A stretch of 61,199 bases of DNA, counting the filler. It is 4 parts of 4 records of this genome, joined end to end, with 100 filler letters (N's around TTAATTAATTAA, not from the genome) between each part and the next. Parts side by side here need not be neighbours in the genome. Positions count along the whole stretch, not along the records: positions 46,463 to 55,349 come from SRR20825006_2767; 3 more parts are not named here. One strand, 5' to 3'. A model generated the notes under the pieces. The model had not been told where the DNA came from. It made no database searches and was given only the letters and a program-made list of their open reading frames with translations. Shown piece by piece: positions 1 to 61,199 of the stretch. Both the position numbers and the translations under genes were made by a program. Within the stretch, counting starts at the first letter, position 1, and each line of letters starts with the position of its first letter.

Positions 1-1
1 G

Positions 2-445
2 GTCTATCTGGCCCAGGTCGAATGCCGGGAGATGATGCGGGCATTCGCGAAGCCGGGCGCGCGCGTTCCCATTGCCGGATCGGCCGTTGGCAAGACCCTG
101 CTGGCCCGGTTGCGGACGGATGATGTTTCAAAGCTGCTGACGCGGATCGGCTCCGAGCACAAGACCCGCCGCACCATCGATGCTTTGCCGCGCATGGAGC
201 AGGAACTGGCGAGGGTTCGCGAGGTTGAGTACGCCATCGATAACGAGGAGCATTCGGTGGGGCTGCGCTGCGTCGCCTCCGCCGTCTTCGGCCATCACAG
301 CGAGCCGCTTGCCGCCATTTCCATTTCCGGACCGACAGCGCGGATCACGGATGAGAGGATCGACAAGCTCGGCAAGATCGTCTGCTCGGTTGCCCGGGAA
401 GCAACGGCGGCGCTCGGCGGGATCTGGCCCCAGACGAACGCATAA
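2..445 (+). CDS. IclR-family transcriptional regulator, C-terminal effector domain (5' truncated by window edge)
   Basis: Frame is open from base 2 (VYLAQVECREMMRAF...). IclR motifs SAVGKTLLA and YAIDNEEHSVGLRCVASAVF...AAISISGP. Confidence 0.9.
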   Translation, partial: VYLAQVECREMMRAFAKPGARVPIAGSAVGKTLLARLRTDDVSKLLTRIGSEHKTRRTIDALPRMEQELARVREVEYAIDNEEHSVGLRCVASAVFGHHSEPLAAISISGPTARITDERIDKLGKIVCSVAREATAALGGIWPQTNA

Positions 446-488
446 CTAGAGCCGAATGGGTAAGTAGCTCTGGGTGCGGTTCCGTTCC

Positions 489-1307
489 TTAATCGTATTC
501 TTCTGAATAGAACCGCTGATCCATGGACAATGCCGGCTGGGCACAGCCGGCATTGCCGACCACTTTTGCCGGAACACCGGCGACGGTCGTGTTCTTTGCA
601 ACGTTCTTGAGCACGACGGAGCCTGCGCCGACGCGGGAGCACTCACCGACTTCGATATTGCCGAGCACGGTTGCCCCGGCGCCGATCATGGTGCCGCGCC
701 GGATTTTCGGATGACGGTCGCCGGTTTCCTTACCGGTACCGCCCAGCGTCACACCGTGCAGCAGGGAGACACCATCTTCGACAACAGCGGTCTCGCCAAT
801 CACCACGCCGGTGCCGTGATCGACCATGATGCCCTTGCCGATGCGGGCCGCCGGGTGAATGTCGACGCCGAAAACGCTGTTGATCCGGCTCTGGAAATAT
901 TTCGCCAGGAAGGTTCGGTCATGACCCCAGAGCCAATGGCCGATCCGGTAAGCCTGCAAGGCGTTAAAGCCCTTGAAATAGAGGAACGGCTCCAGATAGC
1001 TGGTGCAGGCCGGATCACGGTCGTAGGTGGCGGAGAGATCCGCGCGGGCCGACTCGCCGATGGAGGCGTCGGACAGCATCGCATTGTGCACGACCTGATA
1101 GACGGAGAGATCGCTCATCTCCGTACCACCGATCTTCTGCGAGATCAGATAGGCCAGTGCATCTTCGAAACTGCGCTGATCCAGAACGCTGGCATGCATC
1201 CAGCTTGCCAAAGCGGATTCCTTTTTCGCCCATTCGGCTGCATCGGCGAGCATAGAGCTCCAGACCGGATCGACGACTGCCTTCGGCTTTGGATTGGCAT
1301 CCACCAT
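489..1307 (-). CDS. cysE: Serine O-acetyltransferase
   Basis: RDPAC, YFKGF, VDIHPAARIGKGIMVDHGTG and GGTGKETGDRHPKI hexapeptide-repeat motifs. GGGAGG RBS upstream. Confidence 0.96.
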   Translation of the reverse strand: MVDANPKPKAVVDPVWSSMLADAAEWAKKESALASWMHASVLDQRSFEDALAYLISQKIGGTEMSDLSVYQVVHNAMLSDASIGESARADLSATYDRDPACTSYLEPFLYFKGFNALQAYRIGHWLWGHDRTFLAKYFQSRINSVFGVDIHPAARIGKGIMVDHGTGVVIGETAVVEDGVSLLHGVTLGGTGKETGDRHPKIRRGTMIGAGATVLGNIEVGECSRVGAGSVVLKNVAKNTTVAGVPAKVVGNAGCAQPALSMDQRFYSEEYD

Positions 1308-1429
1308 TCTGTCCTCCCGCCGCTTATCGGCGCCCGTGGAAGCCGCCGCCCCTCAGGAGCGACGGTCGCGTGTTCAGGTAAGGTAGGTATCTCGTTTTGG
1401 GAAGCAATATCCAACCTTACGCATGGATA

Positions 1430-2476
1430 TCATGCCAAAATTGCAAGATAGATGGCAAATCCGTAAGCGGCGGCAAGGGAGCCAAGCAATCCGAGCGCCA
1501 GATACCAGGTGAAAACGCTGCCGCGCACCAGGGCAAACACCGCCATCGAGGCCGGAATACTGGTGATCCCGCCGGCAATCATGAAGCCGAGACCGGCGGC
1601 GGGCGTCATGCCCAGATCCATCAGCCCGCCGACCAGAGGAATGGCAGCATAGCCGTTGAGATAGCTGGGCACGCCGATCAGGATCGCGGCCGGAATTGTC
1701 CACCATTCATCGCCGCCGAGATAGGTTGCCACCTGTTCCGCCGGAACATAGGCCACCATCAGGCTTTCCAGAGTGAAGGCGAGGGTCAGCCATTTCAGCA
1801 GGAAAAGACCGGACCTTCTGGCTTCACCGGTGAAGGCTTCCCGGCGTTCCTTGTCCTTCCAGAAACCCCAGACGATCTTCTCTGTCTTCAGGGCGTTGGA
1901 GGTGCCGCAGCCGCATGATTTGACCAGATCGGGGCGCAAGGCATCCTTGAAGGCGCCTCCCTTGACCAGCAGGTGCGTGCCAAAACCGGCGGCGGCACCG
2001 ATGGTGAAGGCGGCCGTCAGTTTCGCGAAGGTGAACTCCATGCCCATCACCGGCGTCATCAGGATGAACATTTCCGGGTCCATCAGGGGCGATGCAAGCC
2101 AGAAGGCCATGACCGGGGCCAGCGGAACCCCGGCGACGAGCAGGCCGGCGATGATCGGCACCACACCGCAGGAACAGAAGGGTGAGAGGGAGCCGAAGGC
2201 GGCCGCCAGCAGGATTGCCTGCGTCGCGTTGCCCGAAAAGGCCCGGCCGATCTGGTGATCGAGCCCGCTCGCCCGGGCGAATGCAGCGACGACGACAGAA
2301 AGAACAATGAAGGGGCCGACATGCAGGAGGGACTCGAAGGTGAAGACCGCACTTTTTGCCACCTGATCAGGAACGAGGAGGGCGAGTGCGATAAATATAA
2401 GCGTGGTTGCGATCCAGACCCGGTCGATCCGGCCGAAGCGGAGCGAGAGGGTGCGCGTCAGGTCTGCTGTTGTCAT
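1430..2476 (-). CDS. arsP: ArsP/DUF318-family permease (probable organoarsenical efflux)
   Basis: Multi-TM protein with the PFCSCGVVP and SPLMDP motifs of the ArsP family and a Cys-containing loop (SCGCG). Lies directly downstream of an ArsR gene. Confidence 0.75.
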   Translation of the reverse strand: MTTADLTRTLSLRFGRIDRVWIATTLIFIALALLVPDQVAKSAVFTFESLLHVGPFIVLSVVVAAFARASGLDHQIGRAFSGNATQAILLAAAFGSLSPFCSCGVVPIIAGLLVAGVPLAPVMAFWLASPLMDPEMFILMTPVMGMEFTFAKLTAAFTIGAAAGFGTHLLVKGGAFKDALRPDLVKSCGCGTSNALKTEKIVWGFWKDKERREAFTGEARRSGLFLLKWLTLAFTLESLMVAYVPAEQVATYLGGDEWWTIPAAILIGVPSYLNGYAAIPLVGGLMDLGMTPAAGLGFMIAGGITSIPASMAVFALVRGSVFTWYLALGLLGSLAAAYGFAIYLAILA

Positions 2477-2490
2477 AATTCTTCCGATCC

Positions 2491-2511
2491 TTCCGGAAAT
2501 ATCGAACTATT
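2491..2511. promoter_or_regulatory. Putative ArsR operator, copy 1 (between arsR and permease)
   Basis: TTCCGGAAATATCGAACTATT, 17/21 identical to the copy at 2887-2907, with a TTC-N10-GAA dyad. Confidence 0.6.
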
Positions 2512-2524
2512 TGATCAAAAAAAC

Positions 2525-2845
2525 TCAAACGTTCTGCGTTTCGTCCAATTGCACCACGTCGAGGCCACTGCAACATTCGGCGCAGAGATACGATACCAGG
2601 GCATCAGCCAGCTCGAAGTTGGCGGTGCAGCGGAGCACCCGGCCTTCCCGCTCCTGCTTTGCCAGCCCGGCCCAGACAAGATGCGAGATATGATGGGAGA
2701 GGGTGGATTTCGGGATATTCAGATGCTTCTGAATATCCCCCACGGTCACTCCTTCAGGTCCCGCCTTGATGAGCAGGCGAAAGGCTTCGAGGCGATGCGG
2801 GTTGCCAAGTTCCGACAGGCATTTCGAGGCGGTTTCTATGTCCAT
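2525..2845 (-). CDS. arsR: ArsR/SmtB-family repressor with C-terminal Cys-Cys site
   Basis: LGNPHRL..FRLL, STLSHH..L..AGL, REGR wing, and C-terminal YLCAECC (C91/C92) of the As-sensing subclass. Confidence 0.88.
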   Translation of the reverse strand: MDIETASKCLSELGNPHRLEAFRLLIKAGPEGVTVGDIQKHLNIPKSTLSHHISHLVWAGLAKQEREGRVLRCTANFELADALVSYLCAECCSGLDVVQLDETQNV

Positions 2846-2851
2846 GCTGTG

Positions 2852-2880
2852 AAAATATGTCCGGTAATCGGCTTAGTCAA
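2852..2880 (-). promoter_or_regulatory. Sigma70-type promoter of arsR, probably giving a leaderless mRNA
   Basis: Minus strand TTGACT-N17-TATTTT-N6-ATG, with no Shine-Dalgarno. Confidence 0.55.
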
Positions 2881-2886
2881 CGATAA

Positions 2887-2907
2887 TTCTAGATTTATCG
2901 AACTATT
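2887..2907. promoter_or_regulatory. Putative ArsR operator, copy 2 (upstream of arsR -35)
   Basis: TTCTAGATTTATCGAACTATT, overlapping the near-palindrome CGATAATTCTAGATTTATCG (2881-2900). Confidence 0.6.
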
Positions 2908-2918
2908 GTGATTTTGCA

Positions 2919-2936
2919 CTGTCACAGAGCTTTCAT
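2919..2936 (+). promoter_or_regulatory. Pho box (PhoB site)
   Basis: CTGTCAC-agag-CTTTCAT: two CTGTCAT-like heptamers at an 11-bp period upstream of an alkaline-phosphatase-superfamily gene. Confidence 0.65.
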
Positions 2937-3013
2937 GGAGCGCTGTCTTGCCCGCGCCTGAAAGCGGACCGACAATGCCGCCGTCAATTCGCTGATTTTA
3001 TGTGAGGGTTTCC

Positions 3014-4507
3014 ATGGCGCGGCCACGTTTTCTGTTTGTCCTTTTCGACGGTTTGCGCCGCGACATGGTGCGGCCCGATACCGCGCCGGCAATTCATGGC
3101 TTCCGCCAGTCCTGGACCGATTTTCCGAACAGCGCCTCGGTTTTTCCGGTGGAGACGCGGGTGCAGGTCTCCAGCTTCGTGACGGGGGCTTTCCCGGGGC
3201 CGGCCGCGCAGCATCCGGCGGGCGACGGCGTACGGCCGGGCCATGGCATCATGGGGAATACCTTTTACGATCCCGCGCTTGGCCTGGATGGCCCGATGGA
3301 TACCTCGGACGATGCCAAAATGGCCGAGGCTGCACGCCGTTACGGACGGCTGCAGGGAGCCCGTAATACGGGGGAAATCCTGCATGAGGCAGGCCTGAAA
3401 TACGGGGTCGTGACCACAGGCAAGATCGGCAATGCCCGTTTGCTCAACCTCAACGCAGCGGCACAGGACCAGCCGGTATTCTCGATCTGGGGGAGCGATA
3501 TCTCCAGCCCGGCCGCCGATTTCGACGGTGTGGTCGCGCGGTACGGACCGGTGCCCGAACAGCAATTACCGAATGTGGCCGTGCAGAATTATGCCGCGAC
3601 TGTGCTGCTCGAGGAATTCATCCCGAAGCATGATGCGGACATCCAGGTGATCTGGTTCAATGAGCCGGATCTGAGCTTCCACTACAAGGAAATCGGCTCG
3701 CCTGACTCCCTGGCCGCGATCAAGGCTGTCGACGATGCGTTCCAGCGCATTCTTGACTGGTGGGAGGCAGAGGGCCGGGAGGACGGCTGGCAGATCATTG
3801 CGGCCTCCGACCATGGTCAGATCACGGCAACGGGGCAGATAAACGTCGCCGAAGAACTCACCAAAGCCGGCTTCAGGGTCGGCAAGGTGATCGGCCCGGA
3901 CGTGGATGTCGTGGTGAAGCGCAGCTATGCGGGCGGCATCAGCATTCGGGATCGTGACCCGGCCATGACCGAGAAAGTGTTCCATTGGCTTATCGAGCAG
4001 GAGTGGTGCGGACTGGTGTTCAGCCGGGCTGACTTGCCGGGCGCGCTGCCGATGAGCGCGATTAACGTCGCGAACGAGCGTGCTCCGGATCTCTACATGG
4101 TTCTGCGGACCTCTGATGGCGCAAACGCGCACGGCTATCCGGGGCTTTGCTATGTCGATAACGGGGATATCCCGGATGGCGGCGGTATGCATGGCGGGCT
4201 GCACCAGCATGAGATCAACAATCTACTGACAGCCGGGGGCGACCTGTTCCGTCAGGATCACATCGTCGAGACACCGACCGGTCTGGTGGACATCTTGCCG
4301 ACGATGCTGGCTGCTCTTGATGTCGAGGCGCCGGAAAGCACCACCGGGCGTGTGCTTGCCGAGGCCTTCCGGATTGAGACACCGGCACCGTTCTGGAAGG
4401 AGATGCTGATCCGGGCAGAGCACGGCGGCTTTGCCCAGGAACTCCGTGTGGCGCAGATCGAAGGCGTCCCGAACCATTATCTGCGGGGCGGACGGCGCAC
4501 CGCCTGA
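3014..4507 (+). CDS. Alkaline phosphatase superfamily (nucleotide pyrophosphatase/phosphodiesterase-like) enzyme
   Basis: LFDGLRRD, FPVET (nucleophile Thr), EPDLSFH, SDHG and HGGLH metal ligands. GAGGG RBS before ATG 3014. Confidence 0.85.
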   Translation: MARPRFLFVLFDGLRRDMVRPDTAPAIHGFRQSWTDFPNSASVFPVETRVQVSSFVTGAFPGPAAQHPAGDGVRPGHGIMGNTFYDPALGLDGPMDTSDDAKMAEAARRYGRLQGARNTGEILHEAGLKYGVVTTGKIGNARLLNLNAAAQDQPVFSIWGSDISSPAADFDGVVARYGPVPEQQLPNVAVQNYAATVLLEEFIPKHDADIQVIWFNEPDLSFHYKEIGSPDSLAAIKAVDDAFQRILDWWEAEGREDGWQIIAASDHGQITATGQINVAEELTKAGFRVGKVIGPDVDVVVKRSYAGGISIRDRDPAMTEKVFHWLIEQEWCGLVFSRADLPGALPMSAINVANERAPDLYMVLRTSDGANAHGYPGLCYVDNGDIPDGGGMHGGLHQHEINNLLTAGGDLFRQDHIVETPTGLVDILPTMLAALDVEAPESTTGRVLAEAFRIETPAPFWKEMLIRAEHGGFAQELRVAQIEGVPNHYLRGGRRTA

Positions 4508-4509
4508 TA

Positions 4510-5904
4510 TCAGGCGGTGGCGCCGCTCTGGCGGATGGCCCGGTGCATCAGCAGCTCGAAACGCAGGATCAGGGCAAAACAGGCGGCGGTCAGGCCGACC
4601 GCCAACCCCATCCAGACCCCGGCGCCCTGCAATCCGTAGCTGAAGGCAAGATAGGCGCCGGCCGAAAAGCCGAGCACCCAGTAGCCGATGAAGGCCAGGA
4701 TCGCCGGGATCGTGGTGTCTTTCAGGCCGCGCAGGTTTCCGGCGCCCACGGCCTGTCCCGCATCGACAATCTGAAACACCGCGGCAATCCGGATGAAGTC
4801 GACGGCGAAGGCGATGGCGACGGCATTTTCCGGATCATCAAGCCGGAGGTAGAAGCCGACAATGGGCTCGGTCGCGAACCAGAAGACAAGCGCGGTCAGC
4901 GTGGCGATGCCGACGCCGACGAAGGTTGAGATCCGGCCAGCCAGCAGGGCATCAGCAAGCCGGCTCCGTCCCATGGCAAGCCCAACCCGGATGGTCGCGG
5001 CCTGGCAGACCCCGAGCGGCACCATGAAGGCGATCGAGGTACACTGGATCGCCACGGCATGTGCCGCTAGCTGGTCCGGTCCGAAAAGACCGACCATGAA
5101 AGCGCTGGCGGCAAACAGGCCTGCTTCGGCGAGTACGGTCAGGCCGATCGGAATGCCGATCTTCATGATCTCGACATAGCGTGCCCAGTCCGGGCGCCAG
5201 AACCTGCCGAACAGGTTGTAACGGCGGAACTGCCGGTCGGTGACCACGAACAGGGTCTGTGCGAGCAGCATGAAGGCCTGCACGATGACGGTTGCCACCG
5301 CAGCGCCTTCCAGGCCGAGGGCCGGAGCGCCGAAATTTCCGAAAATCAGCGCGTAATCGGCGACGGCGTTCACGCCGATGGCGATCAGCAGGATGATCAT
5401 GGACGAGCGCGGCCGGGAATGGGCGGTGACCAGATTGCGCAGCACCGTGAAGCACATCAGCGGCAGCAGACCCCATTTCGCCCAATCGACATAGCCTATA
5501 GCCATTGCGGCAAGCCTGGGGTCCTGACCGGTGAGCAGCATGATGCGCTCTCCGTTCCAGAGAAAGATCAGGCAGGGAATGCAGAGCGTGATCGCGACCC
5601 AGAAGCCCTGGCGCAGGGTTCGGCGCACACCGCGCAGCCTGATGGCGCCGATCTCGTGACTGAACATGGCGGCGGTCGCGGCCAGCAGGCCGATCCCGAA
5701 GAATGTCAGGGGGAAGATCAGGGAGGTTGCGAGGGTCGCAGCCGCCAGCTCATCCGGGCCGAGCCAGCCGATCATGATCACATCGACGGTATTCAGGGCG
5801 ATCGTGGCGAGCTGGGTCAGGACCAGAGGCCAGGCCAGCTTCAGGGTGGCGGCCAGCTCATGGCGCCAGGGAATGGAGGCAGATCGGGAGTGAGGAACAG
5901 ACAT
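4510..5904 (-). CDS. MATE-family efflux transporter (NorM-like)
   Basis: LAWPLVL..VDVIMIGWLG..ELAA, LIFGNFG.PALG..GAA.AT, G.PIG, AATIRVG and LRGLKDT motifs, about 12 TM. Confidence 0.92.
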   Translation of the reverse strand: MSVPHSRSASIPWRHELAATLKLAWPLVLTQLATIALNTVDVIMIGWLGPDELAAATLATSLIFPLTFFGIGLLAATAAMFSHEIGAIRLRGVRRTLRQGFWVAITLCIPCLIFLWNGERIMLLTGQDPRLAAMAIGYVDWAKWGLLPLMCFTVLRNLVTAHSRPRSSMIILLIAIGVNAVADYALIFGNFGAPALGLEGAAVATVIVQAFMLLAQTLFVVTDRQFRRYNLFGRFWRPDWARYVEIMKIGIPIGLTVLAEAGLFAASAFMVGLFGPDQLAAHAVAIQCTSIAFMVPLGVCQAATIRVGLAMGRSRLADALLAGRISTFVGVGIATLTALVFWFATEPIVGFYLRLDDPENAVAIAFAVDFIRIAAVFQIVDAGQAVGAGNLRGLKDTTIPAILAFIGYWVLGFSAGAYLAFSYGLQGAGVWMGLAVGLTAACFALILRFELLMHRAIRQSGATA

Positions 5905-5914
5905 GAAAACAGCT

Positions 5915-5994
5915 CAGGCTCAAAAGGAAGCAAAAATGGATGACGGCGCGGGCTGGAGGGCCAGCTACGCGGTCATTCGTTCCGTTAGAGCCTG
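5915..5994 (-). promoter_or_regulatory. Long nested hairpin in the MATE 5' leader (attenuator-like)
   Basis: Minus-strand pairings CAGGCTC/GAGCCTG, GGAA/TTCC, ATGAC/GTCAT, CGCG/CGCG and GCTGG/CCAGC. The inner stem is followed by a T-rich run. Confidence 0.5.
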
Positions 5995-6009
5995 CAAGTG
6001 CGTTTCCAT
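5965..6009 (-). CDS. Putative 14-aa leader peptide METHLQALTERMTA
   Basis: ATG lies 6 nt after a predicted -10 box, and the TAG lies in the 5' arm of the leader hairpin. Too short for the ORF track. Confidence 0.35.
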   Translation of the reverse strand: METHLQALTERMTA

Positions 6010-6015
6010 GAGATG

Positions 6016-6044
6016 TCTTTAGCCGTCATGGGTGAAGGGGTCAA
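6016..6044 (-). promoter_or_regulatory. Sigma70-type promoter for uORF/MATE
   Basis: Minus strand TTGACC-N17-TAAAGA. Confidence 0.45.
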
Positions 6045-6066
6045 GGCGAACCCGTGTAGGTTCGCC
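6045..6066 (-). terminator. Hairpin just downstream of the SMP-30 gene
   Basis: GGCGAACC-6nt-GGTTCGCC perfect 8-bp stem. The U tract is weak. Confidence 0.4.
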
Positions 6067-6074
6067 AAGCGCCA

Positions 6075-7007
6075 TTATTTGTTGAGAAAATTCAATGGCA
6101 AACCGGGGCGGGGCCACTCCACCGCAGCCAGCTGTCCGGCCCATGAAAGCGTGAGATACGCGGTTTTCAGATCAGGTCCGCCAAAACAGATGTTGGTTGT
6201 ATAGGGATCGCCGGTCTCGAAAAATTCGACTGTGCCGCCATCCGGATGGGCAACGGTGATACCGCCGGTCATCAGGGTGGCGACACAGATATTGCCGTTG
6301 GCCTCTACCGCCAGTGAGTCGAAACGCCGCCATCCGGCCTCGGCATTGACCAGGACACCTCCGTTTATCGATGGCGGGAAGCCTACCTTGGAAACTTCCC
6401 CTTCGCCTGTAATCGGATAGGACCAGAGCCGACCGCTTTCCGTCTCGGCGACATAGAGCGTTTTCTCGTCCGGGCTAAGACCGATCCCGTTCGGGGTCAT
6501 GAAGGGCTGGATGACTTCCTTGATCAGACTGCCGTCCGTTTTCGCGTAATAGATGGCGCCGCGATCCATGTCCCGGGCACGGACCTTGCCGAGATCGGTG
6601 AACCAGAAACCGCCGCTCCGGTCGAACACGATGTCGTTCGGGCCTTTCAGCTGGTGACCGCCGCAGCTCTCGTAAAGCCGCTCTACCTTGCCGGTTTTCA
6701 GATCGATCCGCTCAATGCGTCCGGTCTTGTAATCCGCCGATTGCGCGATTGGCCGCATGTTTCCGGTCTGGGCTCCGCGCTCGAAGGCGAAGCCGCCATT
6801 GTTGCAGACATAGCAGAGACCGTCCGGCCCGATGGCCGCGCCGTTCGGTCCGCCGCCCGGCTCTGCCACGATTTCCTTTGTGCCGTCCGGAAAGACGCGC
6901 GTGAGAGTGCCCCGCCCGATTTCGACAAGCACCACGGAGCCGTCCGGCATGGCTATCGGCCCTTCCGGAAACATCAATCCGTCAGTGATGACCCTGATTT
7001 TTGACAC
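6075..7007 (-). CDS. SMP-30/gluconolactonase/LRE-family protein
   Basis: FPEGP, GPNG, PND..FD..GG.WFTD, PNGIGLSPD and TTNICFGG beta-propeller motifs. GTG start 7007 with GGAAGG RBS. Confidence 0.9.
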   Translation of the reverse strand: MSKIRVITDGLMFPEGPIAMPDGSVVLVEIGRGTLTRVFPDGTKEIVAEPGGGPNGAAIGPDGLCYVCNNGGFAFERGAQTGNMRPIAQSADYKTGRIERIDLKTGKVERLYESCGGHQLKGPNDIVFDRSGGFWFTDLGKVRARDMDRGAIYYAKTDGSLIKEVIQPFMTPNGIGLSPDEKTLYVAETESGRLWSYPITGEGEVSKVGFPPSINGGVLVNAEAGWRRFDSLAVEANGNICVATLMTGGITVAHPDGGTVEFFETGDPYTTNICFGGPDLKTAYLTLSWAGQLAAVEWPRPGLPLNFLNK

Positions 7008-7114
7008 GTGTACTTCCTTCCCCAACACTTGTTATGGTTTTGGAAGGGAGTATCTGTCAGTGCCGACGGGCCTTGCAATCAGGCAAATACACTTCTTCCG
7101 ACAGGAACCAGATC

Positions 7115-7726
7115 ATGACACTGGAAACCGCGTTCGCTTTTGCGCTTGGCATGGTCATCCTGATGCTGACACCCGGGCCATCCATGCTGACGACCATTGC
7201 CAAATCTCTCGCCTCTGGGTTCTGGACGGGGTTCCAGTACAATCTCGGTGTCTGTATCGGGGATCTGATCTTCCTGATGCTGGCGATCTTCGGGCTGCAG
7301 ATCATTGCCGAGTTGCTTGGCGATATATTCATCGTCGTGAAATTCGTCGGGGCGGCCTATCTGCTTTGGCTCGGCACGAAATTGTGGCTGGCCAAACCGG
7401 AGCCCCTGGATGCCCGGCCGCAGGTCTCGAAAGGCATGTTCCGGGAGATTATGGCGGGCATCCTGATCACGCTGGGGAACCCGAAAGTGATCCTGTTTTA
7501 CGGAGCGCTGTTGCCGACCTTTGTCGACCTTGAGTTGCTGACCGCACCGGATATCACCATCCTTGCCGCCATCGTCGTCTCGGCGGTTCTGGTAGTGAAT
7601 AATTTTTACGGGTTCATGGCCGCCAGGGCGCGCAGGATCTTCCGCTCAGGCAGGGCGGTGAAGGTGCTGAACAGAAGCGCGGGAAGCGCGATGATCGGCG
7701 CCGGACTTTATATCGTCACCCGCTGA
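7115..7726 (+). CDS. LysE/RhtB-family translocator
   Basis: TPGP, K.VGAAYLLWLG and NPK..LFY..LLP.F motifs. AGGA RBS. Confidence 0.9.
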   Translation: MTLETAFAFALGMVILMLTPGPSMLTTIAKSLASGFWTGFQYNLGVCIGDLIFLMLAIFGLQIIAELLGDIFIVVKFVGAAYLLWLGTKLWLAKPEPLDARPQVSKGMFREIMAGILITLGNPKVILFYGALLPTFVDLELLTAPDITILAAIVVSAVLVVNNFYGFMAARARRIFRSGRAVKVLNRSAGSAMIGAGLYIVTR

Positions 7727-9184
7727 AGGATCGGTGTCCGGTGTTTCCGTCACGCGTGACGGCGGCAGAAGGAACGATACGGCCGAACCTCCTGCTGGCG
7801 GATTCGTGATTTCGAGTGTGCCGCCATGCATTTCCGCCAGGATTTTGCAGATAGGCAGGCTGAGCCCGGTACCGTGGAACCGGCGTTCATCAAGCTCATG
7901 GGACACGGCAAGGGGAATGAGCAGACGCTCGATTTCCGCTTCGGGAATCGTGTTGCCGCTATCGTGTACCGTGAAGGACGCGGTGCCTCCCGGGGAGACG
8001 GCGAAGGTCAACTCCACCCGTCCGTCTTCGGGGGTGTGGCTGAGTGCGTTCTCCAGCAGCTTGGAGAGCAGCGTGCCGGTCAGTTGTGCATCGAGATTGA
8101 GCACATAGCCGGGCGTCGGATGATTGACTATCAGACGAACGCCCTTGTTGCGCGACAGGGACGCAGCGGTATCTTCCGCGCGCCGCAAAATCATCTCGAC
8201 CTTGACCGGGGCAAAAACAGGTTCGACTTCGCCGCCTTCCAGCCGGGTCAGGTCCAGAACGTTCTCGATCAGATACAGCAGATGCCGCGCCGCCTGGTTG
8301 ATGTTACCGGCATAGCTGAGATAGCGGTGGATCGTATCCGGGCCGAACCGCTGGCTGCTGACAATCTCCGAAAATCCCACGATTGAGTTCAAAGGGGTAC
8401 GGAGTTCTTCGATCACGCGACCGACGAAATCTGATTTGGACTGGTGCGCGCGTTCGGCCTTGAGGCGCAGCCGGGTCAAATCGCTTTCCGTTTTCGTCTG
8501 CCGCAATTGCAGGGAATTATAGGCGGAAACAACCTGACCGATCTGATCCCTGCTATCCCAGTCGATCGGAATACGCGCGCCACTCTCCCGCTGGATGCGG
8601 ATGGCTGTCAGCATCTTGTCGAGCGGTTGGCTTACCGTTGTCCGTAATACGAGATGCGCGGCGACGGAAGCCGCGGCAAGCAGGGCGGCGCCAAGCAGGG
8701 TGATGCAGAACAGGGTATATGTCAGCCGTTCTATGGCCGGCTCTTCACTCATGCTGATGATGAGGGTGCCGACCCTGTTGTAGCTGTTTTCACCTATATG
8801 GTTGATGGCGACAGTGCGGGTCAGGGAGCCCTTGGGATCAGGCATCTGGCCATACTGGTTCAGCGGGGCGCCAGTATTGTCGAGCACCGCGATGGTGGCG
8901 ACATCCCGGTCTGCAATGGTCTGTGCGACAAGCAGCCCGATCCGGTCGTTCCGGCCTTCCGCGACGGCTTCGCCCATCAGCAGGGATTGCCGGGAAATCA
9001 GGGTGTCGAGCTTGGACTCGAGGCTGCTGAGTGCTTCCCGGTAAGCGACCGTGCCGTAGATGGAAATCAGGATTGTGAAAATCACCAGGATGATCGGCAC
9101 AAAGCGCGTGAGATAGCGCGCACTGATCGATGTCAGGCGAACGCTTTCCAGAGTACGGTGCTGATGGGAGGGCGGATTACTCAT
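7646..9184 (-). CDS. Membrane sensor histidine-kinase-like protein lacking the phosphoacceptor His (pseudokinase)
   Basis: 2 TM + periplasmic domain + HAMP + DHp + HATPase. The H-box reads VIEELRTPLNSIVGFSE and the N/G1/G2 boxes are degenerate. Confidence 0.85.
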   Translation of the reverse strand: MSNPPSHQHRTLESVRLTSISARYLTRFVPIILVIFTILISIYGTVAYREALSSLESKLDTLISRQSLLMGEAVAEGRNDRIGLLVAQTIADRDVATIAVLDNTGAPLNQYGQMPDPKGSLTRTVAINHIGENSYNRVGTLIISMSEEPAIERLTYTLFCITLLGAALLAAASVAAHLVLRTTVSQPLDKMLTAIRIQRESGARIPIDWDSRDQIGQVVSAYNSLQLRQTKTESDLTRLRLKAERAHQSKSDFVGRVIEELRTPLNSIVGFSEIVSSQRFGPDTIHRYLSYAGNINQAARHLLYLIENVLDLTRLEGGEVEPVFAPVKVEMILRRAEDTAASLSRNKGVRLIVNHPTPGYVLNLDAQLTGTLLSKLLENALSHTPEDGRVELTFAVSPGGTASFTVHDSGNTIPEAEIERLLIPLAVSHELDERRFHGTGLSLPICKILAEMHGGTLEITNPPAGGSAVSFLLPPSRVTETPDTDPSAGDDIKSGADHRASRASVQHLHRPA

Positions 9185-9686
9185 TCAGGGCTGCCGCCGG
9201 GATCGGCTTGATGACGGGCCATGTGCGGTCGGCAATCGCGATGTTCTTGTCCAGCTCCGATTTCCACAAGGTCTGTGTGGCCCTGTCCAGCTGCAGATAG
9301 AGTTTGCCCTCGACGACCATGAAGACTTCCGGATCACCGTCGAACTTCTGGCCAACGGCAACGCCGTAAGCACAAAAACCGCCATAGTTAGCCTCATAGA
9401 GCCGCGGCTCCTGAAGAAATTCCTCGCGATGGGCCTCGCTGGCGAAATAGTAGGTGGCACCGCCATGCTCGGCAGAAATACCGGATTTTCCGCGCTCCGC
9501 CTGATTGTTCGAAAAATAGGACACGGGATCGTAACCGCGCAAAGCGAGGCCGTTATCGTCCAGGTTTTGATCGGGAGAGGCGCCGAACGCCTGTGCGCAA
9601 CAGAACAGGGCCGCGAAGACAAATGCGGCTATGAACGGCGCAATTCGAGGGTTTCGGCGGGTTATGCTCTGGCTTCGATACATCAT
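9177..9686 (-). CDS. Secreted YHS-domain protein
   Basis: Signal peptide, then GYDPVSYF, YYFAS, F...P..Y..NYGGFCAYGVA, GKLYL and IAIADRTWP. The start codon is uncertain. Confidence 0.85.
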   Translation of the reverse strand: MMYRSQSITRRNPRIAPFIAAFVFAALFCCAQAFGASPDQNLDDNGLALRGYDPVSYFSNNQAERGKSGISAEHGGATYYFASEAHREEFLQEPRLYEANYGGFCAYGVAVGQKFDGDPEVFMVVEGKLYLQLDRATQTLWKSELDKNIAIADRTWPVIKPIPAAALNE

Positions 9687-9874
9687 TGGGGCTCGCGAAT
9701 TATTATCAAAATCAGTATCCGGAAAATGTCTTACCAATTCCTAAACATTTGTTCCGTCTCCGGGTTACGGAACAGGATTTGTTCCGACACGGCGGCTGGT
9801 ACGTGTCGTCGAATTGGCTAGGATGCCCTCGAAATGCTAATGCGTCGTAAATGACACTCAACAGGAGCAAAAAA

Positions 9875-10813
9875 ATGGCAAGGCCGACACGGGTGGAAAT
9901 TACTGAGGTCGGACCGCGGGACGGGCTTCAGGCAGAGCCGAAATTTGTTCCGACGGAACTGAAGATCAAGCTGATCAACGATCTGGTGGATGCCGGCGTC
10001 AAGCGCATGGAGTTTTCTTCCTTCGTCTCGCCGCGCGCCGTGCCGCAGCTGGCGGACGTGCTTGATGTCCTGAATGGCGTCGACCGGTCCAAGGGCGCTG
10101 TGATGGCCGCTCTGGTGCCGAACGTGAAGGGTGCGATCCGTGCCGCCGAGGCCGGTGTCGACGAGATGATCGTCTTCGTCTCCGCCTCAGAGAGCCACAA
10201 TAAGAAGAACGTGAACCGGACGGTTGACGAGTCGCTAGCCGGTTTCGCACAGGTGGCCAAGATCGCCGAGGAAGCGAAGATCCCGGTCTCCGCCGCGATT
10301 GCGACCTCTTTCGGATGTCCGTTCGAGGGGAACGTCCCGGCCGAACGGCTTGGCTATGTGGCCAAGCATTTCGTCGATTTCGGCTTCAAGAGCGTTGCGC
10401 TCGGCGATACCACCGGTATGGCGACACCTCCTTTGGTGACCCGCAACGTGCGTTATCTGAAAGAGCATGTGCCGAGCCTGCCGATCCACCTGCATTTCCA
10501 CAACACGCGCGGCATTGGTCTGGTGAATGTGGTTGCCGGTCTTGATGAGGGTGTCACCCATTTCGACAGCTCCTTTGGCGGCGCTGGTGGGTGCCCGTTC
10601 GCACCGAAGGCGACCGGAAACATCTGTACCGAAGATCTGGTCTATCTGATGAACGAGATGGGGATCGAAACCGGTATCGATCTCGGCAAGCTGATGAAGA
10701 TCGCCAGCATTGTGGAAGAAGCGCTGGAGCATCCGCTGCCGGGGCAGGTGATGAAGGCCGGGCCGAGGCTCGACCTGCATGACATGGGGGATGTGCAGAC
10801 GGCGGTGGGCTGA
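9875..10813 (+). CDS. Hydroxymethylglutaryl-CoA lyase family
   Basis: EVGPRDGLQ, LGDTTG, HFHNTRG and GGCPFAP.ATGN..TEDL motifs. AGGAG RBS. Confidence 0.92.
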   Translation: MARPTRVEITEVGPRDGLQAEPKFVPTELKIKLINDLVDAGVKRMEFSSFVSPRAVPQLADVLDVLNGVDRSKGAVMAALVPNVKGAIRAAEAGVDEMIVFVSASESHNKKNVNRTVDESLAGFAQVAKIAEEAKIPVSAAIATSFGCPFEGNVPAERLGYVAKHFVDFGFKSVALGDTTGMATPPLVTRNVRYLKEHVPSLPIHLHFHNTRGIGLVNVVAGLDEGVTHFDSSFGGAGGCPFAPKATGNICTEDLVYLMNEMGIETGIDLGKLMKIASIVEEALEHPLPGQVMKAGPRLDLHDMGDVQTAVG

Positions 10814-10817
10814 TCCC

Positions 10818-11969
10818 ATGCCGCTTTCCGACATCAGGGTTATCGATCTGACGCGCATTCTTGCCGGGCCGTTCTGCACGCAGATGCTGGCGGATATGGG
10901 CGCGGACGTTATCAAGGTCGAACCGCCCGCAGGCGATCCGGTGCGCGGTCAGGGGATAGTCCGCAACGGGGTGAGCTGGTATTTCGCCCAGTTCAACCGG
11001 AACAAAAAGTCCGTGGTTCTCGATCTCTATAAGGACGAGGGGAAAGAGACCCTCGCCCGGCTGATCGAGGGCGCTGACGTGCTGGTGGAAAATTACCGGC
11101 CGGGTGTGCTGGACAAGATGGGGTTCGATCAGGCGCGTCTCGATGCGCTGAACCCCGATCTGGTCGTCACCAGCGTCAATGGCTACGGCTCCACGGGACC
11201 TTATGTCGACCGGCCGTCCTTTGACTTCATCGCCCAGGCCATGAGCGGGTTCATGAGTGTGAACGGCGCGGATGGCGGCGATCCTATGCGGGCCGCACCG
11301 CCGATGAGCGACCTGATCGCGGGCCTCTATGCCGCGTTCGGCACGCTTGCCGCACTGCATGCCCGGAAGAGGATCGGCAAGGGACAGCGGGTGGAATCCT
11401 CCCTTACCGGCGGTCTGATCAGCATGCTGGGGTATCTCTCGGCGGAATATTTCGCCACCGGGGAAGTGCCGAAGCGAACCGGAAACGATCATCCGATCGT
11501 TGCCCCCTACGGCCTGTTCACCGCGTCCGATGGCCAGGTCGCCGTGGCCCCGTCGAACGATGCGTTCGTCGTCCGGTTTCTTGAGTGCATCGGGCTCGGA
11601 AACTTGCTGGAGCAGCCGGATTACGCGACGAACGAGCGCCGGGTGCGGAACCGTCCAGCCCTGAACGAGCATATCAATGCGCGGATGTCGGAAGAGCCGG
11701 TTGATCACTGGATCGAGGCGATCAACAAGGCTGGCTGTCCGTGCGGCCGGGTGATGGACCTGCAGGAGGTGTTCACCGACCCGCAGGTGCTGGCACAGGA
11801 TCTGGTCTTGGATGTGCCGCAGCCGGATGGTACGACCATCCGCATGACCGGGTTCCCGGTCAAACTCTCGGACACACCGGCACAGCTACGTCATCCTGTC
11901 CCGTCTCTTGGCGGGGATACGGATCAGGTGCTGGCGTCGCTGAGACCATCGGTCAAGAAAACAGGATAA
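10818..11969 (+). CDS. CaiB/BaiF (family III) CoA-transferase
   Basis: LAGPFC..LAD.GADVIKVE, NRNKKS, ENYRPG and catalytic-Asp region MSDLIAG. Confidence 0.92.
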   Translation: MPLSDIRVIDLTRILAGPFCTQMLADMGADVIKVEPPAGDPVRGQGIVRNGVSWYFAQFNRNKKSVVLDLYKDEGKETLARLIEGADVLVENYRPGVLDKMGFDQARLDALNPDLVVTSVNGYGSTGPYVDRPSFDFIAQAMSGFMSVNGADGGDPMRAAPPMSDLIAGLYAAFGTLAALHARKRIGKGQRVESSLTGGLISMLGYLSAEYFATGEVPKRTGNDHPIVAPYGLFTASDGQVAVAPSNDAFVVRFLECIGLGNLLEQPDYATNERRVRNRPALNEHINARMSEEPVDHWIEAINKAGCPCGRVMDLQEVFTDPQVLAQDLVLDVPQPDGTTIRMTGFPVKLSDTPAQLRHPVPSLGGDTDQVLASLRPSVKKTG

Positions 11970-11976
11970 ATCAGGC

Positions 11977-12939
11977 ATGAGTGATCGTAAGGGGCTGTTC
12001 AATACGTCGGCCTATGGCGGGCCGGGCTGGTCCGGGCGGGAACGTACCCATCGCGAGGAGATCGGCGATCTCTGGGCGCCGTCGGGTATCGATACAGAAT
12101 GGGCACCGCTGAAAAGCGTGATCATGCATCGCCCGGGTGCCGAGCTGGATATTTCCCACAACGATCCGGACGCCGTGCAGATGCTGGCGCCGGTGGACCT
12201 CGGCCTGGCCCGTGCCCAGCATGACGGGATCGCGGAGGCCTACCGGGCGCAGGGCGTCGAGGTGCATTACGTCGACCCGCCTGCAACCCCGACGCCGAAC
12301 CAGATGTTCTGTGCCGATCTGTTCGTGATGACACCGGAAGGCGCCATTCTGGCCCGCCCGGCATCGACGGTGCGGGCAGGCGAGGAGCGTCTGATCGCGC
12401 GGCGGTTGGCCGATATGGGCGTGCCGATTCTGCGGACCCTGCGCGGCATGGCTCTGTTCGAGGGCGCGGATGCGATGTGGCTTGATCCGGAGACGGTGAT
12501 GGTTGGCATGGGGCAGCGCACCAATGCCGAGGCCGTGGCCCAGATCGACGAGGCTCTGATCGAGATGGGCGTCGAAGTGCTGCCGGTCGACATGCCGTTT
12601 GGCTGCATGCATTTCATGGGGCTGCTGCGGATCGTCGACAAGGATCTTGCCGTTTGCTGGTGGCGCCGCACGCCGCATGCCACGGTGCGGGCTCTGGAAG
12701 AGCGCGGCTATGAGATCGTCTGGCTGCCGGAAGGCCCGGATCTTGAGCTGAACCGGGCGATGAACATCGTCACCCTGGCACCGCGCAAGATCCTGATGTG
12801 TGCCGGATATGACAGCGTGCAGAAGACTTATGAAGATGCCGGGATCGAATGCGTGACGGTGGATTGCTCGGAACTGGTGAAAGCCGCCGGGGCCATGGGC
12901 TGTCTCACCGGCGTGGTTCACCGCGAGGCGGTTTCCTGA
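11977..12939 (+). CDS. Amidinotransferase/DDAH/arginine deiminase (pentein) family protein
   Basis: EW..LK.V..H.PG.E, NQMF..D, R.GE, FEG.D, catalytic H (MHFM) and C-terminal catalytic C (GAMGCLT). Confidence 0.8.
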   Translation: MSDRKGLFNTSAYGGPGWSGRERTHREEIGDLWAPSGIDTEWAPLKSVIMHRPGAELDISHNDPDAVQMLAPVDLGLARAQHDGIAEAYRAQGVEVHYVDPPATPTPNQMFCADLFVMTPEGAILARPASTVRAGEERLIARRLADMGVPILRTLRGMALFEGADAMWLDPETVMVGMGQRTNAEAVAQIDEALIEMGVEVLPVDMPFGCMHFMGLLRIVDKDLAVCWWRRTPHATVRALEERGYEIVWLPEGPDLELNRAMNIVTLAPRKILMCAGYDSVQKTYEDAGIECVTVDCSELVKAAGAMGCLTGVVHREAVS

Positions 12940-12965
12940 CGCTTTAACGGCAAAGGCCGCGTTGC

Positions 12966-13190
12966 TCAGAAGTCGGTGACGCGGCCTTTATGTTCCCAAT
13001 CGCCAAACCGGGTCGGCTCGGGCCCGTCATAGCCGCCGAACTCTTCGGACTCTAGCGGGCCTTTCGTCTCCGGCTTCAATTGAGGCGGTGTGACGAAGGT
13101 TCCCGCATCAACAGATTTCGGTGCCTTGTCCGGTGACGGTTTCGTGCCGCTGACGGTGACTTGCGTGAAAGTGCGTTTGCTCTCGCTCAT
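12966..13190 (-). CDS. DUF1674 / SDH assembly factor 4-like small protein
   Basis: C-terminal GG..GPEPTRFGDWE.KGR.TDF signature, divergent from htpX. Confidence 0.88.
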   Translation of the reverse strand: MSESKRTFTQVTVSGTKPSPDKAPKSVDAGTFVTPPQLKPETKGPLESEEFGGYDGPEPTRFGDWEHKGRVTDF

Positions 13191-13227
13191 GGAGCATATA
13201 TGCCCCTTCGGAAGCGCCGCGCCAAGT

Positions 13228-13256
13228 CTTGATACGCTCCCCGTGATGCCCATTTA
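13228..13256 (+). promoter_or_regulatory. RpoH (sigma32) promoter of htpX
   Basis: CTTG-N17-CCCATTTA upstream of a known heat-shock gene. Confidence 0.7.
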
Positions 13257-13307
13257 ACATTCGTTCCGGCTGCGTTGCCGGATAATGGAAATCTTCAAGA
13301 GGGATCG

Positions 13308-14171
13308 ATGGGCTACGCTCGTACCGCTTTGCTTCTGGCCGGAATGACGGCGCTGTTTCTCGGCGTCGGCTACATGCTTGGCGGCGAGGCGGGAATGATG
13401 ATCGCGCTGGTCTTCGCGGCCGGCATGAATCTCTTCACCTACTGGAATGCCGACAAGATGGTGCTCGGCATGTATGGCGCGCGGGAAATCAGCCGCGCCG
13501 ACCTGCCATGGTTCCATGACATGATCAAGCATCTAGCGGTCCGGGCGGAATTGCCGATGCCGAAGGTCTATCTGATCGAACAGGATCAGCCGAACGCCTT
13601 CGCTACCGGACGGAACCCGGAAAACGCGGCGGTGGCGGCAACACGCGGCCTGCTGCAGCGGATGAGCCATGAAGAAGTCGCTGGTGTGATGGCGCACGAG
13701 CTGGCGCACGTGAAGAACCGCGATACCCTGATCATGACCATCACGGCGACTATCGCCGGTGCCATCTCCATGCTGGCCAATTTCGCGCTGTTCTTCGGCA
13801 ACAACCGGAACAACCCGCTGGGCCTGATCGGCACGCTGGCGATGATGTTCCTGGCGCCGATGGCGGCGATGCTGGTGCAGATGGCGATCAGCCGCTCACG
13901 AGAATACGAGGCCGACCGGATCGGTGCGGAAATCTGTGGCCGTCCACTCTGGCTCGCTTCTGCCCTGGGCAAGCTGGAGAAGGGCGCGGCGGCAATCGAC
14001 AATCACGCCGCCGAACGCAACCCGGCGACCGCGCATATGTTTATCATCAATCCCCTGCATGCGAACGCGGTGGACAGCCTGTTCTCCACTCATCCGAACA
14101 CGCAGAACAGGATCGCGGCCCTGCAGCGGATGGCGGGGGCGGCAAATACCAGCAGAGGGCCGTGGGGCTGA
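13308..14171 (+). CDS. htpX: Zinc metalloprotease HtpX
   Basis: [26 protein letters not shown] and LFSTHP motifs. Confidence 0.96.
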
Positions 14172-14176
14172 ACCGC

Positions 14177-15523
14177 TTAAGCTGGTGTGTCGGTCATGTG
14201 ATCGGACAGCTCGTTCAGCAGGCGCATGACCTCCTGTGACGCTTCCCCGGCATCCCAGACCAGACGTATTGCCCCATCAAGATCGCCCGTCATAAAGGTT
14301 TCGGCGGCGGCGATGCCCGCGCGGTGGACTTCCTTGTGAGGCGCAATAAGGGCCGCCCATGCAGGATGGCCGGTCAGGCGTGGGTCTTTTTGTGAATCGT
14401 ACCACTTACCCAATCTGCAACTATGGTGATCCGCAAGCTCATCGGGTTTGAGGAACGCGCGCCCGGCGAGCATCTGGGCAAGCCGGCGCATCCAGATCAT
14501 ATGGTCCGACTTCGCCGCATGGATCGTTGCATTAGGGGTTCCGTCCTGCACGAATGCATCGATGCTGGTTGAGATGATCGGCGCGGTCCGTTCGAGCGAT
14601 GTAATGGCGCCGTCGATCAACGACACATTCTCCGCACTCATCCGGGCGATAACGCCGATGCCACCCGCAATTTCCTCGGTTGCGGATTGTTGTTCGATCA
14701 GAATGCCGGAAATCTCCTCCATGCGGTCCGTAACGGAGCTGATGCCGACAGCAAGGCGCTCCATTTCCGAGCCTGCGGTCTCGATGGACTGCCGTCCGGT
14801 TTCCACCGTTTCCGCGCCTGATTTCATGACGGTGACAATTGTGTCCATCTCCGACCGAAGATCGGTGATGCGTGAGCGGATATCGTCCGTGGCTTCGGCC
14901 GTCTGGTTGGCGAGGGTCTTGACCTCGCCCGCGACGACGGCAAATCCCTTGCCGGCTTCTCCGGCCCGGGCGGCCTCAATCGTGGCATTCAGGGCAAGCA
15001 GGTTGGTTTGTTTGGCGATCGCTTCGATGGTGGAGACGATCTGGCCGATCCGGTTCGAGGCTTCGGCCAGCGCGCCGACCTTGTCGACGGCGGAATGCAC
15101 GACCTCGAAAACCGCGCCCATGGCGGAAACCGCGTTCGATGCTGCCTGTTTCCCCGTATCGGAGACCGCGACAGCTTCCTGCGCTTCAGCAGCGGCGGAT
15201 TCGGAGGTTGCCGTGATGCTGCTCACGGTGGCCGAAAGCTCTTCGACGGCGGAAGCGATGGACTGGGTGCGGGAGTCGACCTCCCGGACGGAGCGGGTCA
15301 TTTCGGCAACCTGGCGCACGCTGTCATTCGCGGTCACCGACATCTCGACCCATTGCTTGAGCTGCCCTTCGGCATCTTGCGTGTGGTTCTGGAATGAGGC
15401 GAGGACTTCAGGCGTGCGGTCGCCAAGATAGGGCTCAAGCAAATTCGCGTTGCGGGTCAGCAGGGCGTCGATAAAGGAGTCCGGCAAGAGCCCGATGTCG
15501 TCGGATACAATGGTTTCGGTCAA
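14177..15523 (-). CDS. Soluble methyl-accepting chemotaxis protein with C-terminal CZB domain
   Basis: [31 protein letters not shown] tip, no TM segments, and CZB ligands [19 protein letters not shown] start chosen from an AAGGA RBS. Confidence 0.9.
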
Positions 15524-15702
15524 AGCCTCGTCCTTTCCGCATTTCACAGTCCGGCACCAGCATCACCAATTTTGGTTAAGAAATATCAAACGTATCCGGA
15601 CCTTACCCGTTGGTGAGCATGCGGACGGTTACTTTACGGATGCATGGCGGCTCTGCTGCGAAAATGCTGGTCAGAAAACGGGGGCTGGGGTAAGCGACGG
15701 TC

Positions 15703-17001
15703 ATGGAAACAGAGCGAAAACAGGACGTCTCCGCAGCCCGGAGCGTCGCCTTTGATATTCTCCGTGCGGTGCTGACCAAGGGCACGCCGCTGGACGATGC
15801 GCTGGCCGTGCATGACGGCCTCAACATGCTGCCGCGCCGGGACCGGGGGTTCACCCGGACAATTGTCGGTATGACATTGCGCCGGCTTGGCCAGATCGAT
15901 GCGTTGATCGAAACCCTGATCGAGAAGCCTTTGCCGCGTCAGGCGGCGGTTGTGCATGACGTTCTCCGGCTTGCCGTGGCGGAGCTGCTGTTCCTCGATG
16001 TCGCGCCGCACGCGGCCGTCGACAGCGCGGTGACGCTGGTGGAAAGCCGGGGGCACCCGAAGTTCAAGGGACTCGTCAATGCTGTCCTGCGCCGGGTATC
16101 TCGCGAAGGCGCGGAGCGCCTGAAGGAATTCCCGGTCGAGATAAACTACCAGCCCTGGATGATTGAAAGCTGGCAGGCTTCCTTCGGTGTCGAGGTCGCG
16201 CATGCCATTGCCGAATATTCCCTGACCCAGCCGCCGCTTGATATTTCCGTCAGAAGCAATCCGGAAGCATGGGCGGAAAAGCTGGAAGCCACATTGCTGC
16301 CGACGGGAACGCTCCGCCGTGAGTTCGATGGCGCGATCACCGGCCTGCCGGGGTTTGACGCAGGCGGGTGGTGGGTGCAGGACGCTGCCGCCGCACTGCC
16401 GGCCAAACTGCTGGGCGATGTCAAAGACAAACGGGTCTTCGATCTGTGTGCGGCACCCGGCGGCAAGACGCTGCAGCTTGCTGCGATGGGCGCCAATGTG
16501 CTGGCGGTCGATCGCTCCTCCAAGCGCCTGAAGCGGCTGGAACGTAACCTGGACCGCATGGGGCTCCGTGCTGGTGTCGCCGTCGCCGATATCACCGGCT
16601 GGACAGCGCCCGACAGACCTGACGCCATCCTGCTCGACCCGCCCTGCACGGCGACCGGCACCATTCGCCGCCACCCCGATATCCTGCATGCCAAGGGTAT
16701 TGGTGACCTCAACAAGCTGACGACCCTGCAGGCGAAGCTGCTGGCCAAGGCGGCCGGTATGCTGCAGCCGGGCGGCCGTCTGGTTTACTGTACCTGCTCC
16801 CAGCAATCGGAAGAGGGCGAAGCACAGGTCGCCCGCGCACTGGCCGAGCTGCCGCTGGAACGCGATCCGGTGACGGTTGAAGAGCTGGGCGGGTTGGATA
16901 AATTGCTGACCCCGGATGGCGACGTCCGGACCGGGCCGCACCTTTATCCGGAGCTGGGCGGTTTCGACGGGTTCTTCGTCGCGCGTTTCCGGCGGGTCTA
17001 G
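15703..17001 (+). CDS. rsmB: 16S rRNA m5C methyltransferase RsmB/Sun (NusB-like N-domain)
   Basis: GLVNAVLR, VQD.AA, DLCAAPGGKT, LLDPPCTATG..RRHPD, YCTCS and DGFF motifs. Confidence 0.92.
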   Translation: METERKQDVSAARSVAFDILRAVLTKGTPLDDALAVHDGLNMLPRRDRGFTRTIVGMTLRRLGQIDALIETLIEKPLPRQAAVVHDVLRLAVAELLFLDVAPHAAVDSAVTLVESRGHPKFKGLVNAVLRRVSREGAERLKEFPVEINYQPWMIESWQASFGVEVAHAIAEYSLTQPPLDISVRSNPEAWAEKLEATLLPTGTLRREFDGAITGLPGFDAGGWWVQDAAAALPAKLLGDVKDKRVFDLCAAPGGKTLQLAAMGANVLAVDRSSKRLKRLERNLDRMGLRAGVAVADITGWTAPDRPDAILLDPPCTATGTIRRHPDILHAKGIGDLNKLTTLQAKLLAKAAGMLQPGGRLVYCTCSQQSEEGEAQVARALAELPLERDPVTVEELGGLDKLLTPDGDVRTGPHLYPELGGFDGFFVARFRRV

Positions 17002-17025
17002 AGAACAACAAGCCGGTGGGTAATT

Positions 17026-17346
17026 TTACATGGGAACGAACGGCACGCGCTGACGGTGCGCCGCCAGCGCAACCAATTCGTCCACGACGCTGAGAAAATG
17101 CGGCGCGTTGTTGTGCGCTTCCCAGCCGGCTTCATCTACGTAAAGCTCATAGACAAAAAATGACAGTGGGTCGGTCGGCGAGCGGTAGGGCATGAAAAAT
17201 TTCACGCCTTCTTCCGCCATCGTCGGCTCGATCAGCCCTTGCAAAATATTGGCAACAGCATCGCCCTTTCCCTCTTTGGCCACGATGTTGATGGCGACAA
17301 CAAATCCCTCATTAAGATTTGCGGCTGCGGAATCGGTGTAAGCCAT
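17026..17346 (-). CDS. ABM-family (putative quinol monooxygenase-like) protein
   Basis: T.AEEG...F, FFVYELY.DE....AH...PHF pattern, 106 aa. Confidence 0.8.
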   Translation of the reverse strand: MAYTDSAAANLNEGFVVAINIVAKEGKGDAVANILQGLIEPTMAEEGVKFFMPYRSPTDPLSFFVYELYVDEAGWEAHNNAPHFLSVVDELVALAAHRQRVPFVPM

Positions 17347-17351
17347 CAGGC

Positions 17352-17993
17352 TCAGCTCCGGCTTGCCAGCAGGCGCAGACCTGCGAGGGCGAAGAAGGTG
17401 CCGAGTACGCCCTCAATCACACGGCGCGATTTGCTGTACAGCCCGACCATGACCGGTGTGGAAAACATTACGGCATAGAGAACATGGATGGCGATCGACA
17501 TGATGAAGGTGCCGACGACAATCGCGATGCCGACGGAAAACGGCGCGCCGTCCTGTAACCCAAGAGAGATTATCGCGATCCAGGCCAGCGCGGCTTTCGG
17601 ATTGGTCATCTGGATGATGTATCCGCGTTTGAAATAGCCGGCCGGGCGAAGCCGTGCGCCGCTCAGCTCTTTCGCCTCAATATCGTGCAAGGATGCGGCG
17701 GATTTGAAAAATTTGAAGGCAAGCCAGAGCAAGTAGATGCCGCCAAAGACTTTTATCAACAGAAGCAGTGACGCATAGGCGGTCAAAACTGCAGAGAGAC
17801 CGAAGAGGGTGAGCAAGGCCCATGTGAACGAACCGCTTGCCACCCCCAGCGCCAGGGCAATTCCAGACGGTCTGCCCACGCCCATCGATGTGCCGATCAC
17901 GGCAAGGATGTTGGGTCCGGGACTGGCTATTGCCAAAAGGAAGGTGGAGTAGGCGAGCAAAATACCGGGGAAATAAAAAGCGAGATCCTGCAT
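17352..17993 (-). CDS. LysE/RhtB-family translocator
   Basis: SPGPN, GG.YLLWLA and TNPKA motifs. GGAG RBS. Confidence 0.9.
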   Translation of the reverse strand: MQDLAFYFPGILLAYSTFLLAIASPGPNILAVIGTSMGVGRPSGIALALGVASGSFTWALLTLFGLSAVLTAYASLLLLIKVFGGIYLLWLAFKFFKSAASLHDIEAKELSGARLRPAGYFKRGYIIQMTNPKAALAWIAIISLGLQDGAPFSVGIAIVVGTFIMSIAIHVLYAVMFSTPVMVGLYSKSRRVIEGVLGTFFALAGLRLLASRS

Positions 17994-18019
17994 GGCTTGC
18001 TCCGTATGAATAATTCAAT

Positions 18020-18034
18020 GTTCATGTTTTGTTC
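18020..18034. promoter_or_regulatory. Alphaproteobacterial LexA (SOS) box
   Basis: GTTC-ATGTTTT-GTTC, an exact GTTC-N7-GTTC match, at the predicted transcription start of the lysE-like gene. Confidence 0.7.
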
Positions 18035-18038
18035 TTTT

Positions 18039-18067
18039 AAATTATGACGAAATTCCGCGCGTGTCAA
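18039..18067 (-). promoter_or_regulatory. Sigma70 promoter of lysE-ABM
   Basis: Minus strand TTGACA-N17-TAATTT. Confidence 0.6.
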
Positions 18068-18106
18068 TGGCGCCGTTTCAACGGGCGATCTGACCGGTTG
18101 TTTCCG

Positions 18107-18871
18107 TCATGCAGTCCGATGAGACGAAAGCAGCGCCGTCATTTCCGCTGGTGTCATGCCGGTTACGGATTCCCTGTCCTCGGTCAGAAGAGGGCACCCC
18201 GCAACGCCCCATTGCAGAACGAGATTGCGCCGCTGAAGTGCCGATGCATTTGGGGCGCCTCCATGCAGGACGAGTGGATGGATCGCGACAATGGCACCGG
18301 GCGCGCATGCAGCCGCAACGATGCGGGGATCGTTTGTGTTGATTTCACCGGCTGTGACGGTGTCCTTGTGCGATCCGGCGAGGAAAGCCGTTGCACCATT
18401 GCCGGTCCGCATACCGTCGAGGCAGATCATGATCCGGGCCATTTTCGGCTCTGACGGGCAGATATACTTGTTCGGGAAATCCCGGTGCCAGCTGATGCCG
18501 CTGCCGATTTCCGGGGCTTTCGACGTGATGTTCGCGAAATGCAGCACGATATCCGCTGTGCCGAGCGCCTGCGCGACGATGCCTGTCAGCCGTGTGTCGA
18601 TGATAAACTTCAGCAATCCCGGATCGAACCGTGTGGGGTCGCCGAGGATGAAAACCGCGTCCTGATCCACCGCCAGTTCCCGGCCGTTGCGTTTGCGTGC
18701 TGGCTGCGCCCTTTCGAAGACGCATGCGTCAGACAGATCCGGCTCATTCCCGCTGAGGGCGCGCTGATGCAGGCTATCGACGGCTCCCCGCATCACGGCG
18801 AGATCGTCCTCATCGAAGATCGGGTCCGAGATGGCAAAACCGTCATGTTCGTATGCAGAAAGATTGATCAT
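18107..18871 (-). CDS. Phytanoyl-CoA dioxygenase (PhyH)-family Fe(II)/2OG oxygenase
   Basis: Y..DGF, WHRD facial-triad HxD, ICLD...NGAT.FL.GSH and HG..PN.S...RR motifs. Confidence 0.85.
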   Translation of the reverse strand: MINLSAYEHDGFAISDPIFDEDDLAVMRGAVDSLHQRALSGNEPDLSDACVFERAQPARKRNGRELAVDQDAVFILGDPTRFDPGLLKFIIDTRLTGIVAQALGTADIVLHFANITSKAPEIGSGISWHRDFPNKYICPSEPKMARIMICLDGMRTGNGATAFLAGSHKDTVTAGEINTNDPRIVAAACAPGAIVAIHPLVLHGGAPNASALQRRNLVLQWGVAGCPLLTEDRESVTGMTPAEMTALLSSHRTA

Positions 18872-18995
18872 TAACCGGTCTTTTCAGGGCGTGCGCAAAG
18901 TTTAAACTGGAAGCCTGTGCGTCAGATCGCAAATGCTATCAGACTTGAGCGCCAGACTTCTTGTTCCCCGCCGGGCAACCTGTTAGGTGAAGGCC

Positions 18996-19661
18996 ATGCA
19001 GCAGAACACACGAATCGCACCCTCCATCCTGGCGGCGGATTTCGCCCGGTTAGGAGCGGAAATCGAAGCCATCGACAAGGCTGGCGCCGATTATATCCAT
19101 GTCGACGTGATGGACGGCCATTTCGTCCCGAACATCTCCTTTGGGCCGGCCGTGACCAAGGCCGTGCGCGGCAGCACGGCGAAGACATTCGACGTGCATC
19201 TGATGATCTCGCCTGTCGATCCCTTCATCGAAGCCTTTGTCGATGCCGGTGCGGATATCATTACCGTGCATCCGGAGGCGGGCGCCCATACCCATCGCAC
19301 GCTGCAACTGATCAAATCCTTCGGCAAGAAGGCGGGGATCTCGCTGAACCCGGGCACACCGGTCGAGGTGGTGGATAACCTGATCGATCTCTGCGACCTG
19401 ATCCTGATCATGTCGGTGAATCCCGGCTTTGGCGGGCAGAAATTCATCGACAGCCAGTTGCGCAAAATCGAGGCGGTGCGGAAAAAGATCGACGCCACGG
19501 GCCGGACCATCGACCTCGAGGTCGATGGCGGGGTGACGATCGAGACGGCGCCGGGCTGTATTTCCGCCGGTGCCGACGTGCTGGTTGCCGGGACCGCTGT
19601 CTTCAGGGGCGGGCCGGATTCCTATGCCGCGAATATAGCGGCCATTCGCGGTGAAAAGTGA
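18996..19661 (+). CDS. rpe: Ribulose-phosphate 3-epimerase
   Basis: [36 protein letters not shown] and EVDGG motifs. Confidence 0.97.
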
Positions 19662-19688
19662 GTTTCTGCTGAGCCTTTGGGGGCGGGC

Positions 19689-21311
19689 ATGCGGACATTA
19701 AAGGAGCTCTATTTCGCCTCGCCGGTTTATCGCTGGCGCCTTGCGGCGAAGCCATTGCTCGGACTCAATGACCGGCTATCGGACGATCTGCCGGGGGACA
19801 CCTCGATAGGGCGTGCGATCCTGGACGGGCGCATGTCTTATGCGAACGGCAGCTTTACCCTTGAAGCGGACCCGTGGATCAAGGAGCCGGGAGAGCCCGG
19901 CGCGCTGGAACATCTGCACGGCTTTTGCTGGCTGCGCGATTTGCGCGATCTTGGCGGCGAGGCGGCCCGGCTGCGCGCCCGCGATCTGGTCGATGGCTGG
20001 CTGGCCCGGCATGACGAATGGGATGCACTGTTGTGGCGCCCTGATATTCTCGGCGCGCGGCTGTCTTCCTGGATCGGAAATTACGACTTTTTCGGCGGTT
20101 CGGCGGACGACGAGTTCCGTGCCGATTTCTTCCAGTCCATTGGCCGCCAATACAGACATCTGGTCGGCGATATCGAGGCCTCGGCGCCGGGCGCCCGGCG
20201 CCTGCTGGCGGCCAAGGGCCTGTTCGCGGCCATGGCAGTGATCGGCGAAGGCTCCGGCAAGTTCGATCAGGCCCTGCAATGGCTGCATCGTGAGCTCGAC
20301 CGTCAGGTCGCTGCCGATGGCGGCCATGTTTCCCGTTCGCCCGCCATGCAGGTCTCCGTACTCGCCGATCTGGTCGAGATCAGGAAAGCGCTGCGTCTGG
20401 CCGGACATGCCGACGAGGCTCTGGACGAGCGCATTTCCATGATGACGGCGATGCTCCGGCTGTTGCGCCATGGCGATGGCGGCCTGGCTTTGTTCAATCA
20501 TGCGACAGAAGGCGAGGTCTGGTTCATCGACAGCCTGATCGCGCAGGCGGAAACCAAGCGGAAATCACTGGCCTCGGCCCCGGATAGCGGATTCGAGAGA
20601 CTGGTTGCCGGGCGGACCTGTCTGATCATGGATACCGGCAAGCCGTCCTCGGCGGATCACGCGGCGCATGCCGGTCTGTTGTCTTTCGAGCTCAGCATCG
20701 GCAAGCAGCGGATGATCGTGAATTGCGGCGCCAGCCCGGCAGATCCGAAATGGGATGGCGCGCTCCGGGCCACGGCGGCGCATTCCACCCTCGTGGTTGA
20801 TGATCGTAACGCGGCCGAGATCGAGGTGGATGGCCTGACCGGCACCCGCCCGGCGCATGTCCGGTCTGAGCGTTCTGAAAACGATGGTGACATGCTGATC
20901 GAGGCGGAGCATGACGGTTATCTGCCGACCCATGGCCTGAAGCATTTCCGCCGGGTCTATCTGTCCCATGCGGGGGACGATCTCAGGGTTGAGGACCGGC
21001 TTGTCTATACAGGCGATCCCGGCGACCTGCCGAAGGAAGCCTGTATCCGCCTGCACCTGCATCCGAAAGTCCGCACCTCCATCATCCAGAGCGGATCGGC
21101 CGCTTTGATCCGGCTTGGCAGCGGCTCCGGCTGGCGCCTGCGCTGCGATCGCGGGCTTGCCCTGAACGAGAGTGTCTATTTCGGGCGGGGCGGCCAGTTC
21201 CAGCGTTGCGAGCAGTTGGTTATCCGTGAGCCGCTGGACAATATCAGGGCGACCGGAGAGGTTACGATCCGCTGGGCCCTGCAACGCGAGGACGCCAAGA
21301 CGGCCGGATGA
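19689..21311 (+). CDS. Heparinase II/III-family protein
   Basis: LHGF.WLRDL, DGGH.SRSP, HGDGGLALFN, HAG.LSFE and R.TAAHST motifs, in the usual position after rpe. Confidence 0.85.
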   Translation: MRTLKELYFASPVYRWRLAAKPLLGLNDRLSDDLPGDTSIGRAILDGRMSYANGSFTLEADPWIKEPGEPGALEHLHGFCWLRDLRDLGGEAARLRARDLVDGWLARHDEWDALLWRPDILGARLSSWIGNYDFFGGSADDEFRADFFQSIGRQYRHLVGDIEASAPGARRLLAAKGLFAAMAVIGEGSGKFDQALQWLHRELDRQVAADGGHVSRSPAMQVSVLADLVEIRKALRLAGHADEALDERISMMTAMLRLLRHGDGGLALFNHATEGEVWFIDSLIAQAETKRKSLASAPDSGFERLVAGRTCLIMDTGKPSSADHAAHAGLLSFELSIGKQRMIVNCGASPADPKWDGALRATAAHSTLVVDDRNAAEIEVDGLTGTRPAHVRSERSENDGDMLIEAEHDGYLPTHGLKHFRRVYLSHAGDDLRVEDRLVYTGDPGDLPKEACIRLHLHPKVRTSIIQSGSAALIRLGSGSGWRLRCDRGLALNESVYFGRGGQFQRCEQLVIREPLDNIRATGEVTIRWALQREDAKTAG

Positions 21312-21356
21312 CAATCGGCTGGCCCTTTTGGCCCGCGGAACGCTATAAGAGCGCCC

Positions 21357-22382
21357 ATGCAACTGCTTACAGCCCTTGTTTTTTTCGGTGTTCTGTTCGT
21401 CGCGTCTCTGGCTGGCACGCGCGCGCTGATCACTGTGCTGACGCGCCGTGCCGTGATCGATGTTCCGAACGAGCGCAGCAGCCACGTTGTGCCGAAGCCG
21501 CGCGGCGGCGGGATTGCCGTTGTCACGGTGATGCTCGCCGGCTGGATCGGCTGGTTGGCCCTGCAAGGCGCTCTTGATGGCAAGTTTCTGTTGATTGCCG
21601 GATTGACCGCCGGCCTCGCCATGCTCTCCTTCATTGACGATATGAAGAACCTGCCGGCGCGGCTACGGCTGCTGGTGCAGGCGCTGGCTGTTGCCGCCGG
21701 ATTGATGGTGACGGTCCCGGACACGGGTTTCACCGGCGGTCTGATCCCGGTCTGGGTCGAGCTTCCGGTTGCGGGCTTTGCCTGGCTCTGGTTCGTCAAT
21801 CTTTTCAACTTCATGGATGGCATTGACGGGATCACCGGGGTCGAGACGATCAGTATAGGCAGCGGCCTGATCGGATTGACTGTGATCGGCGGCATCGGCG
21901 CTTCTATCCAGCTTCCGGCGCTGGCGATGGTTGCGGCGATTGCCGGTTTCCTGGTCTGGAACTGGCAGCCCTCGAAGATTTTCATCGGCGATGTCGCCTC
22001 AATCCCGCTCGGTTTTCTGGCGGGCTGGATGCTGCTGGAGACGGGCGCGGCCTCCGGCGGGCTTTCGGGGTGGGCGGCGGTCTTGTTGTTACCGGGATAT
22101 TACCTGTTCGATGCGACCTTCACGCTGGTCAGGCGCGTGCTCCGGCGGGAAAATGTTTTCGAGGCGCACCGCCAGCATTTCTACCAGCAGGCGACACAGC
22201 GGGGCTTCAGTCATGCCGGTGCCTGTCTTGCCATACTGGCGCTGAATATCGGTCTGATTGCGTTGGCCTTGTTCGTGGCGCCGGTTTATCCACTGTCTTC
22301 CGTGGCCATTGGCCTCGGTGCCGTCATCCTGCTCTGTCTGCTTTTTCACAAGGGCAGAGTGAAGGCGGAGGCGGCGGTCTGA
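21357..22382 (+). CDS. Glycosyltransferase family 4 (WecA/WbpL-like polyprenyl-phosphate HexNAc-1-P transferase)
   Basis: PNERSSH..P.PRGGG, IDD, NFMDGIDG, IF.GD and AHRQH.YQ motifs. Confidence 0.9.
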   Translation: MQLLTALVFFGVLFVASLAGTRALITVLTRRAVIDVPNERSSHVVPKPRGGGIAVVTVMLAGWIGWLALQGALDGKFLLIAGLTAGLAMLSFIDDMKNLPARLRLLVQALAVAAGLMVTVPDTGFTGGLIPVWVELPVAGFAWLWFVNLFNFMDGIDGITGVETISIGSGLIGLTVIGGIGASIQLPALAMVAAIAGFLVWNWQPSKIFIGDVASIPLGFLAGWMLLETGAASGGLSGWAAVLLLPGYYLFDATFTLVRRVLRRENVFEAHRQHFYQQATQRGFSHAGACLAILALNIGLIALALFVAPVYPLSSVAIGLGAVILLCLLFHKGRVKAEAAV

Positions 22383-22476
22383 CATGGTTTTCGGCGTGCC
22401 GGGGCAGACGCCCCCAGGCATCTGGTTTAAGGTCGTTGGCGTTTCGGGTCCGTTTGGGGCGGGGAAGTGATGAGCG

Positions 22477-24438
22477 ATGACAATGTTCGGGTCTAAGCGC
22501 AGTTTTCTGACCTTCCTGCATGATGTCGGGATGGCGGCGCTGTCTTTCCTGATCTCGCTGACCTTACGGCTCGGTCAGGACATCCTTGTCTGGCCGCGTG
22601 AGGTGGTCGGATTCGGCCTGGTGGCCTTCACCGCCGTTGCCGCCCTGGTGTTCTTCTCCATGCGCCTTGACCGGACGGTCTGGCGCTATGCGTCGATGAG
22701 CGACCTCAGCCGGATTGTCCGGGCGGTGGTTGTCTGTATTGCGCTGTTCCTTGTCGTGCAGTTTCTGGCGACCCGGCTGGACGATTTTCCGCGCTCTTTC
22801 CTGATCATCGAGTTCTTCGTCCTGACATTGCTGCTGGCCGGCCCGCGCTTCGCCTACAGGCTGGTCAAGGATGGTGCCTTCTCCAGCCTGTTCGAACGCA
22901 ATGCGGCAGGCCGGGTGCCGGTGCTGCTGATCGGCGCCGGGGACGGCTCGGACGCCTTTATCCGCGAGATGGGCCGGGAGAAGGACGCGCCGTACCGGGT
23001 TGTCGGCATCGTCGACGATCTTGGTGGCCGAGTTGGCCGTATGATCCGGGGCATACAGGTACTGGGTACGCTGGATGAGCTGGAAAAGGTCGTGGCTGAT
23101 CTGCGCAAGCGGGACACGGCACCGCAACGGCTCGTCATTACCCGGCAATCCATCGAGGGTGTTGTCATCCGGGATCTGCTGGACAGGGCGAATTCTCTTG
23201 GCCTTGCGGTTGGCCGGATGCCGAAGATGGCGTCGCTGGAAGGCGCTGACGAGCCATCCGAAACAGTGCGTTCCGTCAGCGTGGAAGACCTGCTTGGACG
23301 CCCCCAGAAGGTTCTCGACCGCAAAGGGGTTTCGGACCTGATCGGCGGCCGCAAGGTGATGATCACCGGGGCCGGGGGAACGATCGGCGGGGAGCTTTCG
23401 CGCCAGATCGCAGCCCTTGCTCCGTCCGAGATCGCCTTGCTCGATGCGGGCGAGTTCCAGCTCTATCAGATCGATCTGGAAATCTCCGAAAAATTCCCGG
23501 ACCTGCCACGCAAGGCACTGCTTGCCGATGTCCGCGATGCACAGTCAGTTGATGAGCGGATCTCCGGCTTCGCGCCGGATATCGTCTTTCACGCGGCGGC
23601 GCTGAAGCATGTGCCGCTGGTCGAGGCAAATCCGACCGACGGGGTGATGACCAATGTCATCGGCACCCGCAATGTGGCGGATGCCGTCGCGCGGCATGGC
23701 GTGGGCGAGATGGTGCTGATCTCCACTGACAAGGCGGTGAACCCGACCAATGTCATGGGCGCCACCAAGCGGACGGCCGAGGCCTATTGCCAGGCCAAGG
23801 ACCGGGAAGAGGCCCGCCGGGGTGGGCCGCGCTATGTCACCGTCCGGTTTGGTAACGTGCTTGGCTCGACCGGCTCGGTCATTCCATTGTTCAAACGTCA
23901 GCTGGCCCGGGGCGGCCCTCTGACCGTGACCCATCCGGACATGACCCGCTATTTCATGACCGTGCGCGAGGCGGTGGAGCTGGTGCTGCAGGCGGCCGCC
24001 ATGGATGCGAGCGCGAGTGCCGATACGCGGGAGAGCGGCGCCATCTGCGTGCTCGATATGGGCGAGCCGGTGAAGATCGCCGATCTGGCCGCGCAGATGA
24101 TCCGCCTGTCCGGTCTTACGCCCGGTATCGATATAGAGATTTCCTATACCGGCCCGCGCCCGGGAGAAAAGCTTTTCGAGGAACTGTTCCACGATGCCGA
24201 GGCCTTGATCGCAACAGAGATCGAGGGCATCCACCGGGCCTCGCCGCGCACTGCCGATCTGGCGGTGCTATCCCGCGTGCTTGACGAGATCGAAGCGAGC
24301 GGGCGTCAGCGCAATGGCGATCAGGTGCTGGGACTGTTGGCCCGGCTTGTGCCGGAATTCAGCGGGCAGACGGGTTCGGCGGCAGGGCAGCCGGAAAAAC
24401 ATGCTCCCGAAGCGCGTGCAGTCGAGCGTCCGGCCTAG
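22477..24438 (+). CDS. NDP-sugar 4,6-dehydratase (CapD/WbpM/PglF family)
   Basis: N-terminal TMs, then ITGAGGTIGGE, HAAALKHVP, STDKAVNPT.VMGATKR, VRFGNVLGS and RPGEKLFEEL. Confidence 0.93.
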   Translation: MTMFGSKRSFLTFLHDVGMAALSFLISLTLRLGQDILVWPREVVGFGLVAFTAVAALVFFSMRLDRTVWRYASMSDLSRIVRAVVVCIALFLVVQFLATRLDDFPRSFLIIEFFVLTLLLAGPRFAYRLVKDGAFSSLFERNAAGRVPVLLIGAGDGSDAFIREMGREKDAPYRVVGIVDDLGGRVGRMIRGIQVLGTLDELEKVVADLRKRDTAPQRLVITRQSIEGVVIRDLLDRANSLGLAVGRMPKMASLEGADEPSETVRSVSVEDLLGRPQKVLDRKGVSDLIGGRKVMITGAGGTIGGELSRQIAALAPSEIALLDAGEFQLYQIDLEISEKFPDLPRKALLADVRDAQSVDERISGFAPDIVFHAAALKHVPLVEANPTDGVMTNVIGTRNVADAVARHGVGEMVLISTDKAVNPTNVMGATKRTAEAYCQAKDREEARRGGPRYVTVRFGNVLGSTGSVIPLFKRQLARGGPLTVTHPDMTRYFMTVREAVELVLQAAAMDASASADTRESGAICVLDMGEPVKIADLAAQMIRLSGLTPGIDIEISYTGPRPGEKLFEELFHDAEALIATEIEGIHRASPRTADLAVLSRVLDEIEASGRQRNGDQVLGLLARLVPEFSGQTGSAAGQPEKHAPEARAVERPA

Positions 24439-24938
24439 AGGCTGAGAGCGCGGATGATTTCATCGGCCGCCTGTTCGGCGGTGCATGTCGCCGTATCGAT
24501 CCGGAGATCGGCTCCGGCCCAGGGGTGATAATCCCGGGCCATCACTTTCTGCCAGTCGGGCAGGGCCTTGCCGGGAATATCGGCATGCCGGGTCTCGACG
24601 CGCCGCCGGTGTTCCGCTTCATCGGAACAATAAAGTTCCACACCGAAAAAACTGCTCCCGGCTGTGCGTGCGGCTTTGGTGAAGGTGTCTCTGGTCAGCT
24701 GCCACGGGTTCACGCAATCGACGATGGCGCTGAGCCCAAGGGTGAGGTTTGAGACGGCGAGAGCTGCGGCGATATGATAGCCCTGAGGGCCGATATCCTG
24801 TCCGGGAGCGTCCGCCATCAGGACGGCTTCAATCTCGTCAACGCGAAGATAGGGAATGCCCTGTTGCCGGGCGAGCTGCCGCGCAATGGTCGTTTTACCG
24901 ACCCCGGGCAGGCCGGCGAAAGAGACCAGTGTGTGCAT
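24435..24938 (-). CDS. Small P-loop kinase (AAA_33-like)
   Basis: GLPGVGKT Walker A, RVDEIE, IVDCVNP and H.RRVE.R lid. Confidence 0.8.
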   Translation of the reverse strand: MHTLVSFAGLPGVGKTTIARQLARQQGIPYLRVDEIEAVLMADAPGQDIGPQGYHIAAALAVSNLTLGLSAIVDCVNPWQLTRDTFTKAARTAGSSFFGVELYCSDEAEHRRRVETRHADIPGKALPDWQKVMARDYHPWAGADLRIDTATCTAEQAADEIIRALSL

Positions 24939-24964
24939 GCGCGCCTTGCAATTTTGTTCCCGGC

Positions 24965-25882
24965 TCAGACATCTGTTGTATCGATTTCCGGAGTGCCCGT
25001 CAGATAGGATTTATGCTGTTTTCTGAACTGGGTTGGCGTCAGGCCGGTTCCGGTGGCGAAGAAGCGGCTGAAATAGGCCTGGTCTTCAAAGCCGAGGCCG
25101 TAGGCGACTTCCGCGACGGACCGGGCCGTGTAGAGCAGGTCTCGTTGCGCTTCGAGCAGGGTGCGCTGCTTTAGTATCTCGAGCGGCGTGCGTCCGGAGC
25201 GCGCCTGTGTCGCCCGGCGCAAGGTGCGCTCGGATGTTGCCAGACGTTCCGCATAATCCGTAATCGTGAGCTGATCCCGGAAGCACTCTTCCACCAGTGT
25301 CCGGAACCGTTCGAACAGATTGTCCGGCACGGTGGCGTCGTTCCTGGACCCTCGCACGCTTTCGGTGAGCCGGATGAACAGGCCGAGGATGCGGAGCAGG
25401 TCCGCTGCCACAAGGGCGTGTTTGCCGGCTTGCTCCCGCCTGCTTTCAAGAAACACCCGCTCGCAGGCCAGCCGTATTTCTTCAACCGTTCCCAGATCTT
25501 CGGCAAGCGGCACAATGGCTGATGTCCGGATGGCATCCCGTGCCGCCGCGTCACCCGCATGCCCGACCAGTTCGCTCAGATAGGCTTCCGCGATTGTCAG
25601 GACATAGCCTTGCGTGTCCGGCCTGAAAACATAGCCATGAATGGCGTTCGGCGTGACGGCTGTCAGGGCGGGCGCGACGAGGCGGGCTGTCGAACCCTCA
25701 AGCTGCATCTCGGCGGCGCCTGCGGTGAGCAGCAGGAACTGGAAAAGTTCCGGGTGCCGGTGTGGCCGGATTGTCCAATCATTCTCCCGACTGCGCATCG
25801 GGATCGTTTCAATATGCAGGAAACGCGGCTCCACAATGCCATCACCATCCAGATAAAGATTGAAGGAAGGGATGGAGTTCAT
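24965..25882 (-). CDS. pobR: AraC-family regulator PobR
   Basis: LHIETI..RS..NDW.I.PHRH cupin plus AraC HTH (VAY.LGF.D..YFSRFF), divergent from pobA. Confidence 0.85.
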   Translation of the reverse strand: MNSIPSFNLYLDGDGIVEPRFLHIETIPMRSRENDWTIRPHRHPELFQFLLLTAGAAEMQLEGSTARLVAPALTAVTPNAIHGYVFRPDTQGYVLTIAEAYLSELVGHAGDAAARDAIRTSAIVPLAEDLGTVEEIRLACERVFLESRREQAGKHALVAADLLRILGLFIRLTESVRGSRNDATVPDNLFERFRTLVEECFRDQLTITDYAERLATSERTLRRATQARSGRTPLEILKQRTLLEAQRDLLYTARSVAEVAYGLGFEDQAYFSRFFATGTGLTPTQFRKQHKSYLTGTPEIDTTDV

Positions 25883-26034
25883 AAGGAATTTGCCGATTTC
25901 TGGGGCGCGCATTATCGGTGCGCAGATTTCTAATAAAGATCAATTTGGCCGGAAAATGCAATTCTTTGTCCTGAACCTCTCTTAGCGGTTCCCGCTTTCC
26001 CGGATAAAATTCGAGATGTTCGGGAGGATTGAAA

Positions 26035-27210
26035 ATGAAAACCCAGGTCGCGATCATCGGTGCCGGGCCCGCCGGTCTGCTGCTTGCTCAGCTATTGCGC
26101 CAGAGTGGCGTGGAGTCCGTTATTCTTGAAGCGCGGTCGGAGGAGTATGTGCTCAGCCGGATCCGCGCGGGCGTGCTGGAGCATCCGACGGTCGAGCTGT
26201 TGCACTCCATTGGTGCCGGTGAACGGCTTGGCCGGGAGGGCATGCCCCATGACGGGGTGGACATGATCTTTCGCGGGGAGAAGCGACGCATAGATTTCCC
26301 TGCATTGACCGGCGGCAAGAAGGTCACGGTCTATGGCCAGCAGGAGGTCGTGAAGGACCTGATCGCGCTAAAGAAGGATTTCGACGGGCAGATCCTGTTC
26401 GAGGCCGAGAATGTCCAGCTGCATGACATTGAAAGTGACAGCCCGTCGGTAAGCTTCTCCCGGCAGGGTGAGGATGTGGTGCTGTCCTGCGATTTCATCG
26501 CCGGATGTGATGGTTTCCACGGAGTGTCGCGCCCGTCCATCCCGGCCGGCCGGCTGCGGATGTTCGAGAAAATCTATCCCTTTGCCTGGCTTGGCATTCT
26601 GGCGGAAGCGCCGCCGGCCCAGGATGAGCTGATCTATTCCTATCACGAGAACGGCTTTGCCCTGTTCAGCATGCGCTCGCCGGAAGTCACGCGGCTCTAT
26701 CTGCAATGCGATCCGGAAGAAAATCTCGATGAATGGCCCGATGAACGGGTCTGGAGCGAACTTCACACGCGACTGGAATCCGGAGACGGCTTCCGGGTGA
26801 ATGAAGGCACGGTCCTGCGCAAGGACGTGACACCGATGCGCAGTTTCGTGTGCGAAACCATGCGCCACGGGCGCCTTTTCCTGGCAGGCGACGCCGCGCA
26901 TATCGTGCCGCCGACCGGCGCCAAGGGCCTGAACCTCGCTGCCGGTGACGTGAAGGTGCTGAATGATGCGCTGGTGGCCTTCTTCAAGGGCGGCTCAGCC
27001 GATTTGTTGGATGCCTATGAGGCAACAGCACTGAAGCGCGTCTGGGCGGCGCAACGGTTCTCCTGGTTCATGACCCGCCTGCTGCACAAGTTCCCGGACG
27101 GCGAGCCGTTCGACGCTGAAATGCAGATCGCGGACCTTGATTACTTCACCGGCTCGGAAGCGGGGCGGAAGACCATCGCGGAAAATTACGTGGGTCTTCC
27201 GTTCGGTTGA
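26035..27210 (+). CDS. pobA: 4-hydroxybenzoate 3-monooxygenase
   Basis: MKTQVAIIGAGP, RIRAGVLE, VYGQ, GCDGFHGVSR, GDAAHIVPPTGAKGLNLA and AENYVGLP. Confidence 0.97.
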   Translation: MKTQVAIIGAGPAGLLLAQLLRQSGVESVILEARSEEYVLSRIRAGVLEHPTVELLHSIGAGERLGREGMPHDGVDMIFRGEKRRIDFPALTGGKKVTVYGQQEVVKDLIALKKDFDGQILFEAENVQLHDIESDSPSVSFSRQGEDVVLSCDFIAGCDGFHGVSRPSIPAGRLRMFEKIYPFAWLGILAEAPPAQDELIYSYHENGFALFSMRSPEVTRLYLQCDPEENLDEWPDERVWSELHTRLESGDGFRVNEGTVLRKDVTPMRSFVCETMRHGRLFLAGDAAHIVPPTGAKGLNLAAGDVKVLNDALVAFFKGGSADLLDAYEATALKRVWAAQRFSWFMTRLLHKFPDGEPFDAEMQIADLDYFTGSEAGRKTIAENYVGLPFG

Positions 27211-27236
27211 CTGAAACCTGAAGGATGCCGCCAGGG

Positions 27237-27743
27237 TCAGAGCAATGAGCCCGCCGGGTGGGGTTTCTGTTCGTAGAGCAAGATTGAAATCACCTTATCA
27301 ACTGTCGCCCCGTCGCTGGAAAGGGGCAGGTGCAGGCGTTCGACCGGAGCATAATCAAGAGCGAACTGAATACTCGCTCTGCCTATTCTGTGGATAGGCA
27401 GAGCCGTTTCCACGACATGAACCCGGTCCAGGTGAGGGAGGCTCTGTTCGAAATCCGGAAAGGCTTCGTCGAGATAGCACCCCTTGAGTTCGCGCTGCAT
27501 GGCACGCGTAACATCCGTGCCCTGAAGTCTGACCATGAAGCGGATGGGGGCGGGCGTTACATCGACAAGCACCAGATGCGGCAAGAGGCTTGGAATATCG
27601 ATCGGGTCGAAATCGGCGCGCGACGGCAACCGGTCTCCGGGATGTATCGAGATCCAGTATTCGGCGAATTCCCTGATTTTGGGATTTTGGATCGTCGGGC
27701 AGATACTCTTCAGTTTTGCTAGGCTTTGGGCTGCATGATCCAT
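27237..27743 (-). CDS. Stand-alone PAS_5-domain protein
   Basis: YW....LPSR.DFDP.DIP.LLP...LVDV, RL.GT and ERL.LPLS.DG..VD motifs. Confidence 0.8.
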   Translation of the reverse strand: MDHAAQSLAKLKSICPTIQNPKIREFAEYWISIHPGDRLPSRADFDPIDIPSLLPHLVLVDVTPAPIRFMVRLQGTDVTRAMQRELKGCYLDEAFPDFEQSLPHLDRVHVVETALPIHRIGRASIQFALDYAPVERLHLPLSSDGATVDKVISILLYEQKPHPAGSLL

Positions 27744-27892
27744 TGATATTCTTGATGGTCCTAAGGTGAAGCGCAACGCCCAGTCTATACGAGAGAGTTG
27801 GCCGCAATGAAGTCCGCAGAAGTCACAAAATCATAAAGGGTTAGGCACGCTGCTCGCGATCAGGCAGTGTGATTGGATCAACTGAGACAAGC

Positions 27893-28968
27893 ATGGCTGT
27901 GGCAATGAGAAAGACTTGGGCGCACGAGATTATCATCGGACTCTTCGAACAGATGCGCTGGTCCTATCTGCCGCCCCTGATGGTCTATCTTGCCTACGGC
28001 ATCTCCGGGCTGACATCGATTGTCGGCACCTTCTTCGTGAAAGAATATCTGGACCTGTCTGCCGAATTCCTGGCTGCGCTTGGATTTTGGGCGGGCATCC
28101 CCTGGGCATTGAAAATGCCTGTGGGGCATCTGATCGATATCATCTGGAAGTGGAAAGCGGTCCTCGTCTATCTCGGCGCGCTGCTGGTCTCTGCAAGCCT
28201 TCTGATCATGTACGGGCTTATCGCGCACACGGACGCCATGACGGCGATGATGCCGGCTGCGGCCTGGTTCGTTCTGAGCGCTCTGCTTTCGCCGACGGGC
28301 TACATCCTGCAGGACGCGGTCGCCGATGCCATGACCGTCGAAGCAGTACCGGTCCTTGATGAAAATGGCGAGCCGTTCGCGGAAGACGACGTCAAGGCCA
28401 TGCACACCACCATGCAGATGCTTGGCCGTTTTGCGCTGATCGGCGGGATCGCGCTTGTGGCTGTCGTCAATATCACGATGTTCAACGGCGTGGCGGATAT
28501 GAGCGAGGCGGAGAAAGTCGGCATCTATGCCGATATCTATCTGCTCGCGCTTGCCGTTCCGCTGGTGTCCGTTGTCGGTGTCATTCTGGGCGGGATCATG
28601 CTGCGTCACCGGGCGCGCAAGCTGCGCGCGACCGGTCTGCCGCCCGCCGAAGTCGACGCAATGCTGTTCCGGCCGGACGGGGAGGCACACCCGAACTGGT
28701 GGATTCTCGGCGGCAGTCTGGTGTTCGCCGCCTTCACGATCAGCGTCGGTCTGAGCGGTTTCGGCTATTCGGAAGAGGTTGTCTTTGCCGGATCGATGGC
28801 AATTGTCTGCTTCCTGATTTCCCGCCTGTTACCTGAGCTGGAGCCGGCCCAGAGGCTCGCGCTTATCGGGACCTCGATTATCGTCTTCGTGTTCCGGGCG
28901 ATACCTTCTCCGGGTGCCGGGTCGGCCTGGTTCAACATCGACGAGCTTGGCTTCGACCAGCAGTTTTT
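27893..28968 (+). CDS. BT1-family (folate/biopterin-like) MFS transporter, 3' truncated by gap
   Basis: YLPPLMVY.AYG, PWALKMP.GH..D and QD.VADAMTVE motifs, multi-TM. Confidence 0.75.
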
Positions 28969-29068
28969 NNNNNNNNNNNNNNNNNNNNNNNNNNNNNNNN
29001 NNNNNNNNNNNNTTAATTAATTAANNNNNNNNNNNNNNNNNNNNNNNNNNNNNNNNNNNNNNNNNNNN
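28969..29068. other. Artificial contig spacer
   Basis: 44 N + TTAATTAATTAA (stops in all frames) + 44 N. Genes on both sides are truncated. Confidence 0.98.
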
Positions 29069-29069
29069 A

Positions 29070-29843
29070 GCGATGGTGTTTCAAAGCTATGCGCTGTACC
29101 CGCATATGTCGGTGCGCAAAAACATCGCCTTTCCGATGCGCATGGCCGGGATGCCGAAAGACGAACAAGACCGCCGGATCGAAGCGGCGGCCAAGGCGCT
29201 CAACCTCACCGATTATCTCGACCGTCGTCCGGGGCAATTGTCCGGGGGGCAACGTCAACGGGTCGCCATTGGCCGCGCCATTGTGCGCGAACCGGATGCG
29301 TTTTTGTTTGACGAACCGCTGTCCAACTTGGACGCAGCACTTCGGGTCGGGATGCGGTTGGAAATTTCTGAACTGCACAAACGCCTGACCACAACCATGG
29401 TCTACGTCACCCATGACCAAGTTGAAGCCATGACCATGGCCGATAAAATTGTCGTGTTGCAAGCGGGGCGGATCGAACAGGTCGGCTCGCCGATGGAGCT
29501 GTACCGCAGCCCGCGCAACGTCTTTGTCGCGGGCTTTATCGGCTCGCCCAAGATGAACCTTTTGACGGGCCCCGAGGCAGACAAACACAGCGCCACCACC
29601 ATCGGCATCCGACCGGAACATATCGCGATTTCATCGGATGCGGGGGCATGGAAAGGCACGGTTGGCGTGTCGGAACATTTGGGGTCGGATACGTTTTTCC
29701 ACGTCACGGTTGAGGGGTTCCATGATCCGCTGACTGTGCGGGCTTCGGGCGAGGTGGCGCTCTATTATGGCGATACGATCTATCTGACGCCCGACCTCGC
29801 GCACCTGCATCGGTTTGACGCACAGGGGCTTCGCATCGCATGA
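29070..29843 (+). CDS. smoK: Polyol ABC transporter ATP-binding subunit (5' truncated)
   Basis: [26 protein letters not shown] and FDEPLSNLD motifs, followed by polyol dehydrogenases. Confidence 0.85.
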
Positions 29844-30613
29844 ACAGGCTTTCAGGAAAGACCGCGCTGATCACGGGTGCGGCGCGCGGCATCGGCTATG
29901 AATTCGCCAAGGCCTATCTGGCGGAGGGTGCGCGGGTCGCCATCGCTGACATCAACATCGCCCGCGCGCGTGAGGCCACCGCAGAGTTGGGGCAGGGGGC
30001 CGTGGCGGTTGAAATGGATGTGGCCTCGCAAGATAGCATTGACGCGGCGGTCGTGCAGGCGGCTGAGGCGTTGGGCGGGATCGATATCCTGATCAACAAC
30101 GCCGCGTTGTTTTCGGCTGCACCTTTGGTCGAGATCACCCGCGACGATTTTCACCGCCTGTTTGACATCAATGTTGGCGGGACGTTGTTCACGATGCAGG
30201 CGGTCGCCAAACATATGATCGCGCGCGGTAAAGGCGGCAAGATCATCAACATGGCGTCGCAAGCCGGACGGCGCGGCGAGGCGCTTGTCGCCACCTATTG
30301 CGCCACCAAAGCGGCGGTGATTTCGCTGACCCAATCGGCGGGGCTGAACCTGATTTCCCATGGCATCAATGTCAACGCGATCGCCCCCGGCGTGGTCGAT
30401 GGCGAGCATTGGGACGGGGTTGATGCGTTCTTTGCGAAATATGAGGGCAAGCCTTTGGGTCAAAAGAAAAAAGAGGTCGGTGATGCAGTGCCTTATGGCC
30501 GCATGGGCCGGGCCTCTGATTTGACCGGAATGGCGATTTTCCTCGCCACGCATGAGGCCGATTACATTGTCGCCCAGACGTATAACGTCGATGGCGGCCA
30601 GTGGATGAGCTGA
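29840..30613 (+). CDS. smoS: Sorbitol (L-iditol) dehydrogenase, SDR
   Basis: [32 protein letters not shown] and YNVDGG motifs. ATGA overlap with smoK. Confidence 0.92.
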
Positions 30614-30620
30614 GGTTCAG

Positions 30621-32090
30621 ATGAAGACACTTTCAAACGCAACGCTCGCCTCTTTGCCAGATGCAATCACGGTTCCGACCTATGATCGCGCGCGCCTTTC
30701 GGCCGGTATCGTTCACATCGGTCTGGGCAATTTTCACCGCGCGCATCAATCGTGGTATCTGCATCGTTTGATGCAACAGGGATTGGCGCATTCTTGGGCC
30801 ATCGTCGGCGCGGGCGTGCGGCCCTATGACGAAGACATGCGGCGTAAATTGGCGGCGCAGGATTACCTGACCACTCTGATCGAACTGGACCCGAACGGAT
30901 CGTCGGCGGAGGTGGTTGGCGCGATGATCGACTATGTGCCAATTGAAGAGGGCAACGGGGCCTTAATCGAACGCATGGCGCAGCCAGACATTCGCATCGT
31001 CGCCCTGACGGTCACAGAGGGCGGGTATTTCATCGACCCGGCAACCAAAGGCTTTGACGCCAGCCATCCCGACATCGTCCATGACGCCGCCCAACCGCGG
31101 CAGCCGCGCACGGCCTTTGGGGCGATGGTCGCCGCTTTGAAACGGCGCCGGGATCGTGGGATTGGCCCTTTTACCGGGCAATCCTGTGACAATTTGCAGG
31201 GCAATGGTCATGTGCTGCGGCAAACGGTGGTCTCATTGGCGCGCCTGTCTGACCCGGAACTCGCGGACTGGATCAATACGCACTGCACCTTTCCGAATGC
31301 CATGGTTGATTGCATCGTGCCCGCGACCGGACCAAAGGAGATCGCACTGGCGCAGGGGTTTGGCGTCGATGATGCCGTGCCGGTCAGCCACGAAAACTTT
31401 CGCCAATGGGTGATCGAAGATGCGTTTTGCGCCGGACGCCCGGATTGGGACCGCGCGGGTGCGACGTTTTCCGAGGATGTTCACGCCTATGAGACGATGA
31501 AAATCCGCATTCTCAATGGCGGTCATCAGGTGATTTCTGACCCCGGAGAGTTGCTGTCTGTCGAGACGATTTCCGGCTGTATGGCCCATCCGCTGATCTC
31601 CGCGCTGTTTGAAAAAGTCGAGCGAGAGGAGATCATGCCGCATGTCCATGCGGTGCCGGAATTCACGCCAGAAGCCTATGTCGATCTGATCAAAGCGCGG
31701 TTTTCCAACCCGAAAATCATCGACACAACCCGGCGCGTGGCCTTTGACGGCTCCTCGCGGCATCCGGGCTTTATTGTGCCTTCGATCCGCGATGGTTTGG
31801 CCAAAGGCACCCCGGTCACTGGCCTTGCCCTCGTCTCCGCACTCTGGGCGCGCTATTGCCTTGGCACCCGCGAAGACGGGTCGGAGATTGCGCCGAACGA
31901 TCCGTTTTGGGCCGATCTCACCGCGATGGCAGCCAAGGCAAAATCTGACCCGACGGCTTGGCTGTCGATGCGCCATATTTATGGCGATCTGAGCCAAGAG
32001 CCTCGGTTCGCAGACGCTTTCACCCACTGGCTGACACTGATTTATAGCGAGGGTACAGAGGCCGCTTTGGCCGCTTATCTCGCAGACTGA
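30621..32090 (+). CDS. mtlK: Mannitol 2-dehydrogenase
   Basis: GIVHIGLGNFHRAHQ, LTVTEGGY, SCDN, FPNAMVD.IVP and MKIRILNG.H motifs. Confidence 0.9.
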   Translation: MKTLSNATLASLPDAITVPTYDRARLSAGIVHIGLGNFHRAHQSWYLHRLMQQGLAHSWAIVGAGVRPYDEDMRRKLAAQDYLTTLIELDPNGSSAEVVGAMIDYVPIEEGNGALIERMAQPDIRIVALTVTEGGYFIDPATKGFDASHPDIVHDAAQPRQPRTAFGAMVAALKRRRDRGIGPFTGQSCDNLQGNGHVLRQTVVSLARLSDPELADWINTHCTFPNAMVDCIVPATGPKEIALAQGFGVDDAVPVSHENFRQWVIEDAFCAGRPDWDRAGATFSEDVHAYETMKIRILNGGHQVISDPGELLSVETISGCMAHPLISALFEKVEREEIMPHVHAVPEFTPEAYVDLIKARFSNPKIIDTTRRVAFDGSSRHPGFIVPSIRDGLAKGTPVTGLALVSALWARYCLGTREDGSEIAPNDPFWADLTAMAAKAKSDPTAWLSMRHIYGDLSQEPRFADAFTHWLTLIYSEGTEAALAAYLAD

Positions 32091-32881
32091 CCGCGCAACA
32101 CGCGGACCAGATTTGCCAATGTAAACAACAGGGCCGCCACGCAAACGATGGTTGGCCCTGTTGGCGTATCAAAGGCAAAAGCGCCCTCTATTCCGCCAAA
32201 AATGGCGATACCGCCGATCACCATGGCAATCACCGCCATGCGTTCGGGCGTGCGTGCGAAAGGGCGGGCGGCGGCGGCGGGGATCAACAACATGGCGGCG
32301 ATCAACAGGGTGCCAACGACCTTGATCGCGACCGCAACCACAAGGGCGAGTGCCAGTGACAGGATCAATTGTTCGCGTTTGGGCGAGACGCCAGAGGCCA
32401 TCGCCAAATCCGGGTTCAGCGTTGCGGTTAAAAGTGCCGACCAGCGCCAATACAAAAGCCCACTGACCAAAGCGGCCCCGACCCAGATCACCGCCAAATC
32501 GCTTCGCCCCACGGCCAAAATATCGCCGAACAGATAGGCCATCAAATCGACCCGCACACCATGGACAAAGGACACGGCAACAAGGCCAAAGGCCAGGGAA
32601 CTATGCGCCATCACGCCCAAGAGCGTGTCCATGGCAAAGCCGCGGCCATTCAGGCTTGAGACCGCCAGGGCCATGATCAAAGCCACAACCAAAACACCGG
32701 CGAAAATCGACACGTTGAACGCCAGCGCCAAGGCAACGCCGAGAATTGCGGCGTGGGCGGTGGCGTCGCCAAAATAGGCCATCCGCCGCCAGACCACGAA
32801 ACAGCCCAAAGGGGCCGCCGCGATCACAAGGCCGAGGCCCGCAAGGATGGCGCGCACCATAAAATCATCAAGCAGGCTCAT
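32075..32881 (-). CDS. znuB: Zinc ABC transporter permease
   Basis: GCFVVWRRMAYFGDA..H, YLFGDIL and PAAAAR motifs. Confidence 0.94.
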   Translation of the reverse strand: MSLLDDFMVRAILAGLGLVIAAAPLGCFVVWRRMAYFGDATAHAAILGVALALAFNVSIFAGVLVVALIMALAVSSLNGRGFAMDTLLGVMAHSSLAFGLVAVSFVHGVRVDLMAYLFGDILAVGRSDLAVIWVGAALVSGLLYWRWSALLTATLNPDLAMASGVSPKREQLILSLALALVVAVAIKVVGTLLIAAMLLIPAAAARPFARTPERMAVIAMVIGGIAIFGGIEGAFAFDTPTGPTIVCVAALLFTLANLVRVLRGQSAR

Positions 32882-33648
32882 GCGCTTTGCTCCTCATCTG
32901 TGTGTGCGCCGATCTGAGGGGCGTGATCATGATCATGATCGCAATGCTCATGACTGTGTTCGTGGCGATAGAGCGCCAGCGCGCCATGGGTTCCGTTGCC
33001 AAAGAGCGCGCGGTATTCTGGGGCGGAAGCCACATGTTCGGGGGTGCCGTGGCAACAGACGTGGCCATTGAGGCAAATCACCCGATCCGAGGCCGCCATG
33101 ACGACATGTAACTCGTGGCTGACCATCAAGATGGCACAGCCCTTGTCGCGGCGCACCGCTTCGATCTGGGTGTAGAAATCTGCCGATCCGGGTTGATCCA
33201 GTCCCTGCGTGGCCTCATCCAAGATCAGTAGATCTGGATTTGAGAGAAGCGCGCGGGCCAGCATAACGCGCTGAAATTGCCCGCCGGAGAGGTCCGTCAT
33301 TTGGTGATGACACAGATGCCCCGCGCCTGCATCGTGAAGCGCTGCGTGGGCGTCATCATCGCTGACGCGTTTGGGCAGCGACAAAAACCGCCGCACGGTG
33401 AGGGGCAAGGTGGGATCAATATGCAGCTTTTGCGGCACATAGCCGATTTTCAGCCCTTTTTGGCGCAAAACCATGCCGTCGGAGGGCTTTATCGCGCCAA
33501 TGATGGTGCGCAAGAGCGTGGATTTACCCGACCCATTCGGCCCAACGATGGTGACAATCTCACCGGGTTCCAACGCCAGCGACACGTCTTCCAACACTGT
33601 CCGCCCGCCAAGGCGCACATTGACGTTCGCAAGGGTGATCAGGCTCAT
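32878..33648 (-). CDS. znuC: Zinc ABC transporter ATPase
   Basis: GPNGSGKS, LSGGQFQRV, VICLNGHVCC.G.PE and a His-rich tail. Confidence 0.94.
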   Translation of the reverse strand: MSLITLANVNVRLGGRTVLEDVSLALEPGEIVTIVGPNGSGKSTLLRTIIGAIKPSDGMVLRQKGLKIGYVPQKLHIDPTLPLTVRRFLSLPKRVSDDDAHAALHDAGAGHLCHHQMTDLSGGQFQRVMLARALLSNPDLLILDEATQGLDQPGSADFYTQIEAVRRDKGCAILMVSHELHVVMAASDRVICLNGHVCCHGTPEHVASAPEYRALFGNGTHGALALYRHEHSHEHCDHDHDHAPQIGAHTDEEQSA

Positions 33649-34133
33649 TTATCGGCCTTTTCACGACAGTTTGGACAGGTGCCTTCGGCCTCCAAAACGG
33701 CGCGCGCGATCGTGAAACCGGTGGTTTCTGCGATCTGGCTGAGCAGACTGTGGGACGGATCGGTTTCCGCCTCGGCTACGGCGTGACAGGTCGTGCAGAT
33801 CAAAAAGGCAGGCGTGTGCAATTCGTTGGGGTGGGCGCAGGCGATAAAGGCATTCAGGCGCTCGATTTTATGTGCCAAGCCATGTTTGGTCAAAAAATCC
33901 AACGCCCTGTAGGCCACCGGAGGTTGCGCGCCAAAGCCCTCTTCGGAGAGCCGTGCCAACACGTCATAGGCACCAAGCGCGCGATGTTCTTCGAGCAAGA
34001 TACCAAGCGCGCGTTTGCGCACAGGCGTCAGTTGCAATCCGGCGTCACGACACATCCGGTCGGCGGCGGTGATGGCATCGCTGATGCAATGGCTGTGATC
34101 GTGTTTGGCAAATCCAACGGTGTTCAGGTCCAT
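33645..34133 (-). CDS. zur: Zinc uptake regulator (Fur family)
   Basis: HDHSHC, PP.AYRALDFL, FLICTTC and CPNC motifs. Confidence 0.93.
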   Translation of the reverse strand: MDLNTVGFAKHDHSHCISDAITAADRMCRDAGLQLTPVRKRALGILLEEHRALGAYDVLARLSEEGFGAQPPVAYRALDFLTKHGLAHKIERLNAFIACAHPNELHTPAFLICTTCHAVAEAETDPSHSLLSQIAETTGFTIARAVLEAEGTCPNCREKADK

Positions 34134-34173
34134 GGCGCGGTCTTTTCTAAGAATCTGGCTGTGAGGGCTTGAT

Positions 34174-34217
34174 ATGTTATAGCATGCTCTTTATCAAGGC
34201 GCTTGATGTAATAACAT
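34174..34217. promoter_or_regulatory. Two Zur boxes in the zur/znuA divergent promoter
   Basis: ATGTTATAGCAT (34174-34185) and ATGTAATAACAT (34206-34217), each one mismatch from the palindrome ATGTTATAACAT. Confidence 0.75.
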
Positions 34218-34233
34218 AACATTTGAGGCTGTC

Positions 34234-35265
34234 ATGACCCTTCGCCCCTCCCTTTTTGCTTTGGCGCTTTGCTCCACCGCTGCCGTGATCACCGCCGCCG
34301 CGCAGGCCGAGGTTCCCAATGTTGTCACTGACATCGCCCCGATCCAGTCGCTTGCAGCGCTGGTCATGGGCGATCTCGGTGCGCCCGTCGCGTTGATGCG
34401 CCAAGGGGCTTCGCCGCATGATTACGCCCTGCGCCCTTCTGATGCAGAGGCGTTGCAATCTGCCGATCTGGTGCTTTGGACCGGGCCGGAGCTAGCGCCC
34501 TGGCTGGCAGAAATGGTCGGAAAGGTTGCACCGGAAGCCGTGTCTGTTCCGTTGGCGGAACTTGACGGGGCTGTTGAGCTGCCGTTCCGCGAGGGGGCGA
34601 CGTTTGAAAAGCATGTGCATGGGGAAGAGGGGCATGATGATCATGCGGATGACGATGACCACGATGCACATGATGACCACTCAGACGATGACCATGCGCA
34701 TGATGATCACGCAGGCGACGATCATGCAGATCATGACCACGCGGGCGAAAGCCATGATCCGCACAGCTGGTTGGACCCGATGAATGGTCGAATTTGGTTG
34801 GGCGAGATCGCCACGCAACTGGCGGCGCTCGACCCGGACAATGCCGAGACCTATCGCGCCAATGCCACCACGGCTCAGGCGCAGTTGGACGAGATGATCC
34901 AAACCATCTCAACCGAGATGGCGCCTTTGCAGGACATGAAGTTCATCGTTTTCCATGATGCCTACCAGTATTTCGAAAACCGATTTGGTCTCTCTGCCGC
35001 TGGGGCGATTTCTTTGAGCGATGCCTCGGCACCAAGCCCCGCGCGCATCCGCGAGATTCAGGACGAGATCAAAGCGCAAAACGTCACCTGCGTGTTTTCT
35101 GAGCCGCAATTTAGCGCCGCTTTGGTCGAAACCGTATTGGATGGCACTTCGGCCAAATCCGCCGTGATCGACCCGCTTGGCGTCGCAATCACCCCCGGTG
35201 CGGAGTTTTACGGCGATTTGATCAAAGGGGTTGCGGCGGCTTTTGCCAGCTGCGCCGCAGAATAG
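34234..35265 (+). CDS. znuA: Zinc ABC transporter substrate-binding protein with His/Asp-rich loop
   Basis: Signal peptide, SPHDY.LRPS, DPHSWLDP, VFHDAYQYFE and CVFSEPQF motifs. Confidence 0.94.
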   Translation: MTLRPSLFALALCSTAAVITAAAQAEVPNVVTDIAPIQSLAALVMGDLGAPVALMRQGASPHDYALRPSDAEALQSADLVLWTGPELAPWLAEMVGKVAPEAVSVPLAELDGAVELPFREGATFEKHVHGEEGHDDHADDDDHDAHDDHSDDDHAHDDHAGDDHADHDHAGESHDPHSWLDPMNGRIWLGEIATQLAALDPDNAETYRANATTAQAQLDEMIQTISTEMAPLQDMKFIVFHDAYQYFENRFGLSAAGAISLSDASAPSPARIREIQDEIKAQNVTCVFSEPQFSAALVETVLDGTSAKSAVIDPLGVAITPGAEFYGDLIKGVAAAFASCAAE

Positions 35266-35266
35266 T

Positions 35267-35304
35267 AAAAAAAGGGCGCGGCGCATGGGGTCGCGCCCTT
35301 GTTT
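35267..35304. terminator. Intrinsic terminator-like hairpin after znuA
   Basis: AAGGGCGCGGC/GTCGCGCCCTT stem flanked by an A run and TTGTTT. Confidence 0.6.
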
Positions 35305-35334
35305 GACCGGCCTTGGGGATTTACATCCCAAGGC

Positions 35335-36129
35335 ATGAAAACACACATCCCCTTTCTCAACACCCCTCCACGGGTCAATGTTTTGCGCCTCAATGGCGCA
35401 ATCATGACCCGTCAGGGCGGATTGAATGACCAAAGCCTCGCCTCCTCCATTGAACGCGCCTTTCGCAAAGGCAAACCTGTGGCTGTGGCGCTGTCGATCA
35501 ACTCGCCCGGTGGCTCGCCGGTGCAATCTTCCTTGATTGCCGCGCGGATCACGCGGTTGGCAAAGGAAAAGGAGCTGCCCGTTTATGCCTTCGTCGAAGA
35601 CGTGGCGGCTTCGGGTGGCTATTGGTTGGCCTGTGCGGCCGATAAGATTTTCGTTGATTCAAGTTCGATCGTCGGCTCCATCGGCGTGATTTCGTCGGGA
35701 TTTGGGTTTGATCAATTCATCGCCAAACATGGGGTCGAGCGGCGGGTCCATACCTCTGGGCGCTCGAAATCCATGCTGGACCCGTTTCGCCCGGAAAATC
35801 CCGAAGATGTGGTGCGGCTCAAAGCCTTGCAAGAAGAGATTCACCAAGCTTTTATCGCCCATGTCAGCGCCGCGCGCTCTGAGCGACTGAGCAAAGAGGT
35901 CGAGCTGTTTGATGGCTCCTTCTGGACTGGCAAAACAGGTGTGGATTTGGGGCTGGCCGATGGGATCGGCCATTTGGTCCCGACGCTCAAAGACATCTAC
36001 GGCGATAAACTGCGCCTGTCGGTTTTTGGCCCAAAACGTCCGCTGTTGCGCCGGTTTGGGGCCGAATTGTCGGCGGGACTTGTTGCTTCGGTCGAAGAAC
36101 AGGCGCTTTGGTCACGGTTCGGGCTCTGA
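35335..36129 (+). CDS. S49-family peptidase (SppA/SohB-like)
   Basis: INSPGGSPVQS, AASGGYWLA and GSIGV motifs. Confidence 0.9.
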   Translation: MKTHIPFLNTPPRVNVLRLNGAIMTRQGGLNDQSLASSIERAFRKGKPVAVALSINSPGGSPVQSSLIAARITRLAKEKELPVYAFVEDVAASGGYWLACAADKIFVDSSSIVGSIGVISSGFGFDQFIAKHGVERRVHTSGRSKSMLDPFRPENPEDVVRLKALQEEIHQAFIAHVSAARSERLSKEVELFDGSFWTGKTGVDLGLADGIGHLVPTLKDIYGDKLRLSVFGPKRPLLRRFGAELSAGLVASVEEQALWSRFGL

Positions 36130-36130
36130 C

Positions 36131-36298
36131 ATGGTGTTTAAAATCATCACGGTCTTTTTGATCTTCATGATGGTTCTGGCCATTTTCGGACGCTTGCGTT
36201 TCCCCGGACAAGACAAGCTCAAAGATATGAAATGCCCGCGCTGTGGGCGCTATAAAATTGGCAAAGGCGCGTGCGCCTGTGGAAAAGGTGGACGCTGA
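36131..36298 (+). CDS. 55-aa membrane-anchored protein with CxxC...CxC
   Basis: MVFKIITVFLIFMMVLAIFG TM then CPRCG...CACG. Fills the gap exactly: 1 nt after the upstream stop, TGATG overlap downstream. Confidence 0.7.
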   Translation: MVFKIITVFLIFMMVLAIFGRLRFPGQDKLKDMKCPRCGRYKIGKGACACGKGGR

Positions 36299-37257
36299 TG
36301 GATTTTTTGATGGCCGTAGCCGGGCTGGTACTGTTGTTGGTGGCGGGCGACCTTTTGGTGCGCGGGGCGGTCAATTTGTCCTTGCGCCTCGGTGTTCCGG
36401 CGCTGATCGTGTCCCTGACCGTTGTGGCCTTTGGCACCTCCGCGCCTGAGTTGCTGGTTTCTGTATCCGCCATTGTCGATGGCGTACCCGGACTTGCGCT
36501 TGGCAACGTGATTGGGTCGAATACGGCCAATATCCTGTTGGTTTTGGGCATTCCGGCGATGATCACAACGCTGCATGTGATCGACAATTCCACTCGTGCG
36601 TCATACCTCCAAATGCTTGCTGCGACGGTGTTGTTCATCCTGCTCGCGCTGCGCGGCGAGTTTGATTGGATTGCCGGTGTGACCCTGTTGGCGGCACTGG
36701 CCGCCATGCTTGGCCATGCGGTCTATGAAGCGCGCTGTCACCGGGCTGCGGTCAAAGAGGCGGCGTCTTTGGCCTGTGAGCCCTCAGAGGTCGAAGGCGC
36801 TGACCCCGACATGCCATGGTGGAAAGTCATCACCTTTTTGATCCTTGGCTTGATCGGCCTGCCTATTGGTGCGCAGCTTTTGGTGGACGCTTCCACTAAT
36901 ATCGCCCGCGCCTATGGCGTGTCTGAGACGGTGATCGGGCTGACTTTGGTGGCGCTGGGGACCTCCTTGCCGGAGCTTGCGACCACTGTGATGGCGGCGC
37001 TGCGCAAACAGGCGGATGTGGCTTTTGGCAACGTCATCGGATCTAACATGTTCAACTTGTTGGGCATTATTGGCATATCGAGCCTTATTGGCAAAATCCC
37101 CGTCGATGTCGAAATTATGAAGTTTGACATTTGGGTGATGTTGTCCGTGTCGGTTCTGCTTGGGATTTTCGTGCTGCGCCGGATCGATATCACGCGGATC
37201 TGGGGTATTGTTCTTTCCGCCCTATATGTCCTCTACGTTTTGGCGGTGCTGAACTAA
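36298..37257 (+). CDS. Ca2+/Na+ antiporter (YrbG/CaCA family)
   Basis: Two alpha repeats, GTSAPE..GN.IGSN and GTSLPE..GN.IGSN. Confidence 0.92.
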   Translation: MDFLMAVAGLVLLLVAGDLLVRGAVNLSLRLGVPALIVSLTVVAFGTSAPELLVSVSAIVDGVPGLALGNVIGSNTANILLVLGIPAMITTLHVIDNSTRASYLQMLAATVLFILLALRGEFDWIAGVTLLAALAAMLGHAVYEARCHRAAVKEAASLACEPSEVEGADPDMPWWKVITFLILGLIGLPIGAQLLVDASTNIARAYGVSETVIGLTLVALGTSLPELATTVMAALRKQADVAFGNVIGSNMFNLLGIIGISSLIGKIPVDVEIMKFDIWVMLSVSVLLGIFVLRRIDITRIWGIVLSALYVLYVLAVLN

Positions 37258-37312
37258 CGCGTCTCGGGAAACGCCTGACACGAGAGGGCCGCACGCGACA
37301 GAGGAGAGGATC

Positions 37313-38098
37313 ATGGCTTTGAAAAAGGCGCTTGTGACGGGTGCGGCTCGACGGCTTGGCCGGGCGATTGCGCTGTCGCTGGGGCAGGCGGGCTATGACG
37401 TTGCCGTGCATTACCATCGCTCAAAAGAGGAGGCCGACACGGTAGTTGCAGAATTGCGCACGATGGGTGTGCGGGCCGAGGCGGTTCAGGCCAATCTTTT
37501 GTTGGAGAGCGAGGTGGAGGGCCTCATGGCGCGGGCGCGTGAGGTCCTTGGCGGGCCGGTGACGCTTTTGGTCAACAACGCGTCTGTGTTTGAACCCGAT
37601 GAGATCGACACCGCCACGCGCGACAGTTGGGATCGGCATTTTGAAAGCAATCTGCGCGCGCCGTTTGTGTTGATTCAAGACCTGGCGGCACAGGCGCCTG
37701 ATCCGGTCATGGATGATGCAGGCCATCCTGTTGCACAGGCGCTTGTGGTCAATATGATCGACCAGCGCGTGCGCAAACTCACGCCGCAATTCATGTCCTA
37801 CACCCTGGCCAAATCCGCGCTTTGGACCCTGACCCAAACGGCGGCGCAGGGCCTTGCTCCGCGTGTTCGGGTCAATGCCATCGGTCCGGGGCCGACCCTT
37901 AAAGGCGCGCGCCAGTCGCCCGAAGGCTTTGCCGCCCAACAGGATGCCACAGTTTTGCGCCGGGGATCTGCACCCGCCGACGTGACCGCAGCGCTCGCGT
38001 ATTTCATCGCTGCCGAGGCGGTGACAGGACAGTTGATCTGCGTTGATGGCGGGCAACATTTGGCTTGGGAAACGCCAGATGTTTTGGGGCCTGAGTGA
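37313..38098 (+). CDS. SDR oxidoreductase (pteridine reductase/FolM-like)
   Basis: TGAARRLG, VHY..S, VNNAS, NMIDQR, YTLAK and VDGG motifs. Confidence 0.85.
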   Translation: MALKKALVTGAARRLGRAIALSLGQAGYDVAVHYHRSKEEADTVVAELRTMGVRAEAVQANLLLESEVEGLMARAREVLGGPVTLLVNNASVFEPDEIDTATRDSWDRHFESNLRAPFVLIQDLAAQAPDPVMDDAGHPVAQALVVNMIDQRVRKLTPQFMSYTLAKSALWTLTQTAAQGLAPRVRVNAIGPGPTLKGARQSPEGFAAQQDATVLRRGSAPADVTAALAYFIAAEAVTGQLICVDGGQHLAWETPDVLGPE

Positions 38099-38302
38099 TC
38101 CAAATCAAACAGGTGCGACAAAAGTTTTGCACGGGGCGCAGATTTGTTTCAGCTTTGTTACCAAAATGTAAATAAATTCAATGATTTGCGCGGTGTTTGA
38201 AAAAAAATACAACAAAAACAGCGCCTTGATAAATTGACTATTTTTTATGCATTTGGGCGAAGCAGCCCGTTTTCAAAGGAAAACTCCTGTTCACGAAAAG
38301 TT

Positions 38303-38335
38303 ATAAGCACAGTTATCCACAGAAATGGTGGATGA
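38303..38335. promoter_or_regulatory. DnaA-box cluster upstream of uvrC
   Basis: Perfect TTATCCACA (38313-38321), inverted near-box GGTGGATGA 5 bp away, and degenerate ATAAGCACA just upstream, in an AT-rich 300-bp intergenic region. Confidence 0.65.
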
Positions 38336-38398
38336 GTTTCCTCTTGCTCTCAAAGCGATAAGATTGCAGCCAGAGGTAGGAATCAGACAAAGAGTCAC

Positions 38399-40288
38399 AT
38401 GAGCGAAAAAGACGACATAACCGCCCTGAGCGACCCCCACAAAGACGTCCCGCGCGGTCATGCCGTGATCGAGGGCTATCTACGGATGTTGGATGGGTCC
38501 CCCGGTGTGTACCGGATGCTCGATCCCGATCATCGGGTGCTCTATGTTGGCAAGGCCAAGCACCTGAGAAACCGGGTGTCGAACTATGCGCGGCCAAGCG
38601 GCCATTCCGCGCGCATCGCCAAGATGATCTCGGAAACATCGCAAATGATGTTTCTCACCACGCGCACGGAAACCGAAGCGCTGCTGCTTGAGCAGAACCT
38701 GATCAAGCAACTCAAACCGCATTACAACGTGCTGTTGCGCGACGACAAATCTTTCCCGAACATCCTCGTGACCAAGAATCACGACTTCCCTCAGATCACC
38801 AAACACCGCGGCGCCAAGTCCAGCAAAGGTGCCTATTACGGTCCCTTCGCCAATGCGACGGCGGTCAATCGCACGCTCAATCAGTTGCAAAAGGCGTTTT
38901 TGTTGCGCACCTGCGCCGACAGTGATTTCGCCAATCGCACCCGGCCGTGCCTGCAGTATCAAATCAAACGCTGCACCGCGCCTTGTGTGGGAAAAATTTC
39001 AAAAGAGGATTACGCCACCCTGGTGAATGACGCCGAGCGATTCCTTCAGGGCAAGGATTCGGGGATGCAAAAGCGCCTCGCAGAAGAGATGCAAGCGGCG
39101 TCTGACGCGATGGAATTTGAGGTAGCTGCTGGTCTGCGCGACCGCATCCGCGCCATGACCCAAGTCCAGACCGCGCAGGGCATCAATCCACGCACCATCA
39201 GCGAGGGCGATGTGATCGGTCTGCATATGGAAAGCGGGCAGGCCTGTGTTCAGGTGTTCTTTATTCGCGCCCATCAAAACTGGGGCAACCGCGATTTTTA
39301 CCCGAAAACCAATGGGGCGGAGGCCGAAGAGGTGCTCAGCGCCTTCATCGGTCAGTTTTACGATCAAAAGGAACCGCCGCGCCAAATCATCCTGTCGCAT
39401 GATCTCGAAGAGCGGGAGTTGATCGAAGCGGCGCTGTCGGAAAAGGCCGGGAAAAAGGTCGAAATCCTTGTGCCGCAACGGGGCGAAAAGGCCGAGATTG
39501 TCGCGGGGGCTGTGCGCAATGCCCGCGAAAGTCTGGGCCGGAAAATGTCGGAAACGGCGGCGCAGGCCAAACTTTTGGCCGGGGTGCAGGCGGCGTTTGA
39601 TCTACCGAACCTGCCCGCCCGCATCGAGGTCTATGACAACTCCCACATTCAGGGTGCCCATGCGGTGGGGGCGATGATCGTGGCAGGCCCCGAAGGGTTT
39701 ATGAAAAACCAATACCGCAAATTCGACATCAAGGGCGACGAGATCACGCCGGGCGACGATTTTGGCATGATGAAAGAGATGCTGACGCGGCGCTTCAAAC
39801 GTCTGCTCAAAGACGACCCGGACCGCAGCAAAGGGCTATGGCCGGACCTGTTGTTGATCGACGGTGGCGCGGGACAGGTGTCTGCGGTGCGCGAAATCAT
39901 GGTGGAGCAGGGCGTGACCGACATCCCGATGGTCGGTGTGGCCAAGGGCATTGATCGCGACCAAGGCAAAGAAGAATTCTACCGCACGGGCAAACGCCCC
40001 TTTGCGCTGCAACGTAACGATCCTGTGCTGTATTTCATTCAACGCCTGCGCGATGAGGCACACCGTTTTGCCATCGGCACCCACCGCGCCAAACGGTCGA
40101 AAGCCATTTCTGCCACGCCGCTCGACGATGTCCCCGGCGTTGGGGCCACACGCAAACGCGCGCTTTTGGCGCATTTCGGCTCGGCCAAGGCAGTGTCATT
40201 GGCCAATCTGGCGGACCTCAAAGCCGTCACTGGCATTTCCGAGACCATCGCCCAAACCATCTATGACTTCTTCCATGAACAGCGCTAA
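38399..40288 (+). CDS. uvrC: Excinuclease ABC subunit C
   Basis: [43 protein letters not shown] and HhH motifs. Confidence 0.97.
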
Positions 40289-40306
40289 GCGGATAAAGAG
40301 ACATCT

Positions 40307-40873
40307 ATGACCTGGAACATTCCCAATATTCTCACTGTGTTTCGCCTGCTTTGCGCCCCCGGCGTGGCTTTGGTGTTTTTGATCCTGCCGCGTCCACTGG
40401 CGGATTGGGCGGCACTGATCCTGTTTGTCTCGGCCTCTACCACCGATTTTCTGGACGGCTATTTGGCGCGCAAATGGGACCAGATGTCAAAGTTCGGTAC
40501 GATGTTGGACCCGATTGCCGACAAGGCCATGGTGGTCACCGCCCTTGCGGTGTTGACCATGTTGCATGGCATCAACGCGCTGGTTGTCATCCCGGCGGCC
40601 TTTATCCTGTTGCGCGAAACCTTCGTGTCGGGATTGCGCGAATTTTTGGGCGACACGGCAGGCACATTGAAAGTCACCAAATTGGCCAAATGGAAAACCA
40701 CGGCACAGATGGTGGCGATTGCGGCGTTGTTTGGCTATGGTGCTTTGGATTTTCCGCCGCTGTTCACCTTGGGGATTTTGATTCTGTGGGTTGCGGGTGT
40801 TTTGACCGTGTTGACGGGATGGGATTACCTGAGCAAAGCCCTGCCATATTTGCGAGATGACCATGACGCTTAA
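40307..40873 (+). CDS. pgsA: Phosphatidylglycerophosphate synthase
   Basis: NIPNILT, D.LDGYLAR, G..LDPIADK and KWKT motifs, following uvrC. Confidence 0.95.
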   Translation: MTWNIPNILTVFRLLCAPGVALVFLILPRPLADWAALILFVSASTTDFLDGYLARKWDQMSKFGTMLDPIADKAMVVTALAVLTMLHGINALVVIPAAFILLRETFVSGLREFLGDTAGTLKVTKLAKWKTTAQMVAIAALFGYGALDFPPLFTLGILILWVAGVLTVLTGWDYLSKALPYLRDDHDA

Positions 40874-41114
40874 TCTGCTCTATTTCGCATGGGTGCGCGA
40901 ACGCATCGGGGAGCCGCGTGAAACCGTCGAGACCTCTGCTGAGACGGTGATGGACCTTGTGGCCGAGTTGAAAGCCCGTGAGCCGCGCTATGAATTGGCC
41001 TTCTCCGATCTCGCCTCCCTAAGGGTGGCGTTGGATCAGGAATTGGCGGAATTTGATGCACCTTTAGCGGGGGTACGCGAAGTGGCGTTCTTCCCGCCGA
41101 TGACGGGCGGCTGA
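40863..41114 (+). CDS. moaD: Molybdopterin synthase sulfur carrier
   Basis: YFAWVRERIG and C-terminal EVAFFPPMTGG. Alternative start 40857. Confidence 0.95.
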   Translation: MTLNLLYFAWVRERIGEPRETVETSAETVMDLVAELKAREPRYELAFSDLASLRVALDQELAEFDAPLAGVREVAFFPPMTGG

Positions 41115-41116
41115 GC

Positions 41117-41566
41117 ATGGCAGTTCCGGTGCGCATTTCGGTTCAGGCAGAGGATTTCGACCTCGCCACGGAGTTGAGCGGCTTTGGTCATGCGGCCAAC
41201 ACCGGCGCAACCGTGACGTTCACCGGGTTGGTGCGCGATGACACGGGCGCATTACAGCACATGGAAATTGAACATTACCCCGGCATGTGTGAGGACGCGA
41301 TCCGCAAAATCGCCGACGAGGCTGCTAACCGCTGGGCGCTCACTGATTGTCTGGTGATCCACCGCTTTGGGCGCCTTGTGCCAGGAGAGCAGATCATGAT
41401 GGTCGCCACTGCGGCCCGGCACCGATCAGAGGCCTTTGCCGCCGCTGAATTTTTGATGGATTATCTCAAATCCCGCGCACCGTTTTGGAAAAAAGAAGTC
41501 ACCCGCGAAGGGGCCGAATGGGTCGCCGCCAAAGACAGTGACGAAGACGCGCTGAGCCGTTGGTAG
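41117..41566 (+). CDS. moaE: Molybdopterin synthase catalytic subunit
   Basis: FTG.VR, EHYPGM, HR.G.L and MDYLKSRAPFWKKE motifs. Confidence 0.95.
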   Translation: MAVPVRISVQAEDFDLATELSGFGHAANTGATVTFTGLVRDDTGALQHMEIEHYPGMCEDAIRKIADEAANRWALTDCLVIHRFGRLVPGEQIMMVATAARHRSEAFAAAEFLMDYLKSRAPFWKKEVTREGAEWVAAKDSDEDALSRW

Positions 41567-41584
41567 GCGCATCACAGATGAGGG

Positions 41585-41911
41585 TCAGCCTGCGCTGTGC
41601 TTTTCGATATAGGCGCGCAGCTCTTCGGCCTCTTGCCGCGCCTCGCGCAGCCCGTCCATCGCGGCGCGCAACTCTGCATCTGTTTGGCTTTGCTGATTGA
41701 TCAACTCGGATTCACGTTGCTGGTAATAGGTGATCGCCTGGTCGCGGACCTCTTCGGCTTCGTGAAGTTGCTGCGCCATTGTGTCGAGATCGCTCATTTC
41801 GCCTTGGCCAACGCGTACAAAACGGTGGACCAGCCAATGCGCAAACCATCCCATCAAAAAGGCGATAAAAAGCACGATCGCCGTGGCGATGATCAATTCA
41901 ATTCTGTTCAT
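41585..41911 (-). CDS. Hypothetical protein (N-terminal TM + coiled coil)
   Basis: Hydrophobic N-terminus and charged helical C-terminus. ATGA overlap with the OmpA-family gene. Confidence 0.75.
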   Translation of the reverse strand: MNRIELIIATAIVLFIAFLMGWFAHWLVHRFVRVGQGEMSDLDTMAQQLHEAEEVRDQAITYYQQRESELINQQSQTDAELRAAMDGLREARQEAEELRAYIEKHSAG

Positions 41912-43854
41912 TCGGTTGTTCCGTCCGTTGTCTCGCCCGTTTTATCGACCTGGGCCTCACCCGCAGTCTCGTCTGCGGGGGCGTCAGGGGCCACCTCGGG
42001 AGTCACATCCGTGCCGTCGGCCTGTGCGTCTGTCGGCGTTTGCGCGCCCCCGTCGATGAGTTTGAACTCAATGCGCCGGTTCGCCTCCCGGCCTTCTTCG
42101 GTCTCATTGTCGCCAATCGGATTGGCCTCGCCATAGCCTTTGGCGGTAAAGCTCACACCGGCCACACGCCGCATCAAAAGCCCGTCCAAAACGGCGTTTG
42201 CGCGCTGGGCCGACAGGTTGAGGTTCATTTCCTCACGGCCCTGACTGTCACTGTACGCTCCGATTTCCATTTCGACGTTTTCGCAGTCTTTCAGCGTCAC
42301 GGCGATGCGATCCACTGTCTCATTGGCCGCGGCGTTCAATTCCGTGGACCCGGGATCAAACACGATCTTTGAGGCCGCCAAAATTTGGTTCGCCTGTGCG
42401 ACGCATTCCGCAGGTGTCGGCAGGTTCAGGACCGGATCGAGTTTGCGGATATAGTCGACAGAGATGTTGAAATTCTGTCCCTCACCCAGTTTCTCAGACA
42501 ACAGCCCGGCAATGGCGGCTTTGGCATTGGGGTCGCCGGTTTGACCACGCACATCAACGGTATTGGCGGTCATGGTCACGGCGCCTTGGTTGAGTTGCGA
42601 GAGCGCTTCGATGGCGGCCATCGCGCGCACGGACCAGCCCTCGGGCAGGCTGTCATCCACGCGCATCGCCGAATAGACGGATTGTGCACCAAAGGCCGCG
42701 CGGGCCAAGGCTTCGGTGGCCAATTTGCTGCGTTCATCCGCGATCCGTCCGCGCAATTGGGTCTGGCCTTCGGGCGAACGGGTCACGGTGAATTCCGGGC
42801 GGGCGTTTTCTGCCTCGGCCACGTCTGGTTCTGGCAAAATGCTGTGCAGGGTGAAGGTCGGTGGCAGGTCCGCTTCCAATTCGCCAACCACTTTGTCAAA
42901 CAGCGCTTCTGAGGTGCCTTGACTCGCGATCAGGCTGACATCGCCGTCCGAAAAGGTCACCGATCCACTACCCAATTCTTGCAGTGCGCGCATCCCGGTT
43001 TCGACCGCCTGTGCCCATTGCGCCGAAGGGGCACCAAGCCCGATGGTGCAATTTGGATTGGCAATGCCTGCAGCACGCGCCGCGGCAGTGATCCGGGCAA
43101 GGCCTTGCGGGGTTTCGGCGGCGCAGGCGTCAAACCGCGGGCCCGTCTCATCAATCAAAAACCGTACGGTGAACGGCGTGATCACCGGGCGCGGCGCCGA
43201 TATTTCGATCGTCACGGGGATGGTCTTTGGGCGTTCCTCTTTGAGGGTTTTCTCAAATGACGCCTTTTGCGTTTTGCTGTCGGCAAGGGCTGTGACAGTG
43301 ATTTTATCTGCGGCCAGAGAAATTTTGGACCGTGGCAAAAGGCCGATGGCCTCCAGGCCAAATTCCATCGCTACGTCCCAATGTTCGGGGCTTGGATAAT
43401 CCGCCTTTTCGAGGAAATCAGCGATTGACCCTGTGCCACCGGCCTTTTTCAACAGGTCGATGAACTTCGGATGATCCCAAGACGACGGCACCAGCCCGAT
43501 CAGAGAAATCCCATCGTCATTGCGCAGGATTTCGATAGAAAATCGCGGGGCAGGGATGGCCTCTTTTTGGACCACGCTCATCACATTCATCACCCGCGCC
43601 GGATCGACCACATGGCCTGCGGCCCGCTGTGCGGCCAATTGAGTTTGCTCGTCGGGCGCGATGCCTGTCAGGACGATTTGCAACCCATCGCCTTGCACAT
43701 CCACCCATTCATAACCACGCAGGTTCATTTGATTTTCAACAGCATGGGCCGACATCGTTTCAATCGTACGGGCCCCAACGGCAGCGGCGGCCAGACTTAG
43801 GACGGCTCCGGTGAGAATGGCGGCGAGGATGGGTAAAAACTGTGTAATCCGCAT
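41908..43854 (-). CDS. OmpA-family protein with N-terminal anchor and BON-like repeats
   Basis: C-terminal OmpA domain (F..GS.EL, SDSQG....N..LS.QRA.AV, GYGE..P, NRRIEF). Confidence 0.85.
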   Translation of the reverse strand: MRITQFLPILAAILTGAVLSLAAAAVGARTIETMSAHAVENQMNLRGYEWVDVQGDGLQIVLTGIAPDEQTQLAAQRAAGHVVDPARVMNVMSVVQKEAIPAPRFSIEILRNDDGISLIGLVPSSWDHPKFIDLLKKAGGTGSIADFLEKADYPSPEHWDVAMEFGLEAIGLLPRSKISLAADKITVTALADSKTQKASFEKTLKEERPKTIPVTIEISAPRPVITPFTVRFLIDETGPRFDACAAETPQGLARITAAARAAGIANPNCTIGLGAPSAQWAQAVETGMRALQELGSGSVTFSDGDVSLIASQGTSEALFDKVVGELEADLPPTFTLHSILPEPDVAEAENARPEFTVTRSPEGQTQLRGRIADERSKLATEALARAAFGAQSVYSAMRVDDSLPEGWSVRAMAAIEALSQLNQGAVTMTANTVDVRGQTGDPNAKAAIAGLLSEKLGEGQNFNISVDYIRKLDPVLNLPTPAECVAQANQILAASKIVFDPGSTELNAAANETVDRIAVTLKDCENVEMEIGAYSDSQGREEMNLNLSAQRANAVLDGLLMRRVAGVSFTAKGYGEANPIGDNETEEGREANRRIEFKLIDGGAQTPTDAQADGTDVTPEVAPDAPADETAGEAQVDKTGETTDGTTE

Positions 43855-43918
43855 GGGCTGCGCTGGCCTATATATTCAATTTGGCCTTTGTCTTAGGGGC
43901 ATATGGCCTTTGCTGCAA

Positions 43919-44884
43919 TCAAAGGAACACAGATACGGCAAGAAACAGCGCAGCCAAAAGCCCTGTATCGCGGTTGGCGCGGAACAGTTTGAGGCACATG
44001 TCTGGGTTTTCGGTGTCAAGTTTGGTCATCTGCCACGTCATATGAAGCCCCATCGCCCAAGGTGCGCCCAAGGCGACGACAAGCGCCAAAATCGAGCGGT
44101 CCACAAGGGCCTCAACCACGCCCGCCCCCATCAACACAACGGTGATGACCAAAAACCGTCTGAGCCACCGCGCCGTATCGTCGCCAAACAGAAGTGCAGT
44201 GGATTTGATGCCGATCATCGCATCGTCGTCTTTGTCTTGGTGAGCATAGATCGTATCGTAGAAAATCGTCCAGGCGATGCCGGCGAAATAGAAAAAGAAC
44301 GGGGCGGTGCTCAGGCGACCGGATACGGCAGCATAGGCCAAAATTGCGCCCCAGTTGAAAGCGAGGCCCAAAAACACCTGTGGCCACCATGTAAACCGCT
44401 TGGCGAAAGGGTAAATCATCACCGGGACAAGCGAGAGTAGTCCCAGAAGGATCGCCAGCTTGCCAAAGCTCAACAGAATCACAAGGGCGATCAGAGCCTG
44501 GAGGACCATCCAGATCGCCGCCTGTTTGACGGTGACTTGACCCGAGGGGATCGGGCGGCTTTTGGTGCGTTCAACTTTGCCGTCAAAATTACGGTCTGAG
44601 ATGTCGTTCCAGGTGCATCCCGCGCCACGCATCAACCACGCGCCCAAAGCACAGCCGATCATGATCCACAGCGTGCGCAGCCCAAATGTCCCGGTTTCTG
44701 CCGCCGCCAATAACGCGCCCCACCAACAGGGGAGCAGGAGCAACCAAGTGCCAACAGGCCGATCCGCCCTTGAGAGGCGCAAATAGGGCCGGGTCCATGC
44801 GGGCGCATGACTATCGACCCAATTGCCTTTGACAGCGTCAAAAACCTGTCCACTCGTCTCTGGTGCTTTCGGTGTGTCGATCAT
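43919..44884 (-). CDS. ubiA: 4-hydroxybenzoate polyprenyltransferase
   Basis: RADRPVG.WLL..PC, GCTWND..DR..D..VERT..RP and YDTIYAHQD..DD motifs. Confidence 0.95.
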   Translation of the reverse strand: MIDTPKAPETSGQVFDAVKGNWVDSHAPAWTRPYLRLSRADRPVGTWLLLLPCWWGALLAAAETGTFGLRTLWIMIGCALGAWLMRGAGCTWNDISDRNFDGKVERTKSRPIPSGQVTVKQAAIWMVLQALIALVILLSFGKLAILLGLLSLVPVMIYPFAKRFTWWPQVFLGLAFNWGAILAYAAVSGRLSTAPFFFYFAGIAWTIFYDTIYAHQDKDDDAMIGIKSTALLFGDDTARWLRRFLVITVVLMGAGVVEALVDRSILALVVALGAPWAMGLHMTWQMTKLDTENPDMCLKLFRANRDTGLLAALFLAVSVFL

Positions 44885-44895
44885 ATGTTTGCTCC

Positions 44896-45633
44896 ATGAG
44901 CGAAGAACAGTTTCAGGCGAAGATCCGCCTCTATGTAGATCACCCTCTGGCCGAGGGGCAATCCATTCCTCTGGAGAGGGATCAGGCGCATTACCTTTTT
45001 GGGGTGATGCGACAGCCAGAGGGGGCGTATGTCGCGCTGTTCAATTCGCGCGATGGCGAATATGTGGCCGAGATCACGCAGGCGGGCAAACGCGGTGGGG
45101 AACTGACCTGTCGGATACAGAGCAAACCTTTGCAACTGCCGCCCGATCTGTGGCTTTTGTTCGCGCCGATCAAAAAGGCACGCACCGATTTTATCGTGGA
45201 GAAAGCCGCCGAGATGGGCACGCAGCGCATTGTGCCGGTGCAGACCGAGTTTACCAATTCGGAACGCATTCGTCAGGATCGGTTGCAAGCCCATGCCATT
45301 GAGGCCGCCGAACAATGTGGTGGGACCTATGTGCCCGAAGTGGCGGGGCTTCATCGTCTGGACCGGATTTTGGCCGATTGGGACCCGGAGCGTCAGATTA
45401 TGTTTTGTGACGAAACCCTCGTCGGGGCGGCGCAGGCCTTGCAAGCGGTCGAAAGCGGCAAATGGGCGATCTTGATCGGCCCTGAGGGCGGGTTTTCCGA
45501 GGCCGAGCGCAAACGCCTTCGCGCGCTGCCCTTCACCCATGCCGTCTCGCTTGGCCCACGCATCTTGCGCGCAGACACCGCCGCCGTCGCCGCCTTGACG
45601 ATCTGGCAAACCCATCTTGGGGATTGGTCCTGA
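44896..45633 (+). CDS. rsmE: 16S rRNA m3U1498 methyltransferase
   Basis: HYL..VMR, EKA.EMG, EAAEQC, IGPEGGF and LGPRILRADTA motifs. Confidence 0.95.
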   Translation: MSEEQFQAKIRLYVDHPLAEGQSIPLERDQAHYLFGVMRQPEGAYVALFNSRDGEYVAEITQAGKRGGELTCRIQSKPLQLPPDLWLLFAPIKKARTDFIVEKAAEMGTQRIVPVQTEFTNSERIRQDRLQAHAIEAAEQCGGTYVPEVAGLHRLDRILADWDPERQIMFCDETLVGAAQALQAVESGKWAILIGPEGGFSEAERKRLRALPFTHAVSLGPRILRADTAAVAALTIWQTHLGDWS

Positions 45634-46139
45634 TGCGACCCGAGGTCAAAGCGATGCTGTGGCGCTGGCGCGAGGTTGCCGTGGCGCTCGCCGTTGTGGC
45701 GCTTTTGGGTTGGTGGTCGGTGGCGTCCTTTGGCGTGATGCGGTGGATCGCCTTGGGATTTACCGGGCTTGCCGGGATTTTCGGCGTCGCCGCCGTGCAG
45801 CGCGCGCGCTTTGCCCATAAGGGCGATGGCTATGGCTCGGTCGAGGTGGACGAGGGCGTGGTCAGCTATTTCACCCCCTACACCGGCGGTCAGGTCGAGA
45901 TTGACGCGATGACCTGCGTGACCTTGCTTCCCGCTGTCAAAGGCCCGGCGCATTGGCAATTTGACGCACCCGGTCAGCCGCCGCTTTTGATCCCTCTGGA
46001 TGCGTTTGGGGCGGATCGGTTGTTTGACGTATTTGTCACGCTGGATGGGATTGAGACCGAAAAAATGCTGCGACAAATCAAACAGACGCCCGATCATCCA
46101 GTTGTGATCTGGCGGAAACGCACAGCGCTTCTGCGCTGA
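45633..46139 (+). CDS. Hypothetical membrane protein
   Basis: Two TMs, TGATG coupling to rsmE, normal codon usage. Confidence 0.75.
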   Translation: MRPEVKAMLWRWREVAVALAVVALLGWWSVASFGVMRWIALGFTGLAGIFGVAAVQRARFAHKGDGYGSVEVDEGVVSYFTPYTGGQVEIDAMTCVTLLPAVKGPAHWQFDAPGQPPLLIPLDAFGADRLFDVFVTLDGIETEKMLRQIKQTPDHPVVIWRKRTALLR

Positions 46140-46231
46140 GATGCGAACCGAATGATGGCCTTCGCATTGACTTCATGATCCTCTTGACCCAAGTCTACCG
46201 CACTGAATTCAACGCTCCGGAGTAGCCCCAT

Positions 46232-46362
46232 ATGTCCATTCCCCAATCCGGCGGAGGCTTGATCGAAAGCTATGACGATCTGGTCAACTTTTTCGCAGTC
46301 GGGTGTAAACCCCGCGAAAATTGGAAAATCGGCACCGAGCATGAAAAGTTCGGCTATTGCAA
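46232..46362 (+). CDS. gshA: Glutamate-cysteine ligase, N-terminal fragment (truncated by gap)
   Basis: MSIPQSGGG...GCKP...W.IGTEHEKF. Confidence 0.88.
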
Positions 46363-46462
46363 NNNNNNNNNNNNNNNNNNNNNNNNNNNNNNNNNNNNNN
46401 NNNNNNTTAATTAATTAANNNNNNNNNNNNNNNNNNNNNNNNNNNNNNNNNNNNNNNNNNNN
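46363..46462. other. Artificial contig spacer
   Basis: 44 N + TTAATTAATTAA + 44 N. Confidence 0.98.
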
Positions 46463-46669
46463 CAGAACTTCATCGCCAAGCAATACCCGGCCACGGTTGG
46501 GCGCAAGACGCCCAACAATGACGTTCAACAGCGTCGATTTGCCCGCACCATTTGGACCAATAATAGCGTGAACCGTGCCTTTCTTAACCCGAAGGTTAAT
46601 GTCAGACAACGCGCGCAAGCCGCCAAAATTCTTATCCACATCAGTTACATCAAGAATGTATTCAGACAT
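46463..46669 (-). CDS. LivG-like ABC ATPase, N-terminal fragment
   Basis: K.FGGL.AL, IIGPNGAGKST. Truncated by gap. Confidence 0.88.
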
Positions 46670-46672
46670 CGA

Positions 46673-47842
46673 TCAGACCTCCCCCGCCGAGTGTTGTTCT
46701 TTTTCTTTGCCCTCAGCCGAAGAAGCTGAAGACGCGCGGTTGGACACAAGACGCCACAGGCGATTGATCCCTTCCATGATGCCACCTGGCAGGAAGATCA
46801 CGATCAGCATGAAGACCAGACCAAGGGTCAGATGCCAGCCTTCGCCAACAAACAGACCAAGGATCGTTGCGACCCCGTGTGCGAGCCAATCGGGAAGGAA
46901 GGAAAACGCATTGAGAAGAACCGTCTCGTTAAAGGCCGAGAAGATATTTTCAAAATACTTGATAACCCCGGCCCCCAGAAGCGGACCAATCAGGGTTCCG
47001 ACACCGCCAAGAATGGTGATCAGAACGATCTCACCCGATGCTGTCCACTGCATGCGCTCAGCCCCTGCAAGCGGATCGGTCACCGCCAGAAGCGACCCGG
47101 CAAGACCGGCATACATGCCCGAGATGACAAAGGCCGTCATCAGATAGGGCCGTGTGTTGTACCCGGTATAGCCCATGCGGCTCTGGTTCGATTTAATCGC
47201 ACGCAGCTTCAGCCCGAACGGGGAGCGGAAGATGCGCAGATAGATGAAGAACGAGACAAGCATAAGGGCCGCACAGATATAGAAGCCGGAATAGCCGATG
47301 CCTTCGATGCCAAACAGGTTCGGTGTTGGAAGCGATGCGTCTGCTTCAATCCCGGACATGCGATCAAGAACACGCGGGTCCCCCTGCGTCAGTTGCAGAC
47401 CGGTTTCACCATTGGTGATCGGGGTCAGAACCGAATAGGCAAGGTTATAGGACATCTGTGCAAAGGCCAGCGTCAGGATCGAGAAATAAATCCCTGAACG
47501 ACGCAACGAGACATACCCGATGGCCAAGGCAAACAGACCGGAAAGAAGCGTTCCGAAAATCATCGCCGGGATGACATTCATCGAAAGTAACTTGAACGAC
47601 CAGACCGCTGTGTAGGACCCCACACCCAGGAAGGCCGCGTGACCGAAGGAAAGATAGCCGGTCAAACCAAACAGAATGTTATAGCCGATGGCAAAGATGC
47701 CAAAAATCATGAATTTCTGCATCAGGTCAGGATAGGCCGCCCCGAAAGGCTGGAGCCAGATCGGCATGGTCAGGACCACGACCGACAGAATGACCATGTA
47801 AAGGATATCCTGCTTTGGCGAGACGATTTTTGTGTTTGTCAT
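46673..47842 (-). CDS. LivM-like ABC permease
   Basis: [24 protein letters not shown] and ILGG.GTL.GP motifs. Confidence 0.9.
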
Positions 47843-47843
47843 T

Positions 47844-48860
47844 TTAGCTCTCCATCACGCCCCGACGACCCATCAGACCGCGCGGGCGGGTCAGCAGAAT
47901 AACGACGGCAACAAGATAAATGATGATCTGGTCAATGCCCGGGATGATTTCTTTCACCTCGGTCATGGACGAGAAGGATTGCAGAATACCCAGCAGGAAA
48001 CCTGCCAGAACTGCACCGGGTAGAGAGCCCATACCCCCAACGACCACCACAACAAATGACAGCACAAGGAAGTCCATTCCCAAATGATAATCCGGGGGAA
48101 GTACCGGGGTGTACATCACGCCTGCAAGGCCCGCGACAACCGCGGCCATACCAAACACAATTGTAAAGCGACGTTCAATATTGATGCCAAGAAGCTCGAC
48201 CGTTTCACGGTCTGCCATGCCTGCACGCACCACCATACCGTAGGTCGTGAAATGCAGGAACGAGAAGACAAGGCCAATAATTGTCAATGAGAACGCCAGA
48301 TAAATCAGACGCCACCAAGGATAAACAACGGCTTCACCCAGGCCGAACACGGCACCGATTGCGGCAGAACCGGAAACGATATCGGGTGCACCTTGCGGAA
48401 TCGGGTTGGCGCCAAAGGCAGCCTTGACCAATTCCTGAATAACAATCGCCAGACCAAAGGTCACAAGGATCTGTTCTGCATGGGAGCGTTTATAGAAATG
48501 CCGGATCAGGCTGCGTTCCATCACGATGCCGATTGCCAGCATCACGGGTATCGCAAGAATGATCGAGAGCGGCACGGACCAATCAATGATGGCTGTCCCG
48601 GTTTCGCCAAACCAGACTTCCAGATATGGCGTTTCCTTATAGGCATCAAAGAATGTCACGGATTCGTCCTTGACCTTAACGGACAAGGTCAGGAGCTTTT
48701 CCAAGCTCACCGCACAAAAGGCGCCGATCATGAAGATGGCGCCGTGGGCAAAGTTCACCACACCAAGTGTGCCGAACACCAAGGTCAGACCAAGAGCAAT
48801 CAGCGCGTAAGCGCCGCCCTTGTCCAGACCGTTGAGAATTTGAAGAAATATAGAGTCCAT
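47844..48860 (-). CDS. LivH-like ABC permease
   Basis: [12 protein letters not shown]...VVNFAHG and VVVGGMGS..G motifs. Confidence 0.9.
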
Positions 48861-48928
48861 CAGTTATCCGCCGCGTATTCGTAATGGGCTTAATGAAAAG
48901 ACCGTTGGGACAAGAGTGCGGGGCAAAT

Positions 48929-48956
48929 GGGCCGACCACTGGGAAATGGTCGGCCC
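48929..48956 (-). terminator. Hairpin between SBP and permease genes (terminator or mRNA stabiliser)
   Basis: GGGCCGACCA-8nt-TGGTCGGCCC perfect 10-bp stem. Confidence 0.55.
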
Positions 48957-48978
48957 TGCTTGCATCAATTTAGCCGTA

Positions 48979-50340
48979 TCAGACTTTGTACGGGCCCAGC
49001 TCACCACCGAACATGTCGGCAGGGTACTCAACCTGTGCACGCGGCACTTCTTTAACAACTTCAAGAAGGTCAAAGTTGGAAGAAGGCTCTTGTTTACCGC
49101 GCACAACCAGAACGTCTTTGAAGCACTGGTGATCTTCTGCACGGTACAGGGTCGGGCCATTGCCCGCGCCATCGAACTCGAAACCTTCGAGCTGTTTGAT
49201 GACTTCCCAAGGTGCAAACGTACCAGCCATTTCACAGGCGTTTGCATAAAGCAGCGTCTGTACATAGCAAGTGTGAGCAGCCTGGGATGGCGGGAAACCG
49301 TATTCCTGACCAAAGGATTTAACAAAGGCCTGCGACCCTGCATCCTGCAGCGACCAGTGCCAGTTGGTGGTACCCAGGATGCCTTTTGCAGCATCGCCAG
49401 CACCCTGTGCCATCAAGCGGGAATACAGCGGAACAACGATTTCGAAGTTTTTGCCGTTAACCTGTTTGTCACGCAGACCAAACTGAACAGCCTGTGTCAG
49501 CGAGTTGACCATGTCCTTACCATAGTGGTTCAGGATCAGGACATCTGCGCCAGAGTTCAGAACCGGTGTGATATACTGCGAGAAGTCACCAGCACCAACC
49601 GGGGTACGGACGGTATTCACAGTTTCCCAACCGATATTCTCGGTTGCAGCTTTGATCGATTCTTCCTGGGTCCAGCCCCAGGTGTAATCAGCCGTCAGGT
49701 GATACGCGCGACGTTCCGCACCATATTCATCCAGAAGAACCGGCGCAATTGCCTGACCGGACATGTAAGCGTTGAAGAAATGGCGGAAACCATAACGCTT
49801 TTTGTCTTTACCCGTGGTGTCGTTGGAGTGGGTCAGACCGGCCATGAAGATCACGCCCATTTCCTGGCAAAGACCCTGCACAGCAACCGCAACACCCGAT
49901 GACGAACCACCGGTGATCATTGCAACATTGTCTTTTTCGATCATGCGTTTTGCCGATGCACGTGCGGCATCGGATTTGGTCTGGGTATCACCGGTAACGA
50001 ACTCGACCTTCTTGCCGAGGATCCCGTTGCCTTTAAGCTGAAGCGGCTTCATGGTGTTCATCATCCCGCCGTCGCCTTCACCATTCAGGTGTTTGACAGC
50101 AAGCTGATAGGCGCGCAGCTCATCAGCACCTTCATCGGCATACGGGCCGGTCTGTGGTACGTTAAAGCCAAGCTTGATGCTGCCAGAGCTGCCCGGATCG
50201 CCCGGGAAAGTCTGAGCATGTGCGTTCTTGATGAAATGCATCGGAAAAGTGCCGCCAATAAGCGCAGCACCGGTCGTTGCCGCGGATCCTTTAAGGATCG
50301 TACGACGGGATACATCTTTAATAATCTTGGTCTCCGACAT
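48979..50340 (-). CDS. Tat-exported LivK-fold substrate-binding protein (probable short-chain carboxylate binding)
   Basis: SRRTILK Tat motif, P.TGPYA.EG, GGSSSGVA and ADYTWG motifs. GAGGA RBS. Substrate is inferred from context. Confidence 0.88.
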   Translation of the reverse strand: MSETKIIKDVSRRTILKGSAATTGAALIGGTFPMHFIKNAHAQTFPGDPGSSGSIKLGFNVPQTGPYADEGADELRAYQLAVKHLNGEGDGGMMNTMKPLQLKGNGILGKKVEFVTGDTQTKSDAARASAKRMIEKDNVAMITGGSSSGVAVAVQGLCQEMGVIFMAGLTHSNDTTGKDKKRYGFRHFFNAYMSGQAIAPVLLDEYGAERRAYHLTADYTWGWTQEESIKAATENIGWETVNTVRTPVGAGDFSQYITPVLNSGADVLILNHYGKDMVNSLTQAVQFGLRDKQVNGKNFEIVVPLYSRLMAQGAGDAAKGILGTTNWHWSLQDAGSQAFVKSFGQEYGFPPSQAAHTCYVQTLLYANACEMAGTFAPWEVIKQLEGFEFDGAGNGPTLYRAEDHQCFKDVLVVRGKQEPSSNFDLLEVVKEVPRAQVEYPADMFGGELGPYKV

Positions 50341-50479
50341 GGTTTTCCTCCCCAATGTCTTGGGATTTGTTTCAGAAAAATTCTGAGGCCTATTTTCTGG
50401 TTTGTTTTTTTCACGACCTGATCAAACAATGGGTGTCGTTTGAAAATGAATCAACACCTAGTTGATATAGAACAGTTTT

Positions 50480-50527
50480 TTTGTAAATATACAGACAGGC
50501 GACTTGAAAATTTGTAAATTTTGTCAA
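50480..50527. promoter_or_regulatory. Candidate ScfR-family operator octamers
   Basis: TTTGTAAA (50480-50487 and 50511-50518) and TTTGTCAA (50520-50527), resembling the TTTGCAAA sites of PccR/RamB/PrpR. Confidence 0.55.
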
Positions 50528-50542
50528 AAATGAGACTTTAGT

Positions 50543-52120
50543 ATGAACCGACAGGCCCCCATCGGACACCGCATTCGCGGTCGCCGAAAAGATATCGGAA
50601 TGACCCAGAATGCCCTGGCAAAGACCGCCGGCATTTCCCCGTCATATCTGAACCTTATCGAACATAACCGGCGTTCGATCGGGGGTGGTTTGCTGATGCG
50701 TATTGCCGAAGCACTCGACATCCAGCCCCATACTTTATCAGGGTCTGAAGAAAGCCGCCTGCTCTCGGACCTGAACGAAGCCGCATCCGATCCGGTCTTT
50801 CGCAGCACCCCGATTGAAAGCCGGGAGTTCCCGGCCACAATCGCCGCTGCCCCCGGTTTGATTGGTGCTTTTCTTTCTCTTTACCGGGCCTATCGCAGCG
50901 GACTTGAGGAAATTGACTCACTGTCCGAACGGCTCAGCCATGACCCGTTTCTGACCGAAGCCAGCCATTCGATCCTGACCCGGATCACTTCTATCCGGAC
51001 GGTCGCAGAGATTTTTGATGATTATGACGACCTGTCCAAGGAACAGCGCACACGGTTTAACGCAACACTGGTTCGGGAATCCCAAAGACTGGCCGAATCC
51101 GCGACCGAGATTTTCAACTTTCTTGAACGTGGCGATGCCGGACGCCCGGCCGCCAGCCCGGCCGAGGAAGTCGATGATCTTTTATATGATAACGCCAACT
51201 ACTTCCCGGCACTTGAAGACCATGCGACCGAAATGCGACCGCGAATTGATCCGGAAGGCGGGTTATTCCTGACCGATTTGATCAATTACCTTGAAAACAC
51301 CCATGACATTCGGGTCGAACGCCTGCCTTCCGAAGAATTCCCGACCAGCGGCCACAAATGGGATGCCGACCACCGGACCCTTAAGATTTCACGCGCCCTT
51401 CCGATTACGTCTGCGCGCTTTCAGGCCGCGCGCATGATTTTCCGGCTTGAATCCCCGGAAACTGTGAATGAAATCCTTAACCGCACCCAGATCGACAGTG
51501 ACGCCGGACGGGCCCGTGCAGCCGAGGCCCTGATTTCCTATGGCGCAGCCGCGCTTTTGTTTCCCTATGACCTGTTTCTTGAAGATGCCCGACGGTTTCG
51601 CCACGATATCGAGCTCCTTCAACAACGATATGCCGCCAGCTGGGAACAGATCTGCCACCGCCTGACCACACTGCGTCGACCGGGTGCTGAAGGCATACCT
51701 TTCCATCTGTTGCGAACAGATATTGCAGGCAATATTTCGAAACGATTTTCGGCATCCGGCCTTCAGTTACCGCGTTATAGCGGGGCCTGCCCACGCTGGG
51801 TCGTGCATGAAGCCTATATGGCACCAGACCGGGTGATCCCCCAATTCGTCCGCCTGCCAGACAACAGCGAATATCTTTTTGTTGCCCGCGCCTTGCGCAC
51901 TGGCGCGGGTGGATATGGTGTTCCCCGGTCGGTCTATTCGGTAATGATCGGGTGCGATACGGCCTTTGCCCATGACGTGGTTTATGGTGATCGATTGTCA
52001 TTGGATCGCCCGGATTCTGCGGTTCCGGTGGGCATTGGCTGTCGTCAATGCCCCCGCAATGATTGCGGCCAGCGGGCTTATGAAATGTCGGATACGGCAA
52101 CCGCGCAAATCGCTGTATAG
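50543..52120 (+). CDS. Short-chain fatty acyl-CoA regulator (ScfR; RamB/PrpR/PccR family) with an internal DHp-like segment
   Basis: XRE HTH (ISPSYLNLIEHNRR), NYFP.LE, S.EQ.CHRLTTL.RPG, D.AGN.SKRFSA, GACP.W and C-terminal CxxCxxxxCxxRA. Confidence 0.92.
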   Translation: MNRQAPIGHRIRGRRKDIGMTQNALAKTAGISPSYLNLIEHNRRSIGGGLLMRIAEALDIQPHTLSGSEESRLLSDLNEAASDPVFRSTPIESREFPATIAAAPGLIGAFLSLYRAYRSGLEEIDSLSERLSHDPFLTEASHSILTRITSIRTVAEIFDDYDDLSKEQRTRFNATLVRESQRLAESATEIFNFLERGDAGRPAASPAEEVDDLLYDNANYFPALEDHATEMRPRIDPEGGLFLTDLINYLENTHDIRVERLPSEEFPTSGHKWDADHRTLKISRALPITSARFQAARMIFRLESPETVNEILNRTQIDSDAGRARAAEALISYGAAALLFPYDLFLEDARRFRHDIELLQQRYAASWEQICHRLTTLRRPGAEGIPFHLLRTDIAGNISKRFSASGLQLPRYSGACPRWVVHEAYMAPDRVIPQFVRLPDNSEYLFVARALRTGAGGYGVPRSVYSVMIGCDTAFAHDVVYGDRLSLDRPDSAVPVGIGCRQCPRNDCGQRAYEMSDTATAQIAV

Positions 52121-52252
52121 CCATCAAAATCACGTCATTTTCGGCCCTAACTGAAAGCATGAAACATACCACCCCAAAGTAGCATTATAATTCGATGCAT
52201 AACCCGCTAGGATTGGGGCATATAAGAATCCGATAAATCGGGGAGAACGTCC

Positions 52253-52636
52253 TTGAATAAGAGACCAAAGGTCCTGATTGCCGAAGATGAGGAAACCATT
52301 GTTGAGTCGCTGAGCTTTCTTATGGAAAAAGAAGGCTATGAAGTCAGTGTGGCCACCGATGGCCAAACCGCGATCAAAATGATTGCGCGCGACATTCCTG
52401 ATATGGTTTTGCTTGATGTGATGATGCCCGGCTGTGACGGGTTCGAAGTGGTGCGCGCGGCACGCGCCGATCCAAAGACCAAACGCATTCCGATCATGAT
52501 GTTGACGGCAAAAACACGCGAAGTCGACCGCCGCAAAGGACTTGAACTTGGCGTTGATGATTTTGTGACCAAACCTTTTTCGACCCGCGATGTCGTTGCC
52601 CGGGTCAAAGCCCTGCTTGAACGAAGCGAATGCTGA
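52253..52636 (+). CDS. Single-domain response regulator (receiver only)
   Basis: IAEDE, LLD55VMMP, LTA and KPF motifs, 127 aa with no output domain. GGGGAG RBS and TTG start. Confidence 0.92.
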   Translation: MNKRPKVLIAEDEETIVESLSFLMEKEGYEVSVATDGQTAIKMIARDIPDMVLLDVMMPGCDGFEVVRAARADPKTKRIPIMMLTAKTREVDRRKGLELGVDDFVTKPFSTRDVVARVKALLERSEC

Positions 52637-52669
52637 TACGCGTTTAACCGACAGGCAGGAGCCAACCCC

Positions 52670-52894
52670 ATGACACCACCGCGCAAAATGACAGAACGGG
52701 CATTCGTCCTTGTCCTGGCCGCGTTTTTTGTCTGGATGCCACCACTGGTTGGCGTGTTTTCCCTTGATGGAACGCTATTTGGCCTGCCTATCCTGTTTGT
52801 CTATTTCTTTGCAGGCTGGGCAACGCTGATTGCGCTTTGTGCGGTTTTGACGCGCGCCCTTCGCAAAGTAGGCCAGTCAGAGGGATCATCTTAA
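52670..52894 (+). CDS. 74-aa two-TM membrane protein coupled to the SLC5 kinase
   Basis: AGGAG RBS, two hydrophobic helices around FGLP, and a TAAATG junction with the next gene. Confidence 0.75.
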   Translation: MTPPRKMTERAFVLVLAAFFVWMPPLVGVFSLDGTLFGLPILFVYFFAGWATLIALCAVLTRALRKVGQSEGSS

Positions 52895-55349
52895 ATGCTT
52901 TCCTCTGAACTGGTTATCACGGTCTCACTCAGCTATGTCGGCTTGCTGTATGCCATTGCATGGTGGGGGGATAAACGTGCACGTGATGGCCGATCATGGG
53001 TCAGGAACCCGACGGTTTATACCTTATCAATCGCGGTCTATTGCACATCATGGACGTTTTATGGTGCAGTCGGGACGGCAGCACGCAACGGGCTTGAATA
53101 TCTGACCATTTATCTTGGGCCGACGGTCATTTTCTTAGGTTGGTGGTTCTTGCTGCGCAAGATGCTTCGCATCTCCAAGGCACACCGCATCACATCGATT
53201 GCCGATTTTATTTCATCGCGGTATGGCAAAAGCACGCAGCTTTCCGTGCTTGTCACCCTGATCGCCGTGATCGGAACGACCCCTTATATTGCGCTTCAGC
53301 TTAAGGCAATTGCCACCAGCTATACGGTTCTGACGGTTTGGGATCACGGCATTTTCCCGGCCACCCACGAAACCGTAAGCATGTTTTCAGACAGCGGATT
53401 CTGGGCGGCTGTCGGGCTTGCGCTGTTTGGTATTTTGTTTGGCACGCGCTTTATCGATGCAGACGAACATCACGAAGGCATGGTTGCCGCCATCGCCTTT
53501 GAAAGTCTGGTCAAGATGTTTGCGCTTTTGGCCGTTGGCATCTTTGTCTGCTTTGTCATGTATGGCGGAATTGGCGAACTGTTTGCCCAGGCTGCGCGCA
53601 ATGCCGACACAGCCAAACTTTTGCAATTGCCCGAAGATGGTGCTGCGCGCTGGACAACATTGATGATGCTGTCCATGGCCGCCATCCTGTGTTTGCCGCG
53701 CCAGTTTCAGGTCATCATTGTTGAAAATGTCGATGAACGGCATTTGCCGACAGCAAGCTGGGCCTTTCCGCTTTATCTATTGCTGATGAACCTGTTTGTC
53801 CTGCCCATAGCACTGGCGGGGCTTGGCACCCTGCCCGCATGGTCGGACCCGGATTTCTTTGTGATTTCAGTCCCGTTATTTGAAGGGCAATCCTTGCTGG
53901 CGCTATTGGCGTATGTTGGCGGGTTGTCGGCCAGTACCAGTATGGTCATTGTGGCAACCATCGCACTTTCGACCATGGTCTGTAACGATCTGGTCGTTCC
54001 GGCATTGCTGCGTATCCGTCCCTTTCGGCTGACCGAACGCGATGATCTGACCGGGCTTTTGATCACTATCCGCCGGGCATCCATCGTTGCTGTCGTATTT
54101 TTGGGATTTGCCTATTATAGATCCGCCGGGGCGAGTGACGCCTTGGCCGAAATCGGCCTGATATCCTTTGCCGCAACGGCACAATTTATCCCGATTATGA
54201 TCGGTGGCCTTTACTGGAAAGGCGGGACCAAAACCGGCGCACAGGTTGGTCTTGTCATCGGCTTTATCCTGTGGGGTTATACCCTGTTGCTGCCATCACT
54301 TGCCGATAGCGGCTGGATGGACCCGGCCTTGATCCTGAACGGGGCGTTTGGCCATCCGTGGTTGCGGCCTGAAAGCCTGTTTGGCCTGACAGACTTTGAA
54401 CCCCTGACCCATGCGCTGATCTGGTCGATTTCGCTGAATACCGCATCCTTTGTCCTGATCAGTCTGTTTACCCAACCAAGCGCACTTGAACGTATTCAGG
54501 CAACTTTGTTTGTCGATGCCTTTTCGCGCAAAGGGCAGGATACCGTGATTTGGCGATCATCGGCCTCGGTCGATGATTTATATGAACTGGTTGAACGGTT
54601 TCTGGGCCGCGAACGCGCCTTTCATTCATTCCGCGATTTTGGCTGGGAAAAAGACACGCCATGGCGCGGAAAGGGCGAAGCCAATGCCGATATGATTGCC
54701 TTTACCGAACGCCTTCTTGCCGGGTCCATCGGGGCGGCATCGGCACGTGTTATGGTGTCATCGGTCGCCAAGGGGGAAATGGTCAGCCTTGAAGAGGTTC
54801 TTGAGATCCTTGAAGAAACCTCGCACGTCATCGAATATTCCCAGCGTCTGGAACAGAAATCCCACGAACTTGAACAGGCTGCGGCAGAATTGCGCGCCGC
54901 CAATGACCGGCTCAAGGAACTTGATAAGCTTAAAGATGAGTTCCTGACCATGGTCAGTCATGAATTCAGAACGCCGCTGACGTCTATCCGGTCATTTTCG
55001 GAAATTCTGGTCGATACGCCAAATCTGGATCATGAGCGTGCTGAACATTTCCTCAGCATCATTGTGCGGGAAAGCGAACGGCTGACCCGACTGATTGACG
55101 ATCACCTTGATCTGGCCCGCCTTGAAGCGGGTCATTCGGACTGGCGGGCTGTCGATGTCGATCCGCGCACGGTTCTTGATGAAAGTGTTGATGCGGTCAA
55201 AGGCCTGATGGACCGCAAGGGTGTTATTCTATCGACGGAATTTTCGCGCCAGACGGTGCGGCTGTTTGTTGATCGGGATCGCCTGACACAGGTCTTTATC
55301 AACCTTTTGTCAAATGCCGCCAAATTTTCCCACCCCGACCAGCCCACCG
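52895..55349 (+). CDS. Na+/solute symporter (SLC5)-STAC-histidine kinase fusion, CrbS/MxtR-like (3' truncated)
   Basis: YTLS.AVYCTSWTFYG.VG, SIADFISSRYGKS, PYIALQLKA, CLPRQF, STAC-like LAGSIGAASAR, H-box SHEFRTPL and N-box NLLSNAAKF. Confidence 0.92.
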
Positions 55350-55449
55350 NNNNNNNNNNNNNNNNNNNNNNNNNNNNNNNNNNNNNNNNNNNNTTAATTA
55401 ATTAANNNNNNNNNNNNNNNNNNNNNNNNNNNNNNNNNNNNNNNNNNNN
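55350..55449. other. Artificial contig spacer
   Basis: 44 N + TTAATTAATTAA + 44 N. Confidence 0.98.
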
Positions 55450-56241
55450 CAACGCCATCACCGGGGCGATCGACACCAGCGTGCCGGCCATGATCAGACC
55501 GTAGTCCGTGCCGTAAACACCACGCAGATTGTTCAGCGCCACCGAAAGCGGTTGCAGCTCGGGTGACTGCAGGACGATCTGCGGTCCCACGAAATTATTC
55601 CACGCCCCCAAGAAGCTGATGAGCAGAAAGGCCCCCGTCATCGGGCGCACCAGCGGCAAGGCCAGTTCAAAGAAAATGCGGATCTCTCCCGCCCCATCCA
55701 AGCGGGCCGCCTGCACCAACTCCGTGGGCACCCCTCGCAACATCGCTTGCCGAAACAAAAAGATCCCGAATGCCGGTGCCAATCCCGGCAGTATCAGCCC
55801 CACGTAGGTGTCGAGCAGTCCCATTTGGTAGAGTAACTGATATCCTGGAGCCAGCAGCAGCGGAGCCGGAATGATCAGGGCGGCCATCACCAGGGAGAAC
55901 ACTGTCGAGCGTCCCCAAAACCGCAGTTTGGCCAAGCCGTAACCTGCCATCGCGCAGAGCAGTGTAGCGCCCACCGCATGCACGGAAGCGATGAAAATTG
56001 AATTCCACACCGCCCGCCCGATACCCAGTTCGAGAAAAAGCCGCTTAAAATTTTCCACCGACAACCGGTCCCAACCAATTCCGAACAAGCCGTCGCCTTC
56101 CGGCAAAAACAACGTAGCCGCAAAATCGAATTTGGTCTTCAAAGCTCCGCAGACCAGATACGCAAATGGGATCAACGTGATCGCCGCATAAACCAGCAAC
56201 ACCGCGTAAACCATGATCAGGGAGATGCGTTGAATCTTCAT
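55450..56241 (-). CDS. Carbohydrate ABC transporter permease 2 (3' truncated)
   Basis: AGYGLAK..F.GR, FLFRQ, EL..AARLDGA EAA loop and WNNF..P motifs. The true start is MKIQ at 56241. Confidence 0.9.
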
Positions 56242-56243
56242 GG

Positions 56244-57140
56244 TTAATCCTCCTCGTGGCCGCGGCTCAGGCGACGATGCAACAACGCGATTCCCATCAA
56301 AAAGATCGCCATCACCCAACCCACCGCACTCGCGTAACCCAGATCCCCGGCAATGAAACCGGTTTGATAAAGATACATCACGATCGTGAGCCCTCGATCC
56401 GAGGGCCCCGCAGTGTCGTTGAGCAGCAAATAACTCAGTTCGAAGATTTGAAAACTGCCGATAATCGACAGCAGCGTCACAAACCCCGCGATCGGACGGA
56501 TCTCCGGTAGGGTCACATGCCAGAACCGCTGCCATGCATTGCAGCCGTCCATCTCCGCCGCCTCGGTCAGTTCTTTCGGCACATTTTGTAGCGCCGCCAA
56601 AAAGTAGATCATGTTAAACCCCGCATACATCCACACCGCTGCGAGAATCAGAGCCGGCATAATATAGACCTGCAGCCAGGCGAACTCCGGATCCCAGGCC
56701 CCGCCGGTCAGCATGTTCAGACTCACATTGAGCAGACCAATCCGCTTCTCAAAGATCGGCGAAAACAGAATCGCCACAAACGGCAGCCCCACCAGCACCG
56801 GGGAGAAAAAAACCAACCGCAGCCAGGAACGCCCGATCAGTTTCGGTCTATTCAACAACAGGGCCAACCCCAGGGCGACCGGCAATTGAATCAGCAGGGA
56901 TCCGAGGGTGAAGATCGCAGTATTCGAGACTGCGATCCAAAACCGAGTATCGCTTACCAGATAGGCGAAGTTTTTAAACCCCACCCAACGCGTCGTCTCC
57001 GGCCCGAAGGTTTGCTGAAAGGCCAACAACAGTGAACTGATCAGCGGCCAAACAATAAAGACCCCGAAAATCAGCAAAAACGGACCCACGAAAAAGAGTG
57101 GTGCCCAATCCCGACGACGGGGTGTAACGGGGAGACTCAT
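56244..57140 (-). CDS. Carbohydrate ABC transporter permease 1
   Basis: WVG..NF, FLAALQ.VP.EL.EAA..DG and GYASA motifs. Confidence 0.92.
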   Translation of the reverse strand: MSLPVTPRRRDWAPLFFVGPFLLIFGVFIVWPLISSLLLAFQQTFGPETTRWVGFKNFAYLVSDTRFWIAVSNTAIFTLGSLLIQLPVALGLALLLNRPKLIGRSWLRLVFFSPVLVGLPFVAILFSPIFEKRIGLLNVSLNMLTGGAWDPEFAWLQVYIMPALILAAVWMYAGFNMIYFLAALQNVPKELTEAAEMDGCNAWQRFWHVTLPEIRPIAGFVTLLSIIGSFQIFELSYLLLNDTAGPSDRGLTIVMYLYQTGFIAGDLGYASAVGWVMAIFLMGIALLHRRLSRGHEED

Positions 57141-58531
57141 GGTGCTTCCGAGGGGGTTAAAAAGGAATTTCTGCCGATCTCACGGGCGAGGCGACCCTGC
57201 GCAATCTCGAGCAGCCGCTGGGCCTCCGGCACCAAGGCCTCCGGGGTATAGATTCCCTGCTCGTCCGCGTAGGCCCGCAATTCCATCAACGCATTCCCTA
57301 ACATCTGCTGCGCGAAACTGGCGTAGGGTGACGAAGGACGATTCGGCACATCAGGCGCCTGTTCGATCAGCATGCGTCCCACCGGCTGTCCACTGAAATA
57401 GGGATCCGGTTCGTCGTATACCGGCAGACTCCACAACGATTTCACCGGCGTGATAATCAGACTTTTTCGAAACAGCGTTTCCGCGTTTTTTGGCGACAGG
57501 TAGAGATTCGTTGCAAACTCCCACGCTTCATCCGCCCGCGGGGAACGGCGGTTGACCGCGATCATGGTGCCACCCCAAACGGAAGTCCGTCGACCGCCCG
57601 GCTCCCACGCCGGCAGCGGCATGAGTTTCACTTTACCGGCCAGCCCCGGAATCTCCAGCCGCCATGAACCCGCCGTCCAATCCGCCAGCATCGAACCGAT
57701 CACCACCCCGTCGAGCCGTTGCTTATGCCCCATCGCCGAAAACATATCTACATCCGTGCTCACACGGTTGGGACCGGTGAACCAAGTCACCAGACGTGCC
57801 AAAATCGCGGCATTGCGGGGATGATGGAGTTGCGGACGTTCCTGCTCGTCGAAGTAGGAGCCGCCCGCTTGGTAGAAGAGCATTTGCGTGGTCTCGATAT
57901 TGGTATCCCAAGCATTCAACAGCCAACGATCCGGGCGCCCATCGCCGTTAAAATCCTGCTGCAAGGGACGCAGCAAACGAAAGTAATCCTCCCAGGTTTC
58001 GATCTCGGAAACGTCAATCCCGGCCGCTTCCACCAGATCGGAACGATACGCCAGCATCACCGGATGCACATCATGCGGAATCCCAAAAGTCCGGCCGCGT
58101 GACGTCCACGGCGAAAACGAAGGCGCGTTAATCTGCTCTCTCAGTCCCGATTTTTCCAATCGATCCGTCACATCCAAAAACCCGACATCTTCCAATGGCC
58201 CTACAAAAGCCTTGGCCCCCACCGTCCGCTCTACTTCGAACACATCCGCCAGCGGCGTGCCGGAAAAAAAGCCCGACACCAAGCGTTGCTGGAGTGCGGC
58301 CCCGTTCAGTAGCGACATCTGCACTTTTTGCTCCGGATGCTCCCGGTTCCAGTCCGGAACCGTGCGCTCGTAGGTTTCGAAATGAGTCTGGTAAAACACC
58401 CAGAATAGCATGCCCGTCCGTGGTTCCGGCTGCAGACGCCACACCACCACGCTGCTGATCAACGCCAGCGCGATCACGACAGCCGCTCCGGGCGACAGGA
58501 TACGGCGCAGACTAGCCAACAGGGCACGCAT
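57137..58531 (-). CDS. Sugar ABC transporter solute-binding protein
   Basis: N-terminal anchor, G.P.DVHP..L.YR.DL...AG and WGGT motifs. ATGA overlap with the permease. Confidence 0.88.
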   Translation of the reverse strand: MRALLASLRRILSPGAAVVIALALISSVVVWRLQPEPRTGMLFWVFYQTHFETYERTVPDWNREHPEQKVQMSLLNGAALQQRLVSGFFSGTPLADVFEVERTVGAKAFVGPLEDVGFLDVTDRLEKSGLREQINAPSFSPWTSRGRTFGIPHDVHPVMLAYRSDLVEAAGIDVSEIETWEDYFRLLRPLQQDFNGDGRPDRWLLNAWDTNIETTQMLFYQAGGSYFDEQERPQLHHPRNAAILARLVTWFTGPNRVSTDVDMFSAMGHKQRLDGVVIGSMLADWTAGSWRLEIPGLAGKVKLMPLPAWEPGGRRTSVWGGTMIAVNRRSPRADEAWEFATNLYLSPKNAETLFRKSLIITPVKSLWSLPVYDEPDPYFSGQPVGRMLIEQAPDVPNRPSSPYASFAQQMLGNALMELRAYADEQGIYTPEALVPEAQRLLEIAQGRLAREIGRNSFLTPSEAP

Positions 58532-58711
58532 GACGGGGTAGGATCATCGGAGGGGTCCGACCACCTCACGCATTCGCTTTGCCTCTAGCAAGGCAAAGCT
58601 GTTACTAGGTGCTAAAGTTTCAACGCCAAGTGGGCCGCGAGTTCGCTCGACATAGCTCGAGGCTTGGCCGGTCGAACGGCTGCCTCGCTTAATCAGCTCC
58701 CGCGCAAAGTT

Positions 58712-58875
58712 GTGGAGGGTCTCCGACCCGCCATCGAATACCGACACGCTCATGGCAGGTCATAGACCTGCCCCTACCTTGGTTGGCGACCTTTTAATTG
58801 TAGGGCGGGGATTCCGCTCCCCGCCCATCAAATGACTTCAAGACTTACCAAGCAGGGTTCCACCTTCGCCTCTAC
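58712..58875. repeat. Cluster of GTAG-type REP-like hairpins
   Basis: Minus GTAG-G-GGCAGGTC-tat-GACCTGCC (58754-58777) and plus GTA-GGGCGGGGA-ttccgc-TCCCCGCCC (58800-58826), with degenerate partners near 58712 and 58852-58875. Confidence 0.5.
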
Positions 58876-58920
58876 TACGGTGAACATGTCGGTGCCCCCG
58901 CCTTTCAGCTCAACAAAGCA

Positions 58921-59967
58921 TCAATTCCCCAACACCCAGTTGAAGATCAGCGGCGCCACAATCGTCGCATCGCTTTCAACGATGAACTTCGGGGTCGATC
59001 CCGCGAGTTTGCCCCAGGTGATCTTCTCGTTCGGCACCGCCCCGGAATAGCTGCCATAGCTGGTCGTCGAATCGCTGATCTGCGCGAAGTAACCCCAGAG
59101 CGGCACGCCCGTGCGCTCAAGATCCTGATGCAGCATCGGCACCACACAGATTGGAAAGTCACCGGAGATGCCCCCGCCGATCTGGAAAAATCCGATCGAG
59201 CCTTCGCCGTTCTTCAGCTTCTTGGCTGTCTTCGTATACCATTCGGCGAGCCAGGTCATGTATTCGATGCCCGTGCGCACCGTGTGCACGTTTTTGATCT
59301 CACCGGTCACGCAACGCCCCGCAAACATGTTGCCCAAGGTCGCGTCTTCCCAACCCGGCACGATAATCGGCAGATTCTTTTCACAGGCGGCGATCATCCA
59401 TGAATTCTTCGGATCGATCTGGAAATCCTTCTCCAGTTTTCCGCTGCGCAAAATCTTATACATGAACTCATGCGGGAAATAGCGCTCGCCGGCTTCATCC
59501 GCCTTCGTCCATTCGTCGGCCACGACTTTCTCGATCCGGCGCATCGCTTCCATTTCGGGAATGCAGGTATCCGTCACGCGGTTCATGTGACGGTCGAGCA
59601 GTTTCACCTCGTCCTCCGCCGTGAGGTGACGGTAGTGCGGCACGCGCTCGTAATAATCGTGCGCCACCAGATTGAAAATATCCTCCTCCAGATTCGCGCC
59701 GGTGCAGACGATCGCGTGCACCTTGTTTTTACGAATCATCTCCGCGAGAGAAATACCCAGCTCGGCCGTGGACATCGCGCCGCCCATCGTGACCATCATC
59801 TTGCCGCCCGCCTTCAGGTGATCCTCGTAGCCCTTGGCCGTGTCCATCAACGCCGCCGCATTGAAGTGACGGTAGTTATGCGCGATAAACTTGGAGATAG
59901 GACCCTTTCGGGCCGCACGCTTCTTATTCACGTCCTCAGGCTTCACCTTGGCTTTTTTGGCTTTCAT
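58921..59967 (-). CDS. Deoxyhypusine synthase-like protein (probable homospermidine synthase)
   Basis: HFNAA, GAMST, TGANLEED, GGG..GDF, GSYSGA.PNEKITWGK (catalytic Lys) and SDATIV.P motifs. Confidence 0.9.
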   Translation of the reverse strand: MKAKKAKVKPEDVNKKRAARKGPISKFIAHNYRHFNAAALMDTAKGYEDHLKAGGKMMVTMGGAMSTAELGISLAEMIRKNKVHAIVCTGANLEEDIFNLVAHDYYERVPHYRHLTAEDEVKLLDRHMNRVTDTCIPEMEAMRRIEKVVADEWTKADEAGERYFPHEFMYKILRSGKLEKDFQIDPKNSWMIAACEKNLPIIVPGWEDATLGNMFAGRCVTGEIKNVHTVRTGIEYMTWLAEWYTKTAKKLKNGEGSIGFFQIGGGISGDFPICVVPMLHQDLERTGVPLWGYFAQISDSTTSYGSYSGAVPNEKITWGKLAGSTPKFIVESDATIVAPLIFNWVLGN

Positions 59968-60043
59968 GATTGTCCGATGAATAGCAGGGCTACGCACGGA
60001 TTCGCTACAAAAATCGGCCCCTCTTCCCAACATCCTTCCCATC

Positions 60044-60068
60044 GAAAGTAACCTATTAGGTTACTTTC
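60044..60068. promoter_or_regulatory. Perfect 12-1-12 palindrome in a divergent intergenic region
   Basis: GAAAGTAACCTA-T-TAGGTTACTTTC. Confidence 0.6.
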
Positions 60069-60140
60069 ATCCGTTCTGATTGGCTCAAATTCACCGCCAG
60101 CATTGACGAGAGGCCCTCCGATCCGGTTTGCTGACCCTTC

Positions 60141-61199
60141 ATGCTCACGATCGCCGACGTTTCCAAGTCCTACGGCACCCGCAAATTATTCGGCGGGGTG
60201 TCGCTGTTCGTCGCGCGCACCGACCGTTACGGCCTTGTCGGCCCCAATGGCGCGGGTAAATCGACCCTCTTCAATCTGATCCTCGGCGAAGAGACCGCCG
60301 ATACCGGCACGATCGAATGGGAACGCGGGGCCGACTTCGGCTTTCTCCCGCAGGAGAGCGCCCCCGTTGGCGAAGAAACCGTTCTCGGGATCGCCACCAA
60401 CGGTGCGAAACTCGACATGATCGATGATGATGATGAGGACTGGGACATCGATTGGACGATTGAACCCCGCGCGCGCAAGATCCTCGCCGGCCTCGGTTTC
60501 AAAGACGCCGAGATGGACCTCCCGGCCAAATCGTTTTCCGGCGGCTGGATCATGCGCGCTCATCTGGCCCGCCTCCTCGTTTCCGAACCCGCGCTTCTCA
60601 TCCTCGATGAGCCGACCAATCACCTCGATCTAGAAGCCCTCCTTTGGTTTCAGGATTACCTCACCCGCTATCCCGGCGGCCTGCTGGTCGTCTCGCATGA
60701 TCGCGCGTTTCTGAACGCCCTCTGCACCGGCATTCTCGAACTCAGCGTGGGCACCCTTCACCGCTATCACGGCAACTACGACGACTACAAAATCGAGAAA
60801 GTCGCCCGCCACGAACAGCTCCAAGCTCAATTCAAGAACCAGCAGAAGGAGATCGCCCACCTCGAAAAATTCGTCAATCGCTTCGGAGCCAAAGCGTCCA
60901 TGGCGAGCCGGGCTAAATCCAAGGAAAAGCAAATCGACCGACTCAAGGAAGTTGCCATCGAGGAACCCGGCGAAGAACTCCGACGCATCAATTTCCGCTT
61001 TCCTCAACCACCCCGTTCCGGACGCAAGGTCATCGAGCTCAAAAAAGTCGATCAAGCCTACGGCGATCACGTCGTTTATCGTGACCTCAACTTCACCGCC
61101 GAGCGCGGACAGAAACTCGTGCTCGTCGGCCCGAATGGGGCCGGTAAGTCCACCCTGCTGAAAATCCTCGCCGATGTAATTGAGATTCAGGGTGGCGTC
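60141..61199 (+). CDS. ABC-F family ATPase (3' truncated; absent from the ORF track)
   Basis: Own translation: MLTIADVSKSYG...GLVGPNGAGKSTL, FSGGW, LDEPTNHLD, SHDR, Y.GNY, linker, and second Walker A LVGPNGAGKSTLL. No TM segments. Confidence 0.93.
   Translation, partial: MLTIADVSKSYGTRKLFGGVSLFVARTDRYGLVGPNGAGKSTLFNLILGEETADTGTIEWERGADFGFLPQESAPVGEETVLGIATNGAKLDMIDDDDEDWDIDWTIEPRARKILAGLGFKDAEMDLPAKSFSGGWIMRAHLARLLVSEPALLILDEPTNHLDLEALLWFQDYLTRYPGGLLVVSHDRAFLNALCTGILELSVGTLHRYHGNYDDYKIEKVARHEQLQAQFKNQQKEIAHLEKFVNRFGAKASMASRAKSKEKQIDRLKEVAIEEPGEELRRINFRFPQPPRSGRKVIELKKVDQAYGDHVVYRDLNFTAERGQKLVLVGPNGAGKSTLLKILADVIEIQGGV

Follow-up and report, generated by a model that had tools for sequence, protein, structure and literature searches.

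For most single-domain response regulators the output is, to our knowledge, not known. Spo0B and ChpT are separate proteins of the DHp fold without ATPase activity, which meet receivers and need an invariant histidine. According to PMC4211667, DivL of Caulobacter binds DivK~P by its docking face and acts neither as kinase nor as phosphatase. Kinases of the SLC5/STAC type, as in CrbS(MxtR)/CrbR, RpuS/RpuR and CbrA/CbrB, pair with a LuxR or sigma-54 regulator (PMC9100948, PMC5715377, PMC13022988). Among the ScfR proteins, the role of the Fe-S cysteines is treated for PrpR (PMC6765138). For RamB_Pd, section 7 of PMC10370305 gives a pair of boxes separated by an 18-bp spacer, and one Paracoccus ScfR gene, Pden_1785, clusters with a two-component system that was not studied there (same source).

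The window, i.e. the whole analyzed stretch of 61,199 nucleotides, consists of four contigs joined by N spacers, and the transporter-kinase is cut at 55349. The features of the locus are summarized in Table 1. The 74-codon membrane ORF at 52670-52894 is missing from the account of the earlier note, which had proposed a phosphorelay from this kinase over a lone receiver to an ScfR-type factor with its own DHp copy. Comparison of the window with viral contigs gave no match, and a promoter/terminator scan gave signals no commoner than in shuffles.

Table 1 Features of the locus (positions along the window)
Feature	Position	Strand	Characteristics
ATPase gene after LivM-like permease	cut at 46463 by contig end
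LivM-like branched-chain-type ABC permease	46673..47842	-	Pfam BPD_transp_2; conserved alongside regulator
LivH-like branched-chain-type ABC permease	47844..48860	-	Pfam BPD_transp_2
Periplasmic binding protein, Tat signal, divergent from regulator	48979..50355	-	Pfam Peripla_BP_6, E 3e-71
Predicted ScfR operator	50481..50527	+	upstream motif comparison across orthologues
ScfR/PrpR-family regulator, 525 aa	50543..52120	+	XRE HTH (11-62), domain II + insert, IrrE-like DIII, GAF-like ScfR domain
Pseudo-DHp insert, residues 134-195	50942..51127	+	helices 135-160, 166-195; H142 at 50966-50968
Four predicted [4Fe-4S] ligands	51788..52066	+	C416, C500-x2-C503-x4-C508
Single-domain response regulator, 127 aa	52253..52636	+	D55 (52415-52417), T85, K107
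74-aa hydrophobic ORF abutting kinase start	52670..52894	+	membrane ORF between receiver and kinase
Membrane transporter-kinase, putative SLC5/STAC type	52895..55349	+	cut inside ATPase domain by contig end; HisKA E 8e-19
Kinase DHp	54932-55132	+	H689 at 54959-54961

The regulator shares 99% identity with a protein of Thalassospira lucentensis. Its assignment to the ScfR class was confirmed by the N-terminal XRE HTH (HTH_3, 42 bits, cut-off 23), the ScfRs domain (PF09856, 172 bits, cut-off 24) and the Fe-S cysteine motif. The DIII-GAF core resembles PrpR 6cyy (Foldseek E 7e-27, TM 0.87 over the target). The ligand cysteines align with those of M. tuberculosis PrpR, and all four are kept in 57/57 insert-bearing regulators, one of them with a 3-residue last spacing. 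Binding of acyl-CoA and of an Fe-S cluster would be expected from the family. The score for the RamB equivalog (NF038139) was below the cut-off (339 bits vs 700), a Pfam search detected neither an ATPase domain, as noted before, nor PAS domains, and matches in the ESM Atlas were confined to unnamed or HTH clusters below 0.9. The nearest genome (G001) carries a diverged insert-bearing copy of the regulator.

The reported likeness between 50942-51091 (regulator 134-183) and 54935-55084 (kinase 681-730) was reproduced with 23/50 ungapped identities, H142 aligning with kinase H689. In 300 shuffles of the kinase the best 50-residue window reached 10 identities on average and 14 at most, and 16 unrelated DHp-like segments from the fetched loci (first H-box motif match, ungapped) gave 4-14/50. 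As 60 orthologous kinases showed 17-25/50, the insert resembles the kinase family and not specially the neighboring copy. A 63-residue insert query, scored against 5-7 first-look candidates per genome, found the cognate kinase with 31-40 bits and the next kinase with at most 16 bits in 3/3 genomes. Gene conversion was rejected as the cause of the likeness (identical codons 393/717 with the cognate kinase vs 55.6% with non-cognate ones). That the segment has been inserted is clear from its length: the stretch between positions 117 and 209 comprises 92-100 residues in insert-bearing regulators vs 25-43 in 62 insert-less ones, and about 60 residues are absent from M. tuberculosis PrpR in the alignment. 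A single insertion event accounts for all copies.

The HisKA search proposed in the earlier note was answered in part. The window copy stayed below the gathering score of PF00512 (15-20 bits vs 26.9), 33/45 relatives matched this family with E values of 0.01 or lower, down to 6e-12, and a profile of the inserts found HK853 (E 7e-7) and DivL (E 7e-4) among solved structures. Protein A matches of this profile were rejected as summed weak repeats. The insert was modeled as a helical hairpin superposable on the HK853-like DHp; the top Foldseek matches were HK853 DHp structures (TM 0.66-0.69 over the query, rmsd 2.2-2.5), weak by E-value at 0.05-0.15. By family origin and predicted fold, the insert appears to be a catalytically decayed copy of the docking helices of the kinase.

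For residue and co-variation counts the frameshifted regulator of L009 was left out; L002 duplicates L095. Compared with the reference H-box H-(E/D)-x-R-T-P, the insert of the window has only His and Thr; the H+1 acid, as stated earlier, the H+3 Arg and the H+5 Pro are lost. The same decay was seen across the inserts, with +1 kept in 15/57, +3 in 13/57 (mostly Leu in place of Arg) and the +5 Pro in 0/57; the distal half of helix 2 decays as well (+43 kept in 0/57). The His at the phospho-accepting position is kept in 46/57 inserts (81%, more than its neighbors) and in 95/121 protein homologues, and in the inserts closest to insert-less regulators the H-box is nearly complete (HExRT, 5/57). This would suit a true phosphorelay from kinase H689 over receiver D55 to H142, the phospho-His switching the transcription factor. 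The lost H+1 acid would also agree with it, since this residue serves ATP-driven autophosphorylation, needless without an ATPase domain (bioRxiv 2020.06.26.173310). However, 11/57 inserts have F, Y, Q or N at the His position. They are spread over several branches, all with the kinase in the genome and most with the receiver adjacent, and the H-box Pro is lost in every insert. For this reason an allosteric action is preferred, transfer to H142 is not supported as a general rule, and the relay is judged unlikely. In lineages with the His, that of the window included, it may still apply.

The H+4 residue is Thr or Ser in 52/58 inserts and governs HisKA phosphatase activity independently of H+1 (bioRxiv 2020.06.26.173310). 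Under the control of acyl-CoA, the insert could dephosphorylate the receiver or serve as a sink for its phosphate, the signal then running from metabolism back to the kinase pathway. This is quite unlikely, as the receiver would be left without output at many loci lacking another candidate effector, and H+4 is Asn, Ala or Asp in some inserts.

The specificity positions of HK853, taken from PDB titles, were mapped onto the insert. It equals the kinase consensus at +11 in 46/57, at +15 in 57/57 (Ile), at +8 in 33/57 (rest A/T/N) and at +33 in 31/57, +12 being variable (Phe 22/57). On the docking face, +7, +11 and +15 are kept, +3 and +12 are not. The predicted co-variation of specificity residues was found only partly: in 31 dereplicated triples the in-register signal between insert and cognate kinase is real, but the five specificity positions do not stand out in it (p 0.067). 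Taken by clade, it holds in one (p 0.001) but not in the other (p 0.13); it takes in core positions as well, and kin are not independent. Insert and cognate kinase co-vary at +6, +35, +39 and +45, some of which face inward; this would fit a mixed four-helix bundle of insert and kinase DHp that inhibits the kinase or tethers the factor to the membrane, the receiver acting elsewhere; separate His-less kinase copies lie beside the same kinase at L120 and L121. Against such a bundle, which we regard as distinctly unlikely, the core has drifted from the kinase consensus (-2 kept in 1/57, +34 in 16/57, +45 in 5/57, +48 in 9/57) while outward docking positions such as +11 and +15 are kept. Moreover, the lone receiver is retained, and a copy of it can stay with the regulator in split loci (L011, L096, L101).

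Docking of the receiver on the insert was also modeled. An insert dimer with two receivers reached a complex score of 0.48 (best control 0.00), in the range of 0.60 or under that holds only 5/78 solved pairs and all 4 passing mismatches (of 180). The mark itself was reached by 51/78 solved and 2/108 mismatched pairs. The runs, for which no alignments were used, agreed in at least 89% of contacts with a partner pLDDT of at least 83. As DHp-receiver complexes are already solved, the pass may be by likeness. The complex expected by the earlier note scored above its controls, with weak support.

Every insert-bearing genome found also has the kinase: 22/22, 35/35 among 301 class-wide genomes (adjacent in 30) and 36/36 among 401 phylum-wide genomes, the three samples overlapping. 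At 17/22 insert loci the kinase and the lone receiver were within the fetched DNA, in the other 5 genomes the kinase lies elsewhere, and none of 58 insert-less regulator loci was near the kinase. In one genome (G219) regulator, kinase and receiver occupy three separate places. The kinase occurs without the regulator in 11/46 and 25/61 kinase-positive genomes of two samples. In the genomes examined, the insert was never seen without the kinase. One insertion event implies that this co-occurrence is partly shared descent, and DHp hairpins dimerize; both points would suit a mere dimerization element taken from the neighboring kinase, with the genes kept together for the same metabolism. This is very improbable: surface residues remain kinase-like across distant families with no gene conversion maintaining the similarity, and no insert-bearing genome lacks the kinase even with the genes unlinked.

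A conserved DNA-binding response regulator past the kinase, named before as a possible other output, was not found across the loci of relatives; the only one in 48 regulator + kinase loci is of OmpR type (L008) and not conserved. The kinase-only locus L127 carries a LuxR-type regulator.

Full-length orthologues of the kinase (906-958 aa) contain HisKA and end in HATPase_c. Without PAS domain and fused receiver they are by architecture no CrbS orthologues. Over 537 aa the membrane part shares 52% identity with a hybrid kinase from L130 whose layout is CrbS-like. Identity to a symporter was 29% over 134 aa and Pfam gave no SSF or STAC match; the tentative SLC5/STAC label is based on these identities and on the layout of the family. 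The receiver has, as described earlier, 127 aa, no output domain and Asp at residue 55; D55 and K107 are invariant in 44/44 paired orthologues. The 74-aa ORF is conserved at 16/23 loci of one sample and most loci of another, with no Pfam match below E 0.38. By position it may correspond to CbrX, the membrane subunit of CbrA (PMC13022988).

Upstream of the regulator, TTGTAAA occurs at 50481-50487 and 50512-50518, 31 bp apart, and TTGTCAA at 50521-50527. The motif was found in 44/55 orthologous upstream regions vs 2.2 expected (L050 and L062 left out), most commonly with 31-32 bp spacing; across the whole window alone it is not enriched (3 vs 2.3 expected). These tandem boxes are the predicted ScfR operator. 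The divergent uptake operon, to which the LivM-like permease likely belongs as a target of the regulator, runs on into acetyl-CoA synthetase in some genomes. Its periplasmic binding protein is present at 48/61 regulator loci (one genome counted twice); a close solved relative of it was not found. A Phaeobacter ABC transporter of the same class is presumably annotated for D-lactate.

With slightly better than even confidence we favor a split pathway in which the receiver, docked on the pseudo-DHp of the regulator, would act allosterically on this acyl-CoA/Fe-S factor and so on expression of the divergent transporter. Judged by intact catalytic residues and gene order, the transporter-kinase and its small membrane partner would set the phosphorylation of D55. 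Having no effector, the receiver should act by binding, here to the pseudo-DHp in the coiled coil between the DNA-binding and the CoA-binding parts. Within the oligomer of the regulator, two inserts may pack as a four-helix bundle. Receiver binding, probably phosphorylation-dependent like that of DivK~P on DivL, would shift this bundle and thereby the DNA-binding heads; stable phosphotransfer to H142 would not be required. Since the C-terminal PrpR fold and the Fe-S ligands are kept, acyl-CoA status is suggested by family as second input. The output would be transcription, with activation and a short-chain carboxylate signal both presumed, from the TTGTAAA boxes between regulator and uptake operon.

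In 20/26 kinase loci from regulator-less genomes the receiver lies beside a PAS-exonuclease (PAS-DEDDh) with a pseudo-DHp, which has the His in 0/22 cases and differs from the kinase at +7, +8, +12 and +15. Detached, His-dispensable DHp copies may be plug-in inputs of a pathway widespread in proteobacteria, by which one kinase and lone receiver drive the Fe-S/acyl-CoA factor in Alphaproteobacteria and the exonuclease in other lineages; this proposal is tentative, and we lean slightly against it. If true, it would be a distinct way for two-component signaling to gain outputs, and a one-component regulator, though lacking a receiver domain, would come to stand at the end of a kinase pathway. The favored split pathway would offer a concrete candidate target encoded beside the receiver, found in 35/301 sampled Alphaproteobacteria and in 28/29 sampled members of one large family including roseobacters. 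It would also assign a role to domain II of ScfR proteins, an unresolved region, and show how acyl-CoA status inside the cell and a solute signal from outside could meet on one factor. The DivK-DivL principle would reach beyond the cell cycle to the direct control of genes, and an uncharacterized signaling exonuclease is indicated as second output. In agreement with the earlier note, no description of a DHp insert in ScfR was found in the full-text literature, and the supplements of PMC10370305 and PMC9007349 gave no matches; Carter and Alber 2015 or the original STAC paper could mention the subfamily.

Compared with PrpR (PDB 6cyy, 6cz6), RamB (Paracoccus) and PccR (Rhodobacter), the regulator has the XRE HTH, the DIII-GAF core and the four Fe-S cysteines in common. 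Tandem operator boxes about 32 bp apart, here predicted, are shared with ScfR/IsaR, to which the regulator of the window adds the kinase-derived insert and the linked kinase and receiver. With the SLC5/STAC systems the locus shares a HisKA kinase joined to a membrane domain that is presumably transporter-like, neighbors such as acs, ActP-like symporters and DUF294 proteins, and the small upstream membrane ORF as in cbrX, analogous by position. In contrast, the kinase studied here has neither PAS nor fused receiver, and its partner is a single-domain receiver. Spo0B and ChpT differ in that the His is dispensable here in several lineages and the module lies inside a transcription factor. An analogy is DivJ/PleC-DivK-DivL, with a lone receiver and a repurposed DHp, receiver docking being presumed in our case. 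DivL is complete as a membrane pseudokinase, PAS and ATPase-like domains included, acts on another kinase and needs Arg+3 for binding of DivK~P, a residue that the inserts have mostly lost; here the hairpin alone is placed inside a DNA-binding, metabolite-sensing factor.

By all sequence tests the regulator is a member of the ScfR family. It shares 99% identity with a protein of Thalassospira lucentensis and contains an XRE helix-turn-helix, an IrrE-like domain and an ScfRs domain. Its AlphaFold model (pLDDT 88) matches the structure of M. tuberculosis PrpR, and none of the 57 insert-bearing regulators checked lacks any of the four Fe-S cysteines. The membership test did not assign it to the RamB equivalog. 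Some regulators of family f1, a large family including roseobacters, have a shortened and strongly diverged DIII/GAF part; the insert and all four cysteines are retained. Acyl-CoA sensing may be altered in these versions while the insert input persists.

The insert is a discrete segment of about 60 residues within the coiled coil of domain II. The earlier note had aligned regulator residues 134-183 without gaps to the DHp of the kinase with 23/50 identities. This count was confirmed; shuffles and 16 unrelated DHp-like segments gave at most 14, and comparison with 60 orthologous kinases gave 17-25 identities per 50. A DHp-type hairpin is also borne out by the predicted structure: the insert is modelled as two helices with the HK853 DHp as best structural match (TM 0.66-0.69, though with E 0.05-0.15), and a profile built from 45 inserts retrieves HK853 and DivL from the PDB. 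The suggested HisKA search gave matches at E 0.01 or better for 33 of 45 inserts, but the copy in the window scores under the Pfam HisKA cut-off, and membership tests placed it neither in HisKA nor in the phospho-acceptor class. Precomputed PF00512 is present on many homologues, two of them automatically named histidine kinase in UniRef.

In a quick tree without the insert region, a single branch (SH-aLRT 98) separates 55 insert-bearing from 61 insert-less regulators, the latter being a sample of close relatives and not the whole family. Next to the insert-less group stand those inserts whose H-box is most complete, an arrangement consistent with an intact DHp having been acquired once and having decayed later. 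Synonymous codons gave no sign of gene conversion between insert and kinase.

The linkage of the insert with kinase and lone receiver was examined in three genome samples, which overlap and contain kin that are not independent. The first comprised at least 80 loci from GTDB. Among 80 listed, 22 carry the insert, with kinase and receiver within the fetched DNA in 17 and the kinase elsewhere in the genome in the other five; the kinase was seen in 0/58 insert-less loci. Class-wide (301 genomes), all 35 genomes with the regulator have the kinase, 30 of them within 20 kb, and 11 have the kinase alone. Phylum-wide (401 genomes), a second kinase-sized match accompanies the regulator in 36/36; within family f1 both were found in 28/29 members. 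Such a match occurs alone in 25 genomes, 24 of them outside the class. Fetching confirmed the matches in 15 of these 25 and in three regulator genomes new to the sample. Absences count as "not found", since only 12-15 candidates per genome were scored. Within this scope the insert was not found apart from the kinase, in line with the wiring proposed before. In one genome (G219) regulator, kinase and receiver lie at three separate places.

Full-length kinases have 906-958 aa, and neither a PAS nor a receiver domain was found in them. A DNA-binding response regulator beyond the kinase, named earlier as a competing output, was seen near the system only once among 48 loci with both regulator and kinase and is not conserved. 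D55 and K107 of the receiver are retained in 44/44. Two lone-receiver copies occur in L011, L096, L021 and L101 with L122. One lies by the regulator and the other by the kinase in L011, L096 and G002; in L021 one lies by an exonuclease protein. Specialisation of these duplicates is possible.

We consider it fairly probable that the kinase controls phosphorylation of D55 and that the receiver docks on the pseudo-DHp, where it would allosterically gate DNA binding, in parallel with acyl-CoA sensing. The insertion, its modelled fold, its derivation from this kinase family, the linkage, the pattern of residues and the operator motif are shown by the analysis; the steps of binding and phosphorylation are all inferred. 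The earlier note had also proposed phosphate transfer to H142. As a general rule this is not supported. The H-box H-E-x-R-T-P is present in 61/61 kinases; in the 57 inserts the counts are 46 for His, 15 for the +1 acid, 13 for Arg+3, 41 for Thr+4 and 0 for Pro+5. His is replaced by F, Y, Q or N on several branches, and the kinase is still present in those genomes; an orthologue from Sneathiella is one of the His-less ones. According to the available part of bioRxiv 2020.06.26.173310 the +1 residue serves autophosphorylation, so its loss would be compatible with a relay, which we nevertheless regard as unlikely. Thr or Ser at +4 in 52/58 inserts would suit a phosphatase or sink for the receiver phosphate, a role we find a little less likely still.

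Against the relay, a His-free DHp recurs beside the same receiver. In 20 of 26 kinase loci from genomes without the regulator, the lone receiver is accompanied by a protein of about 700 aa with PAS and DEDDh exonuclease domains; the full protein also occurs in two regulator loci (L021, L085). The DHp-like segment between these domains has no His in 22/22, retains Arg+3 (22/22), Phe+30, Glu+37 and Leu+41, and has a less kinase-like docking face. Of the comparative evidence, this recurrence speaks most strongly for docking rather than relay. The protein looks like an uncharacterised signalling exonuclease. It consists of an N-terminal membrane/coiled region, PAS, the His-less segment, a region that by eye resembles a degenerate ATPase, and the exonuclease; its loci often also contain DUF294/CBS, ActP-like symporter and acs genes.

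The HK853 specificity positions A268, A271, T275, V294 and D297, taken from PDB titles, were mapped onto the insert. They are kinase-like at +8, +11, +15 and partly +33; the distal half of insert helix 2 has drifted. That the insert is a plain dimerisation relic seems very improbable. Co-variation of insert and kinase, anticipated in the earlier note, was found in part and is suggestive: in 31 dereplicated triples the insert is closer to its own kinase than to others, in register, and of nine register shifts used as controls all but one (p 0.02) lie near zero. This signal shows no concentration on the five specificity positions (p 0.067), and one of the two clades reaches significance. A mixed bundle of insert and kinase is a further, rather improbable explanation. 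When two inserts and two receivers were modelled together with ESMFold2, the complex scored 0.48 (best control 0.00), with at least 89% of contacts agreeing between runs and partner pLDDT of at least 83. The mark applied was reached by 51/78 solved and 2/108 mismatched pairs; at scores of 0.60 or under only 5 solved pairs passed, plus all 4 passing mismatches. Similar complexes are already solved, and 0.48 may reflect this likeness. The prediction gives weak support to docking.

TTGTAAA was found upstream of 44/55 insert-bearing regulators (2.2 expected), most often spaced by 31-32 bp. As it also precedes 40/61 insert-less regulators, it is predicted to be a general ScfR box. The spacing fits the period of the Paracoccus RamB site, which consists of two boxes (PMC10370305). 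Among 61 regulator loci (one genome twice), 48 contain an ABC uptake system, 7 a sodium:solute symporter and 8 an acetyl-CoA synthetase. By gene context, the signal is likely a short-chain carboxylate.

The third contig carries a divergent branched-chain-type ABC uptake operon, the 525-aa regulator, the 127-aa receiver, a 74-codon membrane ORF and the transporter-kinase gene, truncated at the contig end. The conserved membrane ORF, absent from the earlier note, abuts the kinase start and corresponds to CbrX by its position. The four joined contigs have GC contents of 61, 58, 53 and 57%. The flanking contigs, with housekeeping genes, a sugar ABC transporter, a deoxyhypusine synthase-like gene and a chemoreceptor with zinc-binding domain, appear to come from other organisms.

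Positions of features in the window and in loci of relatives (L-numbers)
Feature	Position	Remark
Third contig	46463-55349	GC 53%
Spacers, N runs around short palindromic tag	28969-29068, 46363-46462, 55350-55449	artificial, join four contigs; ORFs crossing them rejected as artefacts
Predicted operator boxes	50481, 50512, 50521	motif comparison
Small membrane ORF	52670-52894	
TonB-dependent receptor and DJ-1/PfpI gene	L006:12235-15431	T. lucentensis HF2; inserted between regulator and receiver
Regulator or kinase in two frames	L009:3799-5384, L013:12303-14799, L150:9391-12169	probably assembly errors
LuxR-type response regulator	L127:8535-9200	directly after non-hybrid kinase; genome without insert regulator
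CrbS-like hybrid kinase with LuxR-type regulator	L130:4784-9165	beside non-hybrid kinase
Exonuclease protein, ~700 aa	L120:371-2479, L128:12493-14595, L147:12358-14481, 19 more	beside lone receiver and kinase
Soluble His-less pseudokinases with HATPase_c	L120:7054-8202, L121:12561-13511	further kinase-DHp copies near system
206-aa protein, DHp-like stretch only	L116:15980-16600	His-less, near system
Shortened regulators of family f1, 425-462 aa	L095:5796-7148, L115:9257-10645, L119:9219-10496	
Insert-less ScfR paralogue	L010:15241-18287, L031:6653-9887	right beside insert-bearing system; accompanying gene presumably isocitrate lyase-like

A DHp insert in ScfR is not described in the available parts of PMC12632250, PMC10370305, PMC6765138, PMC9100948, PMC5715377, PMC4211667, PMC13022988, PMC12471899, PMC9007349, bioRxiv 072470 and 2020.06.26.173310, nor was another description found in the literature covered, which excludes Carter and Alber 2015. 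The available part of PMC10370305 mentions an ScfR gene that lies in a cluster with a two-component system, and no more. The wiring of kinase, receiver and regulator is apparently real, widespread and undescribed; the principle behind it is already known. We propose, by analogy, that the insert may work like the docking module of DivL. Arg+3 and +12 are important in DivL, according to the available part of PMC4211667, but are poorly kept in the inserts, which speaks against a simple analogy.
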